Positions 1 to 64,000 of a stretch of DNA of 64,000 nucleotides are shown piece by piece. The notes under the pieces were generated by a model, which saw nothing but the letters and a program-made list of their open reading frames with translations, did not search any database and was not told where the DNA came from. The translations under genes and the position numbers were made by a program. Every line of letters starts with the position of its first letter. The stretch's first letter is position 1. The DNA is from Eledone cirrhosa (Eukaryota): assembly GCA_964016885.1 (NCBI GenBank), contig OZ024749.1:40238001-40302000 (forward strand). The letters are read 5' to 3'.

Positions 1-133
1 AGTGTAGAGGGAGAGGGAGGGTGAAGAGAGAGTGGCTGGTGGAAGAAGAGAAGTGAGGGTATAGTAGAGAGAGGTTGGTATTTTATAATGATATTTACTT
101 TGTTTATGTATTTGCTGAGGTAGATACATGTTT

Positions 134-168
<35 letters not shown>

Positions 169-291
169 TCTGCGTGTGTGTATGTGTGTATGTGTGTATG
201 TGTGTGTGTGTGTGTAGCACATACACTCTGACTCACAAATATGCATACATAGAGATAAATGAAAAGTTACAACTGAGTGAGCATATACATA

Positions 292-328
<37 letters not shown>

Positions 329-344
329 GATATATAGATATATA

Positions 345-544
345 GGAACAAGTATGACCCCGACGGCAGAGCTCAAGCCGTTTCGACGGCTAATTCTGGA
401 CTAAATTTAGTCCAGAATTAGCCGTCGAAACGGCTTGAGCTCAGCCGTCGGGGTCCTACTCGTTCCTATTACCCACTCTACTACCCTAAGTATTGAGTAC
501 TTTGGTGCGTTATGGTCCACCTGGTTCCTTACCACATTTCCTTC

Positions 545-548
<4 letters not shown>
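345..548 (+). mobile_element. Family A (TA)n-embedded fold-back element carrying the 3' half of a hammerhead ribozyme (Penelope-like pLTR fragment)
   Basis: Palindrome centred at 405/406. The right arm reads stem II'-GAAA(427-430)-CGGC ttgagctca GCCG-TC(448-449)-GGGGTC, then a tail ending CTTCGTT into (TA)n. About 12 related copies in the window. Confidence 0.75.
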
Positions 549-597
<49 letters not shown>

Positions 598-787
598 CAT
601 ATATAGTATACATACATGCATACATACATATGTGCAAACATTCTATGTATGTGCATATGCATAATTTTGCATAATTTTTTGCATTTCATATACTTGCACT
701 TTCTGCTCATGCGGTGCCTAGACCCACCCTAACCCCATCTCCCACCAGCACAACACCACAAGCTACTCCCACCTATATTTATGTGTG

Positions 788-824
<37 letters not shown>

Positions 825-841
825 ATACATGCATACATATA

Positions 842-888
<47 letters not shown>

Positions 889-986
889 ATACATGCATAC
901 ATATATATATTTACATATATATTTACATATATATGTATGTATATAAGTGTATATATACATGTGTGTATATACATGTATATATATAT

Positions 987-1028
<42 letters not shown>

Positions 1029-1205
1029 GTGTGTGTATGTATGCATGTATATATATATATATATATATATATATTCATACATGTATATACATATATATAT
1101 GCATACATATGTATATACATATATATGCATAAATATGTATATACATATATATATGCATACATATGTATATAAGTGTATAAGTACATACATACATACATAC
1201 ATACA

Positions 1206-1238
<33 letters not shown>

Positions 1239-1749
1239 TTATTCACATGTACAAGATAGAAAACTTAAAGTTACTTTGAGTGAGGAATCAAAACAGGCGA
1301 TGAACGTAAGTGTAGTATAATGAAGTGATGTAGATAAAGTGTATGTGTGTGTGTGTCTATGTGAGAGTGTGTGTATGTGTGTCTATGTAAGAGTGTGTGT
1401 GTGTGTGTGTGCGTGTGAGAGAGACTGCCTGTGTGTTTTTGAGAGACGGAGGGGGAACGTATTTGTGTGAGATTATGGGGCATATTTCTGTCATAAAGTT
1501 CGCTTAATCGGTTTTGTAAAGCCACGTGAAGTTGTGCTGGGTGATAAGCTGGTGATGGTGAGGCTTGTGGTGAGAGTGTACGGTGGGGCTTGTAGTGGTG
1601 GTGGTGGTGGTGGTGGTGGTGGTGGTGGTGGTGGTGGTGGTGGTGGCAGAGTTGAATGGGGGGGGCGGTGAAAGTGATGAGAGTGGGTGAGTTTGTGTTT
1701 CATAATTAAAAACTTCGTTACGACTGACGTCCATATATATATACATATA

Positions 1750-1807
<58 letters not shown>

Positions 1808-2020
1808 AGGCGTGTGGCTGAGTGGTTAGAGAATTGGATTTACAATCGTAAGGTTGTGAGTTCGATTCCTGGACCAGGTGATGCGTTATGTCCTTGAGCA
1901 AGACACTTTATTTCACGTTGCTCCTTCTACCTGGAGTTGCGACCGATAGATAGTATTAGCAATTGGAAAGACCAACGGAAACTTTGTTCCCTCGGTCCGA
2001 TTTGACGAAAGTCGATCGTT

Positions 2021-2022
<2 letters not shown>
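1808..2022 (+). mobile_element. tRNA-derived SINE, family 2 (V-domain-like core)
   Basis: A box TGGCTGAGTGGT, B box AGTTCGATTCC, core GTCCTTGAGCAAGACACTT. Copies at 7155, 15287 and 52833. Confidence 0.8.
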
Positions 2023-2063
<41 letters not shown>

Positions 2064-2097
2064 AGTGTATATATATATATACATATATGAATAAAAA

Positions 2098-2332
2098 TAG
2101 ACAAGGGTTAAAATGTCCTCATCAGTAGTCTGCTGGTTATCGTTGGTATTTCGACGCATTAAAGACAAGATACCTAAAATCAGTGCGAGCGATAACTCAA
2201 TTAAGTTATCGGGACAGTGGGAAAACAGAGGGAAGGAAACAAACACATGGTGGTATGCAACGTAAAGAGAGCAAAATAGAGACTAGTCAATGAATCACGT
2301 GGGCTTAAGCCCAACATATCAAATTGAGGAGG
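2098..2332 (-). mobile_element. TA-embedded element with a hammerhead 5' half (CTGATGA plus stem II, truncated before GAAA); related to 15503-16075
   Basis: Minus strand reads GTCTTTAATGCGTCGAAATACCAACG...CTA-CTGATGA-GGACA ttttaaccct TGTCT, then AT-rich/TA sequence. Confidence 0.45.
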
Positions 2333-2350
2333 TGTGTGTGTGTATATATA

Positions 2351-2439
<89 letters not shown>

Positions 2440-2443
<4 letters not shown>

Positions 2444-2505
2444 AGTTGACGGACCCAGTATATTTATCAATGCCAGGACCGGTTGTATCTCAGGGTACTC
2501 AATAT
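2440..2505 (-). mobile_element. 3' tail fragment of a further TA-embedded family
   Basis: Minus strand starts TATTGAGTACC (the shared GAGT motif) and runs ~60 nt to (TA)n. Confidence 0.4.
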
Positions 2506-2550
2506 ATATATATATATATAATAAAATGTGGAGAGGAGGCACACGAGTTA

Positions 2551-2596
<46 letters not shown>

Positions 2597-2602
<6 letters not shown>

Positions 2603-3062
2603 ATAGGGAGAAAGAGACGATTATGAGGAAGAAAAAATTTTTTTTTTCCTTTTTTTTGTCTCTATGTTTTCTTCCACATTGACTTTTTACGTTCCACATT
2701 ATGCACGTTTTTTTTTCCTTTGTCTTTTTTCTTTTCCCTTCTTAAACCTTGTTTGTATATAACATTATTCTTTCAGCACCTTCTATTTAACATGTGCGAC
2801 ACCATACTAATACATTTCACTATCATTTGATAATGCATGTAAATGCAGAAACCGGTAATAGACAATAATTAAATATATAAATAGATAAATAAATGCCATT
2901 GTTAAATAATAAATAAATCAACTAATACTTTAACACTTAACACAAAGTAAAACATTTCGTTTTAATCATTTTCTAACCCAGAAAAAAAGAGAGAGAGAGA
3001 GACAAAAAAAGGAAAATATATATTCTTCTTCCTCATAATCGTCTCTTTCTCCCTGTTTTCAT
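2597..3062 (+). mobile_element. TA-embedded element with ~65-bp imperfect terminal inverted repeats and a degenerate internal hammerhead
   Basis: 2597-2662 is inverted at 2998-3062. 2827-2863 reads TTGATAA-TGCAT gtaa ATGCA-GAAA-CCGG-TA-ATAG. Confidence 0.55.
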
Positions 3063-3073
3063 ATATATATATT

Positions 3074-3177
<104 letters not shown>

Positions 3178-3947
3178 TTACTCTAAACTTTAAATCTCAC
3201 TAACTTCTTACACTACTGAACTACAAACATAAGCAATATAATCATCCCAAAAATATCTTTAACAATTTTGTAAAAACATTCTATCACTGACTTTGTTTAA
3301 CCTTTCTCATAATGAACAAATAATCTTTATTGTTTCTTTTAAATATCGTAATGGCGTCTTATATAGAAGCGATTTTAAAGATAGAATTACATATATCCCG
3401 CTAATAGTCGAAATAGAAACAAAAAGATAATCATTAGTTGATTCAATCCACCATTAATCTTAGCTGCTGTTGTTCTTATAGCTGTAATATTATTTACTTC
3501 ACTCCACAGAGGTTTCTTTGCATAACACAGATACGATATATTTTTAACATGAGTACCATTAAAATTCCATGTTTGACCGCTTCTAACTGTGCCCAAACTA
3601 TTGTAATTTTCAGCCTAGACAAACACCAAACCACATTTCTACACAATCTATTATTATTAACTGTAATTTCCCCAACCCTATTGATTGCCCTTCCATTCTA
3701 ACTGTCTAATTAAAGACATTATTTACTAAAGCAAAGTACAACCTGTAACATCTCACTTCGGAGATCAATATTTACCTTTGTGTTTCAGTAATCTCACCAC
3801 GTCTTATAGGTACGTGGGGGCTATACTGTCAAGAAACTGAACCTAAATCAGGACCTAGTCGTAGTTGGAACCGTATGTTCATTCTAAAGGGTTATAAACC
3901 CCCCCCTCCCCCCAATATTATTTCTGCAATATTATTATTAACTGCAA

Positions 3948-4130
3948 GGGCGGTGAATTGGCAGTATCGGTCGCCATGCTTTGCAGCATAGAGTTACAGC
4001 CTTTTACGGTCTGAGTTCAAATCCTACCGAGGTTAACTTTGCCTTTCATCCTTACAAGGTCGATAAAATAAAGTACCAGTAATGCACTGGGATAATTGCT
4101 AGCCTTGTGCCAAAAGTAGAAACAATTATT
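3948..4130 (+). mobile_element. tRNA-derived SINE, family 1
   Basis: TGGCAGTATCGG A-box-like head, GAGTTCAAATCC B box, conserved TTGCCTTTCATCCTT...GTCGATAAAATAAAGTACCAG core. Confidence 0.85.
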
Positions 4131-4202
4131 TCTGTAAAAACAAGTCTAGAAGTACATTATCATATGGAATTAATTAAGCCATGTATTCTACTGTTTGCTA
4201 CA

Positions 4203-4394
4203 TAATTGTTTCTACTTTTGGCACAAGGCCAGCAATTATCCCAGTCCATTACTGGTACTTTATTTTATCGACCCCGTAGGGATGAAAGGCAAAGTTAACC
4301 TCGGCGGGATTTGAACTCAGAATGGCAAGGGTCGTAACTCTATGCGTCAAAGCATGGCGTCCGACCCTCTACCGATACTGCCAATCCACCACCC
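4203..4394 (-). mobile_element. SINE family 1 with target-site duplication
   Basis: Full copy flanked by CTACTGTTT(G/A)CTACATAAT at 4188-4206 and 4394-4412. Confidence 0.88.
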
Positions 4395-4713
4395 TACTGT
4401 TTACTACATAATAGTGTTTCATTGTAAAAAGAAACCCTTTAATTTGATTCTCCTCCTACTTGACATCCATGCCATTTTCAATGTTTACTTTACAAAGAAA
4501 CTAAACTCCAGAATTTGATTTCTGGTTTCATGTTTACATTTCAATTAAATGTTTATAAAACACTAAAAGCGCATCCGGCTTTTTCCAGATATTCAAGTAA
4601 AGCTGTTCAATGTAAAATCAGAGTAATTCTGCAAGGTAGTCAACATGTGGTTACAGTCCTGTATTAGTTGCAACAACACTGCTCTCTTACATCGCTTCAG
4701 AATCCTTTTGTGT

Positions 4714-4815
<102 letters not shown>

Positions 4816-4864
4816 TTTATACGCCACTGTGGACACGGACACACAAAAGGATTCATATATATAT

Positions 4865-4984
4865 GAAAAGAGTCAGGACTCCAACGGCTGAGCTCCGGCC
4901 GTCGGGGTCCTGACTCTTTTCCTATTGCCCACTCTACTACACTTAGTATTGAGTACTCCGGTGCGTTATGGTCCACCTGGTTCT
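4865..4984 (+). mobile_element. Family A copy folded back at the stem III loop
   Basis: GAAAAGAGTCAGGAC..CGGCTGAGCTC CGGCCGTCGGGGTCCTGACTCTTTTC, followed by the family A tail. Confidence 0.7.
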
Positions 4985-5352
4985 ATACATATTTTAAATA
5001 TGTATGCAAATATTATAATGTAGCTTCTGAATACTAAACTTCACAGAAGATTGTTGGATGTTTATTTATCTTTGGCTAGCTTAACCCTTTCTCTACTCTC
5101 GTTACCATGGTTCTAATGTATTTAACTGTTTCCTTACCATATTTCTAGTGAAAGACACTGCCTATGATTTTTAAATAATTTGGAAAATAATCAAAAATTT
5201 GAAGGACTTTAGTAATATAACTAACTTACTCATTATATATCTGGTATTGTGCAACATTCGTTTCGGATCTTTGCATTTTTAGTTCAAATTACCCCCCGGG
5301 GTCAACTTTGCCATTCATTCTTTCAGTACAATAAAATACCAGTTAAATACTG

Positions 5353-5820
5353 TCAGGTCACTGTTGAGTGCTACTGATAGCATGTAACCCAGTACAACCT
5401 GTCGCATGGTCGGGTCGTCGGTAACTAAACCGGCAACTCCACCAAGTTTACTTGGTGAGGAGGGTGATTTGGGACACCCTGCAGGACAAAAAACAAAGGG
5501 CGGAAGAACTCATAAGATTCAACGGCCATCTAAAAAAAAAAAAAATTCTGCCAAATCAATGGGTGGCAGTAGTTCCAGCTGCACGCATCGAAAGACTGGT
5601 GTAGTGGTTCTGAGAACAATGCGGCTTTGCAGATGATCAATGCAAATTGACAATGGAAACGCGCTCCCGCTCGAGTTAGAAGAGAACTATTGATCTTCAG
5701 GAGAAGCAGCGACCCCTGATTGTATTCAGCAACCGAAACAAATATGAAGTACACCAAATCCAATGCTGGTTCTTCTTATTTGCGAGTGTAAACTCGGCCA
5801 GATTAAATTAGATTAGATTA
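5353..5820 (+). mobile_element. Non-autonomous RTE-derived element, subfamily 1
   Basis: Head shared with subfamily 2. Body nearly identical to 27670-28200. Short (AGATT)n-like tail. Confidence 0.7.
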
Positions 5821-7032
5821 AATAGTGTATTTATTGACTTTTCCTTACCTCCCCCACTAAAAACTTGACCTTATACTTAAATTAGAAATCATTATTTTTC
5901 TGATGATTGGAAGATAATTTAACAAAGGTTCTTACATAAAATTATGATGGAAGGTTTTTAGATAAATATAAATATACACAAACAGTTTTATATTGTAGGA
6001 GCAGAGACGGTTTGAAGCGGTTTGGTATTTAAAGGGTTACGAACCAGTTCGTAGGTTACGTGCAAAGTAAAAACAAAATGAAAACACAAAGAAGTTTGCT
6101 ATATAGGTGAGCTGGTGTGTAAGTGTGGCTTTGTATCAACCATGATCTCTTCTTCACATACATCACATTGTGCTTTGTGTGTATTTGTGTAAGTATGCGT
6201 GTATGTATAAGTATCTATCTGTCTGTCTGTGTTTGTTTTTTTTTGTGTGTGTGTATGTGTAAATGCTTCTGTGTCTGTGTGTTTTGGATCTGTTTGTGTA
6301 TGTGGCGAGGCTCGGGGATGAGATCAACCATAATACACGAGACTTTCTGCACGTAAGATCGTTTGTGTTTTGTGAATAAACTCCTTGTTGTGTTCCTATG
6401 TTGTTTCGTAAAAGAACCAGAGAACGAGACTAGATATGGCGTCTTGCCGCCATGCACGTCACTCTGTGCTTTGCTGACATCAGCAAAACGTTTCCGCCAT
6501 TTTCAGATAAAGTTTTCGACGGAATCAACGTTACCTCTTATCGTTGTTTAGCCCTAGGCTGACCTCTGCCCATTCCAAGCCGTTTCATAGTTTGAAATCT
6601 CGTATGCAGATACTGATTCAGAATGTTCTTGTATCTTATATAAATATCTATATGTGTGTATGTATAGTTGTATGTATGTATGTATGTATGTGTGTATGTG
6701 TGCATGTGTGTATGTATGGTTGTATGTATATAGGTATATAGATAGATAGGCAGACAGACACATAGACAAACAGACAGACAGACAGATAGATAGATAGAGT
6801 TTGTTGTTTATTGATATAGAGAGAGGTATTGGAAAAGAGTTCCGTGTAGTACACTACTACAACACTACCAACACCACCACCACCACTACTACAACACCAT
6901 TGATATCATCGTGTGTGAAGAAAGTGAACAATTGTTGCAATGTTATTTAGTGGCCGATGTTTGAACCTATTTGAAAGAATTTTACTAAAGGATTCTGGCG
7001 TAGTGAAACCAGCCTTTTGTAGTGTATCATCT

Positions 7033-7085
<53 letters not shown>

Positions 7086-7101
7086 ATACTACTAATACTA
7101 C

Positions 7102-7134
<33 letters not shown>

Positions 7135-7154
7135 TTACTACTACTACTACTACT

Positions 7155-7366
7155 TGGATCGATCGACTTTCGTCAAATCGGACCGAGGAAACAATGTTTT
7201 CGTCGGTCTTTCCAGTTGCTAATACTATCTATCGGTCGCAACTCCAGGTAGAAGGAGCAACGTGAAATAAAGTCTCTCGCTCAAGGACATAACGCATCAC
7301 CTGGTCCAGGAATCAAACTTACAACCTCAAGATTGTGAATCCAATTCTCTAACCACTCAGCCACAC
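7155..7366 (-). mobile_element. SINE family 2
   Basis: Reverse complement of 1808-2022. Confidence 0.8.
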
Positions 7367-7418
7367 TACTACTGAGGTTACGGATGCTACTACTGCTATT
7401 ACTACTATCATTATCACT

Positions 7419-8413
7419 CAACGTTTTGAGTGTAAGATTGTTGTCAGTACCACTGCACGATAAACTACAACTTTGGTTTTCAGAGCTATACCTCTGGCAC
7501 CCCATAGGCGATGATGTAGTTTGCCAAAGACGTCAGTTGCTTTAGAGATGCGAATGACGATCTCATCAGCCAGGGATGCAGAGCTACTCACCTTGTAGCC
7601 AAGGTTAGGAAAGGAGTTCACATACTTCAGATTCTTACCGTCAACAGTGATGGGAACAGGGTGGTACCCGCAACCCGGCTGTCCTTGCCCAACATTTTTT
7701 ACTTGTCTTGGGGTCGTTGACACTGGTTAATGTACCACCTCAGTCCTTTTAATGCTGTTAAACCAAACACTTTACAAGCAAGTGACAAGCGGTTTATCAG
7801 TTCTTGTGCCTCTTCAAAGAATGTTGCAACAGGTACAACATCATCAACAAACAGTAAATCACGAATAACTCTTGTTCGTGTAAGTGTCTTAGCCTTAAAG
7901 CGCTGATGATTGAAATAACCTACCTCATGTACGGATTTCAAATCTGATATCAGTGTCTAAGTCACCAAATACATACTGGAGCATGACAGAGAAGAATAAA
8001 GCAAAGAGAACAGAAACCCTGACAAAACCATACTTCGTACCGTTTGTAACACCAAAGGGTTCAGAACAATCACCATTTGACATAATTTATGCCCTCATAC
8101 CCTCAGGAAAAGCCATGATAACATTCAGTATATTGTCAAGTATGTCAAACTTTTTCAGTATTTTCTAGAGAGATTTTCGTTTGGCAGTGTCAAAGGCTTT
8201 GGTCAAGTCAACAAAGACCATAAACAGTCCCTGGTTCTTTTCATGAACATTCGCTGCAGCCTCGCGAAGGGAGCAAATCCTGTCAATAGAGCCCCGACCT
8301 GTAGGGAAACCACATCGATTTCCAGGGTAGATATCATCAACAAGTCTGAATGTAATTCTGTTGAGAATGACATGAGCAAGTACCTTACCAGCAATACAGA
8401 AAAGCATAACCAA
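7419..8413 (-). pseudogene. Decayed RTE (BovB-like) LINE reverse transcriptase fragment
   Basis: Frameshifted peptides IAGKVLAHVILNRI, RCGFPTGRGSIDRICSLR, VFVDLTKAFD, IRDLLFVDD, RISKATDVFGKLHHRLW are typical RTE ORF motifs. Confidence 0.85.
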
Positions 8414-8585
8414 TGAAGCAGAACTTACGTGAAATTACATGGTGAGGAGAAATACTTAATAATTAAATGTTCGACGTTTATGTCTGACATTGTGTGACGA
8501 CATTGTCCAGCTTTTAATTGGATCTGTTGCCAAGTGTGTAACATTATCTGTGACGCACGTGGCTACATCATATTTTGGGTATTCA

Positions 8586-8617
<32 letters not shown>

Positions 8618-8692
8618 ATGAGGCGGAGTGGTTACCAATAAATATTATTTCAAAAACGTGGGTGAAAACACAATGCATATATATATATTATA

Positions 8693-8888
<196 letters not shown>

Positions 8889-8989
8889 TATACATATATA
8901 TATATATATGTATATACATATTCAGATACACACTCATATATATATATGTATATATATATATATGTGTGTGTGTGTGAGAGATAGAGAGA

Positions 8990-9115
<126 letters not shown>

Positions 9116-9249
9116 CTTAAGAAACACGTACTGGCATGAATATATTCATATATTCATGGCAGTACATTTTTATATATATTTTTTTTTCCACTCTAGCACT
9201 TATTTTATGTTAATACAAAAGAAACGAACTTTGCGGTAATTAGCCACTT

Positions 9250-9432
9250 AATAATTCTCCATAATTGAAGATATATGTCTGATAAAACTATTCCAGAGAG
9301 TAATGGAGACAAGACATCTCCTTCAAGTACACCACTCGGGATTGTTGATATTTTTTTAAAGGAATCCCTCGTTGACTGCAACAGTTTCACTGCTTGGGCT
9401 TAGAAACTCGTATAAAATACAACCATTATCAA
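9250..9432 (-). pseudogene. LINE RT fragment
   Basis: Peptide SGVLEGDVLSPLL matches the GxxQGDxLSP RT motif. Confidence 0.5.
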
Positions 9433-9620
9433 TGGATTGGCAGTATCGGTAGAGGGTCGGACGCCATGCTTTCCAGCATAGTTACGTCCCTTTACGATCT
9501 GACTTCAAATCCCGCCGAGGTTGACTTTGCCTTTCATCCTTACATGGGGGGGGGGATAAAATAAAGTACCAGTAATGCACTGGGTAATTGCTGGCCTTGT
9601 GCCTAAAGTAGAAGCAATTA
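9433..9620 (+). mobile_element. SINE family 1
   Basis: Matches the family 1 consensus. Confidence 0.85.
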
Positions 9621-10021
9621 TCAAACATGGCGGTTTTCAGATGTGAGGAGATCATGTGATGTATCTCCTTGTCGAAAAAAAAAAACATTGCAGAACTACA
9701 CATACACACACACACACAAACAAAGACACGCAAGCACACTCACAGAATCGCAAACACCCAAACGCATGTACCAACAAGCACACAGACGTCACAGACTCCT
9801 CACACCCACAAACTCACATATACACACACTTCCGGTTCATTTTCATCGGCACAGACTGAACAAGTTGGTCGATATTGAACCAATGGAACGTACGTAGCTG
9901 GTATGGCGCCGTTGTAGTAACTCACCTGAATAATTATATTCAAACTCGCCCTACGGACTTGAGTTTGTCTACACCTTGGATTTATACCACCTACTATACC
10001 ATTACTACACATATATATACA

Positions 10022-10097
<76 letters not shown>

Positions 10098-10101
<4 letters not shown>

Positions 10102-10592
10102 GGCTACCTATGTGGCCTGGTCTGTGGGTCACTGGCGGGATTGATATGTCACATGAGACACCGCCATACAGAGAGCTTTATATCCATGTAGGAGAACCCC
10201 TACCGATGCGCTGAACGAGTGTGAACTTTTTAGTCCAGCCAGCGACTTAAAAACTCTGGTACAAACACTGCACTTGTGACAATTATTGACACATAGTGCT
10301 GGGCCCATGGTACCATGTGACGACAAGTGCAGAGAGATCTCCAGATATAAAGCAATGCCTGTGCCGTGAAGCTTTTATAGTGAGCAAAGGCACTGCACAA
10401 AGCCAGTCCCACTCTCTTAACCAAGATGATATTTACCAAAAAGAAGAACAAGTCAACATCATTGGATACCATCAGGGTTGCAGGTGTTATATCAGAGTTT
10501 TCCTTCTCCTAGAATTCTGCCTTGACAAAGGCTAAGGGGTCATCTCTCCCGGTGATTTTTGATGACCATTGACTCTTTAGAGCTCCTTTGCT
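10098..10592 (-). mobile_element. Non-autonomous RTE-derived element, subfamily 2 (5'-truncated)
   Basis: Near-identical to 22644-23263. Encodes CSVCTRVFKSLAGLKS, the C-terminal zinc-finger remnant typical of RTE ORF ends. Confidence 0.75.
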
Positions 10593-10635
10593 CCATACAT
10601 ACATACATACTTACATACATACATATACATATATA

Positions 10636-10829
10636 CAAGGATCGGCTTAAGAATTCATAAGTTGACCAAGATACTCTCATAAAATGGCCAAATGTGGTTT
10701 ATTTTTCTATATAGTCCTTGGAAAGAAGCAACGCTGTTATCAATAAGAAGAGCTGAAATTAATGCAAGATTTCACAACACTAGAATCAAAGCTTGATAGT
10801 CAGTCTATGAACTTTTCAGCCGACCCTTG
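10636..10829. mobile_element. Mariner-type MITE
   Basis: About 30-bp imperfect TIRs CAAGGATCGGCTTAAGAATTCATA / TATGAACTTTTCAGCCGACCCTTG, preceded by TA. Confidence 0.65.
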
Positions 10830-10837
10830 TCTGTGTC

Positions 10838-10887
<50 letters not shown>

Positions 10888-11109
10888 AGAGAGAGATGCA
10901 CCAATATATAGATATAGATATATATATATGCATAGATAGGTATGCATCAGCATATATATATTTATATATATATGCGTATACTACACTGCACGCCTAGTTG
11001 CACATTGTTCCAACCCAGCTGTTGCTATGAACAGCTTTCTTGCACATTGTTGCACATATTTATTCATTGGCTTACACACATACACAGAAACCCAGACATA
11101 TCCACAAAC

Positions 11110-11776
11110 ACTCTCACACACAGTCACACACGTACACACTCTCTCACACAGTCACACACGTACACACTGTCACACACAGTCACACACGTACACACTCTCA
11201 CACACAGTCACACACGTACACACACTGTCACACACAGTCACACACGTACACACTCTCACACACAGTCACACACGTACACACTCTCTCACACAGTCACACA
11301 CGTACACACTGTCACACACAGTCACACACGTACACACTCTCTCACACAGTCACACACGTACACACTCTCTCACACAGTCACACACGTACACACTCTCACA
11401 CACAGTCACACACGTACACACTCTCTCACACAGTCACACACGTACACACTGTCACACACAGTCACACACGTACACACTCTCACACACAGTCACACACGTA
11501 CACACTCTCTCACACAGTCACACACGTACACACTGTCACACACAGTCACACACGTACACACTCTCTCACACAGTCACACACGTACACACTGTCACACACA
11601 GTCACACACGTACACACTCTCTCACACAGTCACACACGTACACACTCTCACACACAGTCACACACGTACACACTCTCTCACACAGTCACACACGTACACA
11701 CTGTCACACACAGTCACACACGTACACACTCTCACACACAGTCACACACGTACACACTCTCGCACACAGTCACACA
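11110..11776. repeat. ~28-bp minisatellite (CTCTCACACACAGTCACACACGTACACA)
   Basis: More than 20 tandem units read directly. Confidence 0.95.
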
Positions 11777-11876
11777 GTAACACGCACACACCCACGCACA
11801 CACCCACGCACGCACAGAGTATAAGCTACAAGCTACCAGAGTCACAGTCAGAGTCTTACAATCACACAGTCTCTCT

Positions 11877-11939
<63 letters not shown>

Positions 11940-11943
<4 letters not shown>

Positions 11944-12124
11944 ACAAACGCACACACATACACACACAGATAGAGTATAAGTTACAAGCTACCATGGACA
12001 CAGTCTCACACACACACACACTTACACACACACACACACATATATATATATACACATATACAAACGCGCACACATACACACACACAGATAGAGTATAAGT
12101 TACAAGCTACCATGGACACAGTCT

Positions 12125-12166
<42 letters not shown>

Positions 12167-12244
12167 CACATATACACATACACAAACGCGCACACATACA
12201 CACACACAGATAGAGTATAAGTTACAAGCTACCATCGACACAGT

Positions 12245-12298
<54 letters not shown>

Positions 12299-12368
12299 CA
12301 CATATACAAACGCGCACACATACACACACACAGATAGAGTATAAGTTACAAGCTACCATCGACACAGT

Positions 12369-12414
<46 letters not shown>

Positions 12415-12492
12415 CACATATACACATACACAAACGCGCACACATACACACACACAGATAGAGTATAAGTTACAAGCTACCATCGACACAGT

Positions 12493-12554
<62 letters not shown>

Positions 12555-12622
12555 TACACAAACGCGCACACATACACACACACAGATAGAGTATAAGTTA
12601 CAAGCTACCATCGACACAGTCT

Positions 12623-12656
<34 letters not shown>

Positions 12657-12736
12657 CACATATACACATACACAAACGCACACACATACACACACACAGA
12701 TAGAGTATAAGTTACAAGCTACCATCGACACAGTCT

Positions 12737-12778
<42 letters not shown>

Positions 12779-12858
12779 CACATATACACATACACAAACG
12801 CGCACACATACACACACACAGATAGAGTATAAGTTACAAGCTACCATCGACACAGTCT

Positions 12859-12918
<60 letters not shown>

Positions 12919-12958
12919 TACACAAACGCACACACATACACACATACACACACACACA
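11940..12958. repeat. ~110-125-bp minisatellite with internal CA/TA tracts
   Basis: Constant block AGATAGAGTATAAGTTACAAGCTACCAT(G/C)GACACAGTCT repeated 8 times. Confidence 0.95.
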
Positions 12959-13234
12959 GAGCTACAGTTAATATTATAAGCTGCCGAACACCATAGATTT
13001 CAACATTTTCCTCTGCAGAATAAGATCAAGACAGCCTGACCCAAAACCTGTTTTACATGTCTACCCCAATCACGTGTCAGACCTCATCGATCTATATCTA
13101 TCGAACTACTTCTCATGATCGTTTTATCCCCTTCCTCCCATCCTAGCTTCCATATTTCTCTTCCCTTCTTCCTCCTCCCCCTTTTCTCACTATCTCTCTC
13201 TCTCTCTCTCTCTTTCTCTACCCTTCTTTCTCTG

Positions 13235-13278
<44 letters not shown>

Positions 13279-13467
13279 TCTCTCTCTCTCACAGACACAC
13301 ACCTTTTGCTTTTCTCCCATTTTTGTTTTTTGTTTAATAAAATATTCATAAAAGTACAAAAATTACAAAAAAAAATGAAAACTATTTTGCCCTTGAGGAA
13401 TATATAGTATATACTGTATAGTATAACCTAATGAGTATTGACATGGATACTTATGTATGTATGTATA

Positions 13468-13569
<102 letters not shown>

Positions 13570-13627
13570 TATATATTTATATATATATATATTAATATAT
13601 ATTTATATATATATATATTTATATATT

Positions 13628-13658
<31 letters not shown>

Positions 13659-13879
13659 ATATTTATATTTATATTTATATATATATACATATATATATAT
13701 ACATGGATACGTATGTATGTATGTATATATATACATATTTATATATATATTTTTATATTTATATTTATATATATATACATATATATATATTTATATTTAT
13801 ATTTATATTTATATTTATATATATATACATATATATATATATACATGGATACGTATGTATGTATATATATATATATATA

Positions 13880-13959
<80 letters not shown>

Positions 13960-14400
13960 TATATATATAGAGAGATAGATAGATAGAGATAGAGAGAGAG
14001 AGATATATATATACAAATACATATATGATGTGTGTGCGCGTGTAAAATAAGCGTATATGGCTTCTCCTTTAACAACTTTAACATGCTTGAGTAGTTCGCC
14101 ATTAAAAACAGCGGATTATCCAACTGTAAGTTAGATGAAATTTATGCATCTGTCTCAGCATCCTCTAATATCTGGCAACATATATCTCTTGCACCTGATT
14201 GCCCCAGGGTCTGTAATTTAGGGAGGAGAAAGCGGGAAATTAGGGGCTGCAGAAATATGGATATAACGAACGTTAATGGAAATGTGTGTGCTGGGGCTCC
14301 GTCGGTTCCGACGACGAGTGCTATAGTTTTACGCTTAACAGAACGGCTTGCTTGTGAAATTTTATAAGAAAATATATAAGAACCCTAGAGCAATAAATAA

Positions 14401-14600
<200 letters not shown>

Positions 14601-14899
14601 ATGTGTGTATATATATATATAAATATATATTTATATATATATATATATAAACGTATATATGTATGTATGTACATATGCATGTATGTATATGTATGTATAT
14701 GTATGTATATATGAATAAAAGTACGTAGCAGATATATGCAATATTAACTGACAATTACATATTCTGATTGGTTCCCCTGATTAATTTCTCCCAATCTCTT
14801 AAGTTAAAGTCATTGCTAGGCAACCCAACAGCCATCGGTGATCATTACCGATTATGTCAGTATTTCTCCATCAGTTACTGCTGCACATTACTTAATCGA

Positions 14900-14949
<50 letters not shown>

Positions 14950-15019
14950 CACACATACTTCGATTATATATATATATATATATAAATGAATTCCGTCGGA
15001 AAAGTCCAGGAAAAAAGAG

Positions 15020-15050
<31 letters not shown>

Positions 15051-15286
15051 TAGCGAGAATCGCATTTCGGCTAGTGGAAATTAGCGAAAAACAACTTCCG
15101 AATTGTGTGGCAAGCGCTCGATAGATACGAGTGTACTAGAGCAATAAACATACGTTAAAAGGGGCATATACACTGAGACGATGGTTAAACCATTAATCGC
15201 AAAGCCAAAAAAGCGAGCAAGCTATTCTATATATATAAACACATATCCATACATCCTTATGTGTATATATATATAATATATAAAAA

Positions 15287-15460
15287 GGATCGATCGACTT
15301 TCGTCAAATCGGACCGAGGAAACAATGTTTCCGTCGGTCTTCCTAGTTGCTAATACTATTTATCGGTCGCAACTCCAGGTAGAAGGAGCAACGTGAAATA
15401 AAGTGTCTTGCTCAAGGACATAACGCATCGCCCGGTCCAGGAACCGAACTCACAACCTCA
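15287..15460 (-). mobile_element. SINE family 2 (5'-truncated)
   Basis: Reverse complement of 1855-2022. Confidence 0.8.
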
Positions 15461-15502
15461 ACATCTTACTTCTTCCTATATATATATATATATATATGAT
15501 GA

Positions 15503-16075
15503 TGATGAAATACCAATGAAGGTTGGAAGATCACTGATGAAGGACTAAATTTATTCATATGTAACCCATTTGCAACCACGCAGCACGCCATGTTTTCATA
15601 TTCATATATAATTTCCTCCGCTGTGACCCGTCTATTTCTTTCTTACTGCTTCCCCTTTTCTCTGTATCTCTCACTTTCTTTTACCGCCTCTAACAGTCAC
15701 TCTCTCTGTTAGCCTCTTCCTCACACTTTCACTCACTCACTCTCTGCTACTCCCTCTCCTACTTCCTCCCGTTTGACCTGTGCGAGATTCTTTCCTCACG
15801 CACGCTTTGACCAGGTCGGATGATCTTCATTCTCTCTCGTCTACGATTTCACAGAACTTATGTTCATCGATTTCAGGGACTTGACTCCTTCTTCCTCACC
15901 TTTCGTTGCATTACCATCTTTGATTGTTTACTGTCTCGCTCGTTCCTCCTATTTACGTGTCCCAACGACTTTCTTTAGCCGTTGCTCGCACCAACCGGAG
16001 GTATATGGTCTTTAAAGCGATGAAATACCAATGAAGGTTGGAAGATCACTGATGAAGGAATAAATGTATTCATAT
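15503..16075 (+). mobile_element. TA-embedded element with ~57-bp direct terminal repeats containing CTGATGA plus stem II (pLTR/retrozyme-like)
   Basis: GATGAAATACCAATGAAGGTTGGAAGATCACTGATGAAGGA..TAAAT.TATTCATAT at ~15504 and ~16019. Pyrimidine-rich interior. Confidence 0.55.
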
Positions 16076-16120
16076 ATATATATAAATGAAAAGTGTAGAA
16101 ATTATTGCAGCAAGAAGCCA

Positions 16121-16187
<67 letters not shown>

Positions 16188-16197
16188 TATATATGTA

Positions 16198-16309
<112 letters not shown>

Positions 16310-16758
16310 GTAATAACTGTAAAATGGCCGACTTCAGTAACTAAAAGACGTGGATGTCACGTGTCATAGTGAGACTATTCTCATCTGGTATTCCTGGTAT
16401 CATGTAGTTTTATGGGGATCTTAGACAAGTGTTGCTGTTGCTGTTGTTGTTGGTGTTCTTGTTTTTGTTATTGTTGTTGTTGTTATTGTTGTTGTTGCTA
16501 TTTTTTGTTTTTGTTTTTGTTATTATTGTAGTAGTTGCTGATGAAGTTGTTAATGTTGTAGTTGTTTTTGTTTTTTTTTGTTGTATGCCAATGTAATCTT
16601 TGCTGTTGTTGTTGTTGCAGTGATTATTGTTGTTGCTGCTGCTATTGTTGTTGTTATTGTTATTGCTATTGATGCTGTTATTATCGATGGTGTTGTTGTT
16701 GCTACTGTTGTTGCTATAGTTAAAGATATTTTTTTCTCGAGGCAGTTGCTGTGGTTGA

Positions 16759-16803
<45 letters not shown>

Positions 16804-17604
16804 CATAGGTCAAATCTTGAATGAGAAAACGTATGACCAATGCCACTCCAGAAATGACCATCCAGTATATTTAGTGGCATCTAAGACCAGATTATCTTAT
16901 GAATCCTTTATTCTACATCGGTAGGAGACGTGATTGGCGAGGTGGTTGTGCCGGTGGCTGCGGTGATGATGGTGGTGGTGGTGGTGGCGGTGGTGGTGGT
17001 GGTGGTGGTGGTGGTGGTGGTGGTGGTGGTGGTGGTGGTGACGGCGATGGTGGTGGTGGTGGTGGTGATGGTGGTGGTGGTGGTTGTGATGGTGACGGTG
17101 GGTGTTGGTGGTGATGATGGTGGTGGTGGTGGTGGTAGTGACGGCGATGGTGGTAGTGACGGCGGCTGTGGTGGCGGCGGCGGCGGTGGGTGATGATGGT
17201 AGTGGTGATAATGGTGGTGGTGATAATGGTGGTGGTGGTGGTGGTGGTGGTGGTGGTGGTGGTGGTGGTGGTGACGGCGGTGGGTGGTGATGATTGTGGT
17301 GATGGTAGCTGTGGTGGCGGCGGCGGCGGTGGGTGGTAACGGCGATGGTGGTGGTGGTGGAGGGGAGGTGAAGGGGAGGGGGAGGGGATACATCACAAGC
17401 AGCAGAGGTAACAATGACTTCAAGAACTGCAGCAGCAACAATAACAGTCGTAGTGTTGGGTCATGGATTTATTTGTAATTATTGATTATGTCTGCTGAAA
17501 CTGCTGCTGCTACTGCTACTGCTACTGCTGCTGCTGCTACTGCTGCTGCTACTGCTGTTGCCGCCGCTACTGCTGCTGCTGGTGTTGCTGCTGCTGCTAC
17601 TTAC

Positions 17605-17684
17605 ATCATGTCTTTCTTTTCACCATGGAGACCGAGTTTCCAGCTTCCAGTCAAGCTGATAACACACTCGTACATATAACCATC
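17605..17684 (-). other. Candidate 80-nt exon of an unidentified gene or pseudogene
   Basis: ttttag|GAT...GAT|gtaagt. One open frame: DGYMYECVISLTGSWKLGLHGEKKDM. Confidence 0.35.
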
Positions 17685-17734
17685 CTAAAAACTATCGTCT
17701 TCTACTTCATGTGACCCCCCCCCCCCTCTTCTCC

Positions 17735-17768
<34 letters not shown>

Positions 17769-17793
17769 GTCTCTCTCTCTCTCTTTTACCCCA

Positions 17794-17863
<70 letters not shown>

Positions 17864-17937
17864 CTTTATCTCTTACTGGTTATCTCTTTTTGTAATTCCT
17901 TCACCTGTTGCGACTCTTCCTCTCTCTCTTTTACCCC

Positions 17938-18026
<89 letters not shown>

Positions 18027-18028
18027 CT

Positions 18029-18092
<64 letters not shown>

Positions 18093-18475
18093 ACTCTTTA
18101 TCTCTTACTGGTTACCTCTTTTTGTCATTCCTTCACCTGTCGCGACTCTTCCTCTCTCTCTCTCTCTCACTTTCTTTCTCTCTATATACACACACACACA
18201 CACACTCACATATATATATATATGTAAGTGTATATATATATATGTGTGTATGTATCTATGTAATGTATGTATGAGTTAGCTACTTAACTAGGTATGTGTA
18301 TGTGCATATTCAGGTGTATGTGTGTATGAGTGTATACATAATGGCGCTTCATGGTGAATACGTATGTGTGGCTGTGTGTGTGCCAATGCCAATCAGACAG
18401 AAGACATATATGTGTCTGTGTGCGGTGTGTAAGGAATGATTAAATGCATGTGTGTGAGTATTTGATGGTTTCAGT

Positions 18476-19078
18476 ATGAGTGGGTGGGTGTGTGGGTGTG
18501 GGGAGGGGAGTGGGTGTGAGTGTGCATGTGCGTGGATGAGTAGTATGAGTGTGCATGTTTGTGTGTGAGTAGGTGGGTGTACATGTGTGTGTGTGAGTGG
18601 GTGCGAGTGTGCATGTGTGTGTATGAGTGGGTGTGAGTGTGCATGTGTGTGTGTGAGTGGGTGGGTGTACATGTGTGTGTATGAGTGGGTGTGAGTGTGC
18701 ATGTGTGTGAGTGGGTGTGAGTGTGCATGTGTGTGTATGTGTGGGTGTGAGTGTGCATGTGTGTGTGTGAGTGGGTGGGTGTACATGTGTGTGTGTGAGT
18801 GGTTGTGAGTGTGCATGTGTGTGTATGAGTGGGTGTGAGTGTGCATGTGTGTGTATGAGTGGGTGTGAGTGTGCATGTGTGTGAGTGGGTGTGAGTGTGC
18901 AATTGTGTGTATGTGTGGGTGTGAGTGTGCATCTGTGTGTGTGAGTGGGTGGGTGTACATGTGTGTGTGTGAGTGGTTGTGAGTGTGCATGTGTGTGTAT
19001 GAGTGGGTGTAAGTGTGCATGTGTGTGTATGAGTGGGTGGGTGTACATGTGTGGGTGTGAGTGTGCATGTGTGTGTAT
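18476..19078. repeat. ~26-30-bp GT-rich minisatellite
   Basis: Recurrent TGAGTGGGTGTGAGTGTGCATGTGTGTG. Confidence 0.9.
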
Positions 19079-19417
19079 GTATAAAAGAGGGCAAAGAAGG
19101 GTCTTACAATATGATGTACTTACGGAGCTGTGCGAGACATGAGTGGTGGGTCAACGTACAGTTCCTCCAGTTGCTGTTGCCATTGGACAACCCTATGTCA
19201 TTCACCATCCATCAACCCAATCATCAAAAGCTTTACATCCATGACCATCCTGTCTTCTTAGGGATATCTGGAATTTCTTAACGGTTTCTAACATAAACAC
19301 AAAGGCAGCAATTTCTGACGAAGAGAATAACTGTCATATCGACACCAGTATTTGACTGGTATTTTAGTTTATCGACCCGGAAGGGGAACGGTGAAACACA
19401 CACACATACACACACAC

Positions 19418-19462
<45 letters not shown>

Positions 19463-19480
19463 TGTGTATGGATGTGTATA

Positions 19481-19603
<123 letters not shown>

Positions 19604-20061
19604 CCACGTGTCTGTGGCGAAATTTAAAGCTACAACATACCCGCTCAGGCTAAGAACGAAAGTCTTGCTGAAGAAGGAAATCCTATGTTCTGTCGTCAAA
19701 AATCATTATATTGCAGACTCCTGCAATCGGAATTTGTCGATCTTGGATTTGCAGAATCTTAGCGGTGATGCTGCGTGCTGTATGTGATGTATATTGTGTG
19801 ATATACGATGTAAGTTATATATTTTGCACTCAACCTCACCGCTATGTCCGGGTCAGTATAAAATCTTTTCCTGGGTCCTGCATTTTCGTTGCTCTAGTGA
19901 TGTGGCTGGACTTCCGACCGCTATATCTGATTTGCTAAGCTGTCTGAACGTAATGTTATTACTCTGGCGTTCTTCCTCATCCGAGTGCTAAAGCTACAGA
20001 CCGATTATGCATTCGTTAGCTTGGCCGTGTTCTAAAGCTTCGTTAAGGCTGTACTAAAATG

Positions 20062-20154
<93 letters not shown>

Positions 20155-20156
<2 letters not shown>

Positions 20157-20335
20157 CGAAGGAAATGTGGTAAGGAACCAGGTGGACCATAACGCACCAA
20201 AGTACTCAATACTTGGGGTAGTAGAGTGGGTAATAGGAACCAGTAAGACCCCGACGGCTGAGCTCAAGCCGTTTCGACGGCTAATTCGCCGTCGAAACGG
20301 CTTGAGCTCAGCCGTCGGGGTCTTACTGGTTCCTA
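20155..20335 (-). mobile_element. Family A fold-back element
   Basis: Tail at left, palindrome centred near 20284, TA runs on both sides. Confidence 0.78.
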
Positions 20336-20415
20336 TATATAAATATATATATAAACATATATATATAGAGAGAAAATAGAAAAAACGTGGATGTATATAT
20401 GCATATATATGTGTG

Positions 20416-20466
<51 letters not shown>

Positions 20467-20523
20467 GAGGTTTCTTTTACAAAGTGAAAAAAAAACGAGA
20501 TATCCTACACGAGTGAAACTATA

Positions 20524-20752
20524 AGAAAAAAAGATGAAATCGAAAATGCAACTGGTGTCTTTTTAAGAATATTTATTTGGTTCCTTTACGGGTTTTGCAG
20601 TTCTTGAAAGTAGAATTGAGATGGAGGGTTTGTGGTTTTTCTCGCATCTCAATTCTACTTTTGAAAAGCACAAGAACAGCAAAACCGGTAAAGGAACCAA
20701 ATAAATATTCTTAAAAAGACTCCAGTTGCATTTTCGATTTCATCTTTTTTTA
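20524..20752. repeat. Long imperfect palindrome (~100-bp arms)
   Basis: AAAAAAAGATGAAATCGAAAATGCAACTGG...GAGATG versus CATCTC...CCAGTTGCATTTTCGATTTCATCTTTTTTT. Confidence 0.85.
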
Positions 20753-20810
20753 TCACGTGAATTTTGAAGCTGAGTTTATGAATCCTACCATACATACAGA
20801 GGTACACACG

Positions 20811-20931
<121 letters not shown>

Positions 20932-21037
20932 ATCTGTGTAAATAAAATTATTCACATTTTGATATACAACATCCACAACACAATTATAACACTTCAGCTA
21001 AATGGTTTTGAATGAGACAACAACAACAACAACTAAA

Positions 21038-21083
<46 letters not shown>

Positions 21084-21430
21084 TAGCAACAAAACAATGG
21101 CAGTAACAACAACAACAATAACAACATAAAAAGTCAAGAAATACGACGAGAAATCAATGCAATCCAAAGAAGGAACACTTCTACATATTAAACAATCTAT
21201 ATATCTGAATGTGTGTATATATGTGTGTGTATATATGTGTGTATATATGTATGGATTTATATATATATGTGTGTGGTTTATGGATGTGTGTATATATATA
21301 TGTATATGTGTGTGTGTGTGTGTGCATATATCGATGTGTATATATAAGTGTGTGTATGGATGTGTATGTATATATATATGTGTGTGTGTATGTATATATG
21401 GATGTGTATATATATGTGTGTGTATGGATG

Positions 21431-21486
<56 letters not shown>

Positions 21487-21618
21487 TGTGTGTCTGTGTG
21501 TCTGTGTATGAATGTGTGTGTAAATATATATATATATATATATGTATGCATGTGTGTATGCAAGCATGCAGTATACATTTATGTATGTATGTATGTCGAC
21601 ATTTATGTAATTTTAAGA

Positions 21619-21706
<88 letters not shown>

Positions 21707-22643
21707 GTATATATATGTCAGAGAGTGGGATTGGCTCAGTGCACAGTCTTTCCTCACTTTAAAAAATATCTTCACGCACAGGCATTGCACGATAGAATTA
21801 ATTAATAATTATTAATAATGGTATATCGTGCAATGAAGAAGCAGCCATCATCATCATGTATATATGTATATATACATATATATATATATGTGGGTGTGTG
21901 TGTGTGTGTGTAGGTATGTATGTATGTTTTCTATATTCTTCATCGTATTATATAGATTTCTGTATTCCTTTCTTTACAATCTGAACTTCCTTTCTACGTC
22001 AGTCAAAACTGAATGTTTTTTGTATACTAAAAACAGAATCTTCCATTAATAAAAAAAAATGTACATCACATGTACGTACTTTCATACGTACATATATATA
22101 TATATACATATATACATACATATATACATACATATATACATACATATATACGTGCATATATTCATACATACATACATATATTCATACATACATACATGCA
22201 TACATACATACATACATACATACATACATGCATACATGCATACATACATACATGCATACATACATACATACATGCATGCATGCATGCATACATACATACA
22301 TACATACATACATACATGCATACATACGTACATACATACATGCATACATACATACATACATGCATACATACATACATACATTAATGCATACATACACACA
22401 CATACATGCATATATACATATATACATACACACATACAAGCATATATACATTCACACGTACATACACACACACATACATACATACATACATACATACACA
22501 CACATACATGCATACATACATACATATATGCATACACACATACAAACATATGTACATTCATACGTACATACACACATACATACATACATACATACATACA
22601 TACATACATACATACATACATACATACATACATACATACATAC

Positions 22644-23263
22644 ATGGTGGTGGCTGCCAACTCGTTTTCGAGTACGGCCACTACTTTATATCCATGTAGT
22701 AGAACTCCTACCGATGCGCTGAACGAGTGTGACTTTTTAGTCCAGCCAGCGACTTGAAAACTCTGGTACAAACAGTACACTTGTGACAATTATTGACACA
22801 TAGTGCTGGGCCCATGGTACCATGTGATGACAAGTGCAGAGAGATCTCCAGATATAAAGCAATGCCTGTGCCGTGAAGCTTTTATAGTGAGCAAAGGCAC
22901 TGCACAAAACCAGTCCCACTCTATTAACCAAGATGATATTTACCAAAAAGAAGAACAAGTCAACATCATTGGATACCATCAGAGTTGCAGGTGTTATATC
23001 AGAGTTTTCCTTCTCCTAGAATTCTGCCTTGACAAAGGCTAAGGGGTCATCTCTCACGGTGATTTTGGATAGCCATTGACTCTTAAGAGCTGCTTTGACA
23101 GGTTTTGTTTTTAGTCCTGCAGGATGTCCAAAGTCACCCTCCTCACCAAGAAACCTTGGTGGGGTTGCCAGTTTAGTCGCCAACGACCCGACCATGAGAC
23201 AGGTTGTACTGGGATACATGTTACCAGTAGCACCAACTGGTGACCTGACCTGACCTGACCTGA
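22644..23263 (-). mobile_element. Non-autonomous RTE-derived element, subfamily 2 (full length)
   Basis: RTE-like 5' UTR (..CTAGGAGAAGGAAAACTCTG..) joined to an RTE 3' end. (ATGT)n on both sides. Confidence 0.78.
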
Positions 23264-23477
23264 CATACATACATACATACATACATACATACATACATAC
23301 ATACATACATACATACATACATACATACATAGAGAGAGAGAGTTCTGGTTCTGTCGTTTCTATAATACAAAATAAATAAATATATATATATATATATATA
23401 TATATGGGGCGGTGCTACTAATGTTGCTGGGTCTGTAGAGAAATATATTGGTAGAAAAATGATATAGACAGACAACC

Positions 23478-23520
<43 letters not shown>

Positions 23521-23533
23521 TAGATAGATAGAG

Positions 23534-23566
<33 letters not shown>

Positions 23567-23567
23567 T

Positions 23568-24633
23568 GTTTCTTTATTAGCCACAGGGGCACAAAAGAAG
23601 GGGACAAATACAAAGGGGGAAGTTTACATACAATAAAAACGTGTAAAATGTTATCACAAATGCAATTTAAAAATTAGTCGATTTTCCCCAATAGGGGAAG
23701 ACAGTTTATATGGGTAACACATACCCCCGAAAAAATGTGAAACCCTCATCTCCAGGAGTACGAAGAGTTTGTACTCCCTTCCTATCCTCCTCCTTTTCCT
23801 CAACCTATAGGCTGATATAGAGAGAAGGCCCATTCACTCGGGCCATTCTCGCCACTTTCACCCACCTTTCATAAAACTTGCTGGGGTACAGCACCTCTCT
23901 CTCCATCCTGATTCTTCATCCAAAGTGGTATTTGAAAAAAAGAATCAGTTGTTGGCCTGAGAGAAAGATGTCTGACCTCAGCCCTTTCAACCTTGTCCAC
24001 CATACAACCTCTTTCGCCATAGCTATCACACAAAGGAAAACCGCCTCTCCTTCGTTTTTGAAGGAGGGTGGCGGTTTGATCATGACAATGGACTCGGTGG
24101 TCAACTGGATTGGTCCCACCCGCGACAATAGTCGTTCTACATAGCCCCACAGGTCAGTGACGCCCGGGCAGTGTATGAATGCGTGCGCGACGGTTTCTTC
24201 GTCTCGCACGCACCTCGGACAGATCTTTTTTGCAGGGTCCCTGCCCAGGCGCCCATGTCTGTAGAGCTTGTCTCGAACTGGTAGAGCTCCTCGGTAGCAC
24301 TGCCAGGCCAGGGACTTTTAGAAGTTGTCCATCGGTCCCGGGCGGAAGGTCCTACCGAACAGACTGGCCAGTTCATCTTCCTCTACGCCTAGAGTTTCAC
24401 CGAGCGCGTCGTCGCACTTGCTGCGGACCAACCCTCTATAGAATGACGAAGTGGAGTCTCCACTGACCGCCGGGTCCGCCTGCCAGAGGGCTGTGAGCGC
24501 CTGAGCACATTCGATGTGCCAGTCGCCCATTTTCCTCGGTCTTTGCTTGACCCAGGACTGCAGCTCGGTCAGCGAGACGAGTCGTGGGAAGGCTCGCCTC
24601 ACGAACGGGGCCCACACCGGTTGTCCGGTGAGA
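23568..24633 (-). mobile_element. 5'-truncated Tx1/L1-clade LINE 3' end
   Basis: Peptide CPRCVRDEETVAHAFIHCP is the CCHC zf-RVT motif. AATAAA lies at the 3' end (23571-23576, minus strand). (GATA)n on both sides. Confidence 0.75.
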
Positions 24634-24634
24634 T

Positions 24635-24700
<66 letters not shown>

Positions 24701-24724
24701 CGGTCAGAAAAATAGAGAGAATAT

Positions 24725-25110
24725 CGACTTTATGAGGAAGGCTTAACAAGATCACTCTATAATTTGAACCATCTCTCTTATATCTCGTTTTGAAAATTGG
24801 GATTATCACTCCTGATTGCCATTACTTAGGTGTCTTTCCAGAGATCCGGGCTACCCGGTACATACGAGTCAATCATAGAAATCCTTCTCTATTTCAGGCT
24901 TTTAACATCTCGAACCGAATTTATCCCTCCTTAATGGCCTTGCCACATCTGAACTCTTTAATTGCTCTTGAGATCTCAGCCTCAGCGAGGTTCGTCATGG
25001 CTCCTAGATCCAGGTTGTGTACATCAGAAGATGCTGTTGTGACCTAGTTTAGGAGAGCAATAAAGTATTCTTTCCACCTCTCGAACATGTGCCTCTCTAA
25101 AAAGAGGGAG
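24725..25110 (-). pseudogene. LINE (RTE-like) fragment N-terminal to RT
   Basis: IIPIFK..KRDGSNYRVILLS motif. Confidence 0.65.
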
Positions 25111-25134
25111 AACCCCCGGGTGCGTTCCTGATAG

Positions 25135-25370
25135 AAAGCGTGGAGGAAGATGTCTTACTACGGTTAGAATATCTCAGGGGAAAATCGCTGGACAGATTTT
25201 ACGGGCAAAAACCAACCAGCTGGAGACCCAGGGGTAGACACCGACCAAGATGGTTGGATAACATCCTTGAGCTCGGCTTGTCTCGCTTTAGGATCCAGCC
25301 GGGTCAGTTGGAAACGGTTTCTTCTGACAAAACCCGCTGGAAATAGTATTTGTTGACTCTGTCATAAACA
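25135..25370 (+). pseudogene. RTE LINE 3' fragment
   Basis: RPRGRHRPRWLDNI...DKTRWK motif. Confidence 0.65.
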
Positions 25371-25404
25371 CATATGTACATATATGCATACATACATGTG
25401 TGTG

Positions 25405-25474
<70 letters not shown>

Positions 25475-25591
25475 TGCGTGCGTGTGTGTGTGTGTGTGTG
25501 TGTGTGCGTGCGTGCGTGTGTGTGTGTGTGTGCGTGCGTGTGCGTGTGCGTGTGTGTGCGTGCGTGCGTGCGTGCGTGCGTTCGTGCGTGC

Positions 25592-25686
<95 letters not shown>

Positions 25687-25690
25687 TGTG

Positions 25691-25821
<131 letters not shown>

Positions 25822-26209
25822 CTGTTGCTGAATGAATGTGTTAATATGTTTGTGTGGGTGATTGAATGATACTGAATAAGAGAAAGAATTTGTCGAAATA
25901 TGTGGGTGTGACTTTATGTGTATGTACGTATGTGTCTATGTGTATGTATGTGTCTGTCTCTATATAGTACGTATGTATGTGTTGTCTATGTGTATGTATG
26001 TGTCTGAGTGCCTATGTCTATATATGTACGTGTGTATGTGTCTATGTGCACGTATGTATGTGTCTATGTGTATATATGTGTCTGTGTTTGTGTCCATGTA
26101 TGTGTCTTTATATGCATGCACGTATGAATATATGTGTTTATGTATGTATGTGTCTATATTTGAGTATATATGTGTATTTAATTACAATATATATATGTGT
26201 GTGTGTGTG

Positions 26210-26242
<33 letters not shown>

Positions 26243-26572
26243 TGTGTGTGTGTGTGATGGTGCAGGAAGTAAATGTGTGATCGTCACCATGACAACCTGC
26301 ATCATTGTTCTCTTCACCTGTCTATAAGGTTCTGTCTTCTCTACTTGTACTTTATCATAGTACATCTGTACTACAGACATATGGTGGTGGTGTTGGTGGT
26401 GGCGGTGGTGGTGTGGTGGGAGGGTGGTATGGTGGGGTGGAGGTGGTGGTAGTATGTGTAGGAGAGGGGCAGGGGTACTAATGCTGCCGGGTCTGGGGGA
26501 AAATATACTAGGAGAAAAATTATCTAGACAGACAGACAGACATACAGAAGAGAGACATACAGACAGAGAGAC

Positions 26573-26670
<98 letters not shown>

Positions 26671-26975
26671 GCAGACAGACAGGCAGACATAGACATAAAT
26701 AGATACATAGATAAACTGACAGAAATATAGAGAGCTAAATACATACATATATAGAAAGAGAGAGAGAGATTGACAGATATATATATATACATATATAGAA
26801 AGAGAGAGAGAGAGATAAGCAATCAGAGCGAATGAGAGACAGAGAGAGCAAAATGGTAGTTAATTCGTTCCACAATTTATACACATAGTTATATAGTAAG
26901 CTTCTAATAAATTATATATTAAATTACATATCATATATCTGCTTTTACATACGCATTCATATATATATATATATG

Positions 26976-27051
<76 letters not shown>

Positions 27052-27137
27052 ATGTCAAAATGTCAAAAAAATATAAATTATATTTCTTTTCTTAATCCGT
27101 AGCAGATTATTTTATTATTTTCTCAATATACATATTA

Positions 27138-27181
<44 letters not shown>

Positions 27182-27368
27182 ATAATAATAAATTTGAAGA
27201 CTAAAATCCAAAGAGGGCTCGATAATGATAAATATCTGTTATTTTAATAAATATATATTTATATATATATATAGTCAGACTCTGTTGAGTAATGGTCTAA
27301 CTATTTTTAAACTGGTTCTATTCGGATACACACACACACACACACACACACTCACACACACACACATG

Positions 27369-27408
<40 letters not shown>

Positions 27409-27429
27409 ATATGTTATATATGTTACATG

Positions 27430-27645
27430 TTCGCATCGTCGGCGACTAAACTGGTGAGGAGGTGATTCTTAGACATGCACACCCAACCCCGGGATGAAAA
27501 ACAAAACCCGTGAAAGGGGGGATGAACTCACGGGAGTCAACGGCCATTCAATAGAGTGTAAATAAAGTATGGGTCGACAGAGCTCATTAACCTCAGTTGT
27601 TAGTCTGTCTAGGAGAGGGATCACTCTGTTTCTAAACCGGAATAG
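27430..27645 (+). mobile_element. RTE 5' UTR-like fragment (third variant)
   Basis: GTCGGCGACTAAACTGG...GTCTAGGAGAGGGATCACTCTG..AAACC. Confidence 0.5.
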
Positions 27646-27669
27646 ATGAGGCTCTTTTAATATATGCTT

Positions 27670-28200
27670 CTGAGTGCTACTGGTAGCATGTAACCCAATA
27701 CAACCTGTCGCATGGTCGGGTCGTCGGCGACTAAACCGGCAACCCCACCAAGTTTACTTGGTGAGGAGGGTGATTTTGGACACCCTGCAGGACAAAAAAC
27801 AAAACCTGACAAAGGGCGGAAGAGTGAATGACCATCTAAAAAAAAAAAATCCTGCCAAATCAATGGTGGCAGCAGTTCCAACTGCATCGAAAGACTGGTG
27901 TAGTGGTTCTGAGAACAATGCGGCTTTGCAGATGATCAATGCAAATTGACAATGGAAAGGCGCTCCTGCTCGAGTTAGAAGAGAACTATTGATCTTCAGG
28001 AGAAGCAGCGACCCCTGATTATATTCAGCAACCGAAACAAATATGAAGTACACCAAATCCAATGCTCCTAGGGGCGGCCCTAGTTCTTCTTGTCCTATAA
28101 CATTGATAACATCAAGGAACTGAAAAATGTGATGCTCGACCAGGATGATTGGAGAAAGCGTGCTGAATCTTTGCGAGTGTAAACTCGGCCGAAGAAGAAG
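27670..28200 (+). mobile_element. Non-autonomous RTE-derived element, subfamily 1
   Basis: Shared head. 3' end encodes ELKNVMLDQDDWRKR (RTE terminus). (GAA)n tail. Confidence 0.75.
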
Positions 28201-28933
28201 TTATTTGTTTTCATACATCTAACACCGCGGAGCATTCCCCTTGTCAGCTGTCCGCTGTATATCATCACCATTTTGACACTTTCTGTCGGTATCACACCCT
28301 CCTGCGGTACGAAATATCATAAATACTATTGGGAAATGTCTCACCTCTTTTGACCTATGTTGGTTTTGCTTTTTGTCCTTGTTATCAATGCAGCTTACTA
28401 CGCACCAGCGGCTGCAGCTGTAACTACTTCATTCATGTTTCTGTATTTTGTTTTACTAATCACTGATAACTTTCTCTTTCTCTCGCATGCCTCGACCACA
28501 TCTACGATGAAATATCTAATTCATTCACCAGTTTACTAATAACTAGTCATCTATGTAGGACATTGTATATTTAGCGGCAAATTCACAATGTTCTACTTTT
28601 GTTGGAAACACCGTCTACTGCCATTCTTATCTTCACACCACTCACCACTGAATGTCATCACATAACCTTGGTGAAGCGAGAGCAAATATATGAGACAAGT
28701 TGAAAATTATGTATTCTAAAAGATGTGTAATCTCTTATAGAATCTATTCCAGTCTTAATTTATTTTGTATGTTCAACCATTTTAAGACGGTAAAGTAGTT
28801 TTTGAGGAAAATTTTACTGAAATTTCTTCCAGGTCGATCGACCAAGTAGAGATGCCTTTATACTGTGAGGTTTATTCTCTAGTTTCAGTAAAAGAATCAA
28901 ACAGATTAAGTCGTATTGTTAATCAGATTATAG

Positions 28934-29115
28934 GTCCGCGGACTAGCAGGGTCGTTAGATCTGAGAGAGTCGTTAGAACGTTGGACAATTGCTTTGCGGT
29001 ATTTGTTCTGGCTCTTTACGTTCTGAGGTCAAAATAAAATACCAGTCAAATACTGGGGTAGATATTATCGACTTTCTCTTCTCCTAAATTGCTTGTCTTG
29101 AGCCTAGATTAGATA
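28934..29115 (+). mobile_element. Old, degenerate SINE related to family 1
   Basis: AAAATACCAGTCAAATACTGGGGT...TAAATTGC..GTCTTG tail similarity. Confidence 0.5.
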
Positions 29116-30166
29116 TCCTTGTCAATTAAGTTGAATATGCACACCCATCAACTTAAACTATATTTAAGTATAAGAATGTCATTACACGACAAATATATCC
29201 TGAACTTATTGATGATTGGTCTATGTGTATAAACATCTTCATTGTAAACCATATTTACTGCCAGTCGGCCATTAAACACATTTATATTGAACACACTTCA
29301 AGTATTTTGAACATCTCACTTCGTCATGAAACGTAAAGCAGGCTAGCTAGCTTCCATTAGTTACGCATCTATCGGCTTTCAATTTTTTTTTTTTCTAAGG
29401 AAACATGTCTGCCGGTGTATCTGTATATCTGTCTGTCTGCTGTCTGTCTGCCTGTCTGTCCGTGTGTATATCTGTCTGTCAGTATGTATGTCAATGAATG
29501 CCTGTAATCTGGTGTATGTTAGGTGTTTATATAACCTAACCAAGTACATCTATAATGAATTTCGTACTAAAATCCTTTCTGATTTTTTCTAAGTACTGTT
29601 TAAGATAACATATTTATTTTAAAACGTATTTTCGGTGTCGAACATGGATTTGAGGTCTAATCGACCTTTACAGAAAGATTTGATGTATGATGATGTTTGT
29701 TTCTTATTAAACCTCGACGTAAGGTTTATTATAACAGCAAAAAAGAAATGCTATATGTATCATAAAAGAAAAAAACTTTAGCAAATAATGAAGAATTGTT
29801 AACAAAAGATGGAGTAAAACAAACACAATAAAATAAAAGCCAAAACAAAACTGAAAGAAAATCAAACCGAAAATACAAAATATATAATTTTTCAATACAG
29901 ATTTCACATTAGTGAATGTTAAAGGCTTTTAGTATTTTTTTGTTTTTTTTTATATTTTTATTCTGTAGAGGTTTTTGTTTTTTGTTCTTTCATTTTGTTG
30001 TTGTTGTTTTTTTTTTTTTTTTTTTTTTTTGCTTTGGTTTGTTTTGTATTGAGGTTATTGTTGCTGTTGTTTTAGTTATTGTTGCCATCGTGTTTTCTAG
30101 GTAATTTTTTTATGAAAACTCGTTTTCTATTGGAAATATTGCAACAACAACAACAACAACAACAAC

Positions 30167-30218
<52 letters not shown>

Positions 30219-30560
30219 GATTAACAACTACTACAAAAACAACAACAAGTACTACGACAACAACAACTACAATAACAACAACTACAAAAAGCACATTTAC
30301 CTACATTAACGTCACAAATATTTTATCAACGCCAAGCATTCCCAATATTGCTTTACCAATCTTATCTGTGTGTGTAGGTGTATGAGAGAGGGGGAGATGG
30401 GGGGAGAGAGAGGGAGAAAAAGAGAGGGAGAGAGAGAGAGAGGGAGGGAGAGAGGGGGAGAGAGAGCGATTATGTATGTGTGTGTTTATGCATATTTTTA
30501 TAATTATACACATTTTTATACTATAGTTATATATATATATATACACACATACATACATGC

Positions 30561-30630
<70 letters not shown>

Positions 30631-30808
30631 GGAGCAGTATATACATAATATATATGCATATATATGTAACATTCTTCCAATTTTATTGTAGGAAAAAGTT
30701 GCGACCACTGATATATTTTAGTTTTCTTTTCAGTATTAAACTAATAACATTTAATGTTCTCTGTGTCTGTTGAAACTGTTTTCACTACAGTTTTTGATTG
30801 AATTTCTT

Positions 30809-30859
<51 letters not shown>

Positions 30860-30862
30860 AAC

Positions 30863-30899
<37 letters not shown>

Positions 30900-30972
30900 A
30901 AAACATATATGTATATATATATATATATATATATACATACACATACACACATACATTATTATATACATACAT

Positions 30973-31163
30973 AGGGCGGTGGATTGGCAGTATCGGTGGA
31001 GGGTCGGACGCCATGCTTTCCAGCACAGTTACGTCCCTTTACGATCTGAGTTCAAATCCCGCCGAGGTTGACTTTGCCTTTCATCCCTACGGGGTCGATA
31101 AAATAAAGTACCAGTAATGCACTGGGTAATTGCTGGCCTTGTGCCTAAAGTAGAAACAATTAT
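30973..31163 (+). mobile_element. SINE family 1
   Basis: Full-length match. Confidence 0.88.
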
Positions 31164-31327
31164 TATATACATACATATGTATTGTATATGTATATATGTA
31201 TGTATATATGTGTATATATATTTACATATATAATATATAATACACACACATATATATATATACATGTATATATATATATACACACGCATATATACATACA
31301 TGCATATATACACATATATATATATAC

Positions 31328-31362
<35 letters not shown>

Positions 31363-31369
31363 ATACATA

Positions 31370-31475
<106 letters not shown>

Positions 31476-31479
31476 CATA

Positions 31480-31605
<126 letters not shown>

Positions 31606-31960
31606 GAGACAGATATGTAGATATATATATATACATCTGTATGTATATACATATATATATACATACGCGTGCACACACTGAGTGAAAGGGTGGCAGAGAA
31701 GGTAGGAAAGAGGGTGGTGGGAGATAAGTACCCAGAGAATTCGTATTATCCAGTGAAATGCATCAAGTAGCAATGGGTGTGGTGTGGTAATATGAAATCA
31801 AGGGAAGATAATCACAGATAAATGTCAAACGTAATCGTTGAGATAAGGAATCTGACGGAAATATGTTGTTGTAGATAGCGTTTGGTGGTACTGGGTTGTG
31901 GAGTGGATGGGGTTGGTGTGGTGTGAGATGTGGGCCTAGACAGTCGAGTATGGTTAAACG

Positions 31961-32830
31961 TGATGGCGATGATGGTGATGGCGTGTGAAGGTGTTGGCGG
32001 TGATGGTGGTAGTGGTGGTGGTGGTGGTGGTGGTGGTGGTGGTGGTGGTGGTGGTGGTGGGGATAGTGATGTCTGTGGAGGTGGTGGTGGTGGTGGTGGT
32101 GGTGGTGGTGGTGGTAATGATGGTGGTAATGATGGTGATGGCGTGTGATGTGATGGCAGTGATGGGGTTGGCGGTGATGATGGTGGTGATGTCTGTGGTG
32201 GTGGTGGTGGTGGTGGTGGTGGTAATGATGGTGGTAATGATGGTGATGGCGTGTGATGTGATGGCAGTGATGGGGTTGGCGGTGATGATGGTGGTGATGT
32301 CTGTGGTGGTGGTGGTGGTGGTGGTGATGATGGTGATGGCGTGTGATGGGGTTGGCGGTGATGGTGATGGTGGGGGGGGGGGGGGGGGGATAGTGATGTC
32401 TGTGGAGGTGGTGGTGGTAATGATGGTGGTAATGATGGTGATGGCGTGTGATGGGGTTGGCGGTGATGGTGGTGGTGATGTCTCTGGTGGTGGTGGTGGT
32501 GGTGGTGATGGCGTGTGATGGGGTTGGCGGTGATGGTGGTGGTGATGTCTGTGGTGGTGGTGGTGGTGGTGGTGGTGATGGCGTGTGATGGGGTTGGCGG
32601 TGATGGTGGTGGTGATGTCTCTGGTGGTGGTGGTGGTGGTGGTGGTGGTGATGATGGTGATGGCGTGTGATGGGGTTGGCGGTGATGGTGGTGGTGGTGG
32701 TGATGATGGTGATGGCGTGTGATGGGGTTGGCGGTGATGATGGTGGTGATGTCTGTGGTGGTGGTGGTGGTGGTGGTGATGATGATGGCGTGTGATGGGG
32801 TTGGCGGTGATGATGGTGATGATGATGTCG
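31961..32830. repeat. GGT-rich compound minisatellite
   Basis: Recurrent GATGGCGTGTGATGGGGTTGGCGGTGATG plus (GGT)n. Confidence 0.9.
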
Positions 32831-32872
32831 ATGGTTGTGCTGATAATGATAATGATCTGCAGCAGCATGCTG

Positions 32873-32926
<54 letters not shown>

Positions 32927-32951
32927 ACACACACACGCACATATATGTATG

Positions 32952-33005
<54 letters not shown>

Positions 33006-33091
33006 GAAGAGTGGGGCTGTGTAGTTGCGGAAAAAGGTGTACTTAAAAATGAAGAAATATATTAAGTTGATGCTTGATACAGTAGGAAAAG

Positions 33092-33131
33092 TATCTTTGC
33101 GTTTCAGACATTAATCTTTCATCAGAAGATA
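33092..33131 (-). ncRNA. Degenerate minimal hammerhead within TA-embedded element 33002-33265
   Basis: TATCTT-CTGATGA-aAGA ttaatg TCT-GAAA-CGCA-AAGATA. Stem I is 6 bp perfect; the cleavage triplet is damaged. Confidence 0.55.
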
Positions 33132-33424
33132 GAATGAGAAATAAAAGATGAAATAGTGTGAGAATCGAAACGTGTATTAAGGCAGCCATTCTGGAATATA
33201 TGAAAATTAAATTAGAATAATTCGCCCCATTTTTTAATACAGAAACAGGTCATATAACTACATATATAAATGTGTGTGTGTGTGTGTGTGTGTGCATTCG
33301 TAGTCGGAAAAGACAGAGTGCTTCCTTATACACACACATATGTTTATATGTATATATACATATATATATGTGTGTGTGTGTGTGTATGTGTATGCATATG
33401 TGTGTATGCATGTTCCTATGTACG

Positions 33425-33591
<167 letters not shown>

Positions 33592-33709
33592 GGAATAATT
33601 GCCTTATGTTGTTTATTACATAATAATAATAATTAAGCTCTGTTACCTACATAGAGCACTCTTTTTTCCTGGACTTTTCCGACGGAATTACTTCACATAT
33701 ATATATATA

Positions 33710-34875
<1,166 letters not shown>

Positions 34876-34886
34876 ATATATATATA

Positions 34887-35064
34887 GGAAAAAGTTTGAC
34901 CATGACGGCAGAGCTCAAGCCGTTTCGACGGCTATTTCTGGACAGAAATGGCTTGAGCTCTGCCGTCGGGGTCAAACTTTTTCCTATTACCCACTCTGCT
35001 ACCCTAAGTATTGAGTACTCTGGGGCGTTATGGTCCATCTGGTTGATTACCATACCTCCTTCGT

Positions 35065-35065
<1 letters not shown>
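34887..35065 (+). mobile_element. Family A fold-back element
   Basis: Palindrome plus tail, TA-flanked. Confidence 0.75.
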
Positions 35066-35101
<36 letters not shown>

Positions 35102-35223
35102 AAATGTGTGTGACTGCCTGTATGTGTATGCATGTTCCTATGTACGTGTGTGTATATATATATATATGTATGTGTGTATGTATGTACTCGTATATATGTA
35201 TATATGTATATATGTGTATGGGT

Positions 35224-35329
<106 letters not shown>

Positions 35330-35454
35330 GTGTATGTTCCTAACTGTTTATTTCCCAACATTATCACTATGTAACCGACGTAAATCTTCCTAAATATTTC
35401 ATCTTTCACACCAAACTTATTTATCTTTTAAACATGCATGTATGGCTGTTATAG

Positions 35455-35496
<42 letters not shown>

Positions 35497-35503
35497 ATAT
35501 TAC

Positions 35504-35554
<51 letters not shown>

Positions 35555-35743
35555 TTTCATTAATAATAATACTACCACAACCACTACCACTACTACTACT
35601 ACTACTACCACTGTTGCTGCCGATGATGATGACGATGATGACGATAATGATGATGATGATCGTGATGCTAGAACTACTGTTGCTGCTGCTGTTGCTGCTA
35701 CTAGTGCTGCCGCTACTGCTACTGTGCTACTGCTGTTAATACT

Positions 35744-35794
<51 letters not shown>

Positions 35795-36099
35795 CAAATA
35801 CTACAACATAAATACCATCTAAACACACCAAGTGAAACACCCATGTACAATAAATATGCGTCTTGCTAGAGATATGACATGTAAGTTGTATATAAAGATA
35901 GGAGGTTTACAAATATTTTAGAAATGTTTATCATCATCATCATCATCATAATCATTATTATTATTGTGGTTGTTGTTGTTGTTATATTAGTTGTTAACGT
36001 ATTCCATAAATATTTCTATACTAAAGATTTCTTTAAATTGATTTACTTTATGATCACGATAAAACATGGCCGCCATAACAAGAATTTATCTGTATATAG

Positions 36100-36145
<46 letters not shown>

Positions 36146-36253
36146 GTACATATGTACGCACATACATATACACTCATATACACACGTACAAACCTTCATA
36201 TGTAATGGTATGAATATGATTGATTTAAGTGCCACCTCATGAAACAAGTAAAC

Positions 36254-36309
<56 letters not shown>

Positions 36310-36379
36310 CTAATGATTACATACAGTATACTGTGTATGTATGTATATAAACTCACAGTATATCGTATGTAATCGTTAG

Positions 36380-36489
<110 letters not shown>

Positions 36490-37124
36490 CTGACGATTAC
36501 ATACGGTATACTGTGTGTGTATGTGTATGTGTGTGATTATGTTTGTGAGTTTATGTCTGTGTGCGTGGGCTTGTCTATATCTGTGCTTACTTTTATTGTT
36601 TGTTTTATTGTTTGTTTATGTAACTTAGCCGTTTGTCAAAAAGTGGAGGATAAAACGAGGAGCAAATTTGAAATAAATAAATCATAGAGTTCATCTGATT
36701 GACTAAAGTTCTTTCAATATGGTGACCCAGCATAGTCGCAATCTGATAACTGGGACATGTAAAAGAATGAGATAATAATTGAAAGTTTATTATCTCACTA
36801 TCATCATAAGGCATGCAGCTACAGAATTCCAGCATACAATTTAACATATGTACCAAGACTTCGCCATAGAAACATTGCTAACTATGTACATCAGAAACAT
36901 ATGTGATACTATTTTGGAAAGACGTGTTGTTCTAATAGAAATTCAGAACTCATCACTTGTTGCAGGCAAATCATTTACAGTTCCTTGCCACATTTCAAAC
37001 ACGGACTTTTCTAACGGATAAAACTTCTTCCTGAATTGAAAGAAGCAATAGGGTTTATATTTTTTCTAGCTTAAAACATATTCTTGGTAATACATATGTT
37101 TGTTTGCGTATATATGTACACGTG

Positions 37125-37161
<37 letters not shown>

Positions 37162-37181
37162 TGTTCTAGTAGTAGTAGTAT

Positions 37182-37249
<68 letters not shown>

Positions 37250-37668
37250 ATAGTAGTGTTGGTGGTGGTGGTGGTGGCAGTGATGTTGCTGTCTTTGTTG
37301 TTGTTATTGTAGCTGACAGCAACTTCCTAGTCTAACCATACATAGCTTGTGTTATATAGCTACACATATACATACATAAAATCTGGTCACCTGAACCATT
37401 GATTGTTAAATAATCCTAGTCATTATATATATAAGCCGCTCAAGAGATAAGGACCGCCCTTCTTTGGAGGCTGGAGACAGGACCACACCCAGTATTTCTA
37501 GGCATCAATTCAAAGTGAAGTGTGCCCCCGACCCGTACATCAATTTTATGTTATAATAAAACTTCTTGCCAAAATGCTGTCACAAACTATCAGCCATTTT
37601 AAAAACATCCCCTGTCATTTGCTGCCGCCATTTCTTCTTCATCCAGTGAAATCAGAATTTACATTAAG

Positions 37669-37709
<41 letters not shown>

Positions 37710-37794
37710 ACACATATACACATATACATATATATATACCTATATATATATACACACACACACATATACACATATACATATATACATACATATA

Positions 37795-37826
<32 letters not shown>

Positions 37827-37915
37827 CGTATATACATATATATAGGCATACATATATATATATGTATGTATGTATCTGTGTATATATATATATGTATATG
37901 TGTGTGTATATATAT

Positions 37916-38085
<170 letters not shown>

Positions 38086-38138
38086 TTGTGTGTATATATA
38101 TGTATATATATATATATATATATGTATATGTGTATATG

Positions 38139-38173
<35 letters not shown>

Positions 38174-38863
38174 GCATACGTATATATACCTAGTATTAAT
38201 ATTTACATTATACTATATTTCCTATGTTACGTGCATATTCCTATTACATGGTTTCATATTTTACTAATTATTTCCTTTATTCTCTGATTGGTTTCTATTT
38301 TAATATTATTTATTGCCGATCAAAATCCATGACATATTACATTTTTCTTCAAAAAATACTTTTTTAAAACGTTTACAATCAACATTCGCCATTTTGTTGG
38401 CAGCATTTCTCTCTTCATCTGATTTCGTTTGGATTTCTGTCGTTTCTTTTTTTGTGTGTGTGTGTGGGGGGGGGGGGGGGGACGATGTTGGTTTTTTGTT
38501 GTTGTTTTTGGCTATACAATCTTTCATTCCTTTCTGTCTCACTCTTTCTTTCTCTCTCATTCTCTCTCTTTTACTCTCTCTCTCTCTCTCTCTCTTACTT
38601 ACTCACTCCCTCTCACCTTCTCTCTCTCACACACCCTCTGTTTCTCACTCTCATTCACTCTCTCTCTCTTTCTCCCCCCCCCCCTCTCTCTGTCTCTCTT
38701 CATTGCTCTCTTTCACTCTCACTCCTTTTCTCTCACTCTCTCTCTTACTCTTTCTCTCACTCACTCTCTCTCTCTCACTCACCCTCTCTCTCTCTCTCAC
38801 TCTCGCTTATTCACTTACGCCCTCCTCTCACCCGCTCTCTCTCACTCTCATTCACCTTCTACA

Positions 38864-39311
38864 TGGTGGCGGTGATAGTGGTGGTAGTGGTAGTAGTAGT
38901 GGTGGAGGTGGTAGTGGCGCTGATAGTGGTGGTGGTGGTATTGGTGGTGTTGGTAGTGGTAGTGATAGTAGTGGTAGTGGTAGTGGTGGAGGTGATAGTG
39001 GTGGTAGTGGTAGTGGTAGTGGTGGAGGTGATAGTGGTGGTAGTGGTAGTGGTAGTGGTAGTGGTGGAGGTGATAGTGGTGGTAGTGGTAGTGGTAGTGG
39101 TAGTGGTGGAGGTGATAGTGGTGGTAGTGGTAGTGGTAGTGGTGGAGGTGATAGTGGTGGTAGTGGTAGTGGTAGTGGTGGAGGTGATAGTGGCGGTAGT
39201 GGTAGTGGTAGTGGTGGAGGTGATAGTGGTGGTAGTGGTAGTGGTAGTGGTGGAGGTGGTAGTGGTAGTGGTAGTGGTAGTGGTAGTGGTAGTGGTAGTG
39301 GTGGAGGTGAA
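38864..39311. repeat. ~36-42-bp GGT/AGT minisatellite
   Basis: GGTGGAGGTGATAGTGGTGGTAGTGGTAGT units. Confidence 0.9.
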
Positions 39312-39405
39312 TGTTAAGAGAATGTTACCTCACTTTTTTCTGTAACATCAATTAGAAATGTTAAATCAGTTTCTTGTGTAGATGGCAGCAGAATTACATC
39401 ACAAG

Positions 39406-39454
<49 letters not shown>

Positions 39455-39634
39455 TAGTTATTTGTGAATATATCTATATTTATTTATTTTATGTATTTAC
39501 TTGTTAAATATTGTCATGGTAACGCTAAATAATGTTTCTGTCGTACATTAAAGTAACATGACACACATCCATTACATGAATAGACATAATTATGTGTGTG
39601 TATGTATGTATGTGTGTATATATGTGTGTGTATA

Positions 39635-39666
<32 letters not shown>

Positions 39667-39701
39667 CGTATATATATATATATACATATATATATATACA
39701 C

Positions 39702-39946
<245 letters not shown>

Positions 39947-40009
39947 TATGTATGTGCGTAAGAATGCTTCTGATTTTATGTATCCATGAGTATGTTCCCA
40001 TATTACACT

Positions 40010-40260
40010 TATCAGTTTTGAGTTACTTCAGCCAAAGTATTTTCCTAGTCCTAATGTTCATATACTGTAGTAATTTTCTATTAGCATCAGGCTCCGTCCT
40101 CCTTGAGTGTCGTGTAGGTATATTCTATCACTATCTGCCATGAAATAGTAACTTCTCAACTCTGTCAGTGGTTTCCTTTGGAGGTAGGCACGAGATTCTG
40201 TCTGAGCCCTTCCATTGATTTAACTTCCAGTTTATTGTGTTGAAGCTACAATTCATAATT
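40010..40260 (-). pseudogene. R4/Dong-like LINE RT C-terminal fragment
   Basis: SFNTINWK... and [17 protein letters not shown] resemble the 'SFGIINW' and 'DRLYLPRxxGGRGL' motifs. Confidence 0.55.
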
Positions 40261-40293
40261 GGGATTGATAGCGTATTTATACCTACTATAATA

Positions 40294-40480
40294 TTTGTTT
40301 CTACTTTTGGCACAAGGCCAGCAATTATCCCAGTGTATTACTGGTACTTTATTTTATCGACCCCGTAAGGATGAAAGGCAAAGTTAACCTCGGCGGTATT
40401 TGAACTCAAACCATAAAGGGCCGTAACTCTTTACTGCAAAGCATGACGTCCGACCCTCTACCAATACTGCCAATCCACCT
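40294..40480 (-). mobile_element. SINE family 1 with TSD
   Basis: ACCTACTATAATA at 40281-40293 and 40477-40489. Confidence 0.88.
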
Positions 40481-40508
40481 ACTATAATAATTCTATTCAT
40501 TATTATTA

Positions 40509-40722
40509 TTGATTGGCAGTATTGGTAGAGCGTCAGACGCCATGCTTTGCAGCATAGAGTTATGGCCCTTTACGTTCTGAGTTCAAATCCAGCCGTGGTT
40601 AACTTTGCCTTTCATTCTTACGGGGTCGATGAAATAAAGCACCAGTAATGCACTGGGGTCGATTTAATTGACTTTCCCCTTTCCCCAAATTGCTGGCCTT
40701 GTCCCTATAGTAGGAATCATTA
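40509..40722 (+). mobile_element. SINE family 1 (long-tail variant)
   Basis: Contains the GGGGTCGATTTAAT.GACTTTCCCC insert. Confidence 0.85.
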
Positions 40723-40757
40723 TTATTATCGTTATTGTTGTTGTGGTGATGGTTGTT

Positions 40758-40947
40758 GTTGTGTTGTCAGTGTGTTGTTGTGTGGTCAGTGTGTTGTTGT
40801 GTGGTCAGTGTGTTGTTGTGTGATCAGTGTGTTGTTGTGTGGTCAGTGTGTTGTTGTGTGGTCAGTGTGTTGTTGTGTGGTCAGTGTGTTGTTGTGTGGT
40901 CAGTGTGTTGTTGTGTGGTCAGTGTGTTGTGTGGTCAGTGTGTTGTT
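40758..40947. repeat. ~19-bp minisatellite TGTGGTCAGTGTGTTGTTG
   Basis: About 9-10 units. Confidence 0.92.
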
Positions 40948-41042
40948 AGGTGTTGTGAAACAGCTTCATTTCAAAATCAATGACCAACTGTTTTGTTTTC
41001 CAGGTTGAACGGTCTGGTACACAGAATCAGACACCAGACATT

Positions 41043-41181
<139 letters not shown>

Positions 41182-41197
41182 GTGTGTGAGACTGCGT

Positions 41198-41235
<38 letters not shown>

Positions 41236-41325
41236 CACACACATACATACATACTTATACATACATATACGTATATATATGTATACATATATATATATAT
41301 ATACATACATACATACATATATATA

Positions 41326-41932
41326 TGGTGGCTGCCAACTCGTTTTCGAGTACGGCCACTACTTTACATCCATGTAGGAGAACCCCTACCGATGCGCTGA
41401 ACGAGTGTGACTTTTTAGTCCAGCCGGCGACATGAAAACTCTGGTACAAACACTACACCTGTAACAATTATTGACACAGTGCTGGGCCCATGTTACCATG
41501 TGACGACAAGTGCAGAGAGATCTCCAGATATAAAGCAATGCCTGTGCCGTGAAGCTTTTATAGTGAGCAAAGGCACTGCACAAAGCCAGTCCCACTCTCT
41601 TAACCAAGATGATATTTACCAAAAAGAAGAACAAGTCAACATCATTGGATACCATCAGGGTTGCAGGTGTTATATCAGAGTTTTCCTTCTCTTAGAATTC
41701 TGCCTTGACAAAGGCTAAGGGGTCATCTCTCCCGGTGATTTTGGATGGCCATTGACTCTTAAGAGCTCCTTTGCCCTTTGACAGGTTTTGTTTTTAGTCC
41801 TGCAGGATGTCCAAAGTCACCCTCCTCACCAAGAAACCTTGGTGGGGTTGCCAGTTTAGTCGCCAACGACCCGACCATGAGACAGCTTGTACTGGGATAC
41901 ATGTTACCAGTAGCACCAACTGGTGACCTGAC
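41326..41932 (-). mobile_element. Non-autonomous RTE-derived element, subfamily 2
   Basis: Near-identical to 22644-23263. Confidence 0.78.
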
Positions 41933-42066
41933 ATACATACATACATACATACATACATACATACATACATGTATATATGCATGCATATATACATGTATGT
42001 ACATACATGTATGCATGTATATATGCATACATACATGTATGTATGCATGTATATATATATGTATGC

Positions 42067-42135
<69 letters not shown>

Positions 42136-42483
42136 AAAGAGAGTAAGTGATAGGCCGGAGGGAAAGGCGATGGGATTAAAGATAAAGAGATAAAGAGAAT
42201 CAGAAGAAAAAAGTGATAGAAGAAAGAGTGGGGCAAAAATTCCTGTAGTAATTTAGGATGGTGTCACACAATGTAGGTTGTTCCTAAGGCTAATTCTTCA
42301 AACATTTCACCCTTGACCCTTAATTAAACGAGAGGTATTTTAGTCTAAGGGAGTGGCTTTATTTCGGCTGTGGTTTCAGCTAGTTAACTAGTATTAACAT
42401 ATCTATCAACTATTGCTTTGAACTTTGACATTTCTACAGCTTTCTTCTGCTTTTACTATGGTACGGAGAACACACACGCACAT

Positions 42484-42538
<55 letters not shown>

Positions 42539-42707
42539 CACACACACACATACACACACACGCACACAAACATATGCTCACACATATATACACACACATA
42601 CGCGCACACACACACATACACATGCATACATACGTACACACATACATATATACATACATACACATACACACATACTGACACATACACACACATATACACA
42701 TATATAT

Positions 42708-42745
<38 letters not shown>

Positions 42746-43134
42746 TTCCACATATCTATGTATTATTGACGGACATGAGAAAATGTACTCAATATTAAAT
42801 ATATATATATTTATATATTCATCCTGTGTAATGTATACGCCTTTGTATATGCGTGTGTATGTATGTATGTATATATGTATGTATGTGTCTATATGTGTCA
42901 TTATTTAATGTGTATATCAAATCTCTGTTTTACATCTCTAAATCACCGAAACAGCAGTGGTTTGAGGAGAATCTAGGATTGCTGCTCTTTCTTGTTTGTT
43001 GTGCATGAAACTAGAAATGTGCCAACAACTATAAATAGTCGTTGGCACATTTGACAGACCGAACATTTTATTTTCTGATAGATGTGATAAAAAAAAATGA
43101 ATACGTCTGTGCTGTATATGCCCCTTAGAGTGTT

Positions 43135-43165
<31 letters not shown>

Positions 43166-43186
43166 ATGTATGTATGTATGTGAGTG

Positions 43187-43239
<53 letters not shown>

Positions 43240-43334
43240 AATTCCACGACAAATTGGCCTATATATATATAGTGAGTGTGTTCTGTTATTAATTCTGGCA
43301 ATATTATTACAACAATATGACCCTTCCCAAGTAT

Positions 43335-43390
<56 letters not shown>

Positions 43391-43392
<2 letters not shown>

Positions 43393-43577
43393 CGAAGGAA
43401 ATGTGGTAAGGAACCAGGTGGACCATAACGCACCAAAGTACTCAATACTTGAGGTAGTAGAGTGGGTAATAGGAACCAGTAAGACCCCGACAGCTGAGCT
43501 CAAGCCGTTTCGACGGCTAATTCAGAATTAGCCGTCGAAACGGCTTGAGCTCAGCCGTCGGGGTCTTACTGGTTCCT
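43391..43577 (-). mobile_element. Family A fold-back element
   Basis: Palindrome centred near 43523; tail at left. Confidence 0.78.
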
Positions 43578-43736
43578 ATATATATATAGATATAGATATA
43601 GATATAGATATATTCCATACACTGGTTGAAAATCCGTCCTATGAAAGGTACGTCCTCGAGTACAGCTTGGACTGAGTGCTCTACCAACTACGGATATAGC
43701 CTTCCGGTTTTTTTTACCACAGTATATATATAAATA

Positions 43737-43790
<54 letters not shown>

Positions 43791-43818
43791 ATCAAAAGAT
43801 GGTTAAATGAGTTCCATG

Positions 43819-43889
43819 TATTTTATTATGCGCATTTCAAAAACAAATATCATCATGCAATAACATTTGTGTTTTCATCAGATAAAATA
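43819..43889 (-). ncRNA. Minimal type I hammerhead (family C, inverted arm)
   Basis: Reverse complement of 44016-44086. Confidence 0.8.
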
Positions 43890-44015
43890 GGAGGACATGA
43901 TATGAAGGTTAAAAACACTTGTGGATGGTGCAGTTTTAAATCAACATATCAACATATATGTTGATTTAAAACTGCACTATCCACAAGTGTTTTTAACCTT
44001 CATATCATGTCCTCC

Positions 44016-44086
44016 TATTTTATCTGATGAAAACACAAATGTTATTGCATGATGATATTTGTTTTTGAAATGCGCATAATAAAATA
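44016..44086 (+). ncRNA. Minimal type I hammerhead (family C)
   Basis: TATTTTAT-CTGATGA-AAACACAAAT...ATTTGTTTTT-GAAA-TGCGCA-TA-ATAAAATA. 8-bp stem I; palindromic stem III. Confidence 0.85.
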
Positions 44087-44210
44087 CATGGAACTCATTT
44101 AACCATCTTTTGATCTTATATATTATATATACTCCAGTCCTACGAAACTGTAGAGTGCTTCTTATCCGATATCTGCATTGCTTTATTGTACTACAATAAA
44201 ACTCACCTCC

Positions 44211-44286
<76 letters not shown>

Positions 44287-44542
44287 TACACACACACATA
44301 TATATACATATAGTATTTGATTCTTCGTACCGGCCGCTGGCGTATACATATAGTTATATATTTATGTGTGCGCCTATATATATATATATATATACACTGT
44401 TGAATGATTGTAAAAAGTTAAATAAAGTAATATATATGAGTATGTATGTTTGTAGGTATGTATGTATATATATATGTATATATGTATGTATCTAGTTATG
44501 TATATATGTATGCATGTATATATATATGCATGTATATATGTA

Positions 44543-44800
44543 TGTGCAGTGCCTTTGCTCACTATAAAAGCTTCACGGCACAGGCATTGCTTTATATCTG
44601 GAGATCTCTCTGCACTTGTCGTCACATGGTACCATGGGCCCAGCACTATGTGTCACTAATTGTCACAAGTGTAGTGTTTGTACCAAAGTTTTCAAGTCGT
44701 TGGCTGGACTAAAAGTCACACTCGTTCAGCGCATCGGTAGGGGTTCTCCTACATGGATCTAAAGTAGTGGCCGTACTCGAAAACGAGTTGGCAGCCACCA
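44543..44800 (+). mobile_element. RTE-derived subfamily 2, 5'-truncated
   Basis: 3' 260 bp of the element, with (ATGT)n tail. Confidence 0.75.
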
Positions 44801-45073
44801 TGTATGTATGTAGGTAGGTATGTATGTATATATATATGTATGTAGGGATGTATGTATGTAGCTATGTATGAATGTATATATGTATTATGTTGGTATATAT
44901 GTATGTAGGTATGTATGTATCTATGAATGTATATATGTATGTAGGTAGCTATGTTTGTGTGTATGTATATATGTATGTATGTAGGTAGGTAGGTAGGTAT
45001 GTATGTATGAATGTATATATGTATGTATGTGTATATGTATGTAGGTATGTACGTATATATGTATGTATATATG

Positions 45074-45108
<35 letters not shown>

Positions 45109-45524
45109 GTATCTATGTATGTAGGTATGTATGTATGACACCCTAAATACTTTGATGACATTTCTAAATGTTGACTCCAACGGAGATGTCATAATCTCAC
45201 ATGGTACATTGACCTCCTCAGTACAGATAGAATCGACCACAGCTCTCAGTTGAAACAACACAGTTCTCCAGCACTGGAGTCCGTGGGAAGTTACTGCATC
45301 AGAGGATTAAGTGTTTCCTGATCAACAGAACCGGAGATGTTGTGATCCATGGAGTGTACTTAAACCAATCCAAATTCCACTGTGGAAATATATCAAACTA
45401 AAGATAAAAATGTCAAACTTTTGGCTAAGAAAAAAACAAACCTGTCAACTCTCCCCGTCCGTCAGGGAGATATCCCACCTACTTTGGGGTGGGTGAGAGA
45501 TGTCGTCTCTTATGAAAATAGATA

Positions 45525-45632
45525 TAAAGGCAAAGTTAACGCCGGCGGGATTTGAACTCAGATCATAAAGGGCCGTAACTCTATGCTGCAAAGCATGGCG
45601 TCCGACCCTCTACCAATACTGCCAATCCACCC
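45525..45632 (-). mobile_element. SINE family 1, 5' half
   Basis: Head and B box only. Confidence 0.8.
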
Positions 45633-45653
45633 ACTATAATATTTCTATTCATT

Positions 45654-46857
45654 GTGGATTGGCAGTATCAGTAGAGGGTCGGACGCCATGCTTTCCAGCA
45701 TAGTTACGTCCCTTTACGATTTGAGTTCAAATCCCGCCGAGGTTGACTTTGCCTTTCATCCTTACGGGGTCGATAAAATAAAGCACCAGTAACGTACTGG
45801 GGTCGATTTAATCGACTTTCCCCTCCTCCAAATTACTGGTCTTGTGCCTATACTAGAAATCATTGGATTGGCAGAATCGGTAGAGAGTCGGACGCCATGC
45901 TTTGCAGCATAAAGTTACGGCCCTTTATGATCTGAGTTCAAATCTCGCCGACGTTAACTTTGCCTTTCATCCTTACAGGGTCGATAAAATAAAGTACCAG
46001 TAATACACTGGGTAATTGCTGGCCTTGTGCCTAAAGTAGAAACAATTATTTAAATAGTGGATTGGCAGTATCAGTAGAGGGTCGGACGCCATGCTTTCCA
46101 GCATAGTTACGTCCCTTTACGATTTGAGTTCAAATCCCGCCGAGGTTGACTTTGCCTTTCATCCTTACGGGGTCGATAAAATAAAGCACCAGTAACGTAC
46201 TGGGGTCGATTTAATCGACTTTCCCCTCCTCCAAATTACTGGTCTTGTGCCTATACTAGAAATCATTGGATTGGCAGAATCGGTAGAGAGTCGGACGCCA
46301 TGCTTTGCAGCATAAAGTTACGGCCCTTTATGATCTGAGTTCAAATCTCGCCGACGTTAACTTTGCCTTTCATCCTTACAGGGTCGATAAAATAAAGTAC
46401 CAGTAATACACTGGGTAATTGCTGGCCTTGTGCCTAAAGTAGAAACAATTATTTAAATAGTGGATTGGCAGTATCAGTAGAGGGTCGGACGCCATGCTTT
46501 CCAGCATAGTTACGTCCCTTTACGATTTGAGTTCAAATCCCGCCGAGGTTGACTTTGCCTTTCATCCTTACGGGGTCGATAAAATAAAGCACCAGTAACG
46601 TACTGGGGTCGATTTAATCGACTTTCCCCTCCTCCAAATTACTGGTCTTGTGCCTATACTAGAAATCATTGGATTGGCAGAATCGGTAGAGAGTCGGACG
46701 CCATGCTTTGCAGCATAAAGTTACGGCCCTTTATGATCTGAGTTCAAATCTCGCCGACGTTAACTTTGCCTTTCATCCTTACAGGGTCGATAAAATAAAG
46801 TACCAGTAATACACTGGGTAATTGCTGGCCTTGTGCCTAAAGTAGAAACAATTATTT
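45654..46857 (+). repeat. Three tandem copies of a 403-bp SINE heterodimer (6 SINEs)
   Basis: Units start at 45654, 46057 and 46460 and appear identical. Confidence 0.92.
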
Positions 46858-46909
46858 CTTTCAATGTCATCACAGATGTTTACAGTAATTAACAAATATT
46901 ACTAAATCA

Positions 46910-47310
46910 TATATATATACATATAAATTACATATATATATATATTATACTCACACATATATATATATATATACATATAAATTACATATATATATATATA
47001 TTATACTCACACATATATATATATATATATACATATAAATTACATATATATATATATATTATACTCACACATATATATATATATATACATATAAATTACA
47101 TATATATATATATATTATACTCACACATATATATATATATATACATATAAATTACATATATATATATATTATACTCACACATATATATATATATATACAT
47201 ATAAATTACATATATATATATATATTATACTCACACATATATATATATATACATATAAATTACATATATATATATATATTATACTCACACATATATATAT
47301 ATATATATAT
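46910..47310. repeat. ~55-bp TA-rich minisatellite
   Basis: CATATAAATTACAT..(TA)n..TTATACTCACACAT units. Confidence 0.9.
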
Positions 47311-47311
47311 A

Positions 47312-47466
47312 CAGGGTGCCCCCACAAAATATATACATACTTCAGCTGCATTCCAATCAAAGTGTGTATACACTTTTTGGGACACACACACATATATATA
47401 TATATATACAGGGTGTCCCAAAAAGTGTATACACACTTTGATATATATATATATACATACACACAG

Positions 47467-47500
<34 letters not shown>

Positions 47501-47503
47501 GTG

Positions 47504-47541
<38 letters not shown>

Positions 47542-47614
47542 GTCCCAAAAAGTGTATATACACTTTGATTGGAATGCAGCTGAAGTGTATATATATTTTG
47601 TGGGGGGCACCCTG
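47312..47614. mobile_element. Tiny (~80 bp) Tc1/mariner-type MITE; two inverted copies plus a fragment
   Basis: TA|CAGGGTG.CCC ends at 47312 and 47409, ...GGGCACCCTG|TA at 47614. 47312-47385 mirrors 47540-47614. Confidence 0.7.
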
Positions 47615-47648
<34 letters not shown>

Positions 47649-47661
47649 AGTATAATATATG

Positions 47662-47807
<146 letters not shown>

Positions 47808-48444
47808 TTATACTCACACACATATATATATATATATAATAAATATATATATATATCGTATAACCGTCCTCTAGGTTCAGTGACGAGGCGTTGGGAAATG
47901 AGGAGAGAGATGGGGAGGGGGGGGGGGGGGGTTATTCAAGCGAAACAATATGGTGGGAGGTGGAATGTAGGTAGGACATAAAATGAGGTAAACGTGTTGA
48001 TAGTGGCGTAATTGTTGAGAAGAATGACTGCTTTAACTACGAATATGTCACACTTACAACAATATCGTCATTACTCACTGTCAACACCACCACCACCACC
48101 ACACACACCCGCCACCCCACCTCACCACCACCACCACCACCACCACCACCTCACCACCACCACCACCACCACCACCACCACACCCTCCACCCCACCTCAC
48201 CACCACCACCACCACCACCACCACCACACCCTCCACCCCACCTCAACACCACCACGCAACCACCACCACCACCTCACCACCACCACCACCACCACCACGC
48301 AACCACCACACACACCACACCACCACCACGACACCACCACCGCCTCCACCATTACTATCACACCACAACCACCACCGCTGCCACCTTCTTATCAAGTAGT
48401 AGTAACACTCACTCACTCACACGCTCCTACATTCACAACCACTG

Positions 48445-49333
48445 CCACCAACACCACCGCCACCATCATCGCCACAACTACCACCACCACTACCACCACC
48501 ACTACCACCAACACCACCGCCACCATCATCGCCACAACTACCACTACCACCACCACTACCACCACCACTACCACCAACACCACCATCATCGCCACAACTA
48601 CCACCACCACTACCACCACCACTACCACCAACACCACCGCCACCATCATCGCCACAACTACCACCACCACTACCACCACCACTACCACCAACACCACCGC
48701 CACCATCATCGCCACAACTACCACTACCACCACCACTACCACCACCACTACCACCAACACCACCGCCACCATCATCGCCACAACTACCACTACCACCACC
48801 ACTACCACCACCACTACCACCAACACCACCGCCACCATCATCGCCACAACTACCACCACCACTACCACCACCACTACCACCAACACCACCGCCACCATCA
48901 TCGCCACAACTACCACCACCACTACCACCACCACTACCACCAACACCACCGCCACCATCATCGCCACAACTACCACCACCACTACCACCACCACTACCAC
49001 CAACACCACCGCCACCATCATCGCCACAACTACCACCACCACTACCACCACCACTACCACCAACACCACCGCCACCATCATCGCCACAACTACCACCACC
49101 ACTACCACCACCACTACCACCAACACCACCGCCACCATCATCGCCACAACTACCACCACCACTACCACCACCACTACCACCAACACCACCGCCACCATCA
49201 TCGCCACAACTACCACCACCACTACCACCACCACCACTACCACCAACACCACCGCCACCATCATCGCCACAACTACCACCACCACTACCACCACCACCAC
49301 TACCACCAACACCACCGCCACCATCATCGCCAC
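48445..49333. repeat. 60-bp CAC-rich minisatellite
   Basis: GCCACAACTACCACCACCACTACCACCACCACTACCACCAACACCACCGCCACCATCATC repeated about 14 times. Confidence 0.95.
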
Positions 49334-49612
49334 TAAAAACACCTACACCACTCTTACACCCGTTAATCTCCCCCACCACCACTACCACTCGCACTAACCC
49401 CACCACCCCTCACCACCCCCATCACCACCACCCCTCCCACCACTACTAAAGACACCTACACTCCTCTTCACAACCGTTAAACTCCCCCACCATCACCACC
49501 TACATCCAACCAACCAAGCCCAGTCTCACATCTGCACAAGATAAGTTGTGATATTTCTAAAAGCTTCTCCACCTTCCTGTGTAAAGCAGATTTATCTTCG
49601 GATATATATATA

Positions 49613-49660
<48 letters not shown>

Positions 49661-49760
49661 TGTGTGTGTGTGCGTGTGTGTGTGTATGTGTATACATATA
49701 CATCTATATATATTTATATATATATGTGTGTGTGGTTGTGTGTGTGTGTGTGTGTGCGTG

Positions 49761-49792
<32 letters not shown>

Positions 49793-49838
49793 CGTGCGTG
49801 CGTGTGTGTATGTGTATACATATACATCTATATATATT

Positions 49839-49872
<34 letters not shown>

Positions 49873-49873
49873 A

Positions 49874-49915
<42 letters not shown>

Positions 49916-50030
49916 GTGTATGTGTATACATATACATCTATATATATTTATATATATATGTGTGTGTGGTTGTGTGTGTGTGTGTGTGTGCGTGTGTGTA
50001 TGTGTATACATATACATATTTATATATATA

Positions 50031-50226
50031 AGTTTTAATATAGATGAGATTCTACAGGACTAGAACTGTTTCATTCATTAGAAATCATCAGGAATCTCCT
50101 GATGATTTCTAATGAATGAAACAGTTCTAGTCCTGTAGAATCTCATCTATATTAAAACTTTTATACTCTGCTATGTATTGAGTACCTTACTTACTGTGGT
50201 TACCTCCGATTCAACCCGGAATAACG
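50031..50226 (+). mobile_element. Family B fold-back element
   Basis: 50031-50092 is inverted at 50098-50159. Tail extends to 50226. Further copy at 60718-60858. Confidence 0.8.
50046..50098 (-). ncRNA. Type I hammerhead (family B), intact
   Basis: GAGATTC-CTGATGA-tTTC taat GAAt-GAAA-CAG ttctagtc CTG-TA-GAATCTC. 7-bp stem I; GUA site. Confidence 0.85.
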
Positions 50227-50234
50227 TATATATT

Positions 50235-50268
<34 letters not shown>

Positions 50269-50419
50269 AATGTGTGTATGTACATATACATCTATATATG
50301 TGTGTGGGAGGTGTACACCTACTATTTCGAGAGCGTTAAACTAATATATATCATTGTACACTCTCCTGTGTTGTTTTTTCCTCGTTGACTTTCTTTTCGC
50401 ATATATACATATATGTATG

Positions 50420-50490
<71 letters not shown>

Positions 50491-50544
50491 TGCCAAGACT
50501 GGAATTGAACCATCAGCACAGTTGAGGTATGTGAGACATCAATT

Positions 50545-50610
50545 TATTTTATCTGATGAGGACGTACTGAGGAAACAGCACAGTACCTCTGAAATATATA
50601 TAATAAAATA
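50545..50610 (+). ncRNA. Minimal type I hammerhead (family D)
   Basis: TATTTTAT-CTGATGA-GGAcGTACTG..CAGTACcTCT-GAAA-TATATA-TA-ATAAAATA. Confidence 0.82.
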
Positions 50611-50651
50611 TATTTAATTACATGAATTTCTATATTTATTAATATTTTGAA

Positions 50652-50713
<62 letters not shown>

Positions 50714-50882
50714 TTGTATATATATATATATACATAACAAAGAAGGTGTGGTAAGATATCAGGTGGATCATAACGCACCAGAGTACTCAATACTAAGGAT
50801 AGCTATCCAGATGGCTTCCAAAAATAATGGTCGCATTTTAAAAGGGTACGTCAAAGCTTATTTGTAAAACTGTTATATATTG

Positions 50883-50947
50883 TATTTTGTCTGATGAAGG
50901 CATACCATAATTTAATTTGGTATCCCTGAAATATGTATAATGAAATA
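50883..50947 (+). ncRNA. Minimal type I hammerhead (family E, element ~50805-51078)
   Basis: TATTTTGT-CTGATGA-AGGcATACCA..TGGTATcCCT-GAAA-TATGTA-TA-ATGAAATA. Stem I has two G-U pairs. Confidence 0.8.
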
Positions 50948-51075
50948 AATATGGTTTTATAAATATAGCTTCCATTTATTAATATCGTATATCTACTCCA
51001 AATACTTGTCGAGTGCTTTATATCAGTTATAAAAATATTTACTTGTTGTATCCCAACAATTTTAAATAGAACTTT

Positions 51076-51160
<85 letters not shown>

Positions 51161-51171
51161 ATATATATGGT

Positions 51172-51283
51172 GTAAAAGTAAAGTTAGAGTTAAAGTAAGA
51201 AGTAGCATTCTCATTGTGATCGGTATTTGCATCGATCACAATGAGAATGCTACTTCTTACTTTAACTCTAACTTTACTTTTAC
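51172..51283. repeat. Perfect ~52-bp-arm palindrome next to (TA)n
   Basis: GTAAAAGTAAAGTTAGAG...TGATCG / CGATCA...CTCTAACTTTACTTTTAC. Confidence 0.88.
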
Positions 51284-51690
51284 TGCACAGTTTCAACAAA
51301 TTCCCCTTCTACTCACCGCCTATCAATCTCACCACGACCACCACCATCGTATCCAAACACTTGCCCTCCATCCACACACACACACCACCACTACCATATA
51401 TACACTTGCCTTCGCCCTCATTGATCCCCACCACCATCATGTACACACACTTTCACTCACCCTCCTCGCCACCACCATATCCATGTACTCACAAAGTTGT
51501 TCGTTTTCTGAATAGATCTGTCCGAATACTTGATGCAACACAGAGTGGAACAGGATGAATAAATACCAGTTATTAGAGGCGGGAAAAGGTAGTAAATATA
51601 GGTAAAATAGTGCGAAGGGAGAGAGGAATGAGGGAGGGATGGAAGAAAAGATGGAATGAAGATATATATATATTTATATATATGTTCTCC

Positions 51691-51761
51691 TGTTTTATCT
51701 GATGAAAACACAAATATTATTGCATGATGATGTTTGTTTTTGAAATGCGCATAATAAAATA
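51691..51761 (+). ncRNA. Minimal type I hammerhead (family C, copy 51684-51887)
   Basis: Same fold as 44016-44086. Differences (TGTTTTAT; stem II ATATTAT..ATGATGT) retain pairing through G-U pairs. Confidence 0.82.
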
Positions 51762-51992
51762 CATGGAACTCCTTTAACCATCTTTTGATCTTATATATTA
51801 TGTATACTCCAGTCCTACAAACTGTAGAGTGCTTCTTATCCGATATCTGCATTGCTTTATTGTACTACAATAAAACTCACCTCCTACATATATTTATATA
51901 TATGTATATTTGTAGTGCACCTGAGCACTGTACACAATCATTTTAATTATATATATATATATAATTATATATATATAGCATATATATATAGC

Positions 51993-52023
<31 letters not shown>

Positions 52024-52238
52024 GATGTATGCAACAAGCAGTTACTCATGCAGCAAGTCTGTCCTCAATGTGACCAAGTGACAGAGAGAAAGGTGAAAGC
52101 CGATACAACTTGACACTAGTGACGTCGGGAAGAGCTGGAAGAAATACCGCAAGGCATTTTGTTTGATATCCTAACACACCAGTTTCCAGCCATGGCTGGT
52201 AATGGTGGTGGCGATTTTGGCAAGGTTGGCCGTGTGGA

Positions 52239-52416
52239 TGATGGTGGTGGTGGTGGGGATGATGGTAGTGGTGGTGGTGGGGATGATGGTAGTGCTGGTG
52301 GTGGGGATGATGGTAGTGGTGGTGGTGGGGATGATGGTAGTGGTGGTGGTGGGGATGATGGTAGTGGTGGTGGTGGGGATGATGGTAGTGGTGGTGGGGA
52401 TGATGGTAGTGGTGGG
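52239..52416. repeat. 24-bp minisatellite GGGGATGATGGTAGTGGTGGTGGT
   Basis: About 7 units. Confidence 0.9.
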
Positions 52417-52542
52417 GGTTGGTGGTGTTGGTGGGGTTAGTGTTGCACTCAGGTAAACAAAGTTGCATTGCTAACAAGTGCACTGAATGAGTGTCTTCTT
52501 TGATCTCCAAACAACGTAACTGATCACGATGTCGTTGCATAG

Positions 52543-52638
<96 letters not shown>

Positions 52639-52732
52639 ATATATATATATGTATATATATACACACACACATAAATATTTATATATATATATATACACAT
52701 ACATACACACAGATAAATATATATATATATAA

Positions 52733-52770
<38 letters not shown>

Positions 52771-52832
52771 TTAACAGTCGATCAACAAGATCCCAGACCT
52801 CATTCGCTTAACGGTTAGGGGTGGGGCTCATC

Positions 52833-52890
52833 AAATCAGACCGAGGAAACAATGTTTCCATAGGTCTTTCCAATTGCTAATACTATCTAT
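52833..52890 (-). mobile_element. SINE family 2 3' fragment
   Basis: GACCGAGGAAACAATGTTTCC...CGGTCGCAA. Confidence 0.65.
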
Positions 52891-52950
52891 CGGTCGCAAA
52901 TCCAGGCAGACAGAAATATATATATATATATATATATCTAAATATATATC

Positions 52951-52991
<41 letters not shown>

Positions 52992-53043
52992 CGAAGTCGA
53001 AACGGCTTGAGCTCAGCCGTCGGGGTCTTACTTGTTCTGTTCC

Positions 53044-53106
<63 letters not shown>

Positions 53107-53109
53107 TAT

Positions 53110-53548
53110 ATAAACGGAAAAAATGAAACGAAATTTCATTTATATATATACATACTACTGTACGTCTGTATACATATATGTATGTACGTATAAAGTAACA
53201 GCCGTACTAAGAGTGATAAATGAAATTTCGTTTCATTTTTTCCGTTTATCATTTTCGGTACCCCGGCCGATTAACTCACTCGATATGCAAATTAGGCTGC
53301 TCAGCCGTTAATATGCATAAGGAAAGTATATACTTTCAGACGTTCAATCATCTGGCAGGAAGGTATACGTTGCTGACGATAGCTAATAAGCTTGAAACTA
53401 GTACAGCGTTCCTTTGTCAGTGTTGAACAAATGAGCAACGACGGTTGCTAGACACTACGGCTTAATACGGGATGTTTGTTTACAAACACACCGAGCATTA
53501 TAATAAATGTTCGGTGAATCCATACGTACATATATATATGTGTGCATG

Positions 53549-53594
<46 letters not shown>

Positions 53595-53640
53595 CTACTG
53601 TACGTCTGTATACATATATGTATGTACGTATACATACTTA
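53110..53640 (+). mobile_element. Family J retrozyme-like tandem unit (~440 bp) with a short 5' inversion
   Basis: The block at 53151 recurs at 53591. The copy at 54746-55005 spans the end-to-start junction. Confidence 0.7.
53367..53409 (+). ncRNA. Minimal type I hammerhead (family J)
   Basis: ACGTTG-CTGACGA-tAGCT aata AGCTt-GAAA-CTAG-TA-CAGCGT. Palindromic stem III; GUA site. Confidence 0.88.
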
Positions 53641-53663
53641 TATTTAAATATATATATATATAT

Positions 53664-53812
53664 CAGAATTACTCACCAGAGTACTCGATACTTGGTGTAA
53701 TGGACTGGGTCCTGAACTTTTCATATATATATATATGGGGGGGGGAGTCAGGACCCTGACGGCTGAGCTCCCCTTTTTACAGCTCAGCCGTCGGGATCCT
53801 GACTCTTTCCCT
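53664..53812. mobile_element. Family A fragments (tail plus stem III fold-back)
   Basis: GAGTCAGGA.CC.GACGGCTGAGCT...AGCTCAGCCGTCGGGATCCTGACTC. Confidence 0.65.
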
Positions 53813-54054
53813 ATATATGTGTATATATATGTGTGTGTGCGTATATATGTATGTATATATATATATGTGTGAGTGTGTGTGTGTGTGTGCGTATATATGT
53901 ATGTATATATATATGTGTGTGAGTGTGTGTGTGCGTATATATGTATGTATATATATATATATGTGTGAGTGTGTGTGTGTGTGTGTGCGTATGTATGTAT
54001 ATATATATATGTGTGTGTGTGCGTATATATGTATGTATATATATATATGTGTGT

Positions 54055-54090
<36 letters not shown>

Positions 54091-54458
54091 TGTTTGAAGC
54101 ATTGTGGAATATGAAAATGATAAATGGGTATATTTGGGAAGCTGTACAAATGCAAGTGGGTTAGAATATTTCAAGATAGTTATCTGTTATATCTGTTAGC
54201 TATTATATTTAGCATGTCAAATGACCATGTTGAGGTTTCCTCATTGTCTCACGATAAGGAATATCCAAAAACAACTTTTCAAGAGCAGAAAATATAAAAA
54301 CAACAACAAAAAAAAAACAAGAAAACAGTGAACAGGGTTATGTGTTGTTCCTCTTTAAAGTCTTGACTTCATTTTAAAGACAGCAGGGAGGTTTTGATAA
54401 GAGATGTTAGACGTGGAATGTTGTCTGTTAAACGTATTATAATCTCTCTCTCACTGCC

Positions 54459-54534
<76 letters not shown>

Positions 54535-54543
54535 TCTCTCTCC

Positions 54544-54581
<38 letters not shown>

Positions 54582-54640
54582 AACACATTATATTTATATC
54601 ATACACGTACACACACAAACACATATATATATATATAATT

Positions 54641-54698
54641 TTAGCAATGACTTCTACGGGACTAGAACTGTTTCGTTCGTAGTAAATCATCAGGAAAC

Positions 54699-54700
<2 letters not shown>
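54641..54700 (-). ncRNA. Degenerate hammerhead, family B relative
   Basis: GTTTC-CTGATGA-TTTACTACGAAC-GAAA-CAGTTCTAGTCCCG-TA-GAAGT. Confidence 0.6.
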
Positions 54701-54746
<46 letters not shown>

Positions 54747-55025
54747 AAAGGGCAACGATGGCTGCTAAACACTGTACGGCTTAATTCGGGCTGTTTGTTT
54801 GCAAACAAACCGAACATTATAATAAATGTTCGGTAAACCGATACGTACATATATATATATGTGTGCATGTATGTATATATATATATATATACATACTACT
54901 GTACGTCTGTATACATATATGTATGTACGTATACATACATACTTACGTTTAAGTAACTGCCGTACTAAGAGTGAGAAATGAAATTTCGTTTCATTTTTTT
55001 CCATTTATATATATATATATATATA

Positions 55026-55375
55026 TCTTTCACCGTATTTTTGACTAAAGGAATTTTAGCCTGATAATGGGGTTTAGAACCCTCAGATAAATGGAAAAAG
55101 ATGAGTATTGACGTACATGGGAGTCGAACCCACATCTTTGGTTATCGCGACCAATGTGCTACCATTACACTGTGTTGGTGTAATGGTAGCACAGTGGTCG
55201 CGATAACCAAAGATGTGGGTTCGACTCCCATGTACGTCAATACTCATCTTTTTCCATTTATCTGAGGGTTCTAAACCCCATTATCAGGCTAAAATTCCTT
55301 TAGTCAAAAATACGGTGAAAGCTATTCTATTTTCTAATTTCAAACCTGCTCACTGTTTCAAAACATACTTACTTG
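55026..55375 (+). mobile_element. TA-embedded fold-back element with a tRNA-like head
   Basis: ~145-bp arms centred near 55174. A box TGGTGTAATGG, B box GGTTCGACTCC (55218-55228). Related fragment at 61925-62022 (minus). Confidence 0.7.
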
Positions 55376-55437
55376 ATATATATATATATATATTCGTAAG
55401 AAATCATCAGGAAACTGTATATATATATATATATATA

Positions 55438-55606
55438 GGAAAAAGTATGACCCCGACGGCAGAACTCAAGCCGTTTCGACGGCTATAGCCGTCGAAACGG
55501 CTTGAGCTCTGCCGTCGGAGTCATACTTTTTCCTATTACCCATTCTACTACCGTAAGTATTGAGTACGTTATGGTCCATCTGGTTCCTTACCACATTTCC
55601 TTCGTT
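55438..55606 (+). mobile_element. Family A fold-back element
   Basis: Centre CGGCTA|TAGCCG. Flanked by inverted family B fragments at 55392-55418 and 55630-55655. Confidence 0.78.
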
Positions 55607-55717
55607 ATATATATATATATAAATATATGCAGTTTCCTGATGATTTCTTACGAATATATATATATATATATATACCTTTATGTACACAAACATGCGCATG
55701 GTTATGTGAGAATGTCA

Positions 55718-55785
<68 letters not shown>

Positions 55786-55892
55786 CGTAAAACGGCAACT
55801 GTTTTAAACAGGTTTATCTCTATTTTATTTAACCACTTTTCTACTATATTCAGATATGCGAACTCAAAAGCAGTATACACACATATCTATAA

Positions 55893-55975
<83 letters not shown>

Positions 55976-55995
55976 TACACATATCTATAAGTGTA

Positions 55996-56057
<62 letters not shown>

Positions 56058-56175
56058 TGTGTGTTTATTTCTATATTTATCTGTCTATAACCTTGCTAAA
56101 GAAACACAACACACACACGCACACATACACTCACAAAGGCCCACACACACACACACATATACACACGCAAACGCC

Positions 56176-56206
<31 letters not shown>

Positions 56207-56504
56207 GCACAGATACACCGAATCACACAAGAAAGTTGATACGGTAGGCTGTATTGTGTTCCCATCCAAAATAGATTATCGATCTTTTACCTCGTTTAAG
56301 TTTCAGAATTCGATCCGGAGCTAGATCGACAGTGTAAGGTTTCAAATCAAGGCCAATAACAAGTGCATAATTTTCTCACAGTCAGCAAATGGTGAGGTCA
56401 ACTGAGTGCTTTTTTTTTTTTTTTTCCTGTTGGTTTCAGTGCCGAACGGCGCATGCCCGATATCTTCCGTATCATTGCTACAGCATGACTTGACATATGT
56501 AATA

Positions 56505-56697
56505 CAGTGAAATTCCGTTATAACGAAATTCACGGATTATAAGAAAAAATTCGTTGTAACGAAAAATTCTTTATAACGAGATCGACCCGAAACAAATTGA
56601 GTGGTTTTTTTTTGTTAATACCTCAGGGATTGAAAAAAAAAATCGTTATACTGAAAAATTCGTTATAATGGTATTCGTTATATAGGAATTTTACCTG
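56505..56697. mobile_element. pogo/Tigger-type MITE
   Basis: TA|CAGTGAAATTCC...GGAATTTTACCTG|TA with subterminal CGTTATAACGA repeats. Confidence 0.72.
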
Positions 56698-56859
56698 TAT
56701 AGTCTAAAGTCTGTCTCCAGCCTTGAGACTCATCGGTTCGGTGCTTATTCCATATTCTTTGGCAAAAAGTGACTGGGAGAACAAGATTCCCTCCCCCCCC
56801 CCACACACACACACACAAACACACATACACGCACACCTGGACAGAGCCTAGTCTATCGC

Positions 56860-57000
56860 AGGGTTAAACCCCCAGTTACTACTGGTATTCATTTTCAGCT
56901 AGGTGTACTGAAACAACGTGAAACGAACAAAACACCGAACTCCTCCAAGTAATCGAACCCATGACAGTATGATCGTTAGTCCAACACCCTAACCACTAGG
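56860..57000 (-). mobile_element. Old tRNA-derived SINE
   Basis: Minus strand CTAGTGGTTAGGG...GGGTTCGATTAC. Confidence 0.55.
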
Positions 57001-57202
57001 AAATATAGTGAACTGAATAATGACTGAACTTTACGTCCTAGGCCTTGCATATTATTTCTAGGTACGAATCCCAGGGTCATCCATGACCGAAGACGGTATT
57101 TATCCTTACCTATATTATATGTGATAATAATATTTTAGCTCTGTACATAACATAGAACGGAGCGCTTTTTTCCCTATATATATGTGTGTGTGTATGTGTG
57201 TG

Positions 57203-57286
<84 letters not shown>

Positions 57287-57903
57287 TGTGTGCGTGCGTG
57301 CGTGCGTGTGTGTAAGTAAAGATTTTTTCTTAACTTGTTTGCTTTTTCCATATTTGATATTATTAAGCTCTGAATCTGTTAATTTTATTAACTTTTTCAT
57401 AGAACCAAACTCAGTATAAGTTTGGAGACTCTCAGGAAAGTTCGGATAAGGAGAGAACAGGTAGGTACATGAAAGTACAGTGTGAAGTGAGAGTTAGGAA
57501 AAGAGTGTTAGAAAGAAATAGATAAGTTTGCCGTCCTCCGGGGAAACGCCTTCTCCATTCTGTCCGTCGGGGCTGTGGGGAGAAAAGAATATGTTAATTG
57601 AATTCGGTTACTTGTCATATTTCAATAGGCGTATAACCGGGTGGCACCGCTTCCCTGTAATAGATAGATAGATACATTTGTAAAAAAATTTCTATTTCAG
57701 TATAGCAGTTGATTTCAATGAGATGTAATATGAAATCAGGCTAACAAAGTATCTTTCTACAGAATCTGTAAAAGTTAGGAGTGGTAAGTGAGAGCATTTA
57801 GGAGTGGGGTCCGAAGTGGGAGGTTCAGGTGTGCCATGGGTGTGGTTGTGTGTGTGCCGAAGGGATGAAATTGGTAGGTGTGCATTATTGCTTCAGTGTG
57901 ATG

Positions 57904-58093
57904 TGTGGATTGGCAGTATCGGTAGAGCGTCGGACGCCATACTTTGCAGCAAAGAGTTACGGCCCTTTATGGTCTAATTTTAAAATTCCGCCAAGGTTAA
58001 CTTTACCTTTCGTCCTTATGAGGTCGATAAAATAAAGTACCAGTAATACACTGAGATAATTGCTGGCCTTGTGCCAAAAGTAGAAACAATTAT
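57904..58093 (+). mobile_element. SINE family 1
   Basis: Consensus match. Confidence 0.82.
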
Positions 58094-58189
58094 TGCTTCA
58101 GTGTGTGTGTGTGTGTGTTTGTGTATGTGCGTGTATGTGCATGTGTGTGTGTGTGTGTGTGTGTGTGGTTGTGTGTGTGTGTGTGTGTT

Positions 58190-58241
<52 letters not shown>

Positions 58242-58813
58242 TGTATGAACACATGGGTGTCTTAGTACTTCTCTCTCACTCACTGAATATAGCCAATGAG
58301 TTTATTTGTTGACCTTAAGTGACCTTAAATGATCAATACTTTGCCCCTCTCCTCACCACCTTACTGCTCTTTCTCAGCCACCTGCACCACACCCATCACC
58401 GCCAGATCTAATACTTACGTGCTATTTCCAACATGGAGTACAGTTTTATTTATTTGTGAGATGTGAGAGTCTTCCTGTTGGCTTTTTAAAATGTTATTTA
58501 TATTCAATTGTATTTGTTTACAAACAGAAAGGGGAAGAGGCGGGGGAAGAGGCAGGGGAAGAGGCGGGGGAAGAGGCAGGGAAATATCAAAGGGAACAGA
58601 AATTGATACCTCAGAATCTACCGCTATGAGTGAACACTATATATATATATATATATTCATATATATAAATATGTGTGTATATATACATATATATAAATAA
58701 ATATAAATAAATATAAATAAATATAAATAAATATAAATAAATATATATATATATATATGTGTGTGTGTGTACAAAAATTAAAGAGTAAAATATTCACCAC
58801 AAAAGTCATTCTC

Positions 58814-58872
<59 letters not shown>

Positions 58873-59028
58873 AATAATGAGAATGACTTTTGTGGTGAAT
58901 ATTTTACTCTTTAATTTTTTTTGTAAACATGTTATCATTAAAATGTAAAGTAATCATAAGAAAAGTCATCCTCATTTTTTTTTTTCATATATATATATAC
59001 TAATGTACGAATATATGTATATATAAAC

Positions 59029-59150
<122 letters not shown>

Positions 59151-59284
59151 AATGATAAGATTATAATTCGCATGTACGAATTGTAATAAATATTATCTCT
59201 TTATATATAGATAACGCTCTATTTTCTTGACACTTTTGCTACGCACACACATATATCTATCTATCTCTCTCTCTATATATATAT

Positions 59285-59465
59285 AACGAAGGAGTTGTGG
59301 TAAGGAACCAGGTGGACCATAACGCACCAGAGTACTCAATACTTAGAGTAGTAGAGTGGGTAATAGGAAAATGTATGACCCCGACGGCAGAGCGTGGTAA
59401 TTCTAATTTAGTCCAGAAATAGCCGTCGAAACGGCTTGAGCTCTTCCGTCGGGGTCATACATTTT

Positions 59466-59504
<39 letters not shown>

Positions 59505-59572
59505 AGTAAATTAGAATCTGAGTACTCTGGTGCGTTATGGTCCATCTGGTTCCTTACCACTCTTCCTTCGTT
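59285..59572. mobile_element. Family A fold-back copy (59285-59468) plus a tail fragment (59503-59572)
   Basis: Family A motifs, TA-flanked. Confidence 0.75.
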
Positions 59573-59590
59573 ATATATATATATATAATG

Positions 59591-59654
<64 letters not shown>

Positions 59655-59700
59655 CATTAACAGAGAAAGCTTTATATATATATAATATAATATATATATA

Positions 59701-59830
<130 letters not shown>

Positions 59831-59876
59831 TATATATATATTATATTATATATATATAAAGCTTTCTCTGTTAATG

Positions 59877-59934
<58 letters not shown>

Positions 59935-60248
59935 GGTGGATTGGCAGAATCGGTAGAGGGTCGGATGCCATGCTTAGTACCATAGAATTACGGTCCTTTG
60001 TGGTCTGAGTTCAAATCCCCCCGAGGTTAACTTTGCTTTCATCCTTACGGGGTCGATAATAATAAAGCACCAGTAATGCACTGGGGTTGATTTAATCGAC
60101 TTTCCCCTTCTCCAAATTACTGGCCTTGTGTCTATACTAGAAATCATTATGAGGTTAACTTTGCCTTTCATCCTTATAGGGGCGATAAAATAAAGTACCA
60201 GTAATGTACTGAGTAATTGCTGGCCTTGTGCCAAAAAGTAGAAACAAT

Positions 60249-60250
<2 letters not shown>
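59935..60250 (+). mobile_element. SINE family 1 full copy plus a 3'-half copy
   Basis: 59935-60148 and 60151-60250. Confidence 0.85.
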
Positions 60251-60308
<58 letters not shown>

Positions 60309-60328
60309 TGTGTGTGTGTGTGTGTGGT

Positions 60329-60362
<34 letters not shown>

Positions 60363-60386
60363 CTGTGTGTGTATGTGTGTGTGTGT

Positions 60387-60435
<49 letters not shown>

Positions 60436-60717
60436 TGTGTGTGTGTGTGTACACATATCTCGACTCAGCTTTGTCTGTCTATACCTTCCTCTCTCCCTTC
60501 TTCACTTCTATTATTCTGTCTCTCATTTTTCACCTTTCTCTTTCTTCTTCTACTTCTTCTTCCTAGCTTCGTCTTCCATCAACAACAACGAAGACAAAAG
60601 ACAATAATATTTATTGAAGCCGGTTTTATTGCCATTTATATGATAATAAATATATATACATATATACATGTGTGTGTGTGTATGTATATATACATATGTG
60701 TGTGTGTATATATATAT

Positions 60718-60774
60718 AGATTCCTGATGATTCTGATTTCTAAAGAATGAAACAGTTCTAGTCCTGTAGAATCT
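60718..60774 (+). ncRNA. Type I hammerhead (family B, copy 60718-60858)
   Basis: AGATTC-CTGATGA-TTCT..AGAAT-GAAA-CAG..CTG-TA-GAATCT. Confidence 0.75.
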
Positions 60775-61107
60775 CATCTATATTAAAACTTTTATACTTT
60801 GCAATGTATTGAGTACCTTACTTACTGTGGTTACCTCCGATTCAACCCGGAATACCGTATATATATATAGAGAGATATATATATATATATGCATATACAA
60901 TAAAAAGAAATACACAGATACATGCGAATACATACATATACATGCATATACACACATATATCCCTGAATTTGTGTGGTGCCAACCCTAACCGTTGTTGCT
61001 CTATCATTAATAGGGACAAAATAATTTGAATGAATTAGACTCTATATGAGAGCTATATAATACATTATAAAGAAAGAAGAAACACTAGACATAAATTAAA
61101 AAAATAT

Positions 61108-61296
61108 ATTGTTTCTACGTTTGGCACAAGGCCAGCAATTACCCAGAGCATTACTGGTACTTTATTTTATCGACCTCGTAAGGATGAAAGGCAAAGTTAA
61201 CCTCGGCGGGATTTGAACTCAGAATGGCAAGGACCGTAACTCTATACGTCAAAGCATAGCGTCCGACCCTCTACCGATATTGCCAATCCACCGCCC
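61108..61296 (-). mobile_element. SINE family 1
   Basis: Full-length match. Confidence 0.85.
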
Positions 61297-61387
61297 TTAA
61301 TAAATAAAAAAATATAAATACCCAATATTCCTCTACATTCTCAATATATATATGTATATATGTATGTATATATATATATATATATAT

Positions 61388-61898
61388 AAAGAATGAATAA
61401 TAACAGGTAGACATCATAAAAAGGTAATTTATTCCGTGTGCTTACAAATGTTTCCACGGTGGTACTACAGCCTAGTTATGCTATGTGCAAATTTACAAGT
61501 ATTTGCAGAACTCAAATATCCAATGCTATGACCACTGTGCAAATTTACAAGTATTTGCAGAACTCAAATATCCAATGCTATGACCACTGTATCCTCAGAG
61601 GATACAGTGGTCACAGCATTGGATATTTGAGTTCTGCAAATACTTGTAAATTTGCACATAGCATAACTAGGCTGTAGTACCACCGTGGAAACATTTGTAA
61701 GCACACGGAATAAATTACCTTTTTATGATGTCTACCTGTTATTATTCATTCTTTATATACACTCCGGAATACAGAAGGATCAGGAACTAAGTTTCTTCAA
61801 CAATTCTTCCATAACTCGTAGAGTAACCTCTTACCGTACGTCAACCATATGCAGTGTAGTAATTAACCATTACTACATCTTGGATAATCCTATACCTA
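61388..61898 (+). mobile_element. Family I fold-back element; hammerhead with long stem II
   Basis: Palindrome centred at 61597, inside the CTGAGGA box (intact on the minus strand, 61592-61598). GAAA-CATTTG-TA at 61688-61699. 52-bp tandem duplication in the left arm. Confidence 0.72.
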
Positions 61899-62036
61899 AT
61901 ATATATATATATATAGAAATGTAAACTATCGCCGTATTTTGACTAAAGAAATTAAAGAAATTATTTAGCCTGGTAGTGGGGTTAAGAACCCTCGGAGAAA
62001 TGGAAAAAGATGAGTATTGACGATATATATATATAT

Positions 62037-62222
62037 AACGAAGGAAGTGTGGTAAGGAACCAGGTAGACCATAACGCACCAGAGTACTCAATACTTAGGG
62101 TAGTAGAATGGGTAATAGGAAAATGTTCAACACCCCGACGGCAGAGCTCGAGCCGTTTCGACGGCTATTTCTGGACCGTCGAAACGGCTCGAGCTCTGCC
62201 GTCGGGGTCTTGAACATTTTCA
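62037..62222 (-). mobile_element. Family A fold-back element
   Basis: Palindrome plus tail. Confidence 0.78.
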
Positions 62223-62689
62223 TATATATATATATATATTAGCAAACACCAAACACACAAAGTCACGAACTAAAATATAATACAAGTCAAGTACAGTGTT
62301 CGATTTAATTCATTTTACCCTCCCCAAAACAATTGCTGGCCTTGTTCCTAAATTTGAAATATATACTTGACATGAACTTTATTTAGTCAACCACTGAAAC
62401 ATGAAAGCCAAAGCTGATCTTCGCAGGATTTAAATTCAGAATGTAGAAGGCCATAACGAAAACGAAAATATATATGTTTAGAGTAAAAGCTAAGTCTTTT
62501 CAAGTCGCCATCTCTTGGAAAACTGTTGATTCTCGTGTTTATATATTAGGGCTACGTAGTGCGTCTTGTTACTGTGGAGTTTCACCTGCGCACTCACAGG
62601 ATCATGAGACAAGTCATAAATGTGTGTGTGTGTGGAATTTCCAGAGATGTAGCTACCCTACATCTCTCATCAAACACCGAAATGCCAAA

Positions 62690-63210
62690 GCAGCAACACT
62701 CAAAAGAATAGTGAGGACACTTGCCCTTACCCTAGAGGTAACATATGCTGCCATCAGGCAAGCCATTCGTATGGAAGGCCTGAATATCTAGTTGGCACAC
62801 TCGGGACCCTCATCGAGGAAACTGCTATACTGACACCGACCTATATACAACTGTATGTGCGCACTTCCTAACTGTCACATCAACTACGCAGGAGTGTCTA
62901 TGAGAGCGTATGTGGTCTACAAGGTCATGTGTAAAAGATATAACTCTTCGTCATTGGAAGTACCGGCCGGATACTGCACCTACAGATCAAGGAGCACATG
63001 ACAACTAGAGCTTCTTTTGTTAAAAAACACTGACATATTTCTGTCTCATTGGTACTACGAACAGGACCTATGAGAGGTGGTGATGTCCAGCTGGTACTTT
63101 GTTCCGGTACTTAAGAGCTAAGAAAACCACAGAGCAACCATGCAACATCCATTTTGAGAAAAGTCTTTGCCTGCTTCGGGACCCAAAGGAGTCTTGTACC
63201 GCCTTGCAAA
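62690..63210 (+). pseudogene. Possible highly decayed Gypsy integrase fragment
   Basis: Frameshifted HINYAG (compare HIDYAGP) and ILRKVFACFGT.RSLV (compare LxxIFARFGxPxxLV). Confidence 0.4.
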
Positions 63211-63712
63211 AATTCTCTTGGGGGCCCTGACTATGAACTTCAGTTTAAAGAAAAGGAGTTGTTATAACGACGAGTTGTAACTAACTATTGCCCACGGGGA
63301 AACGCCTTCTCCATTCTGTCCGCTGGGGGGAGGCCAGCACGTGGGACCCTATTTGCTCACCATACGGAGAGATGGGGAGGGCGAGAGAGTTGGAGGCGAT
63401 GACAGTGGGAGTTCGTCTCTTCCACGTTCGGACCATATCCAGCTAGTCTTCCTTTTCTACTAACATGAATCTAAATGGTTATTGTTGAGAAAACATTTCT
63501 ACGACCACTATTTGGTCAAGTATTCTTATCACATCGCCGACTAAATGTCTTGTAAGACACTCCTCCCGTGTGTATAAGTACCAGTGATATACTTGGGTCA
63601 ATTCATATTATCAATATCTTTCTCCCATGTCAAAGATTAACTTTCTTCGAACTATTAATCATCATCATCAACAACAACAATAAACCTACAATAGATAAAT
63701 AAATGCATAATG

Positions 63713-63807
63713 AATTGTTTCTACTTTTGGCACAAGGCCAGCAAAAACCCAGTGCATTACTGGTACTTTATTTTATCGACCCCGTAAGGATGAAAGGCAA
63801 AGTTAAC
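63713..63807 (-). mobile_element. SINE family 1, 3' half
   Basis: Core and tail match. Confidence 0.8.
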
Positions 63808-64000
63808 ATAATTAATGAACGATGGTGGTGGTAGCAGTTGTTGTGGTGGTGGTGGTGGTATTGGTGGTGATGGTAGTTGTTGTGGCGGTTGTGGTGGTGG
63901 TGGTAGCAGTAGTGGTTGCGGTAGTGGTGGTGGTGGTGGTAGTGATAGTTGTAGTGGTGGTGGTGATGGTGGTGGTGGTTGTAGTTGTAGTGGTGGTGGT

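Follow-up and report, generated by a model that had tools for sequence, protein, structure and literature searches.

A 64,000-nucleotide stretch of a 3.0-Gb animal genome (hereafter the window), rich in (TA)n, contains a fold-back at 43785-44214. In a self-comparison of the window, positions 43773-44131 are self-inverted at 97%, and a tail is found on one side only, as had been claimed in an earlier note on this DNA. The two arms differ by one substitution across about 160 nt of unique arm sequence, a type I hammerhead motif is present in both, and the tail (44131-44214, about 83 nt) follows the right arm only. The parts are as follows:

43739-43788, no strand: left (TA)n target flank (from the sequence)
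43785-43949, minus strand: family C untailed arm, with the mirror hammerhead core at 43881-43835
43950-43955, no strand: junction scar between the two 5' ends, a short local duplication (from the sequence)
43956-44214, plus strand: family C tailed arm, from the initiator-like 5' hotspot to the distal end
44016-44086, plus strand: type I hammerhead motif (motif scan; stems I and II in the MFE fold), with CUGAUGA at 44024-44030, stem II, GAAA at 44067-44070 and a 2-bp stem III
44116-44130, plus strand: UA-rich proximal end zone, the modal end lying 4-7 nt before the hairpin
44131-44156, plus strand: conserved RCTC...GAGY hairpin, with ACTC at 44131-44134 and GAGT at 44153-44156 (covariation, weak folding energy)
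44131-44214, plus strand: tail, the first part of the element 5' UTR (in locus L033 the tail continues into the 5' UTR and ORF)
44182-44200, plus strand: second hairpin inside the tail (from the fold)
44215-44280, no strand: right (TA)n target flank (from the sequence)

The hammerhead, whose activity is putative, is predicted to cut after 44078; an Rfam search at the gathering score gave no hammerhead match, its sole match being tRNA-like. Position 43956 is the predicted transcription start of family C, and the RCTC...GAGY hairpin is a predicted docking site for the RT. The untailed arm has its 3' end in a UA-rich tract about 7-14 nt before the hairpin, which corresponds to the secondary end class described below. 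Other copies of these families in the window are:

342-546, plus strand: family A fold-back, tail right, arms differing in the subfamily block
8827-8889, plus strand: family A solo untailed copy, spanning the 5' hotspot to the proximal end
20144-20336, minus strand: family A fold-back, tail left
34884-35077, plus strand: family A fold-back, tail right
43392-43579, minus strand: family A fold-back, tail left
50025-50226, plus strand: family B fold-back, tail right, hammerhead core at 50099-50121
50489-50657, plus strand: family D solo untailed copy, beginning at an ACT hotspot immediately after (TA)n
51684-51880, plus strand: family C solo tailed copy
52991-53046, plus strand: untailed arm of family A preceded by an inverted stub of 6 nt from the tail end (52991-52996)
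55435-55618, plus strand: family A fold-back, tail right
59274-59470, minus strand: family A fold-back, tail left
61383-61830, plus strand: family I fold-back, with ACTC after the symmetric end and GAGT about 57 nt further
62025-62225, minus strand: family A fold-back, tail left

The junctions quoted earlier for families A, B, C, D and I are present in the sequence. Solo copies were also said to end at the same internal site, and this holds for the A copy at 8827-8889 and the D copy at 50489-50657; the third case, the A copy ending near 53045, carries the inverted stub and is not a solo copy. At 43339-44280, 50000-51100 and 53000-55700, clusters have been built by different families nesting in each other's (TA)n flanks.

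Which elements produce these structures? Judged from sequence motifs, the fold-backs are head-to-head insertions of Penelope-like retroelements (PLEs) with Hydra-type ORF motifs, in (TA)n. Long copies of family C encode a YRDDGL RT core followed by an IY...YFG/YIG domain in one ORF, and families A and B also link to ORFs with both; these motifs were read by eye, and the element call rests on such readings because a Pfam search of two ORFs gave no relevant match. The Hydra clade has a C-terminal GIY-YIG-like domain, DKT, RWK, CxCX5C and CxxC/CxH motifs, canonical hammerheads, (TA)n insertion and a short ORF (PMC8557442). Here, DKT replaces DKG in C (HSDKTNN) and in B (SSDKTKN), this region not being recovered for A, and the CxCX5C linker reads CNCPAKNKC in C, CNCPDRSSC in A and CNCLNKETC in B. 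Family C also has CNLC (CxxC) and CLH (CxH) near the end of the endonuclease. At the RWK position B has RIRWR and C has RLRWI (the latter translated by eye), RW being present with a different third residue (RWR or RWI), and the ORF is short as in the clade; the tail structure of the clade is not described in the accessible part of that source. A canonical hammerhead motif in the pLTR and insertion into (TA)n are both present, the hammerhead core of family A being split by a long stem II loop and its CUGA box altered in several subfamilies. Nearly all pairs have (TA)n on both flanks (48/50 and 53/54 for A, 28/30 and 29/30 for B), and 37/40 C pairs have it on the tail side. The match to the Hydra clade is one of motifs, hammerheads and (TA)n targets.

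Long copies also show how the parts are arranged. Locus L033 has, in order, the upstream 3' UTR, pLTR, tail, 5' UTR and ORF, a partial tandem that forms the pLTR; in tandem copies the tail sequence, i.e., the start of the 5' UTR, comes after the pLTR, and in two read-through copies of family B (L167 and L182) the tail runs on into the element body. In loci L031 and L034 an untailed pLTR comes after an RT-endonuclease ORF that is truncated at its 5' end, and both are preceded by a short tailed arm in inverted orientation. An inverted, 5'-truncated copy adjoining the 5' end is found in these two loci and in 126 sampled pairs. Locus L035 is a multiply rearranged ORF-bearing insertion.

Copies were located genome-wide with exact core patterns common to both arms, at 1,382 places for C, 10,545 for B and 42,002 for A, and because the patterns are common to both arms the search is blind to the tail. 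The C sample consists of 86 of the first 100 places listed, and the A and B samples of 30 supplied loci plus 20 regions each, mostly picked among listed pairs, so that arm-level fractions lean toward pairs, tail status within pairs being unselected; 604 kb of contiguous sequence, window included, were added. Another C sample, obtained by ranking against a query with a tail, served for family discovery alone and is not part of the pair counts. It includes a two-tailed fold-back (L019) as well as a large inverted duplication (L010/L029, L032). At 3755-7857 of L032 lies a 3.7-kb inverted duplication with both arms tailed and the flanks included, which is probably a later duplication.

Arms of family C have two sharp 3' ends that bracket the hairpin, as the earlier note had proposed. 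Out of 113 arms, 60 end at most 17 nt after the core and 50 at +97 to +101, the others ending in between (two, at +82 and +86) or reading on into the element body (one). The interval between the two peaks contains nine TA dinucleotides, and the 200 nt that follow contain another 18; with TA so plentiful both between and beyond the peaks, the ends are not proportional to TA frequency, and this simpler account of them is rejected. The ends of A and B arms are likewise bimodal; loose alignment of A and B arms inflates the number of untailed B ends, and the end intervals given below come from separate measurements. The tail is about 65-95 nt long, its distal end lying 40-60 nt past the RCTC...GAGY motif.

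The two ends are not combined at random. A genome-wide count for family A, based on three patterns that cover A subfamilies with the GTTCC junction and short centres, found 10,818 fold-backs with one tail, 79 with two and 82 with none, i.e., 98.5% one-tailed versus 50% expected, where independent choice would yield about 5,490 two-tailed and untailed ones. Two listed matches of the same-type classes are plainly something other than fold-backs, and the count of exceptions is, if anything, too high. An origin of two-tailed and untailed pairs from two RNAs more often than for the others found no support: about 5 of the 49 listed two-tailed pairs are clearly discordant by eye, similar to one-tailed pairs. 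One-tailed pairs make up 40/40 of the sampled pairs in C, 54/55 in A and 30/31 in B (124/126 overall), the A and B exceptions being two-tailed; among the 40 C pairs, 39 combine a tail with no tail and one combines a read-through with no tail.

An initial description in which the inverted arm stops and the direct arm continues proved to be a circular effect of labelling, since tails of family A fall on either side equally often genome-wide (5369 versus 5449). Nor is the continuing arm the long, ORF-bearing one: mostly the opposite is found, the longer arm of C pairs being untailed in 19 cases and tailed in 5, with 16 ties. The corresponding counts are 14 versus 6 in B and 13 versus 15 in A, the latter without bias. 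In the C sample from contig C1, the tailed arm is on the left in 29/40 pairs and on the right in 11, a skew not shared by family A. Rare copies have (TA)n between an arm and a tail of the same orientation (window 59471-59580, L267, L293-L300), with 13 pattern matches genome-wide, and locus L231 holds one three-unit array of untailed A copies.

To what extent is the proximal end tied to the hairpin? When fold-backs bordered by TA on one side but continuing on the other were sought in an unsupervised way, 196 cases in 58 clusters were obtained, of which 45 were left after the removal of 13 simple-repeat clusters. RCTC starts within about 10 nt of the symmetric end in 22/45 clusters, versus 7.3% of other windows. 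The outer pair of the RCTC...GAGY motif is A-T in 10 clusters and G-C in 8, and mixed in none; these 18 covarying cases are not independent events, as the clusters are related to each other and two of them may represent a single family. The modal end interval includes the position 5 nt before the motif in 18/21 clusters, and that 6 nt before it in 17/21; measured by family, the untailed end lies 5-8 (A), 5-6 (B) and 4-7 nt (C) from the motif. Secondary proximal ends occur at a longer TA tract 7-17 nt upstream in 11/39 C and 7/30 B pairs, so this ruler is not absolute, and the copy at 43785-44214 belongs to the secondary class. The hairpin folds no better than shuffled sequences in five of six families (z from -0.05 to -0.75; -3.1 in the remaining one). 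Support for the ACUC hairpin of the earlier note thus comes from the covariation of its outer pair and not from folding energy.

No RCTC was found at the junction in 23/45 clusters, some of which are not PLEs, and at least two multi-copy families have a one-sided extension without RCTC. One of these, represented by L179 (13 fold-backs in the sample), has a GCT...AGC variant at the same position, and another, at 43290-43339 of the window, also forms multi-copy fold-backs. A fold-back with a tRNA-like centre lies at 55023-55325 (Rfam match at 55117-55171) and 61900-62022, bordered by (TA)n on one side and extended, also on one side only, by 51 nt that lack RCTC; it is possibly a SINE-like element mobilised by the same route.

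The centre of the fold-backs, which had been thought to vary freely or to sit in hammerhead stems, has one peak in each family. Among C arms, 39/110 start 124-131 nt upstream of the core, or 39/71 of those within 200 nt upstream of it; 110/149 A arms start at 16-30, and 48/87 B arms at 23-30, all these windows having been chosen after inspection of the data. Each of these 5' peaks falls on an initiator-like sequence, and the start site of a further family group resembles it, being TCACT-like. By eye, B and A have a TATA-like box some 30 nt upstream of the start, which is not clear in C. The labels initiator-like and TATA-like follow the consensus sequences of these promoter elements. The centre peak is the predicted 5' end of the RNA, and initiator- and TATA-type motifs have been reported in a rotifer pLTR (PMC3846280). 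In B and C the hotspot precedes CUGA, directly in B and by about 68 nt in C, and in A it falls within the loop of stem II; this varying position relative to the hammerhead explains why variable centres were seen at first. Junctions thus fall at the predicted transcript 5' end rather than in ribozyme stems. Several long copies of family A (L191, L204, L207, L220 and L124) carry a TATA-like box and an initiator-like site within the long stem II loop, and from a start inside this loop transcripts and short copies would be without the CUGA half.

Hammerhead cleavage was considered as a source of the 5' ends of family C and ruled out, as none of the 110 arms starts within 4 nt of the cut site. C junctions show overlaps of 1-7 nt or short templated insertions, and since these scars vary among copies, each copy was joined anew.

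Do the two arms come from one cDNA or from two? Nine untailed arms (five C, four A; read by eye) are preceded by tail-only inverted stubs that share no overlap with their partner. The stubs are 6 to about 78 nt long, and that of an A case (L120) stops exactly at the proximal site. In 12/40 C pairs the untailed arm exceeds its partner in length by over 100 nt, the largest difference being 2.2 kb. Such stubs and unequal arms are not possible by one strand copying itself. The arms nevertheless seem to come mostly from one template lineage: a 10-letter subfamily block is identical in 36/55 A pairs versus 9.6% at random, and the tailed arm is of the same subfamily in 20/20 elements chosen on the untailed arm alone. 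This sharing could be inflated by the timing of subfamily bursts or by later gene conversion. The other 19/55 A pairs, including the window copy at 342-546, differ in the block (six of them at 2-3 letters), which implies two templates or later change at times.

An assembly or read fold-back artefact is hardly credible as a source of these palindromes: the flanks of the fold-backs are not mirrored, the arms differ in the tail and at single bases, the scars differ among copies, and both the head-to-head joints and the proximal end are seen in independent Illumina reads and short-read contigs. In raw reads from three Illumina runs, loose ends into (TA)n lie at 44123, 44126 and 44131 (247, 227 and 186 reads at the last), the head-to-head joint is found in all three runs (22, 12 and 4 reads), and the joints of short-read contigs fall at 43956-43958. 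Reads aligned to an A fold-back break at its variable centre and are uninformative. The reads and contigs with these joints derive from other copies and individuals, the copy at 43785-44214 itself not being bridged by an independent long read, which is the one point left to the artefact.

Beyond the geometry of the DNA, every step of the following account is something we infer. A mechanism has to accommodate this geometry, the 98.5% one-tail rule, the 5-nt spacing with its covarying outer pair, a single 5' hotspot per family, the shared subfamily of the arms and the stubs. Probably both nicked (TA)n strands each prime a cDNA, at two start sites flanking the predicted hairpin, within a complex of unequal halves. 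The element protein, likely as two copies with unequal roles, would dock on the hairpin and assign the two target strands to separate start sites, with TA microhomology of 1-4 nt adjusting the precise base. Both cDNAs would extend in the direction of the RNA 5' end, where the distal cDNA would likely displace, or stall against, the proximal one, which would give shorter tailed arms and stubs. Short copies would run off at the pLTR transcription start, so that the centre is fixed, long copies would arise from a downstream tailed pLTR, and the cDNA ends would be joined via microhomology or templated insertion; hammerhead cleavage would not be needed. Against this, the distal end may just have been passed down from donor copies that already terminated in tail and (TA)n. 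The claim of two priming events, one distal and one internal beside the hairpin, is favoured by the one-tail rule, the stubs, the unequal arms and the scarred junctions, and it agrees with in-vitro work that the earlier note had not cited (PMC11167929). Its description as twin-priming-like fits less well, since the two cDNAs, unlike those of L1, usually copy the same sequence. A bolder version, which we hold only tentatively, makes double priming the default reaction, with an asymmetric RT dimer clamped on the RCUC/GAGY hairpin and cDNAs started 5 nt upstream and 40-60 nt downstream of it on the same RNA, the second by strand displacement, a single RNA thus being copied twice into a head-to-head insertion. 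If true, a single event would account for the tail of PLEs, for their inverted pLTR and for the great number of short fold-backs.

One-sided tails and identical arms would equally be expected if RNA or cDNA folded back at a local palindrome and copied itself, the GIY-YIG nuclease then cutting one arm at the AT-rich site beside the hairpin and so removing one tail. Several C junctions do lie on a palindromic hexamer at the hotspot (4/40 with a clean 6-nt overlap), the ATT at the proximal site of A and C is the motif that the Poseidon nuclease cuts in its own pLTR (PMC11167929), and the idea is close to published proposals of self-priming and "EN-mediated resolution" (PMC3846280, PMC8557442). 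It is nevertheless unlikely, because tail-only stubs are separated from their partner by a gap in the element sequence that copying by fold-back would have filled, the 5' ends of arms may lie kilobases apart in the ORF, solo untailed copies and subfamily-discordant arms occur, and zero-loop palindromes and templated insertions resemble end joining. A related route, in which the tailed cDNA snaps back from its 3' end to serve as its own template and then transfers to the target on reaching the first TA-rich stretch, would yield one tail and identical arms automatically and is compatible with the many short symmetric copies. It needs the untailed arm to be contained in the tailed one, which fails in 19/40 C pairs and in all stubs, and the main end of family B has 1 nt of microhomology though a longer TA tract lies nearby; very improbable and contradicted as a general route, it could remain a minor one for short symmetric copies.

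Classical twin priming on one transcript with two pLTRs starts from the premise that the RNA runs into UA repeats at the end of the 3' pLTR and that the cDNAs copy different parts of it, the untailed arm coming from the end of the 3' pLTR and the tailed arm from the 5' pLTR plus tail. This fits L031 and L034, with their ORF-bearing untailed arm and short tailed arm, and could explain discordant arms. Untailed arms, however, stop at the same 5' hotspot as tailed ones, even when solo or with a stub, tailed arms can reach 1.2-2.6 kb, and the conserved spacing from the hairpin is given no role, which makes this account improbable.

Many ingredients of priming from both (TA)n strands are not new: a tail on one end, two start sites and both-strand priming are already published (PMC8557442, PMC3846280, PMC11167929), and with the individual ingredients known the surprise is limited. 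An inverted copy and a tail of 30-40 bp, often at one end only, are described for EN+ PLEs (PMC8557442), a tail optionally present on one of the inverted pLTRs was noted with self-priming as a proposal (PMC3846280), and further PLE context is available (PMC4209133). Compared with the published EN+ units, the tail here is longer (about 65-95 versus 30-40 nt), one-sidedness is near-obligate (98.5%) where theirs is found "often", the inner boundary carries a conserved covarying hairpin, and most copies stop at an initiator-like site; none of these features appears in the accessible parts of those descriptions. The fixed ends first put forward as new are thus long-known PLE tail boundaries; what is new is their strict pairing and the hairpin ruler. 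A literature search, whose scope stopped short of the 1997-2008 subscription Penelope papers and most supplements, returned no obligate one-tail pairing, no RCTC/GAGY ruler and no start-bounded centre.

The closest experimental system is Poseidon of the green anole, for which both target strands are cut and extended in vitro, two RT start sites bracket the tail, ribozyme cleavage is not required, a protein dimer is predicted and targets are AT-rich (PMC11167929). On the reading proposed above, the families described here would resemble it in having two start sites near a stem-loop that bracket the tail, in the extension of both strands and in doing without ribozyme cleavage, and their targets too are AT-rich. 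Poseidon belongs to another clade, its start sites are reported with no difference between strands, its AC-rich stem-loop lies inside the ORF whereas the one here is in the 5' UTR, and neither the pairing of sites nor the origin of the inverted copy is addressed. Inverted fragments, microhomology joins and, on the proposed reading, priming by both target strands are shared with L1 twin or dual priming (PMC2837659), and the nine stub cases lack an internal segment, as twin-priming products typically do; in L1, as far as the accessible part of that source goes, the fragments are free of overlap and the internal site is a matter of opportunity, whereas here the site is fixed, the cDNAs usually overlap fully and there is no poly(A). 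Non-LTR retrozymes (10.64898/2026.07.22.740005) are also short non-coding hammerhead sequences related to PLE pLTRs. As described in the accessible part of that work, they form head-to-tail tandem arrays, whereas the units here are dispersed, solo or head-to-head, and long A, B and C copies, unlike retrozymes, encode an RT-endonuclease themselves.

The origin of the inverted pLTR and of the one-sided tail is named as an open question in PMC8557442, with self-priming, endonuclease resolution and internal initiation as proposals. A pairing rule over about 11,000 insertions, a compensatory cis-element and a start-bounded centre lead to specific mutations that are testable in vitro. Tens of thousands of short fold-back repeats would then be by-products of one reaction, and not a separate element class.

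Other repeats share the window with these families. An abundant SINE-like family of 150-190 nt (45526-46860, 3947-4395, 40290-40721, 9424-9621, 30978-31167 and 57905-58094) occurs as dispersed copies, a three-unit tandem array of 403 nt and inverted pairs, its (TA)n flanking being unlike that of the PLEs. A dispersed family with a tRNA-like head lies at 1812-2022, 7156-7366 and 15228-15458, and a second dispersed family at 10176-10590, 22291-23330, 41202-42008 and 44543-45137.
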